Origin: a virus
Length of the DNA: 64,000 nt
Virus record (IMG/VR): IMGVR_UViG_3300042889_001061
Coordinates: 1-64,000 of that record
Direction: 5' to 3' (one strand)
Shown: piece by piece, positions 1 through 64,000 of the stretch
Layout: every line of letters starts with the position of its first letter
Position numbering within the stretch: the stretch's first letter is position 1
The notes under the pieces: model-generated
Seen by the model: the letters and a program-made list of their open reading frames with translations, nothing else
Database searches by the model: none
Told to the model about the DNA's origin: nothing
Translations under genes and position numbers: made by a program

Positions 1-1
1 T

Positions 2-322
2 ATTAGTTACAACAGTTCAACTGGTGTGATTTCTAATGCAGGTGTTACTAGCTTGAACGGTTCAACAGGTGCTAAAACACTTGCTCACTATCATGCTACA
101 TACCAAACAGTATCAGCAGGCCAAGAAACAGCAAACGTTTCTGGTGCTGTTACATTTACATTTGCTGATCTAAGCGGTAGCGTACATCACATGGTGTTAT
201 TAAACCGTGTTCCATTGCGTCCAACAGAGTACAGCGTAAGCGGTACAACGTTGACTATTGCTAGTGGTACAGGTCTAGCAGAAGGTGACGAAATCGAAGT
301 TACAGGTAGCAAATTAAGCTAA
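2..322 (+). CDS. 3' end of a virion structural/tail-fibre-associated protein (truncated by window edge)
   Basis: Frame open from position 2; Gly/Thr/Ser-rich beta-type sequence (GVTSLNGSTG; EYSVSGTTLTI..GDEIEV). Confidence 0.55.
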   Translation: MSYNSSTGVISNAGVTSLNGSTGAKTLAHYHATYQTVSAGQETANVSGAVTFTFADLSGSVHHMVLLNRVPLRPTEYSVSGTTLTIASGTGLAEGDEIEVTGSKLS

Positions 323-443
323 TCTAACTAGTCAAATGCAAGGGGTTGCCAAACCCCTTGCTGATGCGCTGATTAATAATCAGTGGCTATGGGAATAAAT
401 GATTATTCCTTCGAACTAGTTTAACTCTTTAAGGAGAAATAAA

Positions 444-1331
444 ATGGCAAAACGCGAATTACGAAGTGCAGGTACTACAGCAGTCCAGGCACTTGATTCA
501 ACAAAGAACTATAAGCTAAACACATCAGGTTCTTTAGTTGAATCAACAGGTACCCCAGGCGGTACCGAAATTGTTTTCTCAGGTAGCAAGTCTAGCTTGC
601 GCCGTTTGGCAGATTTAGAGCGTAACGTTTCTATTCTTGCTGCCAAAGCACTATCAGACGACGGTTCAGGTTCTGGTGAATCAGGTGACGTTAGCTATGC
701 ACAAAAAGCAGGTAAGTGGAGTTCATCACGTACAATTACATTAGCAGGTGATTTGTCGGGTAACGTCAGTATTGACGGAAGCTCGGGTGTAACATTGACT
801 GCAACTATTGCTGCCAACTCTGTTGCACTTGGTACAGATACAACTGGTAACTACATGTCTGGTGTAACAGCCGGTACAGGTATCAGTGTAAGCCACACAG
901 CAGGCGAAGGCTCAACAGCTACAATTACTAACAGCTTGTCAACAAGTGGTGGTTCAATTGGTGGCAATTTGTCAGTAACTGGTAGTATTACTGCTAGTGG
1001 TGAGATCACAGCTTACTTCTCTGACGAACGCTTGAAGCAAGATATTGCTCCAATTCAAGATGCGTTGAGCAAAGTTATGGCAATTGGTGGTTACACATAC
1101 AAGGCCAACGAATTAGCTCACGAATTAGGTGTTTCACGTTATGATAACCAAATTGGTTTATTGGCAGGTGAAGTTGAAGCAGTTATGCCAGAATTGGTAA
1201 CACAATCTGCATTGGCTGGTTACAAAACTATTCGTTATGACAAAGTTGTATCCGTGCTAGTTGAAGCTATTAAAGAGCAACAAGCTATGATTGAAGAACT
1301 TCGTAAGGATATGAAAAAGACTTTACATTAA
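444..1331 (+). CDS. Tail fibre protein with C-terminal intramolecular chaperone (peptidase S74-type)
   Basis: AAGGAG RBS; SRTITLAGDLSGNVSIDGS fibre motif; FSDERLKQDI...GLLAGEVEAVMPELV...YDKVVSVLVEAIKE chaperone signature. Confidence 0.85.
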   Translation: MAKRELRSAGTTAVQALDSTKNYKLNTSGSLVESTGTPGGTEIVFSGSKSSLRRLADLERNVSILAAKALSDDGSGSGESGDVSYAQKAGKWSSSRTITLAGDLSGNVSIDGSSGVTLTATIAANSVALGTDTTGNYMSGVTAGTGISVSHTAGEGSTATITNSLSTSGGSIGGNLSVTGSITASGEITAYFSDERLKQDIAPIQDALSKVMAIGGYTYKANELAHELGVSRYDNQIGLLAGEVEAVMPELVTQSALAGYKTIRYDKVVSVLVEAIKEQQAMIEELRKDMKKTLH

Positions 1332-1339
1332 TTTGTAGA

Positions 1340-1367
1340 ATAAGAAGGGAGGAAACTCCCTTCTTAT
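1340..1367 (+). terminator. Intrinsic terminator-like hairpin
   Basis: ATAAGAAGGGAG-GAAA-CTCCCTTCTTAT perfect 12-bp stem after the tail fibre gene. Confidence 0.65.
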
Positions 1368-1415
1368 AAGTCAAAATCATTATTTACGATAAATAATTCA
1401 ATAGGAGATTTATAA

Positions 1416-1610
1416 ATGGCATTATTACCAGCAACAGGCAGCGAAATTGTAATGGGTCGTGTGCGTAAAGCATACACCAACATCACGCCAGGTGCGGGAC
1501 AAAACATTACATTGAGTGGCACATTAGGCGGATTGATTGGTCAATCAGCTGGAACTCAAATTAGTTTAAGTTCTAGATTCGGCGGTCAGACAACACCTTA
1601 CGCACATTAA
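1416..1610 (+). CDS. Small late (probably virion) protein
   Basis: GATAAATA late promoter near 1388, AGGAG RBS, MALLPATGSEI start typical of fibre-associated proteins. Confidence 0.6.
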   Translation: MALLPATGSEIVMGRVRKAYTNITPGAGQNITLSGTLGGLIGQSAGTQISLSSRFGGQTTPYAH

Positions 1611-1661
1611 TTTTAAGATAGTAGATTATAAATACCTTGAATAACATCAAGGTATTTTTTT

Positions 1662-2249
1662 ATGACCACAAAAAAGACAACTGCTAAACCAACAAATAAC
1701 AGGTATAAAGAATTGCTAGATTCTTGCCCGTTTCATGTTCTCAGTGATTTTGAACAAGAAAATTTTAATAATCTCACAGGATCGGCATATTCGCGTTCTG
1801 TTATAGATATAATTAATAAAATTAGAAAGATCGACAGTGATCTGGAAACAGAAACTCGAACTTTTGAAAAACAGTGTTTAGAAGAAGAAAAATCTAAACT
1901 ACTAAAAATTCTAGATCAACAGGATACTGCAACATTAACGGACGCTGTTAATAATTGGCAAGATTCCGAACAAGACTATTGGGTAAACTTTTTAGGCAAA
2001 CAGGCCGCTATAGAGTTATTAACTTTCGGAAGACCCACAGTTGAAACTATGAGCAAAATGGTCAAGCTACCCGAAGACTTATATATCAAGTCCACACAAA
2101 TTTGCGTTAAATTAGCAAATGCAATTAAAGTTGCCACAGCCAACGCTGAAATGGAAATTGGAATTTCAGCCCCAGAGCCAACACAAACCGAATCTAACTC
2201 TAAAGAACAAGCCCCAGCTAAGAAATTGCTGTTAAAGAAAATTAAATGA
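1662..2249 (+). CDS. Hypothetical protein
   Basis: 195-aa ORF after TATAAATA (1627-1634), coupled to next gene. Confidence 0.6.
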   Translation: MTTKKTTAKPTNNRYKELLDSCPFHVLSDFEQENFNNLTGSAYSRSVIDIINKIRKIDSDLETETRTFEKQCLEEEKSKLLKILDQQDTATLTDAVNNWQDSEQDYWVNFLGKQAAIELLTFGRPTVETMSKMVKLPEDLYIKSTQICVKLANAIKVATANAEMEIGISAPEPTQTESNSKEQAPAKKLLLKKIK

Positions 2250-2884
2250 CAAACAAATACTCTGAAATAAAGTTGGCAATATGTATACCAGCTAGAGACC
2301 AGATGCACACCGCGACTAGTTATTGCTTGTACAATCTTGCTAGCCTGTTAGCTGAATTGGAAATTGATAACAAACTCTTTATAAGTCCAGGAACTTTGAT
2401 TGTAAATCAGCGTTATGAACTTGTTAAGTCGGCACAAGAATGGGAAGCAACTCATGTTATGTTTATTGACAGTGACATGGAATTTGAACCATATCATGTA
2501 ATTAATTTATTGGATTTCGATGAAGACATTGTTGGTGCCGCTTACAGCAAACGTGTTGCGCCGTTTATTACAACAGCATGGACAGAAATTGACGCTTGGG
2601 ATACGCACGTACGATGCGACGAACAAACAGACAGTCACATCAAAGTGGCAGCAATGGGCCTAGGTTTTTGTTTAATTAAAACTCCAGTGTTTAAGAAAAT
2701 TAAACAGCCTTGGTTTGAAATAGGCTACTATGACGGTCACTACACAGGTGAAGACATTGAGTTTTTTAGAAAATGTATCAGCACAGATATTTGGCTTGAT
2801 GTACAAACAACCTGTGAGTTAGGCCATCTTGGTACTAAAAGTTATAAAGTCGATGACGGTATTGAAGTAGACCTTGAAACTTAA
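2246..2884 (+). CDS. Glycosyltransferase family 2-like protein
   Basis: IAICIP-type first strand (LAICIPARD), HVMFIDSDM DxD motif, GLGFCLIK, GEDIEF. Confidence 0.75.
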   Translation: MTNKYSEIKLAICIPARDQMHTATSYCLYNLASLLAELEIDNKLFISPGTLIVNQRYELVKSAQEWEATHVMFIDSDMEFEPYHVINLLDFDEDIVGAAYSKRVAPFITTAWTEIDAWDTHVRCDEQTDSHIKVAAMGLGFCLIKTPVFKKIKQPWFEIGYYDGHYTGEDIEFFRKCISTDIWLDVQTTCELGHLGTKSYKVDDGIEVDLET

Positions 2885-3233
2885 CCAGCCACTTGGTGAG
2901 TATAATTAAATTATAATCTGTGGCTACAGTAACATCATCTTCCACAGATTTTTGAATCTCTAAATCTTTTTTAATAAGCTCGATTAGTAAGTCCAAAGTA
3001 TTATCTGCCATTAAATTTATTATCAACGGATGCTCGACTAATTCCATGTTAAGAAGATGCACAGTCTGCAAGTACCAACGCTCTGCATAACTGACTTCTT
3101 GTTTGAACAAGCTATTCAGCAAGGGATTGTCTAATCGACGATCCCAACAATGATATAAATCAACGCTTTTAAATCGTCGTAGTTTTATCTTTTTCGGGAA
3201 TGGAATTATCTCTGCTGACATTCTTCTTATCAA
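2835..3233 (-). CDS. Hypothetical protein
   Basis: ORF with AEIIPFP N-terminal motif common in phage proteins; last gene of the minus-strand operon. Confidence 0.55.
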   Translation of the reverse strand: MIRRMSAEIIPFPKKIKLRRFKSVDLYHCWDRRLDNPLLNSLFKQEVSYAERWYLQTVHLLNMELVEHPLIINLMADNTLDLLIELIKKDLEIQKSVEDDVTVATDYNLIILTKWLVKFQGLLQYRHRLYNF

Positions 3234-3669
3234 TCCAACTATAGAAGTTTTTAAATTTTTTAATTAGTCTGCTAGAACTAATCATTTGTCTTGCTTTTGG
3301 ATGCAATGGGCTGGGTAAACTATCTATGCTAGTCCATGCATAGCCTGCATTCTCCCAATTAAGCTCGGGTATAAATTCTTTGTTAACCAACACCACAAAA
3401 GTATCATAGACAAAATCTTTACTTCGACTTTGATATCTATGCAACGGTATTATTTTTTTTATTTTAATTAGTTGAAGTTCTTCTTGTAACTCTCTACGTA
3501 GTCCGTTGATTTCTGATTCATCGGCTTCAACTTTACCTCCGGCAAACGTCCAAGTGTTAGGATAGCTTTCTTGAGGACTGCGTAACACTGTCATAACTCG
3601 TCCAGAGTCTTCGCTGACTATAATAGCCCCAACGCCTCTAAACTGTTTCAAAGATAAATTCTCCACCAT
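3169..3669 (-). CDS. NUDIX hydrolase
   Basis: Nudix box GGKVEADESEINGLRRELQEEL. Confidence 0.9.
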   Translation of the reverse strand: MVENLSLKQFRGVGAIIVSEDSGRVMTVLRSPQESYPNTWTFAGGKVEADESEINGLRRELQEELQLIKIKKIIPLHRYQSRSKDFVYDTFVVLVNKEFIPELNWENAGYAWTSIDSLPSPLHPKARQMISSSRLIKKFKNFYSWIDKKNVSRDNSIPEKDKTTTI

Positions 3670-5003
3670 CCGTTTTGGTATGTGCCTTCGAAGACACTAA
3701 TCCACTGACCTGATCGCCACTCGTACAATATTCCAGTAGTTGTATTTAATACAATGGCATCAGTATTAGCAGATGAATTAAAACTTACAATCCAGTTACT
3801 GCCATTGTATTGTATAATATCATTGGCCTTAGCATCTGTTACACCCCAGAAATTATTATTAGGCACATCTTCTAATACTAGATAACGTTGTCCTGTTATT
3901 GCCGCAGGTAAATTTCTGCCAGGAGCAACACGGCTAGGATTAATGATTGCATTGATAGCCGCTAAACTAGCACTGGGCAAACTATCTTGATCAACATCTA
4001 TGACAGCAACATTAGGATTATCTGCGTCTATTTCTGCAACAGTGGCAACAATATCATTGTTGGGATCACTGGGATCACTGCCTCGTCGTAGACGTAGATT
4101 ACTAATACCTAATCTTAAATCACCAAATGGTGTTAATAAAGTTTCCCATGATAGTAAGTTGCCGTCTTCGTCAGTGAGCCCACCTGCTTTGTTTAAAAGA
4201 GTGGCACGATCGCCTTCTATTCTGACCTGCAATTTTAAATTTTCAAATGTAACCACTACCCATTGTTTGTTTGGTATAGGGTCATCTTCAATCCAATCTA
4301 ATGGATCTTCTTCTTTTAATTTTTTAATTTCATTTAAAATTGTATGTATAAGTGTTTGACGTTTAACTTTGGCCGGAGGATTAATTAATATAGGAATGTT
4401 AAAATTTAATGCTGCAACATCGATGATGTCGTCGGTGCCCTGAGGAACTTGTCGAACACTCCATATAACGTTGACTAATTCGGTGTAGGTTAAGTTGCTC
4501 CAGTCAAAGGGATTGCTGTTGGATTTTAAGTTAATACTGGGATTAAATAATACCAATAATTGTTCTATTAATTGTAGCTTTTGATCTGTGTTACTGGTCC
4601 ATATATCTACTTGTACTGTTAAGTCATAAGGCACTGGCATATAGCGTTCTACAGTATACGTATTACCTACTTCGCCTTCGATGTAATCTCCAGTTGCGGG
4701 ATCGACTTTCTTTTCGTAGACTTGAACTTTGCTAACGTGAGTGGGATTACTTCTACGCTCGGCACTGATCTGTAAATCGGTTACATACACACTGATAAAT
4801 GGAACAGTATTAATCATGTTCTCACTTTGATTTTTTAGTATGTGAGCGGCCATACGATTAATGTCGCCATAGCGCACAGGCACTTGAATATAACTTTCGT
4901 TGCCGTTTCGATCTTTGCCAGTTTTAACTGAAAATCCCCCTAGTATACGCATAAACTGGGTTAGGTATTTTCTTATTTGTTCATCGTAAAAATATTGTTG
5001 CAT
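3648..5003 (-). CDS. Tail sheath stabiliser/tail completion protein (T4 gp15-like)
   Basis: YFYDEQIRKY, VPVRYG, PVPYDL...QLIEQLLVLFNP motifs of gp15-like proteins. Confidence 0.75.
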   Translation of the reverse strand: MQQYFYDEQIRKYLTQFMRILGGFSVKTGKDRNGNESYIQVPVRYGDINRMAAHILKNQSENMINTVPFISVYVTDLQISAERRSNPTHVSKVQVYEKKVDPATGDYIEGEVGNTYTVERYMPVPYDLTVQVDIWTSNTDQKLQLIEQLLVLFNPSINLKSNSNPFDWSNLTYTELVNVIWSVRQVPQGTDDIIDVAALNFNIPILINPPAKVKRQTLIHTILNEIKKLKEEDPLDWIEDDPIPNKQWVVVTFENLKLQVRIEGDRATLLNKAGGLTDEDGNLLSWETLLTPFGDLRLGISNLRLRRGSDPSDPNNDIVATVAEIDADNPNVAVIDVDQDSLPSASLAAINAIINPSRVAPGRNLPAAITGQRYLVLEDVPNNNFWGVTDAKANDIIQYNGSNWIVSFNSSANTDAIVLNTTTGILYEWRSGQWISVFEGTYQNGWWRIYL

Positions 5004-5005
5004 AA

Positions 5006-6052
5006 TTAAAAATCTGATTTGGGTAATACTACTTGGCTCAGTGCTTGACGTTCTGGGAATTCTTGATTACCAACAACAGTGACAGCATCATTATTGATAA
5101 AGCCAGCGGCATTGAGAACTTTATCTCTTAGGTCAACTGGTCCATTATCAGTTTGCATACGTTGCCAACGTGTTCCACGATACGCAAACAATGCCGCGGG
5201 TTTGTAGTCTGTGCGTAAAAAGAAATCACCTTGTTTTGGAGTTAAAGGGAAACTTAGGCCCGAGTCTAATGCTTCTCCGTGATTATAAGTTGGATCAGCA
5301 TCTGCTTGATAAGGCTTGGTTGTGTTCTGCAATATATTACTGCCATCATCTAAAATAGTAGGTGCAAGCTGTTCGCCGCGAGCAATAATAGCTTTGGATA
5401 TTTCCAGTTCTTTTTGATACGTGCTCAATGCATCTTTTAATGTGTCAACACCATTGTCTGTGGGCTGTGATAAAATATCTCTATACTCTTGAGCATCAGT
5501 CATTGGGCTGGCTTTAATGCGCCAAATGTGTGGATACCAAGTTTGACTAAAACCTTCTGCGGCACGACTAGCATCTTGAATAACGTAGAACTTATTAATA
5601 GCTGGCTTGGTTTCGTCCAATAATAAATCATCTCGAATATGCGGTAGTTCTAATACGTCACCGGCCATGAGTTTTCTGCCCATACGTTCAACCATGTCAT
5701 TGGTATGGAAAGAGATATAGATAGTATCAGCACTTAAAAACAAACCGAATTGTGTTAAGTCAAAGTCTTGATCTCCGACATTATAAACTCCGCGAAGTTC
5801 ATATATATCAGGATCATAAATTCTATCACGATTTTCTAAGAATAACAAGTCTTGAATCTTAGTTTCGTTGAGAATGTCGTCGGCTCTATAGTTAGGCTTG
5901 GTCGGATCATTACTGGCACCCTGATCAGCAGGTTGTAAATATTTGTGGATCAACACACCAGTTCCGCCTACCAAAAATTGTTCACGGATAAGTCTATCCA
6001 TGAAATGGTAGTCGTTAGTTTTTTCAGGTTTCCACAGGCTTAGTCTTGGCAT
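5006..6052 (-). CDS. Neck/head closure protein (T4 gp14-like)
   Basis: QDLLFLENRDR, DLTQFGLFL, GDVLELP; late promoter TAAATA on minus strand at 6061-6066. Confidence 0.65.
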   Translation of the reverse strand: MPRLSLWKPEKTNDYHFMDRLIREQFLVGGTGVLIHKYLQPADQGASNDPTKPNYRADDILNETKIQDLLFLENRDRIYDPDIYELRGVYNVGDQDFDLTQFGLFLSADTIYISFHTNDMVERMGRKLMAGDVLELPHIRDDLLLDETKPAINKFYVIQDASRAAEGFSQTWYPHIWRIKASPMTDAQEYRDILSQPTDNGVDTLKDALSTYQKELEISKAIIARGEQLAPTILDDGSNILQNTTKPYQADADPTYNHGEALDSGLSFPLTPKQGDFFLRTDYKPAALFAYRGTRWQRMQTDNGPVDLRDKVLNAAGFINNDAVTVVGNQEFPERQALSQVVLPKSDF

Positions 6053-6109
6053 AGTAATACTATTTACCTATAACTTTTAATTGGCTACACAGAGAAAATT
6101 CTGGTTTAA

Positions 6110-6138
6110 TTGACATAAATTCACTCTTGTAGTATAAT
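6110..6138 (+). promoter_or_regulatory. sigma70-type early promoter
   Basis: TTGACA-17bp-TATAAT. Confidence 0.85.
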
Positions 6139-6165
6139 ATACTATACACACAAATTGGAGAGAGT

Positions 6166-6600
6166 ATGATGGAATATGATGTGGATGCGGACAATCCAAA
6201 AATTAAAAAGTTTTTAAACAGTTTAATGCCATCGTTTATTGAGCAGTTGGGACTAGTTAATAGCAAACGAGCAGTTCTAGTAAAAGTTACTAAAGACTTG
6301 GATGATGATTTCCAAGGTGCTACAATGAATATCGAGCTAGCCGATTGTATGATGGTATTGATTAAAGCACCAAAGCGTCTTACACCAATGCGATTGATGG
6401 AAATGTCTACCACTTTAGCACACGAAATGGTACATGTTAAACAACTGGCTAAAGGGCAAATGAAATTCCTTCCAAATGAAGCTAGGATTTGGAAAGGTAA
6501 ACGCTACAGCAAGAAAACAAAGTATTTAGATCAGCCTTGGGAATTGGATGCGTTCTCAAAACAAGAAATCCTGTTGCGTAGGGCAATTGACACAAAATAG
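6166..6600 (+). CDS. HExxH zinc metallopeptidase-like protein
   Basis: LAHEMVHVKQ and QPWELDA motifs. Confidence 0.7.
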   Translation: MMEYDVDADNPKIKKFLNSLMPSFIEQLGLVNSKRAVLVKVTKDLDDDFQGATMNIELADCMMVLIKAPKRLTPMRLMEMSTTLAHEMVHVKQLAKGQMKFLPNEARIWKGKRYSKKTKYLDQPWELDAFSKQEILLRRAIDTK

Positions 6601-6615
6601 AAGTTAGTGTATAAT
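6587..6615 (+). promoter_or_regulatory. sigma70-type early promoter
   Basis: TTGACA-17bp-TATAAT. Confidence 0.85.
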
Positions 6616-6637
6616 TACATTTTTACTAGGAGCAAGT

Positions 6638-7834
6638 ATGGCTACCAAAAAAACAGTTAAACAAACAAGCACAGATAAATTAGCATGGCGCTACGAGCCC
6701 CCGGCCAAAACAATCGTCTACCGAGAAGTAGATGTCAAGTATGTTGGCGAGGAGCCAACTTACCCTAGCGTAGAAGAACAACAGGCCTGGACTGACAGCG
6801 AGTACAGGACACAGGTCATGCGTACACTTAATTGGTATGCACACACACAAGACAAAAAGAAAAGCGCAGAATGGCTTAGCCAATTCCTTGCACGTAATCC
6901 ACGTCGCCAAAAAACAGCAGATGCAGTTCGTCGTGGCGATGTGTGGCCCGGTACCACAGTAGGATTTGCACTAAGAGCAGGCCGTGTTGGTTTGGCACTA
7001 CGTTTTGGCACACTACGTACTTTGGTCAAACAACTTAAACAAGCAGACAAAGGTGTCGACACTTCTACTCAAGTTGTAGAAGTTGTAGTAGACGACAAAC
7101 CAAAGTTTAACATACAAGAACGCATGGCAGAAAAGACGTCAGAGTTCTTGGGAGAACTAGAAGGTCGCTTTGATGACTTTATTGCGGAGTTTAAAGGTGA
7201 GCCTAAACTAGTGGAGTTGATGACACAAATGAATGTGCCAGCAGTACAGGTTAAAACTGTAACAGAGTTCATCAGCAAAAAGATCTCAGAATTTGAAGAA
7301 GTCAACAACAGCAAAGATCCTCAGGTATTAGAAGCTTACAAGCATTTAGGCAAGCGCCAGATTACTGCCATGGTTAAATGGTGGACACAGGCTCTAACAG
7401 ATGCTAACAGCTACAATGTAGTTAAGAAAGCTGCCAAGGCTCCACGTAAAAAGAAAGCAGTACTGCCAGAAAAGGTAGTGGCTAAATTGAAGTACGCAAA
7501 AGAGTTTAAAGAGCTGGCTCTCAAAAGTGCGGATCCGACTACAATCCTTACAGCACAAGAGCTGTGGGTCTACAATACTAAGACACGCAAGTTGGGTATC
7601 TATATTGCAGACCAATATGCAGGTACACTAACAGTTAAGAACAGTTCTATTATGGGATTTGATGCCACAGCAAGTGTGCAAAAGACACTACGCAAGCCAA
7701 AAGAACAGATTAAAGAGTTTACTGCAAATGGCAAGCCTGCCGCTAAGAAATGGTTTAAAGGAATTAAAAGCACAGAGATCAAACTTAATGGCCGTATAAG
7801 TACAGATGTAATTTTGTTAAAGGTATACAAATGA
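6638..7834 (+). CDS. Conserved jumbo-phage early protein, unknown function
   Basis: 398-aa ORF with AGGAG RBS and own promoter; LWVYNTKTRKL, KTLRKP motifs. Confidence 0.7.
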   Translation: MATKKTVKQTSTDKLAWRYEPPAKTIVYREVDVKYVGEEPTYPSVEEQQAWTDSEYRTQVMRTLNWYAHTQDKKKSAEWLSQFLARNPRRQKTADAVRRGDVWPGTTVGFALRAGRVGLALRFGTLRTLVKQLKQADKGVDTSTQVVEVVVDDKPKFNIQERMAEKTSEFLGELEGRFDDFIAEFKGEPKLVELMTQMNVPAVQVKTVTEFISKKISEFEEVNNSKDPQVLEAYKHLGKRQITAMVKWWTQALTDANSYNVVKKAAKAPRKKKAVLPEKVVAKLKYAKEFKELALKSADPTTILTAQELWVYNTKTRKLGIYIADQYAGTLTVKNSSIMGFDATASVQKTLRKPKEQIKEFTANGKPAAKKWFKGIKSTEIKLNGRISTDVILLKVYK

Positions 7835-8004
7835 AATACTTAATTTTAGTTTTAGCATTATGGCTGACAGCCTGTGGAGGCTCTTCGAGTACTCCACAAT
7901 CTAATCCTTTTCAAGAAGTGTCGAGTAAACCGTTACCTGAACAACCGGTTGCGCCTGCGCCAACCGATCCGTTTGCTCCTGTCTTAAAAAAGAATGGCGG
8001 CTAA
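7831..8004 (+). CDS. Small Pro-rich lipoprotein (not in ORF track)
   Basis: Manual translation MKYLILVLALWLTAC-GGSSSTPQ...; lipobox LTAC; 57 aa. Confidence 0.7.
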   Translation: MKYLILVLALWLTACGGSSSTPQSNPFQEVSSKPLPEQPVAPAPTDPFAPVLKKNGG

Positions 8005-8005
8005 T

Positions 8006-9394
8006 ATGAAATACATTACTGAATTATTTTTATCCTTAGTAACTTTTTTATCTCCAGCTGTATATGCCGCAGATACTTATAATCACGTAAACAATCAATT
8101 AACAATTCCGGCAGTAGTGTTGGGAGATACAATTTATCGTGATGTTGTTATTACAGTTGGTCCTATATTAACTGTAGGCGGTTCTAGTCTAGATTCTAAA
8201 TATCCAGCAAAACCCATCGATACGATGGATTCATATGACCCATATAAAAATCAGCTTACAATTCCTAGTGTAAATGCATATGGTTTTGTTTATTACGATG
8301 TTGTTATTAATGTCGGATCTGTGCTGTCGGTTAAATCTAGTGAACTAAAAAATAAAGACATAGCATGTACAGAACAATCTTCGATTAGTTTATTAAATGC
8401 TGAACCGGTATATAATTTCTCAGGCTTGACAAGTAATTGGTATAACTCTAAAAATGTGTTCGGTGCAGACTCTAGTCAAAATTTTGTAATTGCATTTTCT
8501 AATTTTTCGTCAGTTGCAAAAGAAAAAAATGATGCGGTTCTGAAATCAACGCTGGTATCAAATCTTCATCGCTGGGCGGCAGCAGATGCATTTAAAGGTA
8601 GTAAACTATGTTGGAATCCCATGACAGGGTGGGATTCTACATGCACTCAATGGATAGACCCGCAGGGTAATGATTTAAGCGCCATTCAAGATAATAACTT
8701 TATAATGGAGATGGTGGAATCTATTAGACCTTCATATAGTCTTATATCAGATTGGGCTAAAGAAAATGAGCCAACCAAACATTCCAAAATTATGAGTTGG
8801 TTGGATTTTTGGGACGTAAACACACCAGACCCGGACAATGTATTTTTTGGTCTGGGCATGGGAAGATACCATTGGGAAATAAGGCGTATTACTGACAAAT
8901 CGGGTGTTGCCGCAACTACACCTATGGTGCGTAAATTAATGCAAGGTATTTTATCGCTGGTCAATGAGGACGGTTCTATCAAAGATAGAACAACTCGTGG
9001 AAATAGAGCTATGTGGTATCATTTTTCTTCTCTCAATGAAATCATGACATCTATGTATTTGGCTAAATTGGCGGGCGTTGCAATAGATCCAGTACTGGAA
9101 AATAGATTACACAAAGCAGTAGAGATTTTTATTAATACGTTAGATGACCCAGCATATATTGTTAAATGGGCAAAAGTCGGACACAACAACGGCGGCGACG
9201 GCACTGCACAAAACTTTAATTTTACAAACTGGTATGATGGTGCCTATGCCGGATCGTGGATCTATTTGTATGTAAATTGGTATCCTTCTAACAATAATAC
9301 AGCAAGATTATCGCAAAAAGTTCCTTTGAACTCTGCAAAATCAGCAAGTCAAGATAGGCAATTTGGTATACCTTTGGGTTGTTTACTTTTTTAA
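8006..9394 (+). CDS. Secreted alginate-lyase-like polysaccharide lyase with duplicated N-terminal module
   Basis: Signal peptide ending AVYA; two YxxxxNQLTIP repeats; QDNN and RGNRAMWYHFSSL resemble the NN and RG..A..YH motifs of alginate lyase family proteins. Confidence 0.6.
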   Translation: MKYITELFLSLVTFLSPAVYAADTYNHVNNQLTIPAVVLGDTIYRDVVITVGPILTVGGSSLDSKYPAKPIDTMDSYDPYKNQLTIPSVNAYGFVYYDVVINVGSVLSVKSSELKNKDIACTEQSSISLLNAEPVYNFSGLTSNWYNSKNVFGADSSQNFVIAFSNFSSVAKEKNDAVLKSTLVSNLHRWAAADAFKGSKLCWNPMTGWDSTCTQWIDPQGNDLSAIQDNNFIMEMVESIRPSYSLISDWAKENEPTKHSKIMSWLDFWDVNTPDPDNVFFGLGMGRYHWEIRRITDKSGVAATTPMVRKLMQGILSLVNEDGSIKDRTTRGNRAMWYHFSSLNEIMTSMYLAKLAGVAIDPVLENRLHKAVEIFINTLDDPAYIVKWAKVGHNNGGDGTAQNFNFTNWYDGAYAGSWIYLYVNWYPSNNNTARLSQKVPLNSAKSASQDRQFGIPLGCLLF

Positions 9395-9444
9395 ATAATA
9401 AAACTAAAATCTCCCGCTAAATATACATAACGGGAGATTTTCTT

Positions 9445-10191
9445 ATGAGCGTCAAAGACGAATTAATTAAAGAGATAGAATTACGCCTAGGTGGCGGCAT
9501 GGTGGACGTAGAATTGGATTCTGCTCACTACGACTTGGCTATCTCAAAAGCACTACGCAAATATCGTCAACGCGGCAGCAGAGCAGTTATAGAAAAGTTC
9601 CTAAAATTAAACATTAAAATGGAACAACAAGAATATCAACTACCACAACAAGTAGTTAATGTTCGTGATGTATTTCTACGTCATACTGGTGCTATGGGTA
9701 TTAGCAGTACAGGTGTTGACTTCGAACCATTTAACACAATGTACCTAAGCAACATGTTATTGCAGAGTAATACTAACTTCTCAGGTCTATTAAACTACGA
9801 ACTATACGCAGATCGTAGAGAACTTTTAGCACGTATGTTTGGAGCATACTGTACTTTTACATTTAATCCCGGTGATCGTACGTTATTCATACATCGTAAG
9901 TTTAGAGCAGACGATGAAGTGTATCTTTGGACGTTTGTTGAAAAAGCCGACGAAGAATTATTAAACGATGTCTATTGTGGACCGTGGATTAAAGATTATG
10001 CTATGGCACAGGCCAAGTTTATTCTAGGTGAAGCTCGTAGTAAGTTCAGTACCATTGCAGGCCCACAAGGTGGAACAAGTTTGAATGGTGATAACTTAAA
10101 ATCAGAAGCGGCCGCAGACATGGAAAAGTTAGAAGAAGACTTAAAATTATACGCTGACGGTTCAGACCCACTGGGATTCATAATTGGATAA
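9445..10191 (+). CDS. Neck protein (T4 gp13-like)
   Basis: RLGGGMVDVEL, WIKDYAMAQAK..LGEARSKF...GG.SLNG motifs; late promoter at 9418. Confidence 0.8.
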   Translation: MSVKDELIKEIELRLGGGMVDVELDSAHYDLAISKALRKYRQRGSRAVIEKFLKLNIKMEQQEYQLPQQVVNVRDVFLRHTGAMGISSTGVDFEPFNTMYLSNMLLQSNTNFSGLLNYELYADRRELLARMFGAYCTFTFNPGDRTLFIHRKFRADDEVYLWTFVEKADEELLNDVYCGPWIKDYAMAQAKFILGEARSKFSTIAGPQGGTSLNGDNLKSEAAADMEKLEEDLKLYADGSDPLGFIIG

Positions 10192-10375
10192 AGATAAATT
10201 ACGCAAACTCGCTGGCATTGATAAGAATGCCCCTAGTCCTATCACCGGCGAGATCGGAACTGACAAAGGTGAGTATATGCGTAAGAATAATATTCGTCCA
10301 GGCACCGACGAATGGTTTAAGTTATGGTTTGCTAGACCAAAATTAACTGGCGAAAATCCCACACCTAAAAAGTAA
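10184..10375 (+). CDS. Small virion-associated protein
   Basis: KLRKLAGI and IRPGTDEWFKLWF motifs; overlaps previous stop. Confidence 0.55.
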   Translation: MDKDKLRKLAGIDKNAPSPITGEIGTDKGEYMRKNNIRPGTDEWFKLWFARPKLTGENPTPKK

Positions 10376-10383
10376 AATATTCA

Positions 10384-10412
10384 TTGACAACTAGATTCTA
10401 ATGCTATATACT
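10384..10412 (+). promoter_or_regulatory. sigma70-type promoter
   Basis: TTGACA-17bp-TATACT. Confidence 0.75.
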
Positions 10413-10418
10413 AGCACT

Positions 10419-10904
10419 ATGAATATATATTTAGACATGGACGATGTAGTAGCAGACTGGATGGCAACTGCTAGAGAAATGGTCAAGCGTGACTGGAATT
10501 ACGGAGAACGGATTCCAGACAGCGACTGGAAAAAACTTCAAACACGACAACGTTTTTATCGAGATCTTCCTAAAAAGTCGGGTGCCGATGAACTTGTACA
10601 ATGGTGCAGAGATTACAGAGACCGTACTGGCTGCGGTTTGTTCTTCTTAACAGCACTACCACATGACTATACAATGCCCTATGCTGCCAGCGACAAAATA
10701 TGGTGGGCGCATGAACGCTATCCTGATATCACAGTGTTCTTTGGTCCGTTTAGTCACGACAAATATCGCCATTGTCAAGAAGGCGATATCCTTATTGATG
10801 ATAGAACAAGTAACTGTAGTGAATGGCGTAGTGCTGGCGGGTTATCTCATATATACAAACAATGGCCCGAATGTAAAATCTGGTTAGAGGAGACATTAAA
10901 ATGA
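10419..10904 (+). CDS. HAD-family 5'(3')-deoxyribonucleotidase
   Basis: IYLDMDDVVAD motif I, FLTA motif II, ILIDDR motif IV. Confidence 0.85.
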   Translation: MNIYLDMDDVVADWMATAREMVKRDWNYGERIPDSDWKKLQTRQRFYRDLPKKSGADELVQWCRDYRDRTGCGLFFLTALPHDYTMPYAASDKIWWAHERYPDITVFFGPFSHDKYRHCQEGDILIDDRTSNCSEWRSAGGLSHIYKQWPECKIWLEETLK

Positions 10905-11533
10905 TTATCGGAGTATGTGGTTTTATTGGCAGCGGCAAAGATACTATTGCAGACTATCTGGTAAACGTACACGGCTTTCGTCGTGAAAGTTTTGCTAATA
11001 CATTAAAAGATGCAGTAGCCGCAGTGTTCGGCTGGGACAGGGTTATGCTGGAAGGTCGTACTAAAGAAGCACGTGAATGGCGAGAACAAGTGGATCCTTG
11101 GTGGGCAGAACGATTGAACTTGCCCGATCTAACACCACGGTGGGTATTACAGCAATGGGGTACGGAAGTGTGCAGACGAGGCTTTCATGACGACATCTGG
11201 ATCGCCAGTGTAGAAAATAAATTACGTAGAAGCAAAGATAATATTGTTATCAGTGATTGTAGATTTCCTAATGAAATAGCCAGTATTAAAAATGCCAGCG
11301 GCATTATTGTTTGTGTTAACCGTGGAGAATTGCCCAGTTGGCATATTATGGCCGCCAAGGCAAATGAAGGAGATGTATTTGCTGCCGAAAAGCTCAAAGC
11401 ATTAGGAGTTCATGCCAGCGAAACAGCATGGGTTGGCACTAAATTTGATTATATGTTAGATAACAATTCTACATTAGACTCTTTGTTTAATCAGGTAGAA
11501 ACAGTGGTGCAACCTGATACTGAGAAAATATGA
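10901..11533 (+). CDS. Deoxynucleoside monophosphate kinase
   Basis: GFIGSGKDT P-loop, SFANTLKD, TPRWVLQQWGTE, ISDCRFPNE, HASE. Confidence 0.9.
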   Translation: MIIGVCGFIGSGKDTIADYLVNVHGFRRESFANTLKDAVAAVFGWDRVMLEGRTKEAREWREQVDPWWAERLNLPDLTPRWVLQQWGTEVCRRGFHDDIWIASVENKLRRSKDNIVISDCRFPNEIASIKNASGIIVCVNRGELPSWHIMAAKANEGDVFAAEKLKALGVHASETAWVGTKFDYMLDNNSTLDSLFNQVETVVQPDTEKI

Positions 11534-11600
11534 ATTTCGCTAAATAGCCTGATTTCTCCGAAATAGTATAAATATGTATAACCTATAGAGGAGAAAACAA

Positions 11601-14030
11601 ATGGCACTAACATCACCAGGCGTAGAAGTTTCGATTATTGACCAAAGTCAATTTGGATCTGCTGGCCAAGGAACAGTTCCTTTAATTATTTTAGCCACAC
11701 AATCTAATAAAGATAACGTAAGTGGTACTGGCTTTGCAACAGGAACAATTCCTGCAAATGCCAACAAACCTTATTTACTAACAAGTCAACGTGAACTTGT
11801 TGAACAATTTGGTCAACCTAAATTTAAAACAGTAAACGGTACAGCAATACACGGTTCAGAAGTAAACGAATACGGACTAATGGCAGCTTATAGCTATTTA
11901 GGTCTTGCTAACCGTGCTTATGTACTACGTGCAGATATTGATCTGCTACAATTAGAACCAACAGACATTGAACCAGCAGGCGCACCTACCAATGGTACAT
12001 ACTGGTTAGACTTGGCTAATACAAGCTGGGGTATTTTTGAAGCATCAGCAATTGGTACATCTAGCTGGGTTACAAAAACTCCTTTAGTTATCACCGACTC
12101 TGCCGATACTGTCAGTTCTGCAGGTGTAGTTCCTGCTACTTCAATTGGCGCCAATGGTGATTATGCAGTTGTAGCAACTTCTACAGTTTCTAGTTATCAA
12201 GTATATAAAAAAATATCAGGCGCTTGGGAAATTTGTACAACAGCAAACTCTGCAATTTCCACAGTTTTTGTTTCAGCTCACTATAATATTCCTACAGCAA
12301 CAGCGGCTGGTGATGTATGGTTAAAGACTACAAGTCCTAACAATGGTTTAAGTTTAGCAGTTAAAAAATATGTAAGTGCTAATATTCCAGACAATAGCCC
12401 ATGGGTAGTTGTAGCAACTCCAGTTTATGTCAATGACTCGGCAGCTACTACAGGTTTTGCAAGTGCATTATCTGCAGGTAAAGTATATGCTAAAGCAGAC
12501 ACCGGAAGTGCCAATGTAGAATTACGTTATTATGACGGCAGCAACTGGAATGCATTAAATGAACAATCTGGTGCTAGTGCTCCGGTAGGCGCAACAATAG
12601 ACGGTACATTGTGGTACAATACTAGTTTGGCAGTTGACTTATATGTAAAAGCAAATAGTCAATGGGAACCAATAGGCAGCGATATCACTATTGATTCTAA
12701 TGCTCCAAGTAGTCCTGCAAACGGTGATTTCTGGATTGACAGTAGCGATGTAGAAAACTATCCTGGAATTTATGAATACGATGGTAGTTCTTGGGTTTCT
12801 CGCAATGTAACAGACCAAACAACTCCTAACGGTGTTGTATTTGCTGATTTAACCGTTACAGCTAGTGATACTACAAATGGCACAGGTGGAGCAACAGCAG
12901 TTGACGAAAATGCTCCTGATCCTTTATTGTATCCAAATGGTATTTTATTATGGAATGGTATCGTTTCAACAGGTAACGTTAAACAATACAGTGATGTATT
13001 GGATGCCAGTGGTGTTGCTACGGGCGACAAGGCATGGTTTACATTCAGCGGTAACAAAGAAGACGGTAGCCCATATATGTTGCGTAAAGCACAACGTCGA
13101 GCAGTAGTTAAATCATTACAAAGCGCGGTTGCCAGCAATGAAACAATTCGTGAAGAAATGACCTTCTTTACTTTGATTGCGGCTCCAGGTTATCCAGAAC
13201 TAATCGACGAAATGTTGTCATTGAATACAGACCGTAAAGAAACAGCATTTGTTATTGTCGATACTCCAATGCGTTTAGCCCCACAAGGTCAAACATTGAT
13301 CGATTGGATGAGCGGTAATAATGCAAGTAGCACAGGCGAAGATGGTTTAATTGTCAGTGGTGGTTCTGCATATCAGGCAGCATGTTACTACCCAAGTGCA
13401 TTGGCAACTGATTTAAGTGGCAACGATGTTGTTGTTCCAGCAAGTCACGTTGTTCTAAGAACTTATGCATACAACGACCAGGTTGCTTATCCTTGGTTCG
13501 CTCCAGCTGGTTTAACACGCGGTGTTGTAACCAATGCAAGTAACGTGGGTTACATCAACGGAGAAGGCGAATTTATACCAGTGGCATTGACAACAGGTCA
13601 GCGTGATACATTGTATGGCGATGGCAGTAGAGTTGGTTTAAATCCAATTGCACGTTTCCCAGGACAAGGTGTTTATGTTTTCGGTCAGAAAACATTACAA
13701 ACTGGTTCTAGTGCATTAGATAGAGTTAACGTTGCTCGTTTATTGGCTTACTTACGTGAGCGTTTTGATCCGCTGGCTCGTCCGTTTATATTTGAACCCA
13801 ACGACAAGATCACTCGTGCTAATGTAAAACAAGTTTTTGATAGTTTCTTAGGTGAGTTGCTTGCCAAACGTGCTATCTATGACTTCATTGTTGTCTGTGA
13901 TGAAACAAACAACACCCCTGCCAGAATTGACAGAAATGAATTATATGTTGATGTTGCCATCGAGCCAGTTAAGGCCGCTGAGTTCATTTACATTCCAGTT
14001 CGTGTTGTCAACACAGGCGAGTTATCATAA
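11601..14030 (+). CDS. Contractile tail sheath protein
   Basis: SPGVEVSIID start; PWFAPAGLTRG, NPI, GQKT, ALDRVNVARL, FEPND, CDETNNTP; TATAAATA at 11567. Confidence 0.95.
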   Translation: MALTSPGVEVSIIDQSQFGSAGQGTVPLIILATQSNKDNVSGTGFATGTIPANANKPYLLTSQRELVEQFGQPKFKTVNGTAIHGSEVNEYGLMAAYSYLGLANRAYVLRADIDLLQLEPTDIEPAGAPTNGTYWLDLANTSWGIFEASAIGTSSWVTKTPLVITDSADTVSSAGVVPATSIGANGDYAVVATSTVSSYQVYKKISGAWEICTTANSAISTVFVSAHYNIPTATAAGDVWLKTTSPNNGLSLAVKKYVSANIPDNSPWVVVATPVYVNDSAATTGFASALSAGKVYAKADTGSANVELRYYDGSNWNALNEQSGASAPVGATIDGTLWYNTSLAVDLYVKANSQWEPIGSDITIDSNAPSSPANGDFWIDSSDVENYPGIYEYDGSSWVSRNVTDQTTPNGVVFADLTVTASDTTNGTGGATAVDENAPDPLLYPNGILLWNGIVSTGNVKQYSDVLDASGVATGDKAWFTFSGNKEDGSPYMLRKAQRRAVVKSLQSAVASNETIREEMTFFTLIAAPGYPELIDEMLSLNTDRKETAFVIVDTPMRLAPQGQTLIDWMSGNNASSTGEDGLIVSGGSAYQAACYYPSALATDLSGNDVVVPASHVVLRTYAYNDQVAYPWFAPAGLTRGVVTNASNVGYINGEGEFIPVALTTGQRDTLYGDGSRVGLNPIARFPGQGVYVFGQKTLQTGSSALDRVNVARLLAYLRERFDPLARPFIFEPNDKITRANVKQVFDSFLGELLAKRAIYDFIVVCDETNNTPARIDRNELYVDVAIEPVKAAEFIYIPVRVVNTGELS

Positions 14031-14061
14031 TGATAAATAACATAGCCGAAGGAGAAACAAC

Positions 14062-14673
14062 ATGGCAGATTTAACACAATTTGGAGTTCCAACAACAGGC
14101 ACTAATGCAATGGTGATGCCTAAACTCCAATATCGATTCAGAGTTAACTTGTATAACTTTGGTAGAAACAACGGTAGTACTGTTGAGATGACACAGAATG
14201 TAGTTAGTGTAAATAGACCTAGTCTAACACACGATGAAATTACTTTGGATGCTTACAACAGTCGTGCTTACCTTGCTGGCAAGCACAGCTGGGAACCAAT
14301 TACTTTAACTTTACGCGACGACATCAACGGTACAGTTACCAAGCATGTAGCAAGTCAATTACAGAAACAATTAAACCAAGGTTTACAAAGTGCTCCAACA
14401 GCAGGACGTGACTATAAGTTTGGTATGGTAATTGAACAGCTAGATGGTAGTCAACCAGGGTTAGTCATTGAAAGCTGGAGTTTAAATGGATGTTTCATCC
14501 AAAACGTAAACTACGGTGAAAACAATTACGCAACTAGTGATGTAATGCAAATTACACTACAGATCCGATATGATGCCGCAGACATTCACGGCGATGCAGT
14601 CGGTGCAGCCACTACACAAGGCGCATTGACTACTGGCGTATTACCGATTGGCGCAGGCAACTCTGCAACATAA
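14062..14673 (+). CDS. Tail tube protein
   Basis: PKLQYRFRV, AGKHSWEPITLTLRDD, W.L.GCF; follows sheath. Confidence 0.85.
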   Translation: MADLTQFGVPTTGTNAMVMPKLQYRFRVNLYNFGRNNGSTVEMTQNVVSVNRPSLTHDEITLDAYNSRAYLAGKHSWEPITLTLRDDINGTVTKHVASQLQKQLNQGLQSAPTAGRDYKFGMVIEQLDGSQPGLVIESWSLNGCFIQNVNYGENNYATSDVMQITLQIRYDAADIHGDAVGAATTQGALTTGVLPIGAGNSAT

Positions 14674-14682
14674 GGATAATAC

Positions 14683-15567
14683 ATGGCGGCATTAACTGAC
14701 GCTATGAAATGGTACAACTTAGGCGGGCTTAAAGCGGCCCGCCTAAAGTTCCATTTTAAAGTAGAAATCTTTAGCGCACAATATACAGCAGAACTTCAAA
14801 CACCAGCTAGGCTGATATTTGATGCTGTTCGTACGATTGAACTTCCTAAGTATAGCATAGAAACAGAAGTAGCAAACGCATGGAACGTGCGTCAACCTAT
14901 CCCAACTAAAATTAACTTTGAACCGATCAGTATCTCATTTACTGATACGTTAGATAACAGGTTTCAAACTTTTATTAAAAACTATATGAACATCATCAGT
15001 GGTAATTTTGCACCACAGACAAAGTCGATGCGTAAAGGCTTTGATGGTTTTGGTATCAGGATGTTAGAGACTGGTAAAGATTGTCCTATAGATAAAATTG
15101 TTATTACTAGATTTTACGGCGCAGATGCTGATAGAGAAAATCTACAAACACCCAGTGTAGTGACATTATGGCGCCCGAAGATTGTCGATGTGCAACATGA
15201 CACATTAGATTATAGTGTCAGCGAAGCAATTACATGGCAAGTAAGTTTACGTTATGAAAGCGTTACATATACTGATAGTACTTCATCGACAGTCAGTAGT
15301 CCGCAAGCAACAACTGGTAGTCCGCAGGCAACTTCTGCCAATCGAGATAACTCTTATGCTAAACAAGTAGAAGAGCAAATTAAATTAAATAACACTATTC
15401 CTCCCAAAGATTTAAATGCAGAAAGTGTAAAGCAATCTCAAACGGCAGCAATGTCGCCTACTAGATCAATCGATCAAGCAGTTAATAGATTAGGAGATCC
15501 AAATGCGGCTCCTTATACAGGTGATGACCCTATAATCAAGGCAAGACTTGCCAGCGGCCGAGGTTAA
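14683..15567 (+). CDS. Tail-tube-like baseplate/tube initiator protein
   Basis: IELPKYSI, FEPISISFTD, HDTLDY tube-fold motifs. Confidence 0.6.
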   Translation: MAALTDAMKWYNLGGLKAARLKFHFKVEIFSAQYTAELQTPARLIFDAVRTIELPKYSIETEVANAWNVRQPIPTKINFEPISISFTDTLDNRFQTFIKNYMNIISGNFAPQTKSMRKGFDGFGIRMLETGKDCPIDKIVITRFYGADADRENLQTPSVVTLWRPKIVDVQHDTLDYSVSEAITWQVSLRYESVTYTDSTSSTVSSPQATTGSPQATSANRDNSYAKQVEEQIKLNNTIPPKDLNAESVKQSQTAAMSPTRSIDQAVNRLGDPNAAPYTGDDPIIKARLASGRG

Positions 15568-15570
15568 CAT

Positions 15571-15849
15571 ATGGCATTAGAAGCATCTAAATATGACGTA
15601 CTTTATGGCAAACTATTAAAATTAGGACTTGCTGTTGATCAAGCAAAGACATTATCAAAAGTGTTATATGATATTAGTATAGAACAAGGCGTATCCACAG
15701 ACGAATTACTAAAGTATGTTAATTCAAATGGGTTGAGATATGACAATGAAGTATATGCATTACTTAATAAGGCCAGAACAAACAGCAGTCAAATTGGATA
15801 TATAGATCAAGACAACATACCTTCCGCGATTGTCAAACAGGCAGTATAA
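15571..15849 (+). CDS. Hypothetical structural-module protein
   Basis: ORF in tail operon. Confidence 0.55.
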   Translation: MALEASKYDVLYGKLLKLGLAVDQAKTLSKVLYDISIEQGVSTDELLKYVNSNGLRYDNEVYALLNKARTNSSQIGYIDQDNIPSAIVKQAV

Positions 15850-16314
15850 ATGGCTTATAACTTTACACAAGGATATTTTACACCTACTAATCCGAGCAAG
15901 TATATAGGTAGTAATAGCCCAAAGTATCGTAGCAGTTGGGAACTAACAGTGATGCGATTCTGTGATAATCACCCAGCGGTTATAGGATGGGCCAGTGAAA
16001 GTTTACGCATACCTTATCGTAATCCATTTACAGGAAAAGACACAACATATTATCCAGACTTCTTAATCACTTACCAAGACAAAGCTGGTAATAAAATCAG
16101 TGAAATTATCGAAGTTAAGCCACGCAAACAAGCTAGACTAGATGAAGCAAACACACAGCAGGAAAAAGCCGCAGTGGTGTTAAATATGGCCAAGTGGGAA
16201 GCATGTAGACTTTGGTGCCAACGTCATGGTATGAAGTTTAGAATACTCACAGAAGAAGATATATATAATAACTGGCAACCACGAACTGCTGCCAAAAGAA
16301 CGAAAAAACGATGA
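15850..16314 (+). CDS. Head completion nuclease (T4 gp4-like)
   Basis: NPSKY, YRSSWE, WASE, YYPDF, IEVKP, KWEA motifs. Confidence 0.9.
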   Translation: MAYNFTQGYFTPTNPSKYIGSNSPKYRSSWELTVMRFCDNHPAVIGWASESLRIPYRNPFTGKDTTYYPDFLITYQDKAGNKISEIIEVKPRKQARLDEANTQQEKAAVVLNMAKWEACRLWCQRHGMKFRILTEEDIYNNWQPRTAAKRTKKR

Positions 16315-16817
16315 CTAAAAAACTTGAAGATTTTTTTAATGTAGAAACTACAGAATCAGATGCAGAGGATCAACTGCCTTTGACAGCCGAAAAAGTAGTT
16401 CCAATAGAAACAACTATCGCTCTAGTTCACGAACAACTGACCATAGCAGATAGAATTGATCGAGCACTGCCTACCGTTAGAGGATTGGACGTAGAAGACA
16501 GAGATTTAGATGATTATGCAGAACGTGCCATGGAAAGTTTCGAGCGTTTAATGGATCTTGGCTATAATATGGATGATAGAAATGCAGGTAAAGTATTTGA
16601 AGTAGCCAGTACCATGATGAATAATGCCATTTCTGCTAAAACAGCCAAGTTGGACAAGAAGCTAAAGATGATCGATCTACAGTTAAAGGCAGCTAAACTA
16701 GCACAAACAGCCAAAACTGAAGATGATAATAGCCCACAAGGCCTGGGTGATTTAACTACAGATCGCAATGCTATATTGAATCTAATCAGCCAGAACCTTA
16801 AAAACAAAGATAAATAA
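16311..16817 (+). CDS. Putative terminase small subunit
   Basis: Helical acidic ORF, FEVASTMM..A, DRNAIL end; position upstream of TerL. Confidence 0.5.
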   Translation: MTKKLEDFFNVETTESDAEDQLPLTAEKVVPIETTIALVHEQLTIADRIDRALPTVRGLDVEDRDLDDYAERAMESFERLMDLGYNMDDRNAGKVFEVASTMMNNAISAKTAKLDKKLKMIDLQLKAAKLAQTAKTEDDNSPQGLGDLTTDRNAILNLISQNLKNKDK

Positions 16818-16834
16818 AGTATCGGAGAAACGAA

Positions 16835-17464
16835 ATGCCTACTCTATTTGAATACATTGAACAACTAAAAGAAAAACACGAAGTGCGTGTTAAATTCGCC
16901 TGCGAAGTAACAGACGAAATGATGGACAAGATTGAGCGTCACTTGCAAAAGTATGATGCTGAAAAAGTCTCAAGTCCAAGCAAAACAATTTTACAAGCTC
17001 GTCCATTAGACTTTCCTAACTTGGACATGGGTGAGATTTATATCATTGATTTTACTAGCAACTTGCCAGTAAGTAATCACATGCTTAAACAAGAACTAGC
17101 AAAACTATTAAATGTCAGTGAAGGACTGGTCGTTGTTCGTGGTGTAAACGAAGATCGTGAGATAGAACAAGAAGAAGAAAAGTTTCAAGATAAAAAAGAA
17201 GAATATAAAGTTAAGTTGGGCGCAGACTATGACAAAAGCGAAGGCAGTGATGTCAAAGCCGCAGAAGTATTCGGCGACAAGTTTAACGGTAGTTTATTAA
17301 AAGAACTTAAAAAGATCAGTGACAGCAAAAAGAAGGAAATTAAAACTCCAAAGATTGTTAAAGATCCAGACGTTCCTGCAAGCACACCAGTGATTGGTGA
17401 CAGCGCAACAACTAACAAAAAAAGTCCAGTGGCTAATCGCGGTCCAGTGATTGCTAAGAAATAA
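16835..17464 (+). CDS. Late protein, unknown function
   Basis: GATAAATA promoter, GGAG RBS; PLDFP motif. Confidence 0.6.
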   Translation: MPTLFEYIEQLKEKHEVRVKFACEVTDEMMDKIERHLQKYDAEKVSSPSKTILQARPLDFPNLDMGEIYIIDFTSNLPVSNHMLKQELAKLLNVSEGLVVVRGVNEDREIEQEEEKFQDKKEEYKVKLGADYDKSEGSDVKAAEVFGDKFNGSLLKELKKISDSKKKEIKTPKIVKDPDVPASTPVIGDSATTNKKSPVANRGPVIAKK

Positions 17465-17475
17465 GGAAAAATATT

Positions 17476-18498
17476 ATGAACAGTTTACATGATTTAATGA
17501 AACGACTAAGCAGTATTGGCCAAGTCACTGAAGCAGAAGAAAAATGCTCCGAATGTGGTTGCACTCCATGTGAGTGCGATGACAAAGACAAAGTCGACGA
17601 AGCTAAAAAGCCAGATGCTGACAAAGATGGTATTCCTGATTGGGCTGACAAGGACGAAGAAAAAGTCGACGAAGGCGCATTAGATACATTAAAGAAATTC
17701 GGCAAAAAAGCATTGGACACATTAGGTCATCCTGATGATGAAGAAATGATTAAAGATTTACAAAGAAAAGTCGGTGTACCGCAGACAGGTAAAAAACCCG
17801 GCGAAGAAGAAAAATCAATGAAAGAAAGTGCTTTAAATTTATTACGCAGATACGCTGGTATTCAAGAAGCAACGATCGATGAAGACGATGTCGAAGAAGG
17901 AAATGAATTCAGTGGTGCATTAAAAGCAGCCAAGGCCGCAGGTCAAGAAGAATTTGAAGTAGGCGGTAAAAAATATAAAGTAAACGAATGCGGCGACATG
18001 CACATGCCAATGGGCTCCGAAATGAGTCCAATGAGTGCTGTCAGCGACATGGCCAGTCCTATTCAAGTTATCGGAAATCCTGAAGCTGAAGTAGAACCAG
18101 AAGGTCCGCACATGGAAGTTCCTATGGCAGCAGAAACTCCAAAAGCAACATACACATTGAATATTCAAAATGGCGAAAACAATTTAAGTATGACAACTGA
18201 CATGCCTGATGAAATTATTCACATCATGAAGTTAGCTGGTGTTAACAACGGTGCCAAAGTAAGCAAAAAAGAAATGCCGGCAGATGGTGAACAAGAAGTA
18301 GAAGAGTCTGGTTATGAAAATACTCCGGACAATACTCGAGCACGTGATCCACAGGCACATGGCGACATCCGTGATTGGGGACAAAAAGGCACCGGCTCAG
18401 GCAAACCAAACTATCCTGGTACACGTGCCAGTGGCGACAACCCAATGAGCGAACAGCGTATGATGGAAGATTACAAACACTTTAAAGCGGGCAAATGA
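17476..18498 (+). CDS. Acidic head/prohead-core-like protein
   Basis: Very acidic, repeated (V/I)xE sites, LLRRYAGI / IMKLAGV motifs, FEVGGKKYKV. Confidence 0.55.
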   Translation: MNSLHDLMKRLSSIGQVTEAEEKCSECGCTPCECDDKDKVDEAKKPDADKDGIPDWADKDEEKVDEGALDTLKKFGKKALDTLGHPDDEEMIKDLQRKVGVPQTGKKPGEEEKSMKESALNLLRRYAGIQEATIDEDDVEEGNEFSGALKAAKAAGQEEFEVGGKKYKVNECGDMHMPMGSEMSPMSAVSDMASPIQVIGNPEAEVEPEGPHMEVPMAAETPKATYTLNIQNGENNLSMTTDMPDEIIHIMKLAGVNNGAKVSKKEMPADGEQEVEESGYENTPDNTRARDPQAHGDIRDWGQKGTGSGKPNYPGTRASGDNPMSEQRMMEDYKHFKAGK

Positions 18499-20030
18499 GC
18501 GGTCAAGCGGTTTTAGTAAAACAGCCATACAAAAAAGAAAATTATACAGAGAATCAGATAGCGGAGATTGTAAAATCCGCTACTGATCCTATATACTTCA
18601 TTGGCGAGTATATGTGGATACAACATCCCACAAAAGGTCGTGTTAAGTTCGAACTCTACGACTATCAAATTGAATTAATCAACGCTTATCAAAATCACAA
18701 ATATAGTATTAATATGCTTGGCCGACAAATGGGCAAGTCAACTTGTGCCGCAGGTTACTTGTTATGGTTCGCTATGTTTGTTCCAGACAGTACGATTCTT
18801 ATTGCCGCACACAAATACACAGGCTCGCAGGAGATCATGCAACGTGTGCGCTTTATGTATGAAAGTCTGCCTGAATGGATTAAAGCAGGCGCAGTAAGTT
18901 ACAATAAAGGTAGCATTGATTTTGATAATGGCAGTCGTATTGTCAGTGCCACAACAACAGAAAATACTGGTCGTGGTATGAGTATTACCTTAGTATACTT
19001 AGACGAGTTTGCTTTCGTTCCGCCGCGTATTGCTAAAGAATTCTGGACAGCACTAAGCCCAACACTATCAACAGGTGGTAAATGTATTATTACAAGCACA
19101 CCTAACCAAGACAATGACCAATTCGCACAGATTTGGAACGATGCCATTAAAAAGTTTGACGAGTTCGGCAACGACCGTGAAGTGGGTAAAAATGGCTTTA
19201 AGAGCATTAAGTACATTTGGAGTGACCATCCTGACCGAGACGAGGCCTGGGCAGACCACGAACGCAGTAAGATTGGCAATGAACGTTTCATGCGTGAACA
19301 TGAATGCTTGTTCATTACAGCAGATGAAACTTTAATCAGTAGTTTAGTTCTTACAAACTTGCAAGGTGAAGATCCCTATGAACGAGTAGGACAACTTAGA
19401 GTATATACTCCCATTGACAAAGATAAGATATATGTAGCAGCCTGGGATCCTAGTTTAGGTACTGGTGGTGATGCAGCCGCCATAGAGATTTTTAGTTTAC
19501 CTGACTTAGTTCAAGTAGCAGAGTGGCAACACAACAAAACAGATATACGTGGACAGCTAAGAAATTTTATTACTATACTGGATTGGTTACGTGAAAAAGG
19601 TGCGAGCAATGACAATATCTATTGGAGTGTGGAAAACAATACTCTGGGCGAAGCCGCACTAGTTGCTATTCAAGAATACGGCGAAGAACGTATTGCTGGA
19701 CATTTTATCAGCGAAGCCGGCGCTAAACGTCGTGGCTTTAACACAACAAATAAAAGTAAAATAGCCGCTTGTACCAAATTAAAATACTACATCGAAAGCA
19801 GTAAAATGCACCCAAAAAGTAAGAGTTTAGTTCAAGAATTAAAAACCTTTGTGGCCAAAGGAACTAGCTTTGCAGCCAAAGAAGGAGAAACAGATGATTT
19901 GGTCATGGGTACAATACTAGCAGTTAGACTAATCGAATATGTTATGAAGTATGACGAAGCAACATATAACACGCTAGTCGAACGAAACAGCGGCGATTAT
20001 TTACAACCCATGCCAATTGGAATAATTTAA
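18495..20030 (+). CDS. terL: Terminase large subunit (T4 gp17-like)
   Basis: RQMGKST Walker A, YLDEFAF Walker B, ITSTP, WDPSLGTGGD and DDLV nuclease acids. Confidence 0.95.
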   Translation: MSGQAVLVKQPYKKENYTENQIAEIVKSATDPIYFIGEYMWIQHPTKGRVKFELYDYQIELINAYQNHKYSINMLGRQMGKSTCAAGYLLWFAMFVPDSTILIAAHKYTGSQEIMQRVRFMYESLPEWIKAGAVSYNKGSIDFDNGSRIVSATTTENTGRGMSITLVYLDEFAFVPPRIAKEFWTALSPTLSTGGKCIITSTPNQDNDQFAQIWNDAIKKFDEFGNDREVGKNGFKSIKYIWSDHPDRDEAWADHERSKIGNERFMREHECLFITADETLISSLVLTNLQGEDPYERVGQLRVYTPIDKDKIYVAAWDPSLGTGGDAAAIEIFSLPDLVQVAEWQHNKTDIRGQLRNFITILDWLREKGASNDNIYWSVENNTLGEAALVAIQEYGEERIAGHFISEAGAKRRGFNTTNKSKIAACTKLKYYIESSKMHPKSKSLVQELKTFVAKGTSFAAKEGETDDLVMGTILAVRLIEYVMKYDEATYNTLVERNSGDYLQPMPIGII

Positions 20031-20051
20031 TTAAAATAGGTAAATAAGTGT

Positions 20052-21320
20052 ATGGCTATAGATTACAACGCAGTTGCAGACAGGATATTTGACCAACTTA
20101 AAGGCTTTGGGCATGACATTATCATCTTTGATGATAAAGGTCGACAAACCGCAAATGCTAAACAAGGCCGTAGTTTTTACAGTAAAGATCAAAAGTTTAC
20201 AGTAGAATTAGATCAAGATGACAATGTTATCAAATTTAAATACGGTACAAGTACAGACATGCCCCGGGTCAAAAAGTTAGTAGATACAATTGGTGCTATA
20301 GCAAAGAAATACCCTCCATTGGGATTAGATAGATTGCCGTACACCGGCAAAGAAATAGAATTAAAGGATGTAGAGAACATGGCAAAAGTCCAAGAGAGTT
20401 TAAGCCCAACAATGGGTTCGACTAAAACTAGTTACCAACAAACCGAAGGTGCTAAACTAATCATTAGACATAACACCGCTGTCAACGAAGAAGTTCGTGG
20501 CAGTCGTAGTCGCAACATCAGCGCATTGTTTATTGAAAACGCACAAGGTGAACGATTCAAATATCCGCACAATCACTTAACTGGTGCTCGTATTATGACT
20601 CAACACGTTGCCGAAGGCGGCACACCATATGATGAAGTCGGACAAAAAATTATTGGACTAAGTGAAGAACGCAATCAACTTTCACAGGTATCCAAGTACA
20701 TTAAAAGCCAAGGCCTGCAAGAACAAGCCGGTGATGTACAATTTGCTGTTACTCAACGTCTAAGCGAAATTAAAGGCCTATTGGGTAGATATAACCCGAC
20801 AAGATTTATGGAAGATAAATCACAGGCCGACGAAACAAATCTGGAAGCACTACAAGAAAAACTAACTAAAAACGTCTTTGACGAAAGCATTGGCACACTA
20901 TTACCAAAACTAAATGGCTATGTAAAACAATATCAACAACAAATGGAAGCAAAACAAGAACTCGAAACTCTAAAACAACAAGTAGAAGAATCAACATCAA
21001 TCCAAGTTAGTGCTATTCCAGATTTAGAAATGATGAGCATGATGGTCTACGAAAGCCCAACTATCAATACCACCGAACTAATCAACATGATTTTACCAGT
21101 GTTAGAAGACGAGGAAGTAAAAACTCGTTTAACTCGCGTATCCGAATATGTACGTGAAGGCAAATTGGATGCCATGGAAGTCGAAAACTTAACTCGTAGC
21201 ATTATTGGTAAGAGCGCAGTTAAAGAATCCAATTACAAAATTGTACATCAATTGAGTACAGTGGATCAAGTGTTTGAATCGGTTATGGCTAAGTTCACGT
21301 TAAAAGAAATACTGAAATAA
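20052..21320 (+). CDS. Conserved late protein, probably virion
   Basis: GTAAATA promoter; RSRNISALFIENAQGERFKYP motif. Confidence 0.6.
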   Translation: MAIDYNAVADRIFDQLKGFGHDIIIFDDKGRQTANAKQGRSFYSKDQKFTVELDQDDNVIKFKYGTSTDMPRVKKLVDTIGAIAKKYPPLGLDRLPYTGKEIELKDVENMAKVQESLSPTMGSTKTSYQQTEGAKLIIRHNTAVNEEVRGSRSRNISALFIENAQGERFKYPHNHLTGARIMTQHVAEGGTPYDEVGQKIIGLSEERNQLSQVSKYIKSQGLQEQAGDVQFAVTQRLSEIKGLLGRYNPTRFMEDKSQADETNLEALQEKLTKNVFDESIGTLLPKLNGYVKQYQQQMEAKQELETLKQQVEESTSIQVSAIPDLEMMSMMVYESPTINTTELINMILPVLEDEEVKTRLTRVSEYVREGKLDAMEVENLTRSIIGKSAVKESNYKIVHQLSTVDQVFESVMAKFTLKEILK

Positions 21321-21368
21321 GAATATAAATATTTTCAACAGCAATTCATCCAAAAGGAAAAATTGCTG

Positions 21369-21398
21369 TTGACATAGCACTTAATAGAGTGTTATAAT
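21369..21398 (+). promoter_or_regulatory. sigma70-type promoter of SSB operon (late TATAAATA also at 21324)
   Basis: TTGACA-18bp-TATAAT; -35 lies in one arm of a 12-bp inverted repeat (21335-46/21361-72). Confidence 0.7.
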
Positions 21399-21475
21399 TG
21401 TTCACAAGATGAGAGTATCTTGTGTTCCAGGCAACAAACTTTTTAACCCTGGCATTTTTAATAAGGAAAAACATT

Positions 21476-22489
21476 ATGGCAACTTCACTAGCAGAAATCC
21501 GCGCTCGCTTACTAGAGCAAGACACACGTCAAAGCGGCAACAACAATCGCTCACAGGGCGACAACGGAATTTTTCCGTTCTGGAATATCCCAGAAAATTC
21601 AACCACAGTACTACGCTTTCTCCCAGATGGAGATGAGACAAATACTTTCCCATGGCGTGAACGTCAAATGATCCGACTAGAATTCGCAGGAGTTCTAGGT
21701 GGAGATGAAAATAAGAAAGTAACTGTAACAGTTCCTTGTATGGAAATGTGGAAAGAGACTTGTCCTATCCACGCAGAGATTCGTCCTTGGTTCAAGGATA
21801 AGAGTCTGGAAGATCTTGGTCGTAAATATTGGAAGAAAAAATCTTATGTGTTCCAGGGCTTTGTAGTAGATACAAAGCTACAAGAAGATGCACAACCGGA
21901 AAATCCAATCCGTCGTTTGATTATCAACCCAAGTATCTTTAACATTGTTAAGGGTGCATTGATGGATCCAGAAATGGATAATCTGTTTACAGACTACGAA
22001 AACGGCACAGACTTCCGTCTAACAAAGACTACAAAAGGGCAATATGCAGACTATAGCACAAGTAGCTTTGCACGTAAAGAGCGTGGTTTGAACGAAGTAG
22101 AACTGCAAGCTATTGCAGATCACGGCTTGTTTACTTTAAATGACTTTATGCCTAAAAAGCCAACTAAAGAAGAAGTTGACGTCATTTATGATATGTTCAA
22201 AGCCAGCGTTGACGGCGAATTGTATGATCCCAAGCGTTGGGGTCAGCATTTTAAACCAGCAGGTGTAAACCTTGGTAACTTGGTGGCAGCATCAGATGTT
22301 GAAGCCGCAGAGTCAAGTTTCAAAGCACCAGCTCAGGCGGCTCGTCCTAGTCCTATAGCGGCAGCAAAGCCAGCAGTTGTAGATGACGAAGACGACGCAC
22401 CTTTTGAAGTTGCTGAAACAGCCGCACCAGAAGGCAAAAAGAATGTCAACGACATTCTTGCGATGATTCGTAATCGTCAACAAAAGTAA
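21476..22489 (+). CDS. Single-stranded DNA-binding protein (T4 gp32-like)
   Basis: LRFLPDGD, CMEMWKETCP, YWKKKSY, G.DFRL.K...YADY.S.F, acidic tail. Confidence 0.9.
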   Translation: MATSLAEIRARLLEQDTRQSGNNNRSQGDNGIFPFWNIPENSTTVLRFLPDGDETNTFPWRERQMIRLEFAGVLGGDENKKVTVTVPCMEMWKETCPIHAEIRPWFKDKSLEDLGRKYWKKKSYVFQGFVVDTKLQEDAQPENPIRRLIINPSIFNIVKGALMDPEMDNLFTDYENGTDFRLTKTTKGQYADYSTSSFARKERGLNEVELQAIADHGLFTLNDFMPKKPTKEEVDVIYDMFKASVDGELYDPKRWGQHFKPAGVNLGNLVAASDVEAAESSFKAPAQAARPSPIAAAKPAVVDDEDDAPFEVAETAAPEGKKNVNDILAMIRNRQQK

Positions 22490-22594
22490 ACACGGCCCGG
22501 GCCTCTGCGATAACTAACCGGTAAATGGTTATTGTATCGCCCGGGTTCTTCTATGCAGAAGAAACGTTTATTATCACAAAGTAGAGAGTATCCA

Positions 22595-23377
22595 ATGACA
22601 CTACCAGACGAAAGATATCGTGCTGTATTATGGGCAAGTAGATTCCTAGGCGAAGTTGCTCATGATAAGAAAAAGTATCCTAGAATTTCCAAAGAAGTTA
22701 GACGTGAGGCTTATAGCATACTGCGTCATTATCCCAGTGACTGGGATATGAAACGCATAGCGGATAAGGTACCCGAAGTCTTCCAAGAGAAAATGGAACC
22801 ATTAACAAAAATGATTATGACTTATAATCAAGAACAAAAGGAAAATGAAATGAAAAATATACCAAATGTAACTTTTGCCTTTAGACAAGGCGATGAAGAA
22901 CCTGAACAAGGTGGCTGTCCAATCGGTGGCGAGTTTGTTTTTAAAACAAGCAATGAGTTGTTTGCAAATAAACGTGTAGTAGTGTTTAGTCTCCCTGGAG
23001 CATTTACACCAACATGCAGTACATATCAACTGCCAGGATTTGAAGAACAATTCGAAGATTTCAAAGCGCAAGGCATTAATGAAATTTATTGTGTCAGCGT
23101 GAACGATGCGTTTGTTATGAACGAATGGGCCCGTGCCCTTAAAATTAAAAACGTTAAAGTTATTCCAGATGGCGCCGGCACGTTCACACAAGGTATGGAC
23201 ATGACAGTTGACATGAGTGCTATTGGTTTTGGCAAGCGCAGTCGTCGTTATGCGGCCATTATTGATAATGGTAACGTGGAACAAATGTTTGTAGAACCAG
23301 AATCGAGTGCCAGTGATCCTGATCCATATGGCGTTTCGAGTCCAGAAAACGTAATGAAATATCTACAAGGAGTATAA
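22595..23377 (+). CDS. Small helical domain fused in frame to a peroxiredoxin (Prx5/redoxin)
   Basis: MTLPDERYRA...LRHYP N-domain; from Met at 22850 LPGAFTPTCS, SVNDAFVM, DG.G.F, RSRRYA. Confidence 0.8.
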   Translation: MTLPDERYRAVLWASRFLGEVAHDKKKYPRISKEVRREAYSILRHYPSDWDMKRIADKVPEVFQEKMEPLTKMIMTYNQEQKENEMKNIPNVTFAFRQGDEEPEQGGCPIGGEFVFKTSNELFANKRVVVFSLPGAFTPTCSTYQLPGFEEQFEDFKAQGINEIYCVSVNDAFVMNEWARALKIKNVKVIPDGAGTFTQGMDMTVDMSAIGFGKRSRRYAAIIDNGNVEQMFVEPESSASDPDPYGVSSPENVMKYLQGV

Positions 23378-23378
23378 C

Positions 23379-24452
23379 ATGACAAAACCATTTGATGTAA
23401 GTAAATTTAGAAAAGAAATCACTAAGAGCATTGAAGGTCTTAGCATTGGTTTCAATGATCCTACAGATTGGATCAGTACAGGCAATTACACCTTAAACTA
23501 TTTGATCAGTGGCGACTTTTTCAAAGGTGTACCCATGGGCAAGGTCACTGTTTTTGCTGGAGAATCCGGTGCAGGTAAATCATATATCTGTTCGGGTAAT
23601 CTAGTTCGTCATGCACAAGAGCAGGGCATTTATGTTGTGCTTATTGATACAGAGAACGCACTGGATGAAGCATGGCTTCATGCACTTGGCGTAGATACAA
23701 GCGAACAAAAATTGTTAAAACTTAACATGGCCATGATTGATGATGTAGCTATGACTATTACAAAATTTGTAGCAGACTACAAAGCAATGGCAGAAGATTC
23801 TAGACCTAAGGTATTGTTTGTGGTAGACAGTTTAGGTATGTTGTTGACACCCACAGACGTTAATCAGTTCCAAGCAGGTGATATGAAAGGTGACATGGGT
23901 CGTAAGCCCAAAGCACTGACATCGCTGGTTCGTAACACAGTTAACATGTTTGGTAATCTAAACATTGGTATGGTATGTACTAACCACACATACGCAAGTC
24001 AGGACATGTTTGATCCGGACGATAAGATTTCTGGCGGTCAAGGTTTTATCTATGCAAGTTCTATTGTTGTTGCTATGCGTAAGTTGAAGTTGAAACTAGA
24101 CGAAGATGGCAATAAAACCACAACAGTTAATGGTATTCGTGCTAGTTGTAAAATCATGAAAACTCGTTATGCTAAACCGTTTGAAAGTGTACATGTTCAA
24201 ATTCCATACGCAACGGGTATGAGTCCTTACAGCGGATTGTTTGACTTGCTGGAAGAACGTGGCAGTTTGAAGCGTGAGGGCAACAGCTATCTTTATACAA
24301 CTAAAGAAGGCGAAGTCTTTAAAGCAATGCGTAAAGCATGGACCAATGAGCTTTTGGACAAAGTAATGGCAGACATCATGCTTAGAGATCTGACAGCAGA
24401 TGTAAATATAGCGGATACAACACCCTTAGAGGAGATTGAAGATGCTTCATGA
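23379..24452 (+). CDS. uvsX: RecA-like recombinase
   Basis: GESGAGKS, IDTENA, VVDSLG, TNHTY, SGGQG. Confidence 0.9.
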   Translation: MTKPFDVSKFRKEITKSIEGLSIGFNDPTDWISTGNYTLNYLISGDFFKGVPMGKVTVFAGESGAGKSYICSGNLVRHAQEQGIYVVLIDTENALDEAWLHALGVDTSEQKLLKLNMAMIDDVAMTITKFVADYKAMAEDSRPKVLFVVDSLGMLLTPTDVNQFQAGDMKGDMGRKPKALTSLVRNTVNMFGNLNIGMVCTNHTYASQDMFDPDDKISGGQGFIYASSIVVAMRKLKLKLDEDGNKTTTVNGIRASCKIMKTRYAKPFESVHVQIPYATGMSPYSGLFDLLEERGSLKREGNSYLYTTKEGEVFKAMRKAWTNELLDKVMADIMLRDLTADVNIADTTPLEEIEDAS

Positions 24453-24711
24453 TGAACAAGTTAATTTGATTGTGGACGTATGGGCCACTGTTAAGACTTA
24501 CATTGATAAGAAAGAACGCTATGATGCTGCCTGTGCATTACTGCGTAGTTTGGAAAATCACTATGAAATGGATAGTGTTGCAGAAGAACTTCTTGGTAAT
24601 GATTCTACATTAGATACAGTAATTAAAGACTTATATACTGCCAACGACATCGTCGATGACGACGATGACTACGAAGAAGATAATTACGATTCCGACCACG
24701 ACGAAGAATGA
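24436..24711 (+). CDS. Small acidic hypothetical protein
   Basis: Between uvsX and uvsY; Asp/Glu-rich tail. Confidence 0.6.
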   Translation: MKMLHDEQVNLIVDVWATVKTYIDKKERYDAACALLRSLENHYEMDSVAEELLGNDSTLDTVIKDLYTANDIVDDDDDYEEDNYDSDHDEE

Positions 24712-25169
24712 GTAATTGGTACAGACGTGTTACCGGCAACTTAGGCGAGTTGCCGGGTGCGATTGCCTACTACGAAGCTGAGTTACAAGATGCTAGAATA
24801 GAAACTAGTATTAAAGGTAACTTAGAATCTAACTCCAGACTTATGCCCGGAATAGTGGAACACAGATTTAACCAATTACAAGAAGTCGAAGCTATACTCG
24901 AATTCCTAAACATCCAACTAAGAAAAAAACGAAGTGAGATGTTTAGGAAGTATACTGAGAACTATAATAGAACACTCAGTGATCGTAGTGCGGACAAGTA
25001 TGTGGACGGCGACGACGAAGTAATTGAATGGCAAGTTCTTGTTAATGAGTTTGCTATGATCCGTAACAAATATCTCGGTATCATGAAAGCTATTGACACC
25101 AAGCAATGGCAAATTACTAATATTGTCAAACTCCGTGTAGCGGGTATGGACGATACAACTTTGGGTTAA
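24708..25169 (+). CDS. uvsY: Recombination mediator
   Basis: Helical; KYVDGD, KQWQITNIVKLR.AG; adjacent to uvsX. Confidence 0.75.
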   Translation: MSNWYRRVTGNLGELPGAIAYYEAELQDARIETSIKGNLESNSRLMPGIVEHRFNQLQEVEAILEFLNIQLRKKRSEMFRKYTENYNRTLSDRSADKYVDGDDEVIEWQVLVNEFAMIRNKYLGIMKAIDTKQWQITNIVKLRVAGMDDTTLG

Positions 25170-25224
25170 TTGACACAAATTGGATCCTTTGCTATAATAC
25201 ATACATAGAGAAACAAAAAGGAGT
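25166..25224 (+). repeat. Promoter-RBS repeat unit, copy 1
   Basis: TTAATTGACACAAATTGG...TGCTATAATACATACATAGA...AGGAGT, near-identical to 25447-25506. Confidence 0.85.
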
Positions 25225-25229
25225 CCAAA

Positions 25230-25454
25230 ATGGAACTAGCAATCGGAACTAAAATTGTTTATACAAGTGCCGCAGGTACCCGTAATGCAGAAGTAGTTGG
25301 TATCAAAATTACCCCTACAGCAAAGCCTGGATTTCTTAATACTTTTGTTACACTTTTAATACCCGTACAAACAGGTGTTAAATTTGAGAATAAAATTCAA
25401 ATCTGTGCTGACAATGCCAGCTTAAAAATGTTCAAAGTAGCAGTCATTAATTGA
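25230..25454 (+). CDS. Small early hypothetical protein
   Basis: 74 aa between the two promoter repeats, strong RBS. Confidence 0.65.
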   Translation: MELAIGTKIVYTSAAGTRNAEVVGIKITPTAKPGFLNTFVTLLIPVQTGVKFENKIQICADNASLKMFKVAVIN

Positions 25455-25506
25455 CACAAATTGGTTTCAGTGCTATAATACATACATAGATTAACAAAAC
25501 AGGAGT
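25447..25506 (+). repeat. Promoter-RBS repeat unit, copy 2
   Basis: TTGACA 25451, TATAAT 25474, AGGAGT 25501. Confidence 0.85.
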
Positions 25507-25512
25507 TTATAA

Positions 25513-26589
25513 ATGGCTAATGTAACTATTTTTGCAGGCGAGTATCGCGGCGTTAAAGTTCGTAACCAAACATTCCGCTTGGTGTCAGACGTTAAGTCTG
25601 GTAGCAAAGGTATGTATGTAACAGTTCAAGATGACGGCACCCTGGGTTATCCTGGTAAAGCCATTCGTGTTAAAGTTAAAACAATGGAGGATATCACAGT
25701 GAGTGGTCAAACTATTGCTGACATGACAGATAGTCAGCGCAACAAAGCAAATAAAGACGACAATGTCTTTTCTTTAGTAACTACTAAAGAGACAGAAGTG
25801 TACACAGAAACAGACGAGCAAGCTATTGAGCGCATCCGTGAACGCTTTGATATCCTAGACCAAATGGCAGAAGGCACCACAACAGGTGCAGTTCGTGCTA
25901 TGATTGTCAGCGGCCCTCCGGGCGTAGGTAAGAGCTACGGTGTTGAGAAGGTACTTGAGCAAGCCAGCTTGTTTGACAAAATGGCAAACCGCAAGAACCG
26001 TTTTGAAGTTGTCAAAGGTGCAATGTCAGCATTGGGTTTGTATGCCAAACTTTACAAGTTCTCAGATGAAGGCAACGTTCTAGTGTTTGACGACTGTGAC
26101 AGCATCTTGCTTGACGACTTGTCGTTGAACATTTTGAAAGCCGCACTAGACAGTTCTAAGAAACGTTATATTTCTTGGAACACTGACAGCAATATGTTGG
26201 GTCGTGAAGGCATTCCGGATCGTTTTGAATTTAAAGGTAGTGTGATTTTTATTACTAACATTAAGTTTGAGCACGTTCGCAGTAAGAAATTGAAAGACCA
26301 TTTGGATGCATTGGAAAGCCGTTGCCACTATTTGGACTTGACTATGGACACACAACGTGACAAGTTCCTGCGTATTAAACAAATTGTGCGTGACGGCATG
26401 TTGGACAGTTATGATTTTGAAGAGAATGCCGCACAAGAAATCGTAGACTATATGTGGGAAATGAAAAGCCGTTTGCGTGAGTTGTCTTTGCGTACAGTTT
26501 TGAAGATTGCAGACCTGCGTAAAATGTCAGAACATAATTGGAAACGTCTTGCAGAGACAACAATTTTAAAACGTGCAGAGGTGTGCTAA
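25513..26589 (+). CDS. AAA+/P-loop ATPase
   Basis: GPPGVGKS Walker A, LVFDDCD Walker B, FITN sensor, ALESR arginine finger. Confidence 0.85.
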   Translation: MANVTIFAGEYRGVKVRNQTFRLVSDVKSGSKGMYVTVQDDGTLGYPGKAIRVKVKTMEDITVSGQTIADMTDSQRNKANKDDNVFSLVTTKETEVYTETDEQAIERIRERFDILDQMAEGTTTGAVRAMIVSGPPGVGKSYGVEKVLEQASLFDKMANRKNRFEVVKGAMSALGLYAKLYKFSDEGNVLVFDDCDSILLDDLSLNILKAALDSSKKRYISWNTDSNMLGREGIPDRFEFKGSVIFITNIKFEHVRSKKLKDHLDALESRCHYLDLTMDTQRDKFLRIKQIVRDGMLDSYDFEENAAQEIVDYMWEMKSRLRELSLRTVLKIADLRKMSEHNWKRLAETTILKRAEVC

Positions 26590-26666
26590 ACTAAACAATG
26601 CCTAGTTAATTGATGTTAACTAGGCATTGTGCTATAATAACTTTTAAAACAACAAAGGGAATTCAA

Positions 26667-28754
26667 ATGAAATTCAAACCCACTCTCGTAGCAGTAGCAG
26701 TTTTGACATTGGCTGGAAGTGTGCAGGCTCAAACTCCTGCTCCACAGACTTATCTATCTCCAACTGGAAAACGTTATGAAAGCATTGAACAATATCAGAT
26801 TCAAACTGTATTAAACAGAGTTGGTGCCCCAGAAGCGTGGTCGCGTGGCTATACAGGTAAAGGAGTTAGCATAGCAATCATCGATAACGGATTTGACTTG
26901 GGAACATACGATTTAAAAGGGGCGGTTGGTAGCTATAAAAACTTTTATGTAGGTTCTATTAGTGCTGCCAACACTGGTTGGGGCGAGCATGGTACGGCAA
27001 TGTCAAGTATTGCCGCAGGCAGATATGGTGGTGACGTAGGTACAGTAGGTGTTGCATATGATGCGACCTTGCTACTTGCACAGGCAGGTCAGGGCGGCAG
27101 GATGCCTCAAATTGATGATGCCGCAGTTATTCGAGCATTAAACTGGGCTGGAGAAAATAAAGCAGTTGCAGTTAATATGAGCTTTAGTTCTGCCTTTAAT
27201 GTAGATTACGTTAAAGGTACTAAACGGATTGGCAATACTGATTTTTATCAAGGTAGCGCAACATCTAGTGCGATGTATGGAAAAGTAAACACATTAAAAA
27301 CATATTTTACATCAACTAATACAACTAGTGTTATTGTAGCCGCCGCTGGTAATCAAGGACTAGCGTATTCGGGCTATCCGGGTGCTTTTGCCACTGCTAC
27401 AAATGACAAAGGTGAATTGTTGTTTGGTGGTCGTTGGTTGATTGTTGGTGCAGTTGACGCCAACAACAATATTGCTTCTTATAGTAATCGTGCAGGTAGT
27501 ATCTGTACTAACGTGGTTGCAGGTGCATGTAAAGATCTATATAGTGTGAAAGATTTTTATGTTGTTGCTCCGGGAGGATCTTCACTAAAAGGTGACTTTG
27601 TCGCAGTAGCATATGATAAAAGCAAAGCGGCAGAAACTCTTGCCGGCGGTCTTGGTTCTGGTACAAGTCAAGCAACAGCGATTGTAACCGGCGGCATTGC
27701 AATTATTAAGCAAGCATGGCCACAGCTTAGTGCCGCACAGATTGTCCAGTTGGTTAAAACTACTGCCACTGACTTGGGTGCTAAAGGTGTAGATGAAGTT
27801 TATGGTTGGGGTATGGTTAATTTTGATAAAGCTACTCAGCCGCAGGGTTTGTTGAAGATTGCTAACTTTAAAGGATATGCATCTGCAACTCCGTTGTCAT
27901 CCACAGGTGTTGCGTCAAGCGGTAGTGCTAGTCTTAAAACGAGTAGTGTGCTGAAAAATGTACAAGGCTTGGACAGTTATAATCGCAACTATACATTGGA
28001 CATGACTCGGGTAGTTATTACTAATCCAGTGGCAACATATCGCAGTTCTAGTTCTTATTTGGCAATGAGTCCAGCAGGCTATAATGAAGTATCTACACCA
28101 GTAACTGAAAACTATAGCGTTAAGATGATGCAAAGTCAAACTGGTATTGCCAGTGAAGTTTCTTACAATGAACAAGGTGCTAGCTATAGTGTGCAGTTTG
28201 GTAGCATGACAGAGAAGTCGGGCTTCCTTGGTAACTATGGTACAGGTGCAATGGCATTTGGTGATAGTTCTACTAGTTACTTACAACTTGGTACCGAACA
28301 CAAGTTTGGTAGCGTAGCAGTATTTGGTAGTTACGGACTAGGTACTACTCGTGCAGGAAGTGTGCAAGACAGTATGATCCAACTTGGTAATCGTATTAGT
28401 AGTGACACATGGAGAATGGGTGTTGCTAAGAACAATGTCTTCCAAAATAAAGATGCTGTGAGCCTAAGTGTAGTTAGTCCTGTAAGTGTGCGAAATGGCT
28501 CGGCAACTGTTACAGGTGTAACTGGCTACGAGTTCACAGACAATGGTGATGGCGCAGATGCTCGGGCTATTGTTAGCACAGAGACTATCAACTTGCGAGC
28601 ACAAGTTAAGCCCATGGATTTGGTATTAGGTTATACTGTAATTGGTAAAGGCTACGACCGTGTAAACGTAAATGTTGCTAGACAGTTTAACGTAGGCGGT
28701 GTTGCAGGCAATACAGCTAACAGCATTGGTGTTATGGCAGTCAAGTCTTTCTAA
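26667..28754 (+). CDS. Secreted subtilisin-family (S8) protease with C-terminal beta-barrel-like domain
   Basis: Signal peptide; IAIIDNG, EHGTAM, AAGN, GTSQAT catalytic motifs; TDLG..GVD.VYGWG; amphipathic strands ending in terminal Phe. Confidence 0.85.
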   Translation: MKFKPTLVAVAVLTLAGSVQAQTPAPQTYLSPTGKRYESIEQYQIQTVLNRVGAPEAWSRGYTGKGVSIAIIDNGFDLGTYDLKGAVGSYKNFYVGSISAANTGWGEHGTAMSSIAAGRYGGDVGTVGVAYDATLLLAQAGQGGRMPQIDDAAVIRALNWAGENKAVAVNMSFSSAFNVDYVKGTKRIGNTDFYQGSATSSAMYGKVNTLKTYFTSTNTTSVIVAAAGNQGLAYSGYPGAFATATNDKGELLFGGRWLIVGAVDANNNIASYSNRAGSICTNVVAGACKDLYSVKDFYVVAPGGSSLKGDFVAVAYDKSKAAETLAGGLGSGTSQATAIVTGGIAIIKQAWPQLSAAQIVQLVKTTATDLGAKGVDEVYGWGMVNFDKATQPQGLLKIANFKGYASATPLSSTGVASSGSASLKTSSVLKNVQGLDSYNRNYTLDMTRVVITNPVATYRSSSSYLAMSPAGYNEVSTPVTENYSVKMMQSQTGIASEVSYNEQGASYSVQFGSMTEKSGFLGNYGTGAMAFGDSSTSYLQLGTEHKFGSVAVFGSYGLGTTRAGSVQDSMIQLGNRISSDTWRMGVAKNNVFQNKDAVSLSVVSPVSVRNGSATVTGVTGYEFTDNGDGADARAIVSTETINLRAQVKPMDLVLGYTVIGKGYDRVNVNVARQFNVGGVAGNTANSIGVMAVKSF

Positions 28755-28783
28755 TTGACAGCAATTAATTTTAATGTTATAAT
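28755..28783 (+). promoter_or_regulatory. sigma70-type promoter
   Basis: TTGACA-17bp-TATAAT immediately after TAA of the protease. Confidence 0.85.
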
Positions 28784-28876
28784 TACTGCATAGTGTAGAA
28801 TAAGCTACGCTATGCTTTATAGGTCGAGAATGACCGCAACCCTGGGCGAGTTTGCCCGCAAAAAGGAAATTTACTT

Positions 28877-30022
28877 ATGACAACAATTACCCACGCTCAA
28901 ACTATTAACGGGCGTTATCTAAAATCTACCAGCCATTTCGTTTCGTTACAACAACGTCTTGCAGATGCGCTGAAATCTTCTCCAGTATTCGTAAACATGC
29001 TAACTGCAATGGTAGACGAGTACAAACGTCGACATGCCAACTGGGCAAAGTTTTCCGACATGAAACTTTGTGAAGCAATTCAAGTTCCGATGGACAAAAT
29101 CCTAATTGATACTACAATGCAACGTAGTTTGAATCTCCGTCACGTCTTGAATATTCTACAGAACTTTAAAAGTAGTATGGTGATGGCAATTCAAGTGTAT
29201 GTAGACGAAAACAAACCTGGTTATTATATTGCATGGGAGGGTCAACATACTGCTATTGCTTTGCATATTATTCTAACAAAAGTATTTGGCGAGCAGACAG
29301 CTAACGCTATGATCCCAGTTGTGATTTACAATGTCAAACAGAAATTAGAAATTCGTCGTAACTTTATTTTGCTTAATGGCGATGCCAAAGAAGAATTAGA
29401 CTTTATTGACAAGTATATCCAAATGGTATTTGGTGTTAAGATTGATAAGGCGGATGACCAAGAATGGATTGACACAGCCCTTAAGAATGACTACTTTGCC
29501 GCCGCAGGATTGTTTGCCACACATAGTAAGTTCGGAGACGAAGACCAACCAGGCGCATTTACTTTGTTAGCTGATACTCTTATGAGCAAGAGCTTGAAGA
29601 CCCGCAAGCATCCAGAAGTTACTCGTATGTTTGCACAGTACTGGAGTTTCTTAAATCAACAACGTCCTGTAGAACCCAAGGAAGCTAGGCAGTTGTATGA
29701 GTACTTTAATTTGTGTTATGAGCAAAAGATCGTAGTTGATGATGCATACTTGTTGGACTTAGTAGCTTTTACTAAAGCTAACTTCGGAGCAGACTTTGGA
29801 CCCAATAGTCCATTCTGGGATAAAGTTAAAATGTCGTACGAATCGTGGTACTCCAAGGCTAATCCAGAATCATTTGCAGAGTTTGGTTTGAAAGGCTTTA
29901 CTACAGAAATGCGTACAGGTATTCCGTTTTTAATTGCACAACTTAAAAAGAGTACTAAATTAAAAGTGCCCGCATTTACTCCTAACAATGGCTTTACAGT
30001 TAACAAAAAGGACTTGTGGTAA
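28877..30022 (+). CDS. ParB/Srx-fold (DGQH-type) domain protein
   Basis: IDTTMQR.L...V..I..NF and YIAWEGQHT resemble the QR and DGQHR/T motifs. Confidence 0.55.
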   Translation: MTTITHAQTINGRYLKSTSHFVSLQQRLADALKSSPVFVNMLTAMVDEYKRRHANWAKFSDMKLCEAIQVPMDKILIDTTMQRSLNLRHVLNILQNFKSSMVMAIQVYVDENKPGYYIAWEGQHTAIALHIILTKVFGEQTANAMIPVVIYNVKQKLEIRRNFILLNGDAKEELDFIDKYIQMVFGVKIDKADDQEWIDTALKNDYFAAAGLFATHSKFGDEDQPGAFTLLADTLMSKSLKTRKHPEVTRMFAQYWSFLNQQRPVEPKEARQLYEYFNLCYEQKIVVDDAYLLDLVAFTKANFGADFGPNSPFWDKVKMSYESWYSKANPESFAEFGLKGFTTEMRTGIPFLIAQLKKSTKLKVPAFTPNNGFTVNKKDLW

Positions 30023-30029
30023 TATAACT

Positions 30030-30476
30030 ATGTTTAGAGACCCTAACAAAGACAAACTTAAGAGCCAAAGTATTCTTAAGGAACAATATAAATTACAATG
30101 TAAATGCAGATTGGAAGATTGCGACAATGATCTTACAATTTTTGATGGTCCGGGTAGTGATGGTTTCTGCCGCGAACATCAACTTCAACTTACAGACTAC
30201 GAAGGCGGTATGGGAAAAGCAGATCGCCCACATACATTTTACAGAGGTTGGCTCTGCGAGAAGTGTGGATACGATCCAAGAGAAGACAGTCAGTTTGATG
30301 ATATAGAAGATCCATTTCATAAACTTCGTTGTATGCGAGGAGTAATGCACGGGGATCATTTGGAACGCAAAAGTGACGGCGGCGCAGATACCGCAGAGAA
30401 CATCCAAACTCTATGTTGTAGATGCCATATGATTAAAACATACAAAGAAAAAGATTACTTAAAGGGCAATAAATGA
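30030..30476 (+). CDS. HNH endonuclease
   Basis: CEKCG...GDHLERKSDGGADTAENIQTLCCRCH. Confidence 0.85.
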   Translation: MFRDPNKDKLKSQSILKEQYKLQCKCRLEDCDNDLTIFDGPGSDGFCREHQLQLTDYEGGMGKADRPHTFYRGWLCEKCGYDPREDSQFDDIEDPFHKLRCMRGVMHGDHLERKSDGGADTAENIQTLCCRCHMIKTYKEKDYLKGNK

Positions 30477-30483
30477 ACAAATT

Positions 30484-30507
30484 AAGCAACTGAAAGGTTG
30501 CTTTTTT
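30484..30507 (+). terminator. Intrinsic terminator
   Basis: AAGCAAC-TGAAAG-GTTGCTT followed by T run. Confidence 0.7.
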
Positions 30508-30527
30508 GTGACTGAATATGTTATACT

Positions 30528-31988
30528 ATGTCTATGACATCTTGTACAATACATATTAAAGACGAAGTTAACATTAAGATATCTGACTTAGTAACTGCTA
30601 CTAGACGTAAACTAGAAAAAGAATTCAAGTACTTTCAGCCCTGGGCTTACCACAGTCCAGCATATAAGCTAGGACGCTGGGATGGTTGTGTTAGTTATTT
30701 TAGTCTAGGCGGTAGTACTTACTTTAATCTTCTAGATAGAATACTACCCATTCTAGTTGATGAAGGTTACAATATTGAAATTGATGACCAAAGAACTAAT
30801 CATAACTTTCAATTCCGTGAGGTAACTGAAACAACACATGAACAAACTATTTGGCCCAAAGGACATGTCAATGAAGGACAACCAGTATTACTACGTGACT
30901 ATCAAGTAGATGCTATTAACAAGTTCCTAAACAATTTACAATGTGTACAAGAGATCAGTACTGGTGCCGGCAAAACTATTACAACAGCAACATTATCCGG
31001 AAGTGTGCAGGACTATGGTAGAACATTAATTATTGTTCCTAACAAAGACTTGGTCAAGCAGACATTAGAAGATTATGAACTATTGGGTCTTGATGTAGGT
31101 GTTTACTTTGGCGATAAGAAAGAACTGGGTAAGACACATACCATCTGCACATGGCAAAGTCTTAACGTATTAGAAAAACGTTTTAAAGACGGACTCAGTC
31201 CTTTAAGTCTAGAGGAGTTTGGTCAAGACTTGGTAGCAATTATTGTCGATGAAGTTCACCAAGCAAAAGCAGATGTACTTAAGGCATTGTTAAGCGGACC
31301 ATTTGCTAATGTACCTATTCGTTGGGGATTGACAGGAACTATTCCTAAAGAAGATTTTGAAAAAGTTGGATTAATTGCAACCTTAGGTCCTGTGGTAAAT
31401 AAGATCGCTGCCAAGGATCTACAGGATCAAGGTGTGTTAGCTAACTGCACAGTTAACGTCATTCAATTACAAGAGACAGCACAATACCAAACATATCAAG
31501 AAGAACTGACATTCTTAACGACAAATACTCGTCGCATAGATTTCATTGCAGAGTTCGTAAAAAGTCTTGCCTTGTCTGGAAACACATTAGTATTAGTAGA
31601 TAGAATTAAAGCAGGTGAATTGCTCTGTGAAAGGATCACAGATAGTGTATTCGTCAGCGGCGCAATGAAAACAGGTGATAGAAAAGAACACTATGATGAA
31701 ATTAAAGACAGCGATGGCAAGGTTATTGTGGCGACTTATGGTGTGGCCTCTGTGGGTATTAATATTCCTCGTATTTTTAATCTGGTTCTTTTGGAGCCCG
31801 GAAAGAGCTTTGTTCGCGTTATCCAAAGCATTGGACGAGGTATTAGAAAAGCTCAAGATAAGGACCATGTAGAGATTTGGGACTTGACATCAAGTGCAAA
31901 GTTTAGTAAGAAGCATCTTACTACAAGAAAGAAATACTATGAGGAAGCTGGCTATCCTTATAAAATTGAGAAAGTAAAATACCTATGA
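30528..31988 (+). CDS. uvsW: SF2 DNA helicase
   Basis: LRDYQ, TGAGKT, DEVH, GLTGT, QSIGRGIR. Confidence 0.9.
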   Translation: MSMTSCTIHIKDEVNIKISDLVTATRRKLEKEFKYFQPWAYHSPAYKLGRWDGCVSYFSLGGSTYFNLLDRILPILVDEGYNIEIDDQRTNHNFQFREVTETTHEQTIWPKGHVNEGQPVLLRDYQVDAINKFLNNLQCVQEISTGAGKTITTATLSGSVQDYGRTLIIVPNKDLVKQTLEDYELLGLDVGVYFGDKKELGKTHTICTWQSLNVLEKRFKDGLSPLSLEEFGQDLVAIIVDEVHQAKADVLKALLSGPFANVPIRWGLTGTIPKEDFEKVGLIATLGPVVNKIAAKDLQDQGVLANCTVNVIQLQETAQYQTYQEELTFLTTNTRRIDFIAEFVKSLALSGNTLVLVDRIKAGELLCERITDSVFVSGAMKTGDRKEHYDEIKDSDGKVIVATYGVASVGINIPRIFNLVLLEPGKSFVRVIQSIGRGIRKAQDKDHVEIWDLTSSAKFSKKHLTTRKKYYEEAGYPYKIEKVKYL

Positions 31989-32485
31989 ATATATTAACTT
32001 CTAATAATGAAGCATTTGAGTTGAATTCTTTACCAGAGGAAGTGGAAGATCTGCGATATGGAGTTCTTGATTGGAACGATCCTAAGAACGTTGACTATCA
32101 TTTTGTGCCATTAATCTTCATGGAAACATTTCATGCGCCTGCCGCTGTATTAAAAATCGGTGACTATATTATTCAAGTTCCCCTGGATTGGTATATTGTC
32201 ATAGGTGAAAAAGATCACGGCGACCCAGAGATTGTTCCTATTATGAACATCAATGATCGGGGTTTCAGTGCATTTGCTTTTAACCCTATTAGTAGTTTTA
32301 GATTAGACTTTCAGCCACTGGAAATTATCAATGTGTTTCAAGACATTCGTTGGTATACACCTAAACTTAAACATGGACATATTCTAGCAGTGCCGTTAGA
32401 AACAGGTCCCAAGCCTTTATGTGCTTACTTTGTTAAAGAAACTACCAAGCTACCGGAAGTATTGTCCATAGACAAAATGTATTAA
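31985..32485 (+). CDS. Conserved hypothetical protein
   Basis: Coupled to uvsW; beta-rich. Confidence 0.6.
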   Translation: MNILTSNNEAFELNSLPEEVEDLRYGVLDWNDPKNVDYHFVPLIFMETFHAPAAVLKIGDYIIQVPLDWYIVIGEKDHGDPEIVPIMNINDRGFSAFAFNPISSFRLDFQPLEIINVFQDIRWYTPKLKHGHILAVPLETGPKPLCAYFVKETTKLPEVLSIDKMY

Positions 32486-32502
32486 AGAGCGTATAATACA
32501 GT

Positions 32503-32988
32503 ATGGCAACAAAAGCTCCGATGTTAGATATGTTTAAGCGAGTACTTCCAGCTTTGGATACTCGCAACAAGAAACTCTACGAGAATCTCAGTGAAGAAGA
32601 AATGAAAGGGTTCAGTCCCTGGCTTGTTCAACGATATTTAAGCAGTGCAGAAAGTGCCAACAATGCTGTCATTGAACATTATTTAATTATGACCAATGAC
32701 ATTGTCAATGTTAACTTCAGTGAAGTAAAAGATCCTGAAATGACTTGGAAGTTAATGAGTATGGTTGGTATTGGTAAAAGTCTCAAGCACCCATACATTG
32801 CTCCTGGTGGCGGCAAGAGAAAAAAGAAAAATGCTTTTAAGGCATGGCTCTGTGAGCAATATCCTCACTTAGATGATCAAGAATTAGATATCTGGATCAG
32901 CAACTTAGATAAAAAATCCGCAAGGGATATGTTGGAACAATACCATGTTAAAGACAAAGATGTTATCTCTAGTGCCAATGACTTATAA
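32503..32988 (+). CDS. Possible clamp-loader small subunit-like protein
   Basis: FSPWLVQRYLS resembles the gp62 PF...R.LS motif; weak. Confidence 0.4.
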   Translation: MATKAPMLDMFKRVLPALDTRNKKLYENLSEEEMKGFSPWLVQRYLSSAESANNAVIEHYLIMTNDIVNVNFSEVKDPEMTWKLMSMVGIGKSLKHPYIAPGGGKRKKKNAFKAWLCEQYPHLDDQELDIWISNLDKKSARDMLEQYHVKDKDVISSANDL

Positions 32989-33658
32989 ATGTAAATTTTG
33001 TAATAAAGATTTTGTTCGTGAAACTACACTTATGTCTCACTTATGTGAGAAAAAGCGTAGAATGATGGAAAAAGATTCCAAGCAAAATCGCATTGCTTAC
33101 CAAAGCTGGTTGATATATCGCAAGATGATCATTGCCAATGTCAAGCACGACAAACCCTATGAAGACTTTATCAGCGACAGATACTATCTAGACTTTATGA
33201 AAGTTTCCAAGCATATCATTGATTTGAACTTGGACAAGCCAGAAGAGTTTGTTAGATTTGTTTTAAAAAATGCAATTAAGATTGATGACTGGTGTAAAGC
33301 AGTTGTCTACGAAACCTACGTTAAAGATACAACCAAAAAAGAAACAGTAGAGCGAGCAATTGAGCGAAGTTTGTTAAATATGAAAGCCTGGGCAGAAAAG
33401 ACTGGATATAGTTGGAGTGAATACTTTGCTAAAGTTAGCACAGTTGATGCAGTACAAGATATCAGAATGGGTCGTATCAGTCCATGGTGTACCTTTGCTA
33501 CAGATCAAGGTAGCAGATTAATTGATAGGTTTGAACCCGGACAAGTTCAAACATTGATAGATTACATTGAGCCTTTATCATGGAAGGCCAGAGTAAAACG
33601 TCAGCAGAGTGATGCTGATTGGGTGCAGGAAGTTTTTAACAAGGCGGAAATTAAATGA
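32978..33658 (+). CDS. Protein with N-terminal C2H2/C2HC zinc finger
   Basis: YKCKFCNKDF......L.SHLC; GRISPW motif. Confidence 0.65.
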   Translation: MTYKCKFCNKDFVRETTLMSHLCEKKRRMMEKDSKQNRIAYQSWLIYRKMIIANVKHDKPYEDFISDRYYLDFMKVSKHIIDLNLDKPEEFVRFVLKNAIKIDDWCKAVVYETYVKDTTKKETVERAIERSLLNMKAWAEKTGYSWSEYFAKVSTVDAVQDIRMGRISPWCTFATDQGSRLIDRFEPGQVQTLIDYIEPLSWKARVKRQQSDADWVQEVFNKAEIK

Positions 33659-33888
33659 ATCAATACAAGCAACGAGCAGTACCAGTATTGCTAAAAAGTA
33701 AACAGGTACAAGAAGCACGAGTTAGACTGATCAACGACATGGTTGAAATAGAAATGAATGGTAATAGAGTAGTTGTACCCACTGCCGAATCATATCAACG
33801 TTTGCTGAAAAAGGTTGCAGTATTGGAACAAAAACTGTATGCTACTGATAACAAAGCAAATAGAGCCGCTAGGATGAACAATGAGTGA
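33655..33888 (+). CDS. Hypothetical protein
   Basis: Coupled ORF with coiled-coil end. Confidence 0.55.
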   Translation: MNQYKQRAVPVLLKSKQVQEARVRLINDMVEIEMNGNRVVVPTAESYQRLLKKVAVLEQKLYATDNKANRAARMNNE

Positions 33889-34111
33889 AAAAGATCATAA
33901 CTTAGAAAATATCTATAACGAAGTTATACTAGTTATAGAAAAATTATTAAAGGAAGAGCACGATCCGTTGGCAGTGGCCGCAGTATTTGCCAGTCAAGCA
34001 TTGGGGTTGTATAAAACTGTGTTAAGTGACAAAGACTATAATACCATGGTTGATAGTATTGTTGATAAAAAAGATAGAGTACAGCCTTTTGAATCTAGGA
34101 GTTTACATTGA
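33881..34111 (+). CDS. Hypothetical protein
   Basis: Coupled ORF. Confidence 0.55.
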   Translation: MSEKDHNLENIYNEVILVIEKLLKEEHDPLAVAAVFASQALGLYKTVLSDKDYNTMVDSIVDKKDRVQPFESRSLH

Positions 34112-34686
34112 GCTTTGACGTTGACATAGACTTTGCAGACCGAGAGCAAATTCTTAAAGTAGTTAAACACACAGCCGCTATGCAACATGACGGCAACAAA
34201 GAACGTAAACACAATACAGGTGTTTACTTTCATCACGTGCCCACTAATCCATTTACAGGACTATGCACATTAGATTATAAACAAGCAGAGGATGCTGCCT
34301 GGTTTAAGATTGACTTGCTTAATGTAGGCATCTACAGCAATTTTACCAGCAACGAACAGATTGACGACTTATTAGACAAAGAACCAATGTGGGAATTATT
34401 AGAACACAAAGATGTTATACAACAACTGTTTCATATTCATAATCACAGCGACACAGTTATTAGAATGAAGCCAAAAAGTATTGAACAACTTGCCATGGTA
34501 CTGGCAGTTATACGTCCCGGTAAGAAACATTTAATAGGACGTGGCTGGATTGAGATAGAAAAAGAAGTATGGACTAAAACAGAAGATGTTTATAGTTTTA
34601 AGAAGAGTCATGCTATTGGGTATTCGGCTGCTATTGTATTACAGCTTAATCAATTAGCTTACAGTATTAATAGTGGCAAGACCTAA
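34108..34686 (+). CDS. Miniature DNA polymerase III alpha (DnaE)-like catalytic fragment
   Basis: FDVDIDF, KHNTGVY, FKIDLL, AVIRPG, YSFKKSHAIGY in 192 aa. Confidence 0.75.
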   Translation: MSFDVDIDFADREQILKVVKHTAAMQHDGNKERKHNTGVYFHHVPTNPFTGLCTLDYKQAEDAAWFKIDLLNVGIYSNFTSNEQIDDLLDKEPMWELLEHKDVIQQLFHIHNHSDTVIRMKPKSIEQLAMVLAVIRPGKKHLIGRGWIEIEKEVWTKTEDVYSFKKSHAIGYSAAIVLQLNQLAYSINSGKT

Positions 34687-35364
34687 TAGGCTGAGAGTTT
34701 TAATATAAAACCATCCTATATCAAATTCAAACCAGCGTTTGCTTAACTTTGCACTAGCTGGAGTCATGTGATGGTTATTGTGTAATTCTTCGCCGCCGAT
34801 CCATATAGCCCAAGGTATTAAATTAGTGCTACGATCTTTTGTGTTACCATTTCTATATCCCCACCAGTGACCCAGGCCATTAATAACTCCTGCCGCCCAA
34901 AACGGTATCCACAACATCTGTACTGCCCATATCACAAGTCCCATCCAGCCGAATAACAACAAATTAATGGTCAGCATTACAATCACGCCTGAGTAATTAT
35001 AAGGAGTGTACAGTTTTCTTTCAATCCAGTCATCGGGTGTGCCTCTGCCAAAACTCACTACCATTTTTGCATTTTTGCCCGACAAATAATAATAGTAAAC
35101 ACCTCTGAATAGTATGTTCAAAATTCCATGTACATGTGGACTATGTGGGTCACCTTCTTTATCAGTTGTGCTGTGATGTTTTCTATGTATTGCTACCCAT
35201 TGTCTAGTAATCATGCCAGTGGTTAACCACAGCCATAATCTAAAAAAATGATCAGCAACGGGATGAAATGTAACTGATTTATGTGCTTGGCTTCTGTGTA
35301 AAAAACAGGTCACAGAGACAATGGTGATGTGGGTTAGTATAAGAGTATATAGTATTTCTAGCAT
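34654..35364 (-). CDS. Membrane fatty-acid (delta-9 type) desaturase
   Basis: His boxes HRSQAH, HRKHH, HNNHH; DPHSP. Confidence 0.9.
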   Translation of the reverse strand: MLEILYTLILTHITIVSVTCFLHRSQAHKSVTFHPVADHFFRLWLWLTTGMITRQWVAIHRKHHSTTDKEGDPHSPHVHGILNILFRGVYYYYLSGKNAKMVVSFGRGTPDDWIERKLYTPYNYSGVIVMLTINLLLFGWMGLVIWAVQMLWIPFWAAGVINGLGHWWGYRNGNTKDRSTNLIPWAIWIGGEELHNNHHMTPASAKLSKRWFEFDIGWFYIKTLSLLGLATINTVS

Positions 35365-35378
35365 TATATATACTTATC

Positions 35379-35753
35379 TTATAATTTTTGAACTAGTTGA
35401 ATTTGTCTGCGTTTAATGCGTTTAGTGATAATGTTTTGTAGACTAACTGCTTCGCCATGTAGCAATTCAAAATCCTTGACATTATATGTTCGAAGACTAT
35501 AGCTGAACCGTTTAAATTTAGGTCCTATAAACAAATTAATTGGTAGCTGTCTATTACTCTGCCACCACCATTCTTCTCCGCACTCTAGGAATTCCTGGCG
35601 ATCTTCCTTGCAGTTTAATACGTTTAACACATATATGCTGGCCAGAGTTTGAGTATAGTTTTGTATTATACCTATGACTTCATCTTCCCCTGCCCTGCAT
35701 AGGCTTAAGAAAGGGAAGTTTTCTAATATTTCTTTGTGATCTGACATTGTCAA
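35379..35753 (-). CDS. Conserved hypothetical protein
   Basis: FPFLS, WWWQSNRQLPINLF; minus-strand TAAATA upstream. Confidence 0.65.
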   Translation of the reverse strand: MTMSDHKEILENFPFLSLCRAGEDEVIGIIQNYTQTLASIYVLNVLNCKEDRQEFLECGEEWWWQSNRQLPINLFIGPKFKRFSYSLRTYNVKDFELLHGEAVSLQNIITKRIKRRQIQLVQKL

Positions 35754-35798
35754 TATTTAGCAGCCATTTCAATTCAATTAATTTAAATAAATATAACT

Positions 35799-36614
35799 AT
35801 GAGCGATACATTCACATTACTAGATTATCCGCAACGAAGCGTATTAATATACTCTGATGGATACAGCAGGACAAAAAACATGCCATTTAGCACAACACGA
35901 AAAACGGTCTACAAAGGAGTAGACACGAAGCTGGGTTTTGATATAAAAAATCAAGACCGCAAACCTGTTAACCTGCTAGGTAAAACTATCATGGTCAATG
36001 TCATGCAGGTCAGACGCGGCGAGTTAGTATTACAGCGCAGAGCACAGATCAAAGAACCTCAAAATGGTTATTGCGAGTTTAGTATATTTGGCTATGATTT
36101 AACTGATCTGGAACCAGGAATATATCAACTCAGTGCTCAACTATACGAAGATGATGGTATGGCTCGAAGCTTGTATTCTGATTTAAACAGAGCGGCTACC
36201 ATGGAAATTGAATTAGTAGACGGCGCATATCCTAAATTCTTTAATAGTACATTGTTGCAATTTACACAAGATAACGACACGATGATTAGCCAGCCTGTAG
36301 CAAGTAACTTACAGAAAAACGACAGCAGTACACTACATACTCTTCAAATCGAAACAACTAATTTTAAAGGTAGATTAACTGCTTTTGGTAGTTTAGAATA
36401 CGGTAGTATGGGCAATTACAGTCCTATTAGATTTATCGACGGACAATATTGGCTACCTCTTGATTCATCACCTACAAGCCCAACAATTGGAATAACAGGT
36501 ACACATCAAACTCAGGGTTGGAACTGGCGCGGAAGTTTCCGTTGGATAAAAGTGGTATACACACCCGACACTGATAACACCGGAACAGTTGACAAAATAC
36601 TTTATAGAAGTTAA
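35799..36614 (+). CDS. Late beta-rich (Ig/baseplate-like) protein
   Basis: YKGVD...F.IKNQDRKP.NL; late promoter upstream. Confidence 0.55.
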   Translation: MSDTFTLLDYPQRSVLIYSDGYSRTKNMPFSTTRKTVYKGVDTKLGFDIKNQDRKPVNLLGKTIMVNVMQVRRGELVLQRRAQIKEPQNGYCEFSIFGYDLTDLEPGIYQLSAQLYEDDGMARSLYSDLNRAATMEIELVDGAYPKFFNSTLLQFTQDNDTMISQPVASNLQKNDSSTLHTLQIETTNFKGRLTAFGSLEYGSMGNYSPIRFIDGQYWLPLDSSPTSPTIGITGTHQTQGWNWRGSFRWIKVVYTPDTDNTGTVDKILYRS

Positions 36615-36626
36615 AATAGTAAGGTC

Positions 36627-37598
36627 ATGTCGGCCTTACAAACATTATTACAATCACGCATAAATGGAAGACCTAGTCCCAAGGGCTGGCTGAGTTTCAA
36701 CTGTCCGATGTGCGTGGTCAATGGGCAGAGTCGTCTAGATACAAAACGTCGCGGTGGCATGATGTTTAATCCAGACGGAGCAGTGAGCTATCATTGCTTT
36801 AACTGTCAATTTAAAACAAGTTGGACACAAGGCAGAACACTGAGCTTTAAGATGCGTAAACTTATGCGTCAGCTAGGATTCGATGAAGCAGAAGTACAGC
36901 GGTTAAACTTAGAACTACTAAGCCAAGCAGATGTAGAAATATTAGTACAACGTGAACCAGAGCCAACCTGGACTCCTAGTTGGCCCGACTACGACTTGGG
37001 ATTTGAAGTAAGACCTTTAGATACTCCTGAGAAGATAGAATATTTAAAACACAGACAAGTATATGACTTGGCAATATGGTTGGAGACAGACACAGAATAT
37101 GCCGGCTTAAACAAACGAGCTATACTACCGCTGACTTATGAAAATAGAATAGTCGGCTTTCAAAGTAGATACGTTGGAGAAATACCAGAGAAGTTTTCTA
37201 AGTATTATAAAAAAGCGCCAGCAGACTATGTGTTTGGTTTAGATAATCAGCGAGACAATAGACAGTTTGTTATTGTCACAGAAGGTGAAATGGATGCATT
37301 GTTAACCAGCGGGTTAAGTATTGGCAGTAATAATTTAAGTGACCATCAAGCACAACTGATTGAAGACTTAAATATAGAACCTATCGTGATTCCAGACGCA
37401 GACAAAGCAGGCAGGGACCTAGTAGAACGTGCCGCAGATTACGGCTGGAGTGTGAGTTTTCCCGAATGGGAAAACTGTAAAGACGTCAGTGACGCAGTAA
37501 TGAAATATGGACGCTTGTTTGCTATTCACAGCATACTACAGGCCACAGAACACAGTCCAACAAAAATTAGATTAATGGGAAAGAGATATTGTCAATGA
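36627..37598 (+). CDS. DNA primase (T4 gp61-like)
   Basis: CPMC...HCFNC zinc ribbon; VTEGEMDA and PDADKAG TOPRIM motifs. Confidence 0.9.
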   Translation: MSALQTLLQSRINGRPSPKGWLSFNCPMCVVNGQSRLDTKRRGGMMFNPDGAVSYHCFNCQFKTSWTQGRTLSFKMRKLMRQLGFDEAEVQRLNLELLSQADVEILVQREPEPTWTPSWPDYDLGFEVRPLDTPEKIEYLKHRQVYDLAIWLETDTEYAGLNKRAILPLTYENRIVGFQSRYVGEIPEKFSKYYKKAPADYVFGLDNQRDNRQFVIVTEGEMDALLTSGLSIGSNNLSDHQAQLIEDLNIEPIVIPDADKAGRDLVERAADYGWSVSFPEWENCKDVSDAVMKYGRLFAIHSILQATEHSPTKIRLMGKRYCQ

Positions 37599-39085
37599 GT
37601 AATGAAGTAAAAGAATATAGTGCAGATCTACAAAAATTATTTTTAGAATTTCTAGTAAGCGACAAGGAACTACTAAGCCGTTGCCAAAACGTTTTAGAAA
37701 GTGCTTACTTTACTAGAAGTTTACAAGCAACCGCAGAGTTCATTAAAGACTATGCTGGCAAGTACAGTGACTGTCCCACAGTAGAACAGATTAAAGCAGT
37801 TACAGATACGGAACTTAGAATTATTCCAGGCGAAGCAAGCAGCCACAAGGAATGGTTCTTAACAGAGTTTGAACAGTTTGCCCGCCACAAAGCATTAGAA
37901 AAAGCAATTCTAGCCAGTGCAGATTTGTTAGACAAACAACGCTATGGCGAAGTAGAAAAGTTAATCAAAGATGCCAGTAGTATAGGTCTGCCAAAGAGTT
38001 TTGGCACAGACTACTTTGCTGATCCTAAAGGTCGACTAGAAGCATTGAGAAGAAATAATGGTCAAATTAGTACAGGTTGGAAGACCATTGATTATAAATT
38101 ATTTGGTGGATTTAACAGAGGCGAACTTAATATTTTTGCAGGCGGCAGTGGTGCGGGTAAGAGTTTATTCTTACAGAACTTAGCACTCAATTGGAGTTTA
38201 CAAGGACTCAACGGCGTTTACTTTAGTCTAGAACTAAGTGAGGGATTAAGCAGTCAGCGTATGGATGCCATGCTTATGGGCATAGGTACTGCTGATATTT
38301 TTAAAGACTTAGATAACGTTGACTTGAAAATTAGGACAATGGGTAAGAAAGCAGGTAAGTTACAAATGGTACAACTCACTGCGGGCGTCACAGTGAATGA
38401 TTTAAAATCATGGTTGAAAGAATTTCAGATTCAGCTTAATAAAAAAGTTGATTATGTTATTGTTGATTATTTAGATTTGATGTCTCCGGTGTCTGTAAAG
38501 ATATCAGCAGAGAACACGTTTATTAAAGACAAATACGTTTCGGAAGAACTTAGAGCAATGGCAGTACAAGACAAATACTTATTCTGTACAGCTAGTCAGT
38601 TGAATCGCGGAGCCGTGGAGAGTGTTGAATTTGACCACAGTCATATCAGTGGTGGACTCAGTAAGATTCAAACAGCAGACAACGTGATTGGTATCTTTAA
38701 CAGTATTACTATGCGTGAGCGTGGCAGAGTACAATTACAATTTATGAAGACACGTAGTTCGAGTGCAGTTGGTAGTAAGATTGAATTAGAATTTAATACA
38801 ACTAGTTTACGTATTACTGACTTAGATGAAGATAGTCCAGAAGCACCAACTACAGCAGATGTGTTGCATGATAAACTTCGTCGACAGGCCCGGACAACAG
38901 AGTCCACTAGTACTTCCGCAGGATCTACTAAATGGGAAAAGCCAACTGGAACTCATGCGTGGGATTATCAAGCCGGCGGAAAAGAATTAAAACCAGGAAT
39001 TGAACCTACAAATTCAGAGCCATCCATTGCGATTAGGACAATGGACAGTAATAATAGACTTAATAATCTTCTAAAGAAGAGTTGA
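37589..39085 (+). CDS. Replicative DnaB-like helicase (T4 gp41-like)
   Basis: GGSGAGKS, FSLEL, IVDYLDL, TASQLNR, KTR. Confidence 0.92.
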   Translation: MSMSNEVKEYSADLQKLFLEFLVSDKELLSRCQNVLESAYFTRSLQATAEFIKDYAGKYSDCPTVEQIKAVTDTELRIIPGEASSHKEWFLTEFEQFARHKALEKAILASADLLDKQRYGEVEKLIKDASSIGLPKSFGTDYFADPKGRLEALRRNNGQISTGWKTIDYKLFGGFNRGELNIFAGGSGAGKSLFLQNLALNWSLQGLNGVYFSLELSEGLSSQRMDAMLMGIGTADIFKDLDNVDLKIRTMGKKAGKLQMVQLTAGVTVNDLKSWLKEFQIQLNKKVDYVIVDYLDLMSPVSVKISAENTFIKDKYVSEELRAMAVQDKYLFCTASQLNRGAVESVEFDHSHISGGLSKIQTADNVIGIFNSITMRERGRVQLQFMKTRSSSAVGSKIELEFNTTSLRITDLDEDSPEAPTTADVLHDKLRRQARTTESTSTSAGSTKWEKPTGTHAWDYQAGGKELKPGIEPTNSEPSIAIRTMDSNNRLNNLLKKS

Positions 39086-39547
39086 TTATTTTAAACCACG
39101 AAGAGGTTCTTGTGGCTGTGCCGGTTCAGCAGTTGTAGGTGCACCAACTTCTGCGTTGGGTTCGCTGGCAGGTTGTTCTTGAGCAGCGGCTTCTGAGTCT
39201 CTATTCAAATCAGCTTTTAGTCTTTGGAACAGTGCATTATCTTCGGCAACATAAGCAAGTACAGTTTCCAATAAATCCATCAACGCACTCATTTGATTTA
39301 AGTTTGGTCGACGATTCATGTACATTGCACGAACCCCTGCTTTTAAATCGCTGTAATGATCTTCACCGACTGCATCTTTAATAGAAGCCAAACGACTCAT
39401 TGTGCGTGTAAAACTACTGTGATCAATTTCTTTGCCGCTGACATCCATACCCGGATCGTGATGAACTTCTGGCGCTGCCTCTTCGATTGAACGAAGTTTG
39501 TTTAAAATCGTTCCCATATTAAAATTTGTACTCGACATCATAGTCAT
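39086..39547 (-). CDS. Late hypothetical protein
   Basis: Minus-strand GATAAATA near 39570. Confidence 0.55.
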   Translation of the reverse strand: MTMMSSTNFNMGTILNKLRSIEEAAPEVHHDPGMDVSGKEIDHSSFTRTMSRLASIKDAVGEDHYSDLKAGVRAMYMNRRPNLNQMSALMDLLETVLAYVAEDNALFQRLKADLNRDSEAAAQEQPASEPNAEVGAPTTAEPAQPQEPLRGLK

Positions 39548-39580
39548 AATAGTGCTCCACTGTTAAAGTTATTTATCAGT

Positions 39581-39877
39581 TTGTTAGATAAATACTTTCA
39601 AGGATGGACTATAATAGTGCATAAACATACACGATCTTTACTTGAAGAAATTACCAATATTGTACCGCAGAGAGACAGAGAAAGTTTTGTGGAAAACAAA
39701 GCTGTGAATGTCATTGCAAGTACTCGGTATCTTGTTGAGTATATACAAGAAAATTTCAATCAAGAGCAAAGTGAAGATTTATTAAAACGTTTATTCAACA
39801 GCTTAAAAACTGGTGATGAAATGAAATTCCGCAGAGGAATTAAACAAATTAAAGAAGCAAATAATGGAAGAATTTGA
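39581..39877 (+). CDS. Late hypothetical protein (start probably GTG 39617)
   Basis: TRSLLEEI motif; late promoter. Confidence 0.55.
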   Translation: MLDKYFQGWTIIVHKHTRSLLEEITNIVPQRDRESFVENKAVNVIASTRYLVEYIQENFNQEQSEDLLKRLFNSLKTGDEMKFRRGIKQIKEANNGRI

Positions 39878-40634
39878 ACATTTATCAGGCTGGGATCTGC
39901 TAGTAGAAAGCAGACAGTATCGCTCAAACACAGCAGGTCTTAATCTGAGAAATGTCAGCGACTTTGCTTTTTTAGATTTGATTTCATTATTCATACTTCA
40001 AAATGAATACGAAACTGCACCAGTATCAAAGAACTATGCAGATAAAACCATAGGATATAGAAACTTTTTACGTCCTAGACTTGCTGGCACAGACTTATAT
40101 ACCAGTTTGAATATACTGGCTAATCCAGACAGTGTTTTCAGTAAAAAGATACGTCAAAATCCAGAGGCAGATGCCTTACTTAGATCAAAGCTGAAGGTAC
40201 ATACTCCCACTGTGAAACGTTACTTGGATTTATTAGCAGATGGAAGTTTAAGAAAAGAAGATGCCGCAGTATTGTTATTGCGTTTAGAGAAACAATTAAA
40301 CATAACAGATAGTAAGTTAAAAAGTATTCGCCGATTAGCACAAGACTGGCCTGCTATCAATGACATGCAACGAGAATTAGTAGTTACACGTATGCTACAA
40401 TATTATCGTAAGTTTGCAAAACGCAGTGAAATGGCAGTGTTCCTAGAAGACATGGGTAAAACTAAAGGCTATAAGTTAAATGCTCCCGTAGATGCAGAAC
40501 TTGCTAATCTGGGCTACGGTGAAAAACCAGAACCTGGTAAAAAAGGATGGCTAGCAACATTAGCCCCTGCGGCAGGCTTAATAGCAGGATACAAGTTGGG
40601 CTATGCACTAACTGGTCCAAAAAACAAGCAGTAG
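39864..40634 (+). CDS. Putative virion protein
   Basis: In late operon; C-terminal hydrophobic Gly/Ala segment. Confidence 0.55.
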   Translation: MEEFEHLSGWDLLVESRQYRSNTAGLNLRNVSDFAFLDLISLFILQNEYETAPVSKNYADKTIGYRNFLRPRLAGTDLYTSLNILANPDSVFSKKIRQNPEADALLRSKLKVHTPTVKRYLDLLADGSLRKEDAAVLLLRLEKQLNITDSKLKSIRRLAQDWPAINDMQRELVVTRMLQYYRKFAKRSEMAVFLEDMGKTKGYKLNAPVDAELANLGYGEKPEPGKKGWLATLAPAAGLIAGYKLGYALTGPKNKQ

Positions 40635-40714
40635 ATAGTATAATATCTTAAAAAGAAGATAAATAAACTTAAGAAAACAAAGTTTTCGAAGAAACAAATT
40701 AGGAGAATTTTATC

Positions 40715-40954
40715 ATGGCACAAAATGCAGCCCCATTTACAGCAATCGGACGTACCGTATTCATCAAGTCTTTCGCTAAGACAAATGCTACTCAAGCAGA
40801 ATTAAATGCTTTAGTACAAGCAGTTCAATTAACAAGTACAATCACAGCTATCGGCGATTTCACAGCCGGTACCAGCGATGTTGTTAACATGATCATCGAA
40901 GGTGCAGACGTTGGCGATCTAGCTGGTTTCACAGCTGGTAACGTAGCATTCTAA
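40715..40954 (+). CDS. Small abundant virion protein (possible decoration protein)
   Basis: Late promoter, AGGAG RBS, strongly biased codons, own terminator. Confidence 0.55.
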   Translation: MAQNAAPFTAIGRTVFIKSFAKTNATQAELNALVQAVQLTSTITAIGDFTAGTSDVVNMIIEGADVGDLAGFTAGNVAF

Positions 40955-40983
40955 TTTTTAGAGTGTAACTTTTTCGGGATGGG

Positions 40984-41020
40984 AAGCCGCTATACTTTTT
41001 GGTATAGCGGTTTTTCTTTT
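40984..41020 (+). terminator. Intrinsic terminator
   Basis: GCCGCTATAC/GTATAGCGGT stem followed by T run. Confidence 0.8.
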
Positions 41021-41069
41021 GACTATAACTTCTGTATTATATGGTTAAATACAGCATAGGAGAATTAAT

Positions 41070-41516
41070 ATGAGAAACACAACAGGACGTACAGGTGAAG
41101 TAATAGGTGGCAACATTGAATATTTTACTTGTTACACATTAGTAGATATTACAGATTCTGGCGTATATGATCCAACGGCAGGCAATAGTTATGAACAAGC
41201 ACAGAACTTAAATGTATTATTACAAGCAATTAGTTTAGGTAGTCAACCAATTCTATCAAGCGTAGAAAAGATTGTAGCTGCCGATCTAGCTGACTATGAT
41301 TTTGGCAGTGATTTTACTGGAAACCAAAATGTATGGATTTTACGTTTTGCCAGCGAAAGAGTTGGTAGTATTACCACTATATCATTGGTTAGAGATATAG
41401 ACGGTTTGCCTATCTATGATGATTTGGAAGAAACTGCGGTTTTTGATACAAATGTATTTGAAACCAATGCCGCAGATCAAAAGAACATATACTTTTATCG
41501 CAACGATAATCTATAA
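41070..41516 (+). CDS. Late hypothetical protein
   Basis: YTLVDIT..G, Q.QN...LLQ.ISL motif. Confidence 0.6.
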   Translation: MRNTTGRTGEVIGGNIEYFTCYTLVDITDSGVYDPTAGNSYEQAQNLNVLLQAISLGSQPILSSVEKIVAADLADYDFGSDFTGNQNVWILRFASERVGSITTISLVRDIDGLPIYDDLEETAVFDTNVFETNAADQKNIYFYRNDNL

Positions 41517-41609
41517 TTAAGATAAATACAGTACATAATTAGGCACCAGTCCATTGGCACAAACTTAGGCATTTGAGATAAGAATAAAAACACATTTTTA
41601 AGGAGTATT

Positions 41610-41921
41610 GTGTCAATGGCAACATCAGTAGAACGGCTAGGAATAGTCGAAACTAAGGTCGAGAATCTTAATGAGAAACTCGACGACTTAAAAGTAGACG
41701 TAAAAGACCTACACGATTGTCTAGATAAAACTAGAGACACTATCGAAGAAAAATTAGAACAGATGTATCAAGCCAGCTGTACTCAACATGCTGAAATGGC
41801 TAAAAAGATATCGGCTATGGAACGTTTTAAAGACAAATGGATTTATACATTTGCAGGCGGGATGGTAGTAGTAAGTTGGGCAAGCGCAAATACGGAAAGT
41901 ATTTTAGCAATATTAAAATGA
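41610..41921 (+). CDS. Coiled-coil protein with C-terminal membrane anchor (holin-like candidate)
   Basis: Heptad region then hydrophobic WIYTFAGGMVVVSW. Confidence 0.45.
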   Translation: MSMATSVERLGIVETKVENLNEKLDDLKVDVKDLHDCLDKTRDTIEEKLEQMYQASCTQHAEMAKKISAMERFKDKWIYTFAGGMVVVSWASANTESILAILK

Positions 41922-42223
41922 ATGAATTTGAAGTTATAGTTGAAGACACAGAAGAACCTTTAACTGAGGCTAAAAGAGTTTGGGCTAAACGCGGTAAAAA
42001 GCTAAAGCGCATGATTCGTTGTACTAGCGGTAAGAAAAAAGGTCGTACAGTTGCTAATGTTAGTGCCTGTAGTAAAGCGATAAATATGAAAAAGAGATTT
42101 ATGATGAGGCGAATTAGAAAACGCTTTAATGCTAAAATCGTTAGAAAATCAAAGAGAACAAAAGCATTTAATCCTTTGAGTAAACGATTGAAGACAATGA
42201 ATAAATCAACAAACGCAAGGTAA
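41918..42223 (+). CDS. Highly basic late protein
   Basis: Acidic leader to LTE, then K/R-rich body with RCTSG.KKGR.V. Confidence 0.6.
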   Translation: MNEFEVIVEDTEEPLTEAKRVWAKRGKKLKRMIRCTSGKKKGRTVANVSACSKAINMKKRFMMRRIRKRFNAKIVRKSKRTKAFNPLSKRLKTMNKSTNAR

Positions 42224-42230
42224 CAAATAT

Positions 42231-42656
42231 ATGGCAGATGATCGTAGTTTAACAGATATAATAAGATTCGCAGATCCCAGCGGAGAAATCAGTGATGCTG
42301 AAATTGCCAGTATTTCCAATTCACTGAAATTTTCAGAAGTATTAGATTTAATATCGTCTGTGAGTAAAGATAACATGGACTCTGCTAGAAACATTTTAAG
42401 TAAGCACGATCCTCGATTCAGTGTTGCCACAGAATATGCCGGTGCATCAGGCGCCCAAACCAGCGGATTTAAACCAATCAAACCCCAAGGCACAGTCGGT
42501 GCATTGCCTACTACTGCTAACAAGCCAACTAATCCAAATGGCCCTCAAGACTCAGAACAAGGTGATTTAGAAGCTATGGTCGCAGATCCGATGAACAAGA
42601 ATAAACCAGAAGTTAAGCAGATACAAAGTTTGCTACAAAGGTTACAGAATAGATGA
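42231..42656 (+). CDS. Hypothetical late protein
   Basis: ORF in operon. Confidence 0.55.
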   Translation: MADDRSLTDIIRFADPSGEISDAEIASISNSLKFSEVLDLISSVSKDNMDSARNILSKHDPRFSVATEYAGASGAQTSGFKPIKPQGTVGALPTTANKPTNPNGPQDSEQGDLEAMVADPMNKNKPEVKQIQSLLQRLQNR

Positions 42657-43048
42657 AAATCAATGACATTATTGCTGAATCATATACGGGTTTTACTGGA
42701 CGCATGAAGGACTTTGGCACTGTTAAACGCGGTGAAATTGATCAAAGTTTACCTAACGTTATGATTGAACCGCAATTAAGAAACACAGATACTTATATGC
42801 AGATGCGATACGGTATTGCATTGGCAGCGGCCGCTGCCCAGCGAGGAGAACAATTTGAACAGGAAAGTGCCTGGGCAGAAAACATCGGTATGGTAGGCTA
42901 TACTGATGCAGAAGTAGCACAGATCAAAGCTGCCGACAAGCTAATGGGTGTAAAGAGCATTAACTTGACTTCTAAAGGCAGTCAAGAACGCACCGATGTT
43001 AATTTGACAAGCCCTGTGGCTAGTGGATGGAAGAAGTTTGCAAAATGA
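42653..43048 (+). CDS. Putative head internal protein
   Basis: MKINDIIAE leader; SPVA near C-terminus. Confidence 0.55.
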   Translation: MKINDIIAESYTGFTGRMKDFGTVKRGEIDQSLPNVMIEPQLRNTDTYMQMRYGIALAAAAAQRGEQFEQESAWAENIGMVGYTDAEVAQIKAADKLMGVKSINLTSKGSQERTDVNLTSPVASGWKKFAK

Positions 43049-43260
43049 AAATAGTTGAACTAGCATCCGGCATTAAAACAATGATAACCAATGAGCAACA
43101 AGAACTCGTTAAGTTAGTCAAAGAACAAACACGAATCTCTAGAACAGACCTAGACGAACGTAAACAAAAAATAGCCGAACAAATGACAGGGCTAGGATTA
43201 TTAGATAGAATATATGATGAAGAAAACCAAGCAATTATCTACAAATTATTCAGTAGATAA
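43045..43260 (+). CDS. Small late protein
   Basis: MKIVEL start; coupled. Confidence 0.55.
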   Translation: MKIVELASGIKTMITNEQQELVKLVKEQTRISRTDLDERKQKIAEQMTGLGLLDRIYDEENQAIIYKLFSR

Positions 43261-43708
43261 AAAAGGCGCAGATAGGCTATCGTCAAAAGTGGCAGCAATG
43301 CTAGATGACGCTATACCTACTAACATATTAGGTATGTTAGTCACCATGAAAGAACAAGAACGCTGTCTGATATTTTATGATAGATATAGTTTAACTGTGC
43401 GTAGCAAAAACGATTACTCTATTCTAGATTTATATACTAAAGATATAATCTATGATAAAATAGCTTTATTTTCCAGTGCATTGCACATAATATTTGCTTT
43501 GCACAAAGGCATAACTAGGCAATCACCTACAGAAAATATAATATACGAACTAGATCAAGAATACTTTCGATGTTTAGAAAACATCAAATTTTATAGACAA
43601 AAGATGAATTCGGGTAATACTGAACTAATTCCGCTATTTGCAGACAGATTGACTGATGCTAAAGCAAGACTAGAAGAAACAAAAACCAAATTATCTAAAT
43701 CATATTGA
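43214..43708 (+). CDS. Hypothetical protein
   Basis: ORF in operon. Confidence 0.5.
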   Translation: MMKKTKQLSTNYSVDKKGADRLSSKVAAMLDDAIPTNILGMLVTMKEQERCLIFYDRYSLTVRSKNDYSILDLYTKDIIYDKIALFSSALHIIFALHKGITRQSPTENIIYELDQEYFRCLENIKFYRQKMNSGNTELIPLFADRLTDAKARLEETKTKLSKSY

Positions 43709-43732
43709 TAAATAATCTAAAGGATACCTATT

Positions 43733-44413
43733 ATGAATACCTCTGAAATTTTTAACCCTACACAACGTAAACAACGTGTAGTAGAAAACTTTTTAAATAG
43801 CCACTATGGCTTGAAATTAGCCGCACACGGTGATTCCGTTAAAGTACAATCATTAATTAGCAAACTAGTTATGGAAAACCATCAGATGGCAAGTACACGA
43901 GTTGGCTTTCAAAACGATGCTACTTATGTAAAGAATACGATGATTATCGAAGCACTTCGTCATATTCTTAAAGAGATTGGACCAATGCGCTCTACTCGTA
44001 GAATGAATGAACAAAGTGGTGAAGATTTGGCTCAAGCTGAACTTATCCTTGTTGCTCAAAACATGGTAGATGATCTACAAAAGATGGCAGAAGATGTTGC
44101 TCAAATGCAAACAGACGAACTAATGCCATTAGAAGAAAAAATGAAAACGACATTTGGTCAAGAACAAGGTACTGCGTTTGGCCAGTCTGCTGATCAATCA
44201 TTCGGTACATTGTTGGATGCAGTCAAGGCTGCTAAAGACGCTTTGAGTAATGCAGTTGCAGTTCTTAAAGGTGAAAGCCCGATGGGCGGCATGGGTGACG
44301 ATCTAAGCGGTGGCATGCCGGCTCCTGCAATGGAACCAACAGGCGACGAGTTTGGCATGGCTGATGCGGCAAGTGGTGAAGAAGAATTGCCAACTGGTCG
44401 CGAGTTGAAGTAA
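43733..44413 (+). CDS. Putative prohead core/scaffold-type protein
   Basis: Late promoter; helical, acidic Gly/Met/Pro tail ending GRELK. Confidence 0.5.
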   Translation: MNTSEIFNPTQRKQRVVENFLNSHYGLKLAAHGDSVKVQSLISKLVMENHQMASTRVGFQNDATYVKNTMIIEALRHILKEIGPMRSTRRMNEQSGEDLAQAELILVAQNMVDDLQKMAEDVAQMQTDELMPLEEKMKTTFGQEQGTAFGQSADQSFGTLLDAVKAAKDALSNAVAVLKGESPMGGMGDDLSGGMPAPAMEPTGDEFGMADAASGEEELPTGRELK

Positions 44414-44739
44414 TGCGTTTATACGAATTTGTCGACAGCGACGAACAAGTTTTGGGAATTATCAAGCCTTTGCTTTTACGAGCAAAGGCCGAAGGTGCTG
44501 TCTCTATTCCTACTAATCAATTAATTAATGATTTAAATGATTCTAGTATAACACCTGAACTATTAGTTCACATTCTTAACAAGCATAGAAAAGATTTAAA
44601 CAATATTATTACAACAGCTACATATGATTCGATTGTATTAAACAATAATGAAATTAAATCTATGACCAGTAATTATGATAAAGATGTTAATAAAATGAAA
44701 AGCACAGCACTGAAACAAGCAATGGATAAATTAAAATGA
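44413..44739 (+). CDS. Late hypothetical protein
   Basis: MRLYEF leader. Confidence 0.55.
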   Translation: MRLYEFVDSDEQVLGIIKPLLLRAKAEGAVSIPTNQLINDLNDSSITPELLVHILNKHRKDLNNIITTATYDSIVLNNNEIKSMTSNYDKDVNKMKSTALKQAMDKLK

Positions 44740-45056
44740 TAGCATCGATTATGTTAACTGCTACTCAAGCTAGAAGTAAAGCTCAAAATGACTTGGTCAT
44801 TTTCAACGAAGTTAGAGCCATTGAATTAGCCATTTTAACTGCCAGTGCCGCTGGCAGCTATGATATAACATTAGCTACTACTACTATGTCAACTAGTGTA
44901 CTATATGCCAATGTCTGGAAGGGTGTAATTTCCGACAGAGCAAAAGAAATCCAAATGTCAAGTATAATTAAGTATTTTACTGATTTGGGTTATAATGTTG
45001 AACGCAGATCCAATCCAGTTACTGGCACAACATTCGATTGGCAAGTTTACTGGTAA
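44736..45056 (+). CDS. Late hypothetical protein
   Basis: F..LGY.V.R......T..W...W C-terminus. Confidence 0.55.
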   Translation: MIASIMLTATQARSKAQNDLVIFNEVRAIELAILTASAAGSYDITLATTTMSTSVLYANVWKGVISDRAKEIQMSSIIKYFTDLGYNVERRSNPVTGTTFDWQVYW

Positions 45057-45099
45057 TATATAACTAGACTATACACTGATTTTAGTGTATAATGTGTAT

Positions 45100-45765
45100 A
45101 TGCTATTAAATCCAATTTACGAATACAAAAAACTCAATCGTGACGAAACTACAGGCAAGCGTCTTTATGCTTGCCCTGACGGAACAAAAGTTCCCAGCGT
45201 CACAACAGTGCTAGACTCGACCAAAGATAAAACATTCTTAATTGAATGGCGCAAACGTGTGGGTGATGCCGAAGCAACTCGTATTAGCACAGAGTCTGCG
45301 GGTCTGGGCACACTGATGCACACACATTTAGAATATCATGTACTAGGTAAAGAACGTCCACAAGGTAACAACCAAGTTCAGATACTGGCTCGTGACATGG
45401 CTGATACTATGATTAATCAAGCCTTCTGTGACATTGAAGAGGTATGGGGCATTGAAGCACCTTTATACTACCCCGGACTGTATGCAGGTACTAGTGATAT
45501 GATCGGAGTACATAAAGGAACTCCAGCAATCATTGACCATAAGACAACTAAAAAGCCTAAGAAGAGAGAATGGATCGAAGATTACTTTCTACAATGTTGC
45601 GCCTATGCATTGGCACATAATGAAGTACATGGTACTAATATTAAAAAATGTGTAATTAACATTATTGACCGAGATGCTAAACTACAACCATTTATCATAG
45701 AAGGCAACGAGTTTGATCACTACAGTGATCTCTGGGCTCAGCGTCTTGATCAGTATTATAAATAA
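45100..45765 (+). CDS. PD-(D/E)xK exonuclease (RecB/Cas4-like fold)
   Basis: PSVTTVL, GTLMH, AGTSD, IIDHKT, Y.LQ..AYA; sigma70 promoter 45065-45093. Confidence 0.85.
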   Translation: MLLNPIYEYKKLNRDETTGKRLYACPDGTKVPSVTTVLDSTKDKTFLIEWRKRVGDAEATRISTESAGLGTLMHTHLEYHVLGKERPQGNNQVQILARDMADTMINQAFCDIEEVWGIEAPLYYPGLYAGTSDMIGVHKGTPAIIDHKTTKKPKKREWIEDYFLQCCAYALAHNEVHGTNIKKCVINIIDRDAKLQPFIIEGNEFDHYSDLWAQRLDQYYK

Positions 45766-45772
45766 GCATCTA

Positions 45773-46225
45773 GTGGAAAACAATTTAAGCATCTGGTACA
45801 AGACTACTACAGAAAAAATCCTAGCTTGGAGAGAGCTAAGACAAAATGCTGTAGATATGTCAGTGGACGGTTTAATTGAAGCAGTCAATACATGGTGGAC
45901 ATTTTCACCGTGGGTACGTAAAACAATAGATCCTTACAAGCCAGAAACATGGCCCAGTCCTTGGGATATGATCAATCGTGGTGAATTTTGTCGCAGTGCT
46001 ATTGCATTGGGACAAGCATATACACTTTGGATAACTGCACCCAATAGCAATGTAGAGCTATGGTTGGTAAATAATTTCAGCGAAAAAGATGTACATCTAG
46101 TAGTAGTTATTGATGAGAAGACAGTGCTAAATTATACTCTAGGTCATGTATTGGGTATTGAAGAATGCGACTTTGAGACTTTAAACAAGATCGTCAAAAG
46201 CGATTTAGCCCACATTAAAATATAA
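45773..46225 (+). CDS. Transglutaminase/papain-like fold candidate, late
   Basis: WPSPWD...GEFCRSAIALG...HLVVVID..VLNY; TATAAATA upstream. Confidence 0.45.
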   Translation: MENNLSIWYKTTTEKILAWRELRQNAVDMSVDGLIEAVNTWWTFSPWVRKTIDPYKPETWPSPWDMINRGEFCRSAIALGQAYTLWITAPNSNVELWLVNNFSEKDVHLVVVIDEKTVLNYTLGHVLGIEECDFETLNKIVKSDLAHIKI

Positions 46226-46293
46226 CAGAATTATTACAGTGCAGAGTTAAATAGAATACTAAAATTAAAATAGCAGATAAGGAAAAGAATAGA

Positions 46294-48627
46294 ATGACAA
46301 CATCGGCCCGAGCCATCACTGTTATCAAGCGCAGTGGAGAAAAAGAAGAATTGATGATTGAAAAATGGCAGGCACAGATTACTAAAATATGTTCTGGAAT
46401 TGCTGATGTCAGTCAAAGTATGGTTGAAATCAAAGCACAGCCACAATTCTATGATGGTATTACCACACAAGAAATTGATGAGATTACACTACGAGCCATT
46501 GTTAACCTCATTGATGTAGAAGCCAATCCGGATATCGGACACACAAATTATCAATACGTAGCAGGCAAGCAACGTCTAAGTATGCTACGGAAAGATGTCT
46601 ATGGTAGTTATGAAGTACCACGCCTTTATGACATCGTTAAAAAGAATGTAGCAACAGGCCTTTATACTAGTGAACTTCTTGATTGGTACACAGAAGAAGA
46701 TTGGAACAAGATGAATGACATGCTTGACCACGAAAAGGACGAACAATATAGCTATGCGGCTATTGAACAACTTATTGAAAAATACTTAGTAAAGAATCGT
46801 AGTACGAAAGAAACATATGAAACTCCTCAAATTAGATACATGGTCGCCGCCGCTACTGTCTTTCATAAAGAAGAACCTAATGCGGCCCGTATGCGTTATA
46901 TCAAAGAATACTACAACGCTGCCAGTGATGGGCTATTTACTCTTGCTACTCCTGTTCTTGCTGGGCTTGGTACTCCTACGAAACAATTTTCATCTTGCGT
47001 TCTTATTAGATCAGATGATGATTTGGATAGTATTTTCGCGTCTGGTGAAATGATGGCCAAGTATGCCAGCAAACGTGCTGGCATTGGTTTAGAGATTGGA
47101 CGATTACGTCCTTTAGGAAGCCCTATTAGGGGCGGCGAAATCATGCACACAGGTATGATTCCATTTTTAAAGAAATGGTTTGGAGATTTACGTTCATGTT
47201 CACAGGGAGGAATTCGCAATGCAAGTGCTACTATCTTTTATCCAATCTGGCATCACCAGTTTGACGACCTTATTGTACTCAAGAACAACCAAGGAACAGA
47301 AGAAACCCGAGTCCGTCATATGGATTATGGGGTTGTGCTTAGTGCTCTATTCTGGAGACGATTCAAAAACAAAGAACAAATAACATTCTTTGATCCTAAT
47401 GAAGTGCCTGATTTATACCAAGCATTTTATTCTAACACAAAACTATTTGAAGAGCTTTATGTTAAGTATGAAAATACTCCGGGCCTTCGTACAAAAACAA
47501 TGTCAGCCGAAGAAGTATTCAAGTCTGGCATCTTAAAAGAACGCACAGATACAGGACGTATCTACTTAGTGTTCATCGACAACGTGATGAATCAAGGACC
47601 ATTTGATCCTGAGTATCACACCATTTACCAGAGTAATCTTTGCTGTGAAATACTTTTACCTACTAAGTCCTTTAAACGTCTGGATGACGATAGCGGTCGT
47701 ATCGCACTTTGCACCTTGGGCTCAATCAATTGGGGTGCGTTCCGTAACCCAGAAGACATGCGCCGTGCTTGCCGTATACTGCATCGTAGCCTCAACAATA
47801 TTCTTGACTATCAAGACTTTCTTTCCATCCAGTCTAAACTATCCAACGACGAAATCAGACCACTGGGAATCGGTATCACCAATCTCGCCTACTGGCACGC
47901 CAAGCGAAGCCTCAAGTACGGAGAACGAGACTCCTTGGCTGAAGTCAAGACGTGGATGGAACATCAAGCCTACTACCTAACTGAAGCCAGTGTAGAACTT
48001 GCCAAAGAACGTGGCAAGTGCTTAGGCAGTGATCATACTCGTTATGGACAAGGTACATTCCCGTGGGAACTACGTGCCAAAGGAGTGAACGAATTAACTG
48101 ACTTTGCTCCGGAACTTGATTGGGAGACATTACGCAGTCAAATGAAGGAACACGGTGTTCGCAATGCTACACAAATGGCTGTAGCACCAGTTGAATCTAG
48201 TTCAGTTGTTATTAATAGTACAAATGGTATTGAAATGCCCATGTCGTTAATTAGTACTAAAGAAAGTAAAGCAGGATCATTTACACAGGTTGTTCCTGAG
48301 TATCATAAACTAAAGAACAAGTATCAGTTAATGTGGGAACAAAAAGACTGTGACGGTTATTTAAAAACTGCCGCAGTTATTGCTGCCTACGTTGATCAAA
48401 GTATCAGTACCAACACATTCTACAATCCTGCTCACTTTGCAGATAGAAAAGTTCCTACAACGTTGATTGCCAAGAACCTGATGCAGAGTCATTACTGGGG
48501 ATTAAAGACATTTTACTATAGTTTGATTAACAAAGCAGGCAGTAAAGCAGTTGCAGAAGATGCACCCGCTATGTTAGAACCTATAAACTTTGATGACGAA
48601 GAAGACTGTGAAAGTTGTAAACTATAA
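46294..48627 (+). CDS. nrdA: Ribonucleotide reductase class Ia alpha subunit
   Basis: ATP-cone, QFSSCVL, SQGGIR, SNLCCEI, APVESSS, TFYY, C-terminal CESC. Confidence 0.97.
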   Translation: MTTSARAITVIKRSGEKEELMIEKWQAQITKICSGIADVSQSMVEIKAQPQFYDGITTQEIDEITLRAIVNLIDVEANPDIGHTNYQYVAGKQRLSMLRKDVYGSYEVPRLYDIVKKNVATGLYTSELLDWYTEEDWNKMNDMLDHEKDEQYSYAAIEQLIEKYLVKNRSTKETYETPQIRYMVAAATVFHKEEPNAARMRYIKEYYNAASDGLFTLATPVLAGLGTPTKQFSSCVLIRSDDDLDSIFASGEMMAKYASKRAGIGLEIGRLRPLGSPIRGGEIMHTGMIPFLKKWFGDLRSCSQGGIRNASATIFYPIWHHQFDDLIVLKNNQGTEETRVRHMDYGVVLSALFWRRFKNKEQITFFDPNEVPDLYQAFYSNTKLFEELYVKYENTPGLRTKTMSAEEVFKSGILKERTDTGRIYLVFIDNVMNQGPFDPEYHTIYQSNLCCEILLPTKSFKRLDDDSGRIALCTLGSINWGAFRNPEDMRRACRILHRSLNNILDYQDFLSIQSKLSNDEIRPLGIGITNLAYWHAKRSLKYGERDSLAEVKTWMEHQAYYLTEASVELAKERGKCLGSDHTRYGQGTFPWELRAKGVNELTDFAPELDWETLRSQMKEHGVRNATQMAVAPVESSSVVINSTNGIEMPMSLISTKESKAGSFTQVVPEYHKLKNKYQLMWEQKDCDGYLKTAAVIAAYVDQSISTNTFYNPAHFADRKVPTTLIAKNLMQSHYWGLKTFYYSLINKAGSKAVAEDAPAMLEPINFDDEEDCESCKL

Positions 48628-49277
48628 TGTTAGAAACAATTTGTGAAGTTTTAGAAGACGCTTATAAGCGTAACTGGATTACCAGCCGTGATGGTAACGT
48701 CAGCATCCGTCACCATGATCGTGATCACTTTTACATCACACCTTCGGGTGTGCGTAAGCAGACTCTGCAACCAGATCAGTTTAAAAAGATGGGTATCGAG
48801 AAAGGTTACTGGAACCAACCTCCTCAAATTTACTATGCAAGCAAGGAATTAGAGTACACTGATATTAGTGAAAAGTTAAAACCCAGCGGAGAACTTCCCT
48901 TGCACTTCGGCCTACAAAAAGAAATGGGTCAACACAGCAACGATGTGCGAGTAGTTGTACATGTTCATCCCACTTACTGTATTGCAGCCATGCACGCCGG
49001 CATAGATCTTAGTACTATCAGCGATGCATTTCCAGAACTCAATCGTTACACACGAGTAGCACCCAATGTAGGCGATGTGCCTCCTATCAGTCAAGAGCTT
49101 GCCGATCAGTGTCATAAGAATCTACAGTTAGATGATCTTGGTAATATTGCCTATGATATTGTAGGTATCAAAGGTCATGGTGTTGTGGCCATTGATACAA
49201 GCCCGTGGCGGGCATACGAGCATATCGAACGATTAGAACATATTTGCCGGATAGTACTGGCCAGCGGAAAATATTAA
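48627..49277 (+). CDS. Class II aldolase/adducin family protein
   Basis: GNVS, ITPSG, PSGELPLH, VHVHP, GHG. Confidence 0.85.
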   Translation: MLETICEVLEDAYKRNWITSRDGNVSIRHHDRDHFYITPSGVRKQTLQPDQFKKMGIEKGYWNQPPQIYYASKELEYTDISEKLKPSGELPLHFGLQKEMGQHSNDVRVVVHVHPTYCIAAMHAGIDLSTISDAFPELNRYTRVAPNVGDVPPISQELADQCHKNLQLDDLGNIAYDIVGIKGHGVVAIDTSPWRAYEHIERLEHICRIVLASGKY

Positions 49278-49889
49278 ATGACAGTGTTGCCCCAGCTGGG
49301 TGATGTAGATGTATTTGACAGCATAGCCATCGATGATCTTTGGTGTGTGGATAAACTAATCTTATCAAAAAAATTAGGTTATACATGTGGGCCTGCAGGT
49401 ATATCGCCCCCAGCGCCTAGACAATATGTAGTGCGTCCTATTGTAAATCTAAAATCAATGAGTGTTGGTGCCACAATACAATATCTAGATTCAGATTCGA
49501 TTCCAGATGGTTATTTCTGGTGCGAGCTGTTTGCTGGCCGTCATATGAGTTTTGATTACCACTGGGGCAAACAAACACTGGCAGTGGAAGGATTTAGAAC
49601 AGATCCACTACGCTTGGACAGATTTAGTCAATGGACAAAAATCAACGAAGTATTTGCATTGCCAGATGTACTGCAAACAGTTGCAGACCGCAATGAGTGG
49701 TTGAATGTGGAAGTGATAGGTGATAGGGTAATTGAAGTACATTTTAGATACAATGATGACTTTGCCAATCATGATGCCGCTACTATCGTACCAGTCTGGC
49801 GCGACGAGTTTTACCCCAGTCCCGCAGGTGATAGACTGGGATTTATATTAAAAGATAATATCGAATTAACAAAACAGGATAACAAATGA
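49278..49889 (+). CDS. Truncated ATP-grasp-like protein
   Basis: DKL, YVVRP, FWCELF.G.H.S.D, NVE.IG...IEVHFR. Confidence 0.5.
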   Translation: MTVLPQLGDVDVFDSIAIDDLWCVDKLILSKKLGYTCGPAGISPPAPRQYVVRPIVNLKSMSVGATIQYLDSDSIPDGYFWCELFAGRHMSFDYHWGKQTLAVEGFRTDPLRLDRFSQWTKINEVFALPDVLQTVADRNEWLNVEVIGDRVIEVHFRYNDDFANHDAATIVPVWRDEFYPSPAGDRLGFILKDNIELTKQDNK

Positions 49890-50986
49890 GTAAAGAACAA
49901 TATAACTTAACAACAAAAACAGACTACCTAAGTCGCAAGATGTTTCTGGATCCAGCTGGTCCAGTTACTATTCAACGATTCGAAGAAGTCAAATATAAAA
50001 AAATTGCAGATTATGATGCAACTGCACGTGGCTTCTTTTGGCAACCAGAAGAAGTAAGTCTTACAAAAGACAGCAATGATTTTAAAGAAGCCAGTGATGC
50101 AGTCAAACATATCTTTACCAGCAACCTGCTACGTCAAACCGCACTAGATAGTCTACAAGGTCGTGGTCCAACACAGGTATTCACTCCGGTATGTTCATTA
50201 CCAGAAGTAGAAGCACTGATGTATAACTGGGGATTCTTTGAAACCAACATTCACAGTAAGAGTTATAGCCATATTATCCGCAACATCTATAACGTACCCA
50301 AAGATGTATTCAATACTATTCACGACACTAAAGAAATTGTAGACATGGCAAGTAGTGTTGGCAAATATTATGATGCGCTACATTTAATAAACTGCCGCAA
50401 GGAAGTGGGAGAAGTAATTGACGAGCATGAACACATCAAGGCTATCTGGATGGCACTGAATGCTAGCTATGCATTAGAAGCATTTCGCTTTATGGTTAGC
50501 TTTGCTACAAGTTTAGCCATGGTAGAGAACAAAATCTTTATTGGTAACGGTAACATTATCAGTTTGATTCTACAAGACGAATTGTTGCACAAAGGCTGGA
50601 CTGCTTATTTGATCAATCAAGTTGTCAAGGAAGATTCACGCTTTGTCAAAGCCAAACAAGAATGCGAGTCAGAAGTTTATGCTTTGTATGTAGATGTTAT
50701 TCGTGAAGAAAAAGCCTGGGCAGATTACTTGTTCAAGAAAGGTCCGGTTATTGGATTGAACGCTGCCATCTTAAAAGAGTTTGTTGATTACACAGCAGTA
50801 TCTGCATTAAAGGATATCGGTATTAAATATCAAAGTCCGGCCCCTAAATCAACTCCTATTCCTTGGTTTAACAAGCACAGTGACACTAGTAAAAAACAAA
50901 CTGCATTGCAGGAAAATGAAAGCACCAATTATGTTATTGGTATAATGAGCGACAGCATCGATTATGATGTATTACCAACTTTATAA
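49886..50986 (+). CDS. nrdB: Ribonucleotide reductase class Ia beta subunit
   Basis: FFWQPEE, LDSLQGR, ETNIHSKSY, EAFRF, DELLH. Confidence 0.95.
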   Translation: MSKEQYNLTTKTDYLSRKMFLDPAGPVTIQRFEEVKYKKIADYDATARGFFWQPEEVSLTKDSNDFKEASDAVKHIFTSNLLRQTALDSLQGRGPTQVFTPVCSLPEVEALMYNWGFFETNIHSKSYSHIIRNIYNVPKDVFNTIHDTKEIVDMASSVGKYYDALHLINCRKEVGEVIDEHEHIKAIWMALNASYALEAFRFMVSFATSLAMVENKIFIGNGNIISLILQDELLHKGWTAYLINQVVKEDSRFVKAKQECESEVYALYVDVIREEKAWADYLFKKGPVIGLNAAILKEFVDYTAVSALKDIGIKYQSPAPKSTPIPWFNKHSDTSKKQTALQENESTNYVIGIMSDSIDYDVLPTL

Positions 50987-50997
50987 AGAAAGACATT

Positions 50998-51426
50998 ATG
51001 AAAATCAACGAAGTAGTAGCACAAATTAATGATGCGTGGTTTGAACAAGGTAGTTTCAAAACATTTAAAAAGCCAGCCAAAGAACGCTATGAGATTGCCC
51101 GACAAGCTGGCACAGTTCAAACATTAGAAGGTCCTGTTAATTATGAAGCAGGACATTACATTATGACTGGTCCTAAAGGCGAGCAATATCCAATTACTGC
51201 CGAGAAGTTCAACGCACTGAAAGATGATCAAGGTAACGGCATTGCTACTCCCAAGAAGATTCCCAAGATTGCTAAACTTGCTGATCATAATGGAGTTATT
51301 CACACATCATGGGGCGACTTGAATTACACAACAGGCAACGACTATATTGTTAGACACGCCGCCAACGATTACGGTGCAGTAAAGAAAGATATCTTTGCAC
51401 AAACATATGATACAACAGGAATCTAA
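50998..51426 (+). CDS. PGDYG-like protein with internal duplication
   Basis: TLEG.V.Y.AG.YI..G..GEQY repeated as TSWG.L.Y..G.DYIV; MKINEV leader. Confidence 0.6.
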   Translation: MKINEVVAQINDAWFEQGSFKTFKKPAKERYEIARQAGTVQTLEGPVNYEAGHYIMTGPKGEQYPITAEKFNALKDDQGNGIATPKKIPKIAKLADHNGVIHTSWGDLNYTTGNDYIVRHAANDYGAVKKDIFAQTYDTTGI

Positions 51427-51585
51427 ATGCAAATTAGAGTAAAAGAGAATCCAGAAGAATTTGGTAGCTGTGGATGCGGCCGCAGTCCAGATGGCAAGTG
51501 CATCGGCTGGCACGGACTAACCGAAGAACAATATCAAACAGCGTTAGACGAATATGAAAAGAATTTATTTGAGGATGAAGAATGA
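51427..51585 (+). CDS. Small CDGSH-type iron-sulfur protein (not in ORF track)
   Basis: Manual translation, 52 aa: CGCGRSPDGKCIGWH. Confidence 0.65.
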   Translation: MQIRVKENPEEFGSCGCGRSPDGKCIGWHGLTEEQYQTALDEYEKNLFEDEE

Positions 51586-51821
51586 AAATAGAAATTTATA
51601 CAAAGGACTCATGTCCATACTGCACACAAGCCAAGAACTTGTTTAAAAGCAAAGGCTGGGAGTTCACAGAACACTATATCACAGCAGAAACAAGAGAAAC
51701 ATTGTTAGAAAATCTAACAACAAGATTGGGGTCAGCACCACGCACAGTGCCTCAAATCTTTATCGATGATCAGGCCATTGGAGGTTATACTGATCTAGTC
51801 TCGTGGTTAAAAACTCAATAA
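51582..51821 (+). CDS. Glutaredoxin
   Basis: CPYC, TVPQIFI, IGGY. Confidence 0.95.
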   Translation: MKIEIYTKDSCPYCTQAKNLFKSKGWEFTEHYITAETRETLLENLTTRLGSAPRTVPQIFIDDQAIGGYTDLVSWLKTQ

Positions 51822-51829
51822 ATACATAT

Positions 51830-52138
51830 ATGTTAAAAGAAAACAAAATTGGTCATACAGTCAGTATGAAACTAGCCAACGGCGACGAAGTCGTGGGCAA
51901 AATTACAGGTCAAACCGCAGAGGGTCTTACTATCAGTAAGCCTGTTATTTTAGCTGCCAGCAGAGATGGATTACAAATGATTCCTTTCATGATGACTGCT
52001 GAACCCAACAGCGACTTTGTATTCAAAGCACATACAATTATGTGCGTTGCAGACACTAACGATCAAGTAGCAGATGCTTATCTTGAAAGTACAACTGGAA
52101 TCAAACCAGTAAGAAATTCAAGTAGTATTATATTATAA
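51830..52138 (+). CDS. Sm/LSm-like fold late protein
   Basis: VSMKL.NGDEVVGK; Y...TTGI end. Confidence 0.5.
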   Translation: MLKENKIGHTVSMKLANGDEVVGKITGQTAEGLTISKPVILAASRDGLQMIPFMMTAEPNSDFVFKAHTIMCVADTNDQVADAYLESTTGIKPVRNSSSIIL

Positions 52139-52139
52139 T

Positions 52140-52415
52140 ATGCCACAAGTACATAGATTAACTGATGACAATACTGCTGGTGCCCCTATCATCACAGTAA
52201 TTCAAAACTCTGTGTACACAAACTATTTGTTGACTAGTGTAGATGGCAGTCCAGTTGCAGGACACGGGCCTGGAGTTCACGCCGGCCCGGTGACTGCTAA
52301 TGGCAGTCCTAATGTATTCATTGAATATATACCTGTAAATAGACTGGGCGATCCTGACACTTGCGGACATCCTAGAGCAATAGGTAGTCCGGATGTCTAT
52401 GCCAATGGCGGTTAA
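52140..52415 (+). CDS. PAAR-like baseplate spike tip (T4 gp5.4-like)
   Basis: GSPNVFI, RLGD..TCGH, GSPDVYA. Confidence 0.85.
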   Translation: MPQVHRLTDDNTAGAPIITVIQNSVYTNYLLTSVDGSPVAGHGPGVHAGPVTANGSPNVFIEYIPVNRLGDPDTCGHPRAIGSPDVYANGG

Positions 52416-52434
52416 ATGCTAGGTAAATACTAGT

Positions 52435-54597
52435 ATGGCAACATTACCACCAATTAATGCAGGCGCATTAAAACTAACCTTTCCTACTAACCTTCCTAAG
52501 AACGAAAAAGATCTTATCTGTATGCTACTTGCTGGCAGATTAAAAGATCTACTTAATGGACGCTTGGTATGTGCTCAACTTGCCATAGATGATTTAATCA
52601 AAGATGCAACTGGAATCAGTGCATTAAGCTCACTGCGTGATTCTCTTGTCGGAATGAAATCTGCAATTGACAGAATGAAATCTGCAACAGGCTACGACAA
52701 GATATTACAAGGTGTGAATCAAGCACTGGGTCAAGTCAATAACGTATTCAGCTTAGGAGGGCTGTGCCCCAGCCCAATTCGTGCTCCTATGATACCAGAC
52801 TTGTTGGGGCAGTTGAATGCAAATCTATTTGGCCAAGGACTTAATATTTTAAATGCATTGGGCAAGGTCAGTAACCCTAGCATGTGCTTGGGCGGCGGCC
52901 CCGGCGGCTTTGGTATCAATTGGAACAGTATGCCAGGCGACTTAAGAAATCTTAAAAATGCAATCAAGCAAGCAGGTAATACACCATCTGCTACGATTAA
53001 TGCTTTTAATCAAAATTTAAAATCGCAGACATCTAGATTAAAATCAGAAGTAAAAAGACTAGAACAAAATTTAGCAGATCCATTAGGACTAAACAATAAA
53101 CTTAATACAGCAAGAAATTTGCAACGTGCTAAGAGTGTCAGCGATGGGTATCCGGTAAAAGACAGTCGCGGCATTCTTCATGACAACGTTTTAAAGTCAA
53201 TGGTATCTGCTGACATTGAATCAGTGATAGACAATGGAGATCGAACTCCAATTAAGTATGTGACTAAACCAATTCTTGACTATTGCGGAGTTGTAATAGG
53301 CTATGAAAAAGTAGCAGTCACTGGTGATCCGGCATATATAGGCTGGGACCCAAATGGAGATCTTAGTCTCAACACAGATCATCCAACCGTTAATCCCGTT
53401 GCAGGTTATGCCAGCTTTAAATATACGTTTAAGCAAGAAGGCAATACAGTCAAGGTCTATGATAGCATAGGCGCAGTAGTCACCGATTTGTCTTTGTCGA
53501 GAGGTGTTGCTTACAGACTTAATTTTGAATTAACTAACAAAGAAATTCAATTTTATTCTGATCCTGCTTATACAACGGTATGGACAGAAGGTTTAACCTA
53601 CAGTAGAAATCCGGAATACGGTACAGACATGGAAATTATAACTCCTGATGTTAATACAAAATTTGTCCGAGGAGAACTAGATTGGGCAGTATTAATAGAA
53701 AATCCAACAACACCCAATATCGTTTATTGGAAAACTAATAACAATAGCTCGGCTGGCAGTTTTGTTATCACAGGCGAAACTTCGATCCCATTGTCAGATA
53801 GAACGTATGACATATCGATGGCAGTTAAAAAAGCCTGCCTACATTTAGTAAACGTTCCAGCAAGCTCTGCGATTCCTGTAAACTACGAAAACTTTTTAGG
53901 ATCGCCTACTTCGTTTACTACGACAAGAACATATAACACAGTAACAACAATATACGATTCAAGTGGTAATATAACAAGTACAACATCTTTATCTTCGATA
54001 CCAATGACAGTAAAAGAAGATACAGAAACCAGTGACGAACTAGGAAACACTGATCCAAATAATAAAGTAATTAAATCAGTGGCAAGATTTAATGCTGCCT
54101 CGTATTTAATAACCAAACGTTATATAAGCACAGAAAACGGATTGGAATATACTCAGATTTATTTTTATCTATCTCCTAGTCAAAACGAAGCCAATGCTAC
54201 ATATTGTATATTATTGAAGTTTGATGATCCAATTACAATTTTAAATTCTTCTAAGTTACCTTATACTGATAATTATTCTTATAAGTTAACCAGATTAATA
54301 AAATCTGGCAGCGAGTTCATTCCAGTAACTACACCAATTTCAAATTCGGATGAAACCAAATTCGAACTAGTGCAATCAAATGGCAAAGAATTTATTAGAT
54401 GGAATCTTACTTCGTTTAATGAATCTGACAAAGCAACTGTTCCTAAAAATGAATTTATATTTCAAACTGATATAGAAATAGATCCCACAGATCTTTCAAG
54501 GAATTTTATTGTTTCTAATCCAAAAGAATACAGAACATATTTCTATTTTAAATTCGGTGACGGAACCGCCATCCAATCTACTATTACACTGATATAA
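52435..54597 (+). CDS. Large late (probably baseplate/virion) protein
   Basis: GTAAATA promoter; helical N-half, beta-rich C-half; follows PAAR gene. Confidence 0.55.
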   Translation: MATLPPINAGALKLTFPTNLPKNEKDLICMLLAGRLKDLLNGRLVCAQLAIDDLIKDATGISALSSLRDSLVGMKSAIDRMKSATGYDKILQGVNQALGQVNNVFSLGGLCPSPIRAPMIPDLLGQLNANLFGQGLNILNALGKVSNPSMCLGGGPGGFGINWNSMPGDLRNLKNAIKQAGNTPSATINAFNQNLKSQTSRLKSEVKRLEQNLADPLGLNNKLNTARNLQRAKSVSDGYPVKDSRGILHDNVLKSMVSADIESVIDNGDRTPIKYVTKPILDYCGVVIGYEKVAVTGDPAYIGWDPNGDLSLNTDHPTVNPVAGYASFKYTFKQEGNTVKVYDSIGAVVTDLSLSRGVAYRLNFELTNKEIQFYSDPAYTTVWTEGLTYSRNPEYGTDMEIITPDVNTKFVRGELDWAVLIENPTTPNIVYWKTNNNSSAGSFVITGETSIPLSDRTYDISMAVKKACLHLVNVPASSAIPVNYENFLGSPTSFTTTRTYNTVTTIYDSSGNITSTTSLSSIPMTVKEDTETSDELGNTDPNNKVIKSVARFNAASYLITKRYISTENGLEYTQIYFYLSPSQNEANATYCILLKFDDPITILNSSKLPYTDNYSYKLTRLIKSGSEFIPVTTPISNSDETKFELVQSNGKEFIRWNLTSFNESDKATVPKNEFIFQTDIEIDPTDLSRNFIVSNPKEYRTYFYFKFGDGTAIQSTITLI

Positions 54598-54618
54598 ATT
54601 AATTTGGTAAATTAGCAT

Positions 54619-54647
54619 TTGACATAAAGTCGAAATCAGTATATAAT
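54619..54647 (+). promoter_or_regulatory. sigma70-type early promoter
   Basis: TTGACA-17bp-TATAAT. Confidence 0.8.
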
Positions 54648-54668
54648 TATGCACTAGGAGTAATTCTA

Positions 54669-55142
54669 ATGCTTAAACAAATTGCCAAATTACTTACCAA
54701 AATTGGTAGACAACGTATTATTTTAGACCGAGAAAGCAATGAGCCTTATTTGGAACGTTACTATGTATTTCTCAAAGATAGAACATGGTTTCCATTTAAT
54801 ATCTTCCTGCATAAATTTTTAAAATCTGATCCGGATGATGTTCATGATCATCCATGGCCTTATGCCTCCCTGATACTTAAAGGCGGATATTGGGAATGGA
54901 TTCCTCATTTTAATAGTCAGGGACAAAAGATTGGTGAATACCAAGTTTGGCGTGCTGCCGGAAGTTTTAGAATAAACAGTGCAAATAGTTATCACAGAAT
55001 TGAGTTAGATCCCACAGTGGAATGTTGGACAATGTTTATGCCCGGCCCCCAAAAACGTGAATGGGGATTTTTAGTTAACAACAAATGGATACACAATGAC
55101 GAATACATTAAACAACGTACTGCTACAGCCTCCAAGCAGTGA
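54669..55142 (+). CDS. Cupin-fold protein
   Basis: HDHPW...SLIL.GGY.E, HRIEL, WGF. Confidence 0.7.
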   Translation: MLKQIAKLLTKIGRQRIILDRESNEPYLERYYVFLKDRTWFPFNIFLHKFLKSDPDDVHDHPWPYASLILKGGYWEWIPHFNSQGQKIGEYQVWRAAGSFRINSANSYHRIELDPTVECWTMFMPGPQKREWGFLVNNKWIHNDEYIKQRTATASKQ

Positions 55143-55437
55143 ATGGACAGAAGAACAAGTAACTACATTTCGTAGTTGGTTAGTGGGAATGTTACAGATA
55201 GGTCCAGTAACTGTGACATTTAATAAAAAAGATGGTGCAGAACGTGTAATGACTTGTAGCCTGCAACCAGAATTATTGCCACCTGCACCCGTACACGAAT
55301 CTAATACCAATAATCCCATTGACTTTCCAAAAGTTAAAAAAGAAAATCTAAACATTATTTCAGTATATGATTTAGAAGCAACTGCTTGGCGGAGTTTTAC
55401 AGTTAAGAACGTTACCAATGTAACATTAAAATTATGA
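55096..55437 (+). CDS. WYL_2/SH3-like beta-barrel protein
   Basis: VTF.KKDG.ER.M.C.L...VYDLE...WRSF. Confidence 0.7.
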   Translation: MTNTLNNVLLQPPSSEWTEEQVTTFRSWLVGMLQIGPVTVTFNKKDGAERVMTCSLQPELLPPAPVHESNTNNPIDFPKVKKENLNIISVYDLEATAWRSFTVKNVTNVTLKL

Positions 55438-55886
55438 AAAGATATTATTTTGCCTATGGCATGAACACTAACGTCGCTGAAATGGCAAATCGTTGTCCCA
55501 AGGCTGTTAATCTCGGTCGTTGTACATTAACTGGCTTTGAATTAAAGTTTCGACTTCACGCTGACATTGACGAAGTTGTGGGCAGTGAAATGGAAGGTGT
55601 TCTTTGGGACATCACTGAAGAATGCGAACAAGCATTGGATCGTTTGGAAGGATATCCCTTTTACTATGATAAAATTGAAGTAATAGTTATCCCAGACACG
55701 CCAGTTAATAACAATACACATATCCGTGCCATGGCTTATATTATGAACACCAAAGGTGCAGAAGAAGCTCCTAGTACTGGCTACGAAGATTGTTTGATTG
55801 AAGGCTACACAGCAAATGGATTGGATGTCAACAAGTTGACAAAAAAGGTCGATTCACTTATAATTAATCAAACAGGCTATGTATAA
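55434..55886 (+). CDS. Gamma-glutamylcyclotransferase (AIG2-like) family protein
   Basis: YFAYGMN, GVLW, LDRLEG..Y. Confidence 0.85.
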   Translation: MKRYYFAYGMNTNVAEMANRCPKAVNLGRCTLTGFELKFRLHADIDEVVGSEMEGVLWDITEECEQALDRLEGYPFYYDKIEVIVIPDTPVNNNTHIRAMAYIMNTKGAEEAPSTGYEDCLIEGYTANGLDVNKLTKKVDSLIINQTGYV

Positions 55887-56181
55887 ACAGGACAGCGTTC
55901 GTCAAGTGTTAATGGATTTTAAGATAACTATTACTGGCAATAAAGTAAAGCGTCAGTACAATGCAAATCCATTTACACATATTAACACAAGTTGGGATGA
56001 CCCCATTTTTTATAAACCAGAAGAAGAACATGTTACAATGATCACAGCAGAGATTCCAGAACGAGAATTTACAGCAATGGCAGATGTATTGTGCGAGTTC
56101 AGAGACTTGATGAGAGATCCAGAAACAGCAAGATTGTTAATGGAAGCAAGATTTATAAATAGATTAAAAGGTAATAGATAA
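55879..56181 (+). CDS. Hypothetical protein
   Basis: Coupled ORF. Confidence 0.5.
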   Translation: MYKQDSVRQVLMDFKITITGNKVKRQYNANPFTHINTSWDDPIFYKPEEEHVTMITAEIPEREFTAMADVLCEFRDLMRDPETARLLMEARFINRLKGNR

Positions 56182-56182
56182 T

Positions 56183-57025
56183 ATGGCACAACATACACGC
56201 TACTGGAGTTGTACACCTTTTGCAGACTGGCTCCGAGGTACTAAAAAACTCAGTGCTGGCACAGCAGAGGAATGGGATGACTGGACAACAGCCGCACAGA
56301 TGAAGCACAATTTTCGCTATTGGTTAGCGGAAGAAGCACTTGGACATATCCAAGATTTTGTAACATGGCCTATAAGGACTTTATATGATATTAAATACTA
56401 CATTAACAACCGTTTTGTTACCCGCACTCATAGCCTTACCGCTCATCCCCGGGATATTAAGCCTGGCCAGTGGCAAGACGTGGGGAACCGCTTTTTGCCT
56501 TGCTTATTCAATGAGCTTGTTGATTTTGTTGAAATAGAATCAGCATGGAGTCATATTGCCTGGGGCAGTAAAGAAGATCGTGAGAAATACAATACTCCTT
56601 TCTATGCCAGTGGCTGGTGGCGTTGGAGAACTTGGCGTTGCCCACAAGCAGGCATAGATCATCTTGACTGGGCAATGACTTTGACAAACGGTGAATGGTG
56701 CAAGCCGGAAGATACAGACTATGGCAAGCCCACTGGTCAAGCAGAACGTGCAAAAGAGATCAAAGAACTTTATACATGGTGGACTACAGTATATCCTAAT
56801 CGTCTTGATCCACATGATGCCAGTGGGTGGAGTGATTATTGCGAAGCAAGTCGTATTGCCAACGGCGGCAAGCTAAGTTGGTCGGGCAAGGATAAAACTC
56901 CCGAGCTTAAAGAAATGAGCGATAAATCGCACAAGCTTCTGCAGGAAATAGAGTCAGCCTATGAAGCAGAAGATGAAGCTATGATGATCCGTTTAATTAA
57001 AGCAAGAGATAGTCTATGGACATAA
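56183..57025 (+). CDS. Trp-rich conserved phage protein
   Basis: QAERAKEIKELY.WW, RLIK.R..LWT end. Confidence 0.65.
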   Translation: MAQHTRYWSCTPFADWLRGTKKLSAGTAEEWDDWTTAAQMKHNFRYWLAEEALGHIQDFVTWPIRTLYDIKYYINNRFVTRTHSLTAHPRDIKPGQWQDVGNRFLPCLFNELVDFVEIESAWSHIAWGSKEDREKYNTPFYASGWWRWRTWRCPQAGIDHLDWAMTLTNGEWCKPEDTDYGKPTGQAERAKEIKELYTWWTTVYPNRLDPHDASGWSDYCEASRIANGGKLSWSGKDKTPELKEMSDKSHKLLQEIESAYEAEDEAMMIRLIKARDSLWT

Positions 57026-57189
57026 ACCCAAATTATTGTAAGTGCGGTAATAAAAGGAAATATTCCGATCAATACGATGCCTATTACTGTGATTCCTGCA
57101 ATAAATGGTTAGAAGCAAAATGTAACCACCCAGAATGCGAATATTGTCCTAATCGTCCAGAGAATCCTGTCAACGAAACTATAACCTAA
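57016..57189 (+). CDS. Small Cys-rich protein (not in ORF track)
   Basis: Manual translation: CKCG..YDAYYCDSCNKWLE.KC..PECEYC..RP. Confidence 0.6.
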   Translation: MDINPNYCKCGNKRKYSDQYDAYYCDSCNKWLEAKCNHPECEYCPNRPENPVNETIT

Positions 57190-57218
57190 AACGTTAAATA
57201 TATAAGAAGGAGATAATT

Positions 57219-57521
57219 ATGAAAAAATTATTCATCACTCTGGCATTAGCCTGTGTAACATTGCCTGCATTGGCACAACATCATGGATACCGTCATCACA
57301 ATCACCACTATCGAGGTCCGGGATACGGCAGCTGGGTAGCACCGCTAATTATTGGCGGTGCTATTAGTTATACATTAACTAGACCTGAGCCTATAATTAT
57401 ACAGCAACCAGTATATATCGAACAGCAACCAATACCATTAAATCAAAATTGTGGTCCGTGGAAAGAAGTCTGGACTTCTGATGGCAAAATTTATAGAGAA
57501 AGAACTTGTACTAGTCAATAA
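57219..57521 (+). CDS. Secreted His/Pro-rich small protein
   Basis: Signal peptide ending ALA; HHGYRHHNHH; WVAPLIIGG. Confidence 0.65.
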   Translation: MKKLFITLALACVTLPALAQHHGYRHHNHHYRGPGYGSWVAPLIIGGAISYTLTRPEPIIIQQPVYIEQQPIPLNQNCGPWKEVWTSDGKIYRERTCTSQ

Positions 57522-57603
57522 CTAATACTGACGCCGACCTAAACTATTCGTATTAAACATTTATACGGTACTACTTTTAAGTACTAGTGTAAATGTTTTT
57601 AGT

Positions 57604-57690
57604 GGATAGTTGGTCGAGAGGCTTATGACACCAATCTCCGAAGTTGGCAAAGACGCGAGTCTTTCAGGGGTTCAAATCCCCTACTATCCT
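57604..57690 (+). tRNA. Class II (long variable arm) tRNA with Ser-like body and CCG (Arg) anticodon; CCA not encoded
   Basis: GGATAGT/ACTATCC acceptor; GTC/GAC D-stem; CCAAT-CTCCGAA-GTTGG anticodon arm; AAAGAC-GCGA-GTCTTT variable arm; AGGGG-TTCAAAT-CCCCT T arm. Confidence 0.9.
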
Positions 57691-57703
57691 CTAAGAACAT
57701 TTT

Positions 57704-57949
57704 ATGAAAACAATTATTTTATTAACAACAATCTTACTATCGGGGTGTAGTTCACTGAACACAGTATTGTATAACAGTGCCAATGCTTGTTTAGAAGCAC
57801 AGAAATCAATTAGTAAAGATTCTGCGATGACAGAAATTGCAAGATTAAATGCAATACAAGAAATAGCAAAAACTGCCAACGATGAAACTAAAAGGACATT
57901 GTCGTCTTTAATAAATAATAAACGACAAACTGATATTATATGTAAATAA
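57704..57949 (+). CDS. Small lipoprotein
   Basis: MKTIILLTTILLSGC lipobox. Confidence 0.65.
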   Translation: MKTIILLTTILLSGCSSLNTVLYNSANACLEAQKSISKDSAMTEIARLNAIQEIAKTANDETKRTLSSLINNKRQTDIICK

Positions 57950-58370
57950 AAGTTAAGACTGTATGAAGTAGACAGAAAAGGATTCAAGACGCGGGGGCAG
58001 TGCCCGCCAGGTCCACCAAAAGTATTGTGAACAGAAACAAGTAATGAACCCGAGCTGTGTACAGGCAGAGGTGTAGTGAACGAAAGTAAGTGGCACAGGC
58101 TAGTACAACGGAAGAGGTGTTAAACCCGTAGATTAAGTTCCTACGCTCTCGCTCAACCGATGCCAGTAGATCGTACCTACTATACTTTTGATGGGCCTGA
58201 CACAGGATCGATTGGGTCACAAGTATTGAAATGGACAGTCCGGCAATGTAGAAGCCGTTAGGATTGGGGATTTCCCGGTCGAAGAAGCAAAACAAAGTAA
58301 CCGCAAACGACTCACAGTTCGCATTAGCTGCCTAAACTCAGCTTAGGGTAAGACATACCTCGTAACAGAA
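57950..58370 (+). ncRNA. ssrA: Circularly permuted (two-piece) tmRNA gene
   Basis: T arm and CAGGTCC-A-CCA (57991-58018) lie upstream of 5' strand GGGCCTG (58193) with G3.U70 pair; tag ANDSQFALAA* at 58303-58335; outer ends approximate. Confidence 0.92.
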
Positions 58371-58376
58371 AATCAG

Positions 58377-58402
58377 AAACCCGCTTCGGCGGGTTTTCTT
58401 TT
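58377..58402 (+). terminator. Intrinsic terminator after tmRNA
   Basis: AAACCCGC-TTCG-GCGGGTTT + T run. Confidence 0.9.
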
Positions 58403-58453
58403 CTAATTAATTATAAAAATTTTAAAGAGTTCTTCGCTGAGATAGATGTATTA

Positions 58454-59338
58454 TCAGTTCGGGGAATCGTTGATTATCTCACTACTGCAATAGTATTTGC
58501 CACCGGTGGTCAGCAAATCGCTGATTAACTGATCCAAAGGTACACTAATGAAATCTTTTCTGTAAGTATGTCTTGGACCTTGTATTACATAGTCTATATT
58601 TTCTGCACCAGACATTTTTGGAAAATATATTAAATCTTTACCCCAATATTTTCCATAATACATGCCTTTAATAAAGGAGTCCCACCAACTGATATTACGT
58701 ACTCCTTGTTTTGTGTATAGTCCATGAGCATTAATAAATGCTGTCATTATATCGTCTTTAACTGTACTTACAACAACTTCGCTGGTTTTATCAAATAATA
58801 TATATTCAGCGGTTCTGCCTAAAGTGTCTCCTGCACGTTTTCGTGACATTTCAAAAGTATGATAACCTTCATAAAAATGTGCAATACCTTTAACAAAGGT
58901 TATAAAAGGGCCGTCTCCGCCCTGCAAAAAGTTTACATCAGGTAATTGGCCGAGAAACTTACTATGAATTATTTGAAATGGCGGAATATTTAAATTTTTA
59001 CTGATGTCAAGTATTTCTTCTTTACAGGCCATGGGATCAATGTCAATGATATGTGATTTAAACTGCCAAGCACGTTCCAATTTTTTTAAATTATTAAACT
59101 CAATATCATTATAACCTGGCATATAAAGAAATGCAGTTTCAATTTTAATACCTTGATCCATAAAACTTCTCAACGCGGCTTGACTATCAACACCAGAACT
59201 AATACCTAATATAAGTTTGTCCCCCAGGGCAATTATATCTCTAGCTCGACGATTATACTCTTCTCGAAGATTGCCCACTTCCCACTGACATTGGTCGTAT
59301 TCGATGTAAAATCCTTGGCTATCTGTGTTGAATTGCAT
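58454..59338 (-). CDS. PP-loop (adenine nucleotide alpha-hydrolase-like) protein
   Basis: LILGISSGVDS motif. Confidence 0.65.
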   Translation of the reverse strand: MQFNTDSQGFYIEYDQCQWEVGNLREEYNRRARDIIALGDKLILGISSGVDSQAALRSFMDQGIKIETAFLYMPGYNDIEFNNLKKLERAWQFKSHIIDIDPMACKEEILDISKNLNIPPFQIIHSKFLGQLPDVNFLQGGDGPFITFVKGIAHFYEGYHTFEMSRKRAGDTLGRTAEYILFDKTSEVVVSTVKDDIMTAFINAHGLYTKQGVRNISWWDSFIKGMYYGKYWGKDLIYFPKMSGAENIDYVIQGPRHTYRKDFISVPLDQLISDLLTTGGKYYCSSEIINDSPN

Positions 59339-59355
59339 ATTGTATATTGCCTTAA

Positions 59356-59369
59356 TAAATACATATTTA
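59356..59369. promoter_or_regulatory. Closely paired, oppositely oriented late promoters
   Basis: TAAATA (+, 59356-61) and TATTTA (-, 59364-69) between divergent genes. Confidence 0.6.
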
Positions 59370-59374
59370 TTACT

Positions 59375-60529
59375 ATGACAAACAAAAAATTAGGGTATTA
59401 TACATGTGCCGGTCTGGAATTTGAATCTAAAATTCAAGCATGTCTACATGCAGTCGCCACAGGTAGGGAAGTTCAATGGCATTTTAACGATGAGATTTTT
59501 TCAAAACACAATTGGAGTGTAGAGCCGGAATTAAGTCTTGATGCATTGTATAATTTAAGAAGTAAGCAGATTAGAGAAAAATACGACTATGTTGTATTAA
59601 GTTACAGCGGTGGCGCAGACAGTCATAATATCTTAATGAGCTTTATCCGCCAGGGTCTACACATAGACGAAATTGTTGTAAACAACATGGAAAAAGCCAA
59701 CCGGCAATTCACGGATCTCAATGTAAACAATACAGATCCAACTAATACTCCCGCCGAGTTTAGATTACAGGCTGTACCTAGATTAAAGGAAATCGCAGTA
59801 CTAATTCCTAGAACAAAAATCACAGTCTGTGATCTCAGTGAACACTTGTTTGACTACATGAATTCGGCCAAAGATGCCAGTTGGGTATTAGGCCGCAAGG
59901 AAGGCCTTAACGCTGCCAATGCCACTAGATATAATTATTTGGCCATGACTGAAATTAGAAAACAGTTTGATAAAAACAAGTCCATGGTCATTGTTGTGGG
60001 CGTGGACAAACCACGTTGTTTTATACGCAATGGTGATTTTTATATTAGATTTGCAGATCGTGCTGCCAACATTGTTCCAATCCCCGATCACTTGAACGAG
60101 TACACAAACAGCACGGTAGAACTATACTATTGGAGTCCGGACAGTATAGATATTTTAACTAAACAAGCACATGTTGTTCGTCGCTGGTTAAAATTTAAAC
60201 CTGAAATGCAAAAATTGTTTGACAGTGATGTAATGGCAGATCCCAAAATATTTAGAATTTACCACGAGCAACTTCTTAAAAATATTGTATATACGACATG
60301 GAATGAAAATTGGTTTCAAACAGATAAAGCAGTCAAAGACTGGACCAGTGAATTTGATCAATGGTTTGAAGATGGATACAGTGATACAAGAGCATATGGT
60401 ATTTGGCTGGAAGGCGTTAACTTCGTCAAGGACAAGCTACACACATTTGCCAATCATCGCAATGGCGATCTCGATGGCTTAAAGCTGTTTGGAAAAAACT
60501 ATAAAATAGGATCTTTTGCAGATCGTTGA
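59375..60529 (+). CDS. PP-loop (adenine nucleotide alpha-hydrolase-like) protein
   Basis: VVLSYSGGADS, GVDKP, YYWSPD. Confidence 0.7.
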   Translation: MTNKKLGYYTCAGLEFESKIQACLHAVATGREVQWHFNDEIFSKHNWSVEPELSLDALYNLRSKQIREKYDYVVLSYSGGADSHNILMSFIRQGLHIDEIVVNNMEKANRQFTDLNVNNTDPTNTPAEFRLQAVPRLKEIAVLIPRTKITVCDLSEHLFDYMNSAKDASWVLGRKEGLNAANATRYNYLAMTEIRKQFDKNKSMVIVVGVDKPRCFIRNGDFYIRFADRAANIVPIPDHLNEYTNSTVELYYWSPDSIDILTKQAHVVRRWLKFKPEMQKLFDSDVMADPKIFRIYHEQLLKNIVYTTWNENWFQTDKAVKDWTSEFDQWFEDGYSDTRAYGIWLEGVNFVKDKLHTFANHRNGDLDGLKLFGKNYKIGSFADR

Positions 60530-60531
60530 TT

Positions 60532-61437
60532 TTATTGTTTAATTTCTAGTTTATTGTTTTGTATAAATTTAGTCAACGCTCGATTTGATTTTAATACAGA
60601 ATTTATCATCCAGGGCTCTGTTGAGCCTATGGGCAATAAACCTGCAACAAACGTAGTATCTTTAAATTCCTTGCTGGATAATATCTTCGAAACATCTGCG
60701 ATAATTTTATTCTTATTGTCAGTTTCCATAGATTTAGAAACTACTAATGCTACATAACTTTGATATGGAAATGGTTCTTTAAAGTATTGTTCCCATGTAA
60801 GAATTTTATCTCCCATGTCATGACTGGCAAATAACACAGTGATTCGTGGATCAGTGATTATTACTTTGATGCCTGCATAGTTGCCAAACGTACAATCTAC
60901 ATTTCCAGCCAGTACGTCCAATGCACCTTTGTTGCCGCCTGCAGGATAAGGTATTGCCAAATGCTTGCCTTTGGCATGAACAAACAAAGATTCGGATGCA
61001 ATATGTTCGGAGCTGCCATAACCGTTAATGGCAAAACTCAATGATTTTGTTGTTGATAAAAAGTCGTCAAACGTTTTGATTCCTAGTTTTGAATTACATA
61101 TTAATAAATTTGGAAGAACAGCAACGACTGCTAATATTTCCAAGTCTGTGTCTGGATTGTATTCCAAATCTTTAAACATCATTGGATTGGTTACATATAT
61201 TTGTGGTACAGTGGCCATTAAAACACTGTTGCCTTGTAAGACATGTTTGACTGCGATTCTGCCGGCACCACCAGGACGATTTTGCACAATATAGCCAGCA
61301 GACGCTGGTAAGTTTTTTGTGATCAATCTGGCAATTCTATCGCTGGGTCCACCCGGAGCATGATGAACAGTGAATTCTACAGCATGAGCCGAAATGCATA
61401 TACACATTCCCAAAAGTATTTTTTTAAGTTTATTCAT
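60532..61437 (-). CDS. Bug/TctC tripartite tricarboxylate transporter substrate-binding protein
   Basis: Signal peptide; APGGPSD..AR, VQNRPGGAG.IA, G.GS..H, IPY..G. Confidence 0.85.
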   Translation of the reverse strand: MNKLKKILLGMCICISAHAVEFTVHHAPGGPSDRIARLITKNLPASAGYIVQNRPGGAGRIAVKHVLQGNSVLMATVPQIYVTNPMMFKDLEYNPDTDLEILAVVAVLPNLLICNSKLGIKTFDDFLSTTKSLSFAINGYGSSEHIASESLFVHAKGKHLAIPYPAGGNKGALDVLAGNVDCTFGNYAGIKVIITDPRITVLFASHDMGDKILTWEQYFKEPFPYQSYVALVVSKSMETDNKNKIIADVSKILSSKEFKDTTFVAGLLPIGSTEPWMINSVLKSNRALTKFIQNNKLEIKQ

Positions 61438-61538
61438 AGAATAATATTTAGTTCTTGCTTATTGTTATTTTGGCTATGCACTCTTAAAGTGCTGGTGAAA
61501 TTGTAATCTAAGATTAACTAACTTGTAATCTAACTCAC

Positions 61539-61567
61539 TAGACAAAAAAATTGAAATTAGTTATACT
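61539..61567 (+). promoter_or_regulatory. sigma70-type promoter of LuxR gene
   Basis: TAGACA-17bp-TATACT; TTGTAATCTAA direct repeat just upstream (61501, 61523). Confidence 0.6.
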
Positions 61568-61579
61568 TACTATAACTAT

Positions 61580-61643
61580 AAGATACACTGAAGTACTAGT
61601 ACTACAGAGTATTAGTATTAAGAAGTATAGACTACATTAAGTA
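61580..61643 (+). repeat. Four degenerate 16-bp units ending in AGTA (operator-like array)
   Basis: AGTA ends at 61595, 61611, 61627, 61643. Confidence 0.6.
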
Positions 61644-61678
61644 TTAACATAGCAGACCTAACAACGAAAAAACTTTAT

Positions 61679-62803
61679 ATGAAAACAGCAGACAATGTAA
61701 AAAAGACAATTTTATTTTATCAGCCAGATAGATATACTCGGCATGCAGATAGCATCGTGGCAGATGCATATCTCGAAGAACACATTCTTTGTAATTTTTT
61801 AATTGCACTTACCTGGGATGATTTTGTCAGTAAATTAAACTTAAACCCTGACTTAGTGGGTTTTCACTGTGATTTATTTGACAACGAAGAATTAAGTATT
61901 CATCAATTAATAAAAGCAATAGAAATAACTCTCAAGCTAAAAAATAACCAAGCAGATATTTTTGTAAAAGTTAATAAAAAAACTTGTCGAGAAACTATTG
62001 ATATGTTGAGAAACACAAACATCATAGGTCTGCAATTTGATCGGGGAGACTTTGGTTTAGAATATGCCACAGAATCCTTTCGAAAATTACTAACAGATAG
62101 ACATCATTGGCCTGAAGAAGTTATTGCTACATCGTTAGAACATCAAGAAAATAAACGACCTTTGCACGTTTATTTTAGAGATGATATGGAGGTATATTAT
62201 GACCCAGTAAGATTTGTAGAAGTAACAAAAGATATTAATGCTAGATTTCTAATGTGTAAAAGTTTGAATGAGTTAAGTATAGCATTATCCGAGCGTCCTA
62301 AGAATCTTGTATTTCATATAGACATGGTTAGACGGCATGGCGGAACAATATCAGAGTTTATGATGATGTTAGAAACTATGACGAAATACACTAATACAAA
62401 AATTAAACCTAACATCGGTGTTGGTATAGAAGCAGATACACATTTATCGACAATTAAAGAATTACAAAAACACAGAATACTGGCAATAGTACCAAGTGCA
62501 AAAACATTTGGCACAACTAGTACTCGCAGTGCCATAGAAGTAATGCTGAATAATGAATCGCATTGGCCCAAAGACATTATCAGTACTCTTCCTGGCAATG
62601 AAAACAAAGTAAAAAATAAAAATAATAATGCCCTAACAATTAGACAACAAGAAGTATTTGATCTAATTGCTAAACGAGGTCTAAGCAACAAGCAAATCGC
62701 CAGAGTGCTAAATATATCTGAGAGCACAGTTAAGATTCATGTCAGCGCAGTCATGAAGAACCTTTGTGTTAGAAATAGAACACAATTGGCCTTAACGAAA
62801 TAA
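61679..62803 (+). CDS. LuxR/NarL-type regulator with two tandem degenerate receiver-like domains
   Basis: C-terminal LTIRQQEVFDLIAKRGLSNKQIARVLNISESTVKIHVSAVMKNL.V.NRTQLA; duplicated FH.D...FG...HWP module. Confidence 0.88.
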   Translation: MKTADNVKKTILFYQPDRYTRHADSIVADAYLEEHILCNFLIALTWDDFVSKLNLNPDLVGFHCDLFDNEELSIHQLIKAIEITLKLKNNQADIFVKVNKKTCRETIDMLRNTNIIGLQFDRGDFGLEYATESFRKLLTDRHHWPEEVIATSLEHQENKRPLHVYFRDDMEVYYDPVRFVEVTKDINARFLMCKSLNELSIALSERPKNLVFHIDMVRRHGGTISEFMMMLETMTKYTNTKIKPNIGVGIEADTHLSTIKELQKHRILAIVPSAKTFGTTSTRSAIEVMLNNESHWPKDIISTLPGNENKVKNKNNNALTIRQQEVFDLIAKRGLSNKQIARVLNISESTVKIHVSAVMKNLCVRNRTQLALTK

Positions 62804-62857
62804 TTAACAGCGTATATATCCGTATCCAAAACATCTTCTAATACTGAAGCCAATCTA

Positions 62858-62884
62858 ATACTAAGTCATAGCACAACTTAGTAT
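62858..62884. promoter_or_regulatory. Palindromic operator candidate
   Basis: ATACTAAGT-N9-ACTTAGTAT; overlapping TCTAATACT direct repeat (62837, 62854). Confidence 0.55.
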
Positions 62885-62991
62885 ATTTCCTTTTAAGTAA
62901 TTTAGTAGCAAGCTAGAAATAGATTTTTAGTTTGCACAAACACTAGGGCGTAATAACAGTCCTAGTATTATTTACTTTAAGGAAAAATAAT

Positions 62992-63546
62992 ATGGCTGAC
63001 ATGTTAACAACAGATCCCTTCTTCGCACTTACAAATCAAGTAGCTGGCGTAAGAGAGAAAGTTTCCGATAGCATTTTCGAAAACTACAAACTACAAGTTG
63101 CTCAAACCAACGACATCAACAACCGTGCTATGCAAGTTGCATTACACGATGCTACTGAACTATCTACTATCAAGCAAGAAATTGCTAATGGCACGCTTCA
63201 GACTATGTTGGCTGCTAGTCGTACAGACGCACAGATCGGTGCCACAAGTGCTGCTCAACAACGTTTGATCATGGAACAAGCAGAAGCTACACGTCGTTTA
63301 ATCGTCGACTTGAACACACAAAACTTGAACACAGCGTTGATCAACACAAACACAGCATTGACTGGTTTGGGTGTATCATACGGTGGTTTAGGTCTTGCAT
63401 ATGGTGGCGCAGTGAGTGCTTACCAAAGTGCTAACTCTACATCAGCAATCAATGCATTGAACAGCGCAATCGCTAGTCAAGGTATGGTTACTGTAGGTGC
63501 TGGCGCAGTAGGCGGTACACAAACTGCTACACCAACAAGCGTTTAA
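62992..63546 (+). CDS. Ala/Thr/Gln-rich helical protein with Gly-rich tail, unknown function
   Basis: TAAGGA RBS, strongly biased codons, no Cys or Trp. Confidence 0.75.
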   Translation: MADMLTTDPFFALTNQVAGVREKVSDSIFENYKLQVAQTNDINNRAMQVALHDATELSTIKQEIANGTLQTMLAASRTDAQIGATSAAQQRLIMEQAEATRRLIVDLNTQNLNTALINTNTALTGLGVSYGGLGLAYGGAVSAYQSANSTSAINALNSAIASQGMVTVGAGAVGGTQTATPTSV

Positions 63547-63565
63547 TCGCTAAAGGAGGCCTACT

Positions 63566-63751
63566 ATGTATCCATACTTAGGCGGATATGGTAGAGGCTT
63601 GGGGGGATTCCCTCGAGGCTATCTAGGAGCTGGCATAGGATATCCCTATCAAGGCTTCTGGGGCTACCCAGGTTGTGGTTGGGGCTACCCAGGTTATGGC
63701 ATTGGCTGCTACGGCGGTTATGGCTATGGTTATGGCGGCGGCTTACTATAA
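63566..63751 (+). CDS. Gly/Tyr-rich low-complexity micro-protein
   Basis: AGGAGG RBS; GYP, WGYPG, GYG repeats. Confidence 0.75.
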   Translation: MYPYLGGYGRGLGGFPRGYLGAGIGYPYQGFWGYPGCGWGYPGYGIGCYGGYGYGYGGGLL

Positions 63752-63767
63752 TCTAAAATAGTAAAGT

Positions 63768-63801
63768 AAGTAGGTTGGCTCATAAGGCTGACCTACTTTT
63801 T
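63768..63801 (+). terminator. Terminator-like hairpin
   Basis: AAGTAGGTTGGC...GCTGACCTACTT + T run. Confidence 0.65.
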
Positions 63802-63817
63802 AATAAAGGAGATTGTT

Positions 63818-64000
63818 ATGTACGGTTATTTGTACCCATTTTATAGAAGTCCATATATTGGAGGTTACGGAGGTTACGGCTATGGCTATCCATACAACTA
63901 TGGTGGCTATTACAACAATAATGTTAGTAATGTTATAGGTAGCGCAGTTGCTAACCAATCAATGAATACTATTGGCGCCGGAGCCATAGGTGGCATTCAA
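63818..64000 (+). CDS. Second Gly/Tyr-rich protein, truncated by window end (not in ORF track)
   Basis: AAGGAG RBS; MYGYLYPFYRSPYIGGYGGYGYGYPYNYGGYYNNNVSNVIGSAVANQSMNTIGAGAIGGIQ. Confidence 0.75.
   Translation, partial: MYGYLYPFYRSPYIGGYGGYGYGYPYNYGGYYNNNVSNVIGSAVANQSMNTIGAGAIGGIQ

Follow-up and report, generated by a model that had tools for sequence, protein, structure and literature searches.

A separately regulated gene block of large freshwater phages with candidate subunits of a self-assembling fibrous protein complex

The right-hand end of the window, i.e. the 64,000-nt stretch of IMG/VR record IMGVR_UViG_3300042889_001061 analysed here, carries a regulator gene followed by ORFs for a helical protein and for Gly/Tyr-rich proteins, which raises the question of what such an operon makes. 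A sequence-only reading had proposed a signal-controlled, phage-encoded module for a self-assembling material, with peptide precursors as the alternative. The phage origin was borne out, as TerL, tail sheath, UvsX and gp32-type SSB are encoded on the same contig, a 111-kb fragment (~32% complete, CheckV) whose TerL shares 52% identity with that of Pseudomonas phage PA5oct. The source is a T4-core jumbo myophage of a freshwater lineage. The region proved to be the start of a conserved 8-kb gene block that has its own regulator and occurs in large freshwater phages (Table 1). The chances are judged to be about even that this block, under separate regulation, encodes a fibrous protein complex that assembles itself, most likely as a hair or coat of the virion.

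Table 1. Coordinates and properties of the features at the start of the block (contig numbering).
Feature	Position	Strand	Description
Sigma-70-like promoter candidate, regulator gene	61539..61567	+	TAGACA-17-TATACT, 10/12 match
CTAATACT-type box cluster	61575..61654	both	Between candidate promoter and regulator start codon; boxes at 61596(+) and 61599, 61615, 61621, 61647(-); tandem match 61575-61599
Regulator	61679..62803	+	374 aa; atypical NarL/FixJ-type architecture; receiver-like domains ~1-154 and 155-300 (duplicated), C-terminal LuxR/GerE HTH 318-371
Tandem direct repeat CTAATACT-N9-CTAATACT	62838..62862	+	Exact; repeat family D3
o184 leader	62886..62991	+	Motif TTTCCTTTTAAGTAAT, two hairpins (~62908-62935 and 62942-62966), SD region TTTAAGGAAAAA; conserved across loci
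o184	62992..63546	+	184 aa; major subunit candidate
gy61	63566..63751	+	61 aa; Gly/Tyr/Pro peptide
Intrinsic terminator or attenuator hairpin	63768..63802	+	13-bp stem, U-tract; between gy61 and gy69
gy69	63818..64027	+	69 aa; window ends at 64000

The block runs from the regulator through o184, gy61, the terminator hairpin and gy69 to 11 further genes, which extend to contig position 69875 in the order o246, o79, o205, col166, o188, o119, o134, o92, o205b, o230 and pept248. These include genes for collagen-like, TNF/BxpB-like, gp10-XD1-like and leader-tagged helical proteins and for a papain-like protease. Synteny from the regulator to the protease is kept in most of 41 IMG/VR loci, and the gene immediately preceding o184 is usually a regulator homologue. 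Of the related loci that extend over the respective positions, most contain the o184, gy61 and gy69 families, and every family keeps a core motif. In most of the 41 loci the Gly/Tyr-rich proteins accompany one another as well as o184 and the regulator; the lack of co-occurrence that would have refuted the sequence-only reading was thus not seen. All three ORFs are real genes under purifying selection: wherever dS was estimable for a pair it clearly exceeded dN, and pS clearly exceeded pN in every pair. The lineage seems to carry the block as a single-copy core feature, not as a variable accessory gene. It is surrounded by auxiliary genes (TctC-type binding protein, APRT, radical SAM, ClpX, IF3 and S21); two of the neighbours, o205c and the TctC gene, were used as queries and matched at the source locus only, and neither the radical SAM gene nor the rest of the flanking genes appear to be conserved with the block. 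In 50,697 records of cultured phages, no match was obtained with o184 or o134 by tblastn or with the 6.5-kb block by blastn, and col166 gave a short match in Atu_ph07 only. The family libraries Pfam, PHROGs and NCBIfam contain nothing for o184, gy61, o246, o205 and o230, and a literature search on LuxR in freshwater jumbo phages and on glycine-tyrosine rich phage proteins returned nothing relevant.

The 184-aa ORF encodes a protein that is predicted to be helical, in agreement with the first description. Its model is a single alpha-helix over residues 9-163 (155 residues; AF2 pLDDT 74.7, rising above 90 at residues ~30-110), and the protein carries a Gly/Tyr patch at ~125-145 and a C-terminal module of ~30 aa (..N-T/V-G..Q-T-x-T-P-T-S-I/V). 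Identity across loci is 60-96% for o184 versus 30-70% for its neighbours, and dN/dS is ~0.1-0.2; in one locus (L004), o184 reaches 94% identity, whereas the regulator has 35% and the remaining proteins have 33-72%. Metagenomic relatives number 757, the best 120 of which show 78-96% identity. At 50% identity, 1.84e9 representatives include only 19 clusters of the family. Contigs of ~330 kb are among the carriers of these relatives. Matches of the o184 profile (A1) to PDB sequences were at chance level only, and an ESM Atlas search returned the protein's own viral clusters only. As judged from sequence, the family is limited to this phage lineage. An identity as R-body (Reb) protein was rejected, since Pfam, searched to E 0.1, returned no RebB-family or other match. 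The strong ribosome-binding sites noted earlier are directly readable as Shine-Dalgarno sequences (AAGGA, AAGGAGG and AAGGAG). Such sites are atypical for Bacteroidota, and two short contigs with o184 fragments in a Chitinophagales MAG were therefore read as probable mis-binning and not as host evidence.

Mostly Gly, Tyr and Pro, as had been described, gy61 contains 62% Gly+Tyr and a conserved core, R-G-Y-L-G/A-A-G-I-G-Y-P-Y, and its pN is below pS. In 37/41 related loci o184 is followed by a Gly/Tyr-rich ORF (41-76 aa, G+Y 40% or more); the core motif is present in most of these ORFs and absent in the most distant loci (L029, L043 and L044). The third ORF, which had been seen running off the window, is complete on the full contig as a Tyr/Gly protein, gy69, in which a Tyr/Pro/Gly-rich N-terminal part is joined to a C-terminal module of the o184 type. 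This module is common to o184 and gy69 and co-varies, as the variant (GAGAxGG versus NTGTxxG) is identical in the two proteins of each genome. Both Gly/Tyr-rich proteins lack acidic residues. In composition and architecture, the arrangement resembles keratin intermediate filaments, which combine a coiled-coil rod with Gly/Tyr-rich ends and high-Gly/Tyr keratin-associated proteins; high-Gly/Tyr matrix proteins pack against keratin coiled coils. The phage proteins co-encoded with the coiled-coil rod are of 6-8 kDa, with 40-69% Gly+Tyr and some Cys. The two systems show no homology, and the likeness is one of analogy only. In line with the earlier remark that no enzyme motif is present, the proteins look structural and oligomeric, not enzymatic.

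The regulator combines a C-terminal HTH (Pfam PF00196, GerE; E 8e-16, 57.8 bits versus a cut-off of 23.5) with N-terminal halves that represent a true internal duplication (BLASTP E 2e-10). The profile of the regulator domain (A2) matched NarL (1.3e-17) and VraR (2.4e-15) in the PDB, with NarL HTH structures at E 1e-17, and the alignment covers VraR 66-200 and NarL 102-209, i.e. it reaches into receiver beta4-alpha5. The best NCBIfam matches are ErdR, NarL and CsgD, and the nearest named Atlas cluster is VpsT-like REC (0.88), which serves as a lead only, as the nearest named clusters are receivers at 0.83-0.88 and thus below the 0.9 guide. The "double receiver" of the sequence-only reading is therefore plausible as a pair of duplicated receiver-like domains, but these are degenerate: the Pfam search returned the GerE/LuxR HTH alone, with no Response_reg and no VpsT-like_REC match, and among the 19 domains of alignment A2 no phospho-acceptor Asp is conserved. 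No acidic residue of the N-domain is invariant or nearly so, and the residue after the third strand varies between H, N, R and D. With no conserved acceptor Asp and no kinase found, the proposed signal control is not upheld. For the regulator's own sigma70 promoter, a matching site is present; since such sites are no commoner than in shuffled sequence (31 found in the region versus 31.8 expected), it counts as a candidate only.

Apart from a single degenerate copy that precedes a tRNA, paired or clustered CTAATACT boxes occur only before the regulator and before o184, and their presence at both genes agrees with a self-contained module. The cluster before the regulator, which has comparable box pairs in L004, L013, L014 and L019, is a putative autoregulatory operator. 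The tandem before o184 is the sole exact one in the 111-kb contig, recurs with 17-18 nt spacing between regulator and o184 in L004, L013 and L014, and may represent the regulator binding site of the o184 promoter. The intergenic region measures 188 bp and contains the inverted repeats that had been noted as palindromes, together with an exact 9-nt direct repeat, TCTAATACT, whose copies are spaced 17 nt. In the o184 leader, the 5' motif TTTCCTTTTAAGTAAT can pair with the SD region TTTAAGGAAAAA; MFE folds yield the same three helices in most loci, and a clean alignment gives 22 pairs in RNAalifold, of which 9 show compensatory changes. No Rfam family matches this leader, and the TTTCCTTTTAAGTAAT motif is either part of a transcribed, SD-sequestering leader or a promoter element. 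All 20 loci examined have an equivalent GC-rich hairpin downstream of gy61, in most cases with a T-run behind it; the stems differ in sequence, and pairing is maintained.

Regulators of the CsgD/VpsT type resemble the phage protein in domain order and in the degenerate state of the receiver or receiver-like part, and CsgD and VpsT are among its nearest named relatives. They switch on matrix fibre operons, and the phage regulator likewise adjoins an operon of fibre subunits, although its receiver-like domain is duplicated. No hydrophobic signal sequence is present at the N-termini of o184, gy61 and gy69 and no CsgG-like exporter is encoded, so that the block is not a curli system. An identity with curli (CsgA/CsgB) was likewise rejected, as Sec signal peptides are absent and Pfam finds no curlin or CsgG match in the block.

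The genes further downstream point to fibres. The model of o188 is a TNF-like jelly roll with fold matches to BxpB (8d02, E 4.9e-7), ExsFA (7r5i, E 6.6e-7) and BclA structures (~1e-6); since the human TNF-family ligand 4-1BBL scores equally, these matches indicate the fold class only. The sequence profile of o188 gives weak matches (7r1m, i.e. ExsFA, E 0.01; ExsF 0.059; BxpB 0.22), and BxpB, ExsFA and BclA are among the top matches, structural and sequence-profile. Relatives of o188 occur within structural modules of small freshwater phages. The protein col166 carries a run of Gly-Pro-Pro triplets (PF01391 22 bits, below cut-off) and a C-domain of family A5, shared with o119 and o134, which aligns with residues 99-169 of CBA120 TSP4-N, a segment that lies within XD1 (PMC8825819). 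The A5 profile matches 7rfv, 7rfo and 7rej at E 0.0014-0.0033, which is weak at the sequence level, and these matches fall on the XD1 region, not on TNF-like folds. The XD1-like proteins also match PHROG families annotated as "baseplate protein" and "tail fiber proximal subunit", the former with PHROG 20556 at E 5e-5 to 1e-4. Branched fibre/tailspike adaptors with T4 gp9/gp10-type XD domains (CBA120 TSP4-N, G7C gp66) resemble the block in the weakly matching C-domain and in bringing several paralogous small trimers together. Unlike these adaptors, the phage proteins are of only 119-166 aa, are fused to collagen repeats, have no catalytic or receptor-binding body and are encoded apart from the baseplate genes, in an operon with separate regulation.

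A further parallel is the exosporium nap of the Bacillus cereus group, which also contains collagen-like Gly-X-Y proteins and a TNF/C1q-like trimer and in which, as in the block, a short conserved N-terminal peptide is common to several proteins; part of the N-terminal domain of BclA is described as binding BxpB (PMC10470788). However, BclA ends in a TNF/C1q-like domain and the phage collagen-like proteins in an XD1-like domain, the sequence similarity of o188 to exosporium proteins is marginal (E 0.01), no ExsY/CotY-type basal-layer protein was recognised, the phage setting is one without sporulation, and o184 and gy61, the major products of the block, have no exosporium counterpart.

The short N-terminal peptide of the block is a 17-aa leader (M-Y-K-K-I-T-H-x-I-V-E-E-H-F-D-H-P) that is present on 2-4 ORFs per locus in 19 loci. 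Its carriers are helical or Cys-rich proteins of ~230 aa and ~92 aa, not the Gly/Tyr peptides, and in the alignment of o230 and o246 (A6) the leader alone is nearly invariant; in relative G004 it is present inside the module only. The A6 profile gave chance-level matches only against PDB sequences, and the idea that o230 and o246 are metal enzymes was ruled out for want of a conserved His/Glu set. The leader recalls the T4 internal proteins, in which a common 10-residue N-terminal targeting sequence is removed by gp21 at sites of the L/I-x-E type (PMC9026906). Here, too, the same peptide stands on divergent proteins and contains such a motif (I-V-E at positions 9-11), and relatives G002 and G004 encode a gp21-type protease (Peptidase_S77), which was not found in the 111-kb, partial source fragment. 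The block might thus encode head-internal proteins that are packaged or ejected, with a capsid-targeting leader cut by the prohead protease and with o184 and the Gly/Tyr-rich proteins, whose lack of acidic residues would fit, as abundant components of a core or internal body. This explanation is judged quite unlikely. The leader is longer than in T4 and limited to those few carriers, and o184, gy61, gy69 and the collagen-like proteins lack it; trimers of the collagen-like, TNF-like and XD1-like kinds usually belong to external fibres; and the block includes a papain-like protease of its own and lies a long way from the head genes. Moreover, the conservation of o184 is extreme, whereas scaffold and internal proteins are called poorly conserved in the T4 literature (PMC9026906).

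That papain-like protease, pept248, matches Pfam Peptidase_C1, and its catalytic Gln, Cys, His and Asn motifs are readable. A weak Peptidase_C39_2 match (E 7e-4), together with the small size of the Gly/Tyr-rich ORFs and the radical SAM gene ~2 kb past the block end, would suit a RiPP-like system in which these ORFs are precursors of modified or antimicrobial peptides, pept248 acts as leader peptidase and the radical SAM enzyme as modifier. This version of the peptide-precursor alternative is highly improbable: the leader sits on the larger proteins, the Gly/Tyr core motif is fixed, gy69 has a structural module in common with a 184-aa coiled coil, the operon is of fibre type and has no transporter, and the radical SAM gene is apparently not part of the conserved unit.

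Several observations count against a virion structure. T4-type late promoters (TATAAATA) precede the sheath gene and other genes and are absent within the block, a dedicated regulator is unusual for virion genes, the head protease lies 35-75 kb from the block in relatives, and the surroundings are auxiliary genes. In addition, a purely virion structure is at odds with o79, a conserved member of the block with a transmembrane segment at its C-terminus and weak XhlA/holin-like matches. Collagen-like and TNF-like trimers are also known in non-virion structures, and this likewise counts against the virion reading. Several of these features would suit a material that stays in, or is released from, the infected cell (a matrix, an inclusion or occlusion-like body, or a Gly/Tyr condensate scaffolded by coiled coils) and that the regulator switches on by stage or condition, as would the low-complexity Gly/Tyr peptides, the kinship of the putatively autoregulated regulator with the matrix regulators CsgD and VpsT and the likeness of o188 and the collagen-like proteins to an exosporium nap. 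Such a product is considered unlikely, as the block has no secretion signals or export genes, some of its parts are homologous to tail-fibre and baseplate-type domains and to structural-module proteins of small phages, and it seems to be a core single-copy feature and not a variable accessory. To our knowledge, there is no phage precedent for such a material.

Under the preferred reading of a fibrous complex on the virion, the atypical NarL/CsgD-type regulator would bind the tandem CTAATACT boxes at its own promoter for autoregulation and those just upstream of the o184 promoter for activation, which would free the operon from reliance on the T4-type late promoters of the phage. The conserved terminator after gy61 would cause o184 and gy61 to be made in excess. 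The o184 protein would form long coiled-coil rods of ~23 nm, on whose Gly/Tyr patch gy61 may pack, much as high-Gly/Tyr matrix proteins do on keratin coiled coils, and gy69 may join via the shared C-terminal module. The trimeric collagen-like/XD1-like proteins and the TNF-like (BxpB/BclA-like) protein could provide fibre shafts, heads and attachment points, and the helical proteins and the Cys-rich protein could dock through their 17-aa leader, which would then possibly be removed by the papain-like protease of the module or by the gp21-type head protease. A more far-reaching and rather unlikely proposal is a composite biomaterial new for viruses, in which o184 rods are embedded in or cross-linked by gy61 and gy69 in a manner convergent with keratin and bear an exosporium-like collagen/TNF-like nap. 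Under the control of its own atypical response regulator, this material would either surround virions as a protective coat or occlusion-like matrix or form a cytoplasmic compartment.

The o184 family is abundant in freshwater metagenomes and is the best-conserved gene of its neighbourhood, while o184 and the two Gly/Tyr-rich families have no annotation and no relatives beyond this phage lineage. The system is compact, with one regulator, a clear candidate operator and two or three small major subunits, and the 17-aa leader and the 30-aa C-terminal module are portable and might serve as assembly tags. If the products decorate the virion, they would represent a new type of phage surface composed of coiled coil, Gly/Tyr peptides and collagen/TNF-like trimers, and a rare case in which virion-associated genes have moved from the late-promoter regulon to an autoregulated NarL/CsgD-type regulator. 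If they are not bound to the virion, the more surprising conclusion would be that the phage makes a material that stays in the cell or is released.

The source contig is a single viral record of 111,144 bp, the window being its first 64 kb, and with a CheckV completeness of ~32% for the IMG/VR record it represents about one-third of a genome. Two sheath-type proteins, a large terminase, a gp32-type SSB, UvsX, helicases, a primase and a ribonucleotide reductase are encoded on it, and the contig is a fragment of a T4-core jumbo myophage. Compared with the terminases of Pseudomonas phage PA5oct and Agrobacterium phage Atu_ph07, its own is 52% and 49% identical, respectively. Host-like genes for translation and proteostasis also form a cluster on this phage contig (ClpX, IF3, ribosomal protein S21, Hsp20, ClpS and MazG). 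Directly upstream of the LuxR-HTH regulator gene, on the opposite strand, lies a TctC/Bug-type periplasmic binding protein gene (PF03401) with an apparent signal peptide, which may hint at a betaproteobacterial host. A divergently placed ORF pair in the same region matched no family; its plus-strand member carries an S-G-G-A-D-S motif, typical of PP-loop ATP pyrophosphatases.

The sequence-only reading described the regulator and three ORFs behind it, the last running off the window. These ORFs are present as described; the third (gy69) is complete on the contig with 69 aa. Genes in the same direction continue for another 6 kb, up to a papain-like protease, and the whole cassette is termed the block here. 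Conservation of gene order with the regulator, put forward in the same reading as a check, is borne out by 41 IMG/VR loci obtained in a scan with o184, the 184-aa product of the gene after the regulator: searches of these loci with every block protein (tblastn, blastp) recovered the same order almost everywhere sequence exists. Conservation does not extend to the flanking genes, among them those for the TctC-type binding protein and a possible oxygenase. The best-conserved member is o184, with 94% identity to its counterpart in locus L004 versus 35% for the regulator and 33-72% for the other block proteins. Its relatives occur on contigs of up to ~330 kb, one of which bears the name uncultured Caudovirales phage, and number 757 in a set of 5.8 billion proteins, with only 19 clusters at 50% identity among 1.84 billion representatives and no match in cultured phages; the family is therefore abundant yet limited to this lineage. 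Among 185,579 species genomes, the sole o184 matches are two short contigs (L049, L050) of one Chitinophagales MAG, probably mis-binned phage DNA. Purifying selection acts on o184 (dN 0.06-0.23 versus dS 0.5-2) as well as on gy69 and the 61-aa Gly/Tyr peptide gy61 (pN 0.19-0.34 versus pS 0.6-0.9). Two tandem o184 paralogues, 57-75% identical to the o184 of this contig, are found in L026, L028, L030, L032, L035, L036, L037 and L042-L044. The most distant of all loci, L042-L044, gave no upstream regulator match, and their GY peptides are much shorter and richer in Tyr and Pro.

Features of the contig and order of the genes in the block
Feature	Coordinates	Strand	Place in block or remark
Late promoter motif TATAAATA	window 1627, 11567, 21324, 56154; contig 100516		
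tRNA gene and near-copy of o184 promoter region	window 57505-57691		near-copy upstream of tRNA
tRNA-Arg(CCG)	window 57604-57691		ARAGORN
Divergent ORF pair	window 58454-59338; 59375-60529	-; +	
TctC/Bug-type gene	window 60532-61437	-	
Box cluster	window 61575-61654	both	between sigma-70-like site and regulator start codon
Regulator	window 61679-62803		1
Exact tandem CTAATACT-N9-CTAATACT	window 62838-62862		upstream of o184
o184	window 62992-63546		2 (sometimes two tandem copies)
gy61	window 63566-63751		3
gy69	window from 63818		4
o246; o79; o205; collagen-like col166			5-8
o188; o119/o134 paralogues; o92; o230; papain-like protease pept248			9-13
Translation/proteostasis cluster	contig 74782-78316 (L001 14782-18316)		
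Epimerase and methyltransferase	L044 15557-19183		after fibre genes

The only domain that Pfam recognises in the regulator is a GerE/LuxR HTH. Its N-terminal 300 residues consist of one domain twice (E 2e-10), and relatives carry one copy (~230 aa) or two (~380 aa). The earlier term 'double receiver' is fair for the architecture, the fold being putative. A profile of the single-domain form ranks NarL and VraR first, with alignments extending back into receiver beta4-alpha5; the best NCBIfam matches are ErdR, NarL and CsgD, and a language-model search places VpsT-like receivers nearest (0.88, a lead only). No conserved acidic residue occupies the phospho-acceptor position. We read the protein as an atypical NarL/CsgD type that, judged from sequence, is probably phosphorylation-independent.

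This regulator would bind the putative CTAATACT boxes, tandems or clusters of which occur in the 111 kb only upstream of o184 and of the regulator, plus a degenerate copy upstream of a tRNA gene. Several relatives have paired boxes with 17-18 nt spacing at both the regulator and o184, which fits autoregulation together with activation of the o184 promoter. In the o184 leader, a conserved motif, TTTCCTTTAA(C/G)TAAT, lies 3' of the boxes; two hairpins and then a ribosome-binding region, likewise conserved, come after it. RNAalifold predicts 22 base pairs, 9 of them showing compensatory changes; part of this fold is a closing helix predicted, with some uncertainty, to sequester the Shine-Dalgarno sequence. 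No Rfam family matched the leader. Since a similar box-plus-motif arrangement is found 20-100 nt upstream of the tRNA gene, the motif may belong to a promoter instead of being transcribed. There, boxes CTTGTACT and CTAATACT stand 17 nt apart, followed by CTTTTAAGTACTAGTG, and the regulator may thus also drive tRNA-Arg(CCG). Three of 11 CGG codons among the ~12,000 codons counted fall in the regulator gene, although these numbers are small. A GC-rich hairpin with a U-tract 3' of gy61 is kept in 20 of 20 loci examined, its stem varying in sequence while the pairing stays; given this conserved terminator, o184 and gy61 should be produced in larger amounts than the other proteins. Just 6 copies of the T4-type late promoter TATAAATA exist, every one on the + strand; they stand upstream of the sheath gene and a few others, at a distance of 29-35 nt for the sheath gene (11601), ORF 1662 and ORF 56183, and none lies in the block.

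A single helix is predicted for residues 9-163 of o184 (pLDDT >90 over the central 80 residues), a pattern typical of oligomeric coiled-coil rods; the putative rod would be ~23 nm long. Near its end, a Gly/Tyr patch precedes a module of ~30 residues rich in Ser, Asn, Gln, Thr and Gly. The peptide gy61 contains 49-69% Gly+Tyr across loci, mostly with the fixed core R-G-Y-L-G/A-A-G-I-G-Y-P-Y, and gy69 starts with the Tyr/Pro-rich M-x-x-G-Y-L-Y-P-x-Y-R-S. The sequence-only reading had named peptide precursors as an alternative; that these ORFs are precursors of modified peptides is highly improbable. The C-terminal 30-residue module is common to gy69 and o184 and co-varies between them (GAGAxGG in both in some genomes, NTGTxxG in both elsewhere), which suggests co-assembly, a partner common to both or gene conversion. 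A coiled-coil rod paired with ~6 kDa high-Gly/Tyr proteins recalls keratin and its matrix proteins, an analogy and not a homology.

Farther downstream, col166 contains a run of Gly-Pro-Pro triplets and shares with o119 and o134 a C-terminal domain, which matches PHROG families annotated 'baseplate protein' and 'tail fiber'. Its profile also weakly matches residues 99-169 of CBA120 tailspike 4, the XD1 domain also present in T4 gp9 and gp10 (PMC8825819). Branched fibre adaptors, which are made up of gp10-type domains, shed light on this part of the block. The model of o188 is a TNF-like jelly roll (pLDDT 78.6) with human 4-1BBL, BxpB, ExsFA and BclA as equally good structural neighbours; the best sequence-profile matches, all weak, are ExsFA, ExsF and BxpB. 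Relatives of o188 in small freshwater phages sit within structural modules, and an o188-like domain is also present in Limnohabitans phage DC33. The BclA-BxpB nap of the Bacillus exosporium, in which collagen-like proteins are paired with a TNF-like trimer that captures an N-terminal peptide, sheds light on this combination. In the most distant relatives, as in L044, the fibre genes have a nucleotide-sugar epimerase and a methyltransferase gene behind them; the fibres may be glycosylated. The protease pept248 belongs to the papain family, its Gln, Cys, His and Asn motifs intact on reading, while o79 has a coiled-coil start, a C-terminal membrane segment and weak XhlA and holin-like matches.

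Additionally, two to four proteins per locus, from the helical o230/o246 and the Cys-rich o92 families, open with the same 17-residue leader (M-Y-K-K-I-T-H-x-I-V-E-E-H-F-D-H-P), the only nearly invariant part across its family; in the related genome G004 it was not found outside the block, and o246 of this contig is without it. The capsid-targeting sequence of T4 is likewise a short leader common to internal proteins and has an I-x-E site (PMC9026906), and relatives of this phage encode a gp21-type protease; that the block encodes head-internal proteins is quite unlikely. A non-virion matrix, inclusion or condensate is considered unlikely; in its favour speak the regulator dedicated to the block, the lack of a late promoter, the neighbourhood of auxiliary genes and the membrane protein o79. 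Taken together, the observations describe an operon under separate regulation whose products look oligomeric, non-enzymatic and fibre-type, two of them being small subunits that should be overproduced. We favour, with evenly balanced confidence, a fibrous decoration on the outside of the virion: the recognisable XD1-like, TNF-like and collagen-like domains are stock phage-fibre parts, and the block is fixed and single-copy in the lineage. That it forms a truly new viral material is doubtful. The fibre-type parts are of already known kinds; what is new are o184, gy61 and gy69, the module that gy69 shares with o184, the common leader and the probable control by an autoregulated, atypical receiver-LuxR protein.
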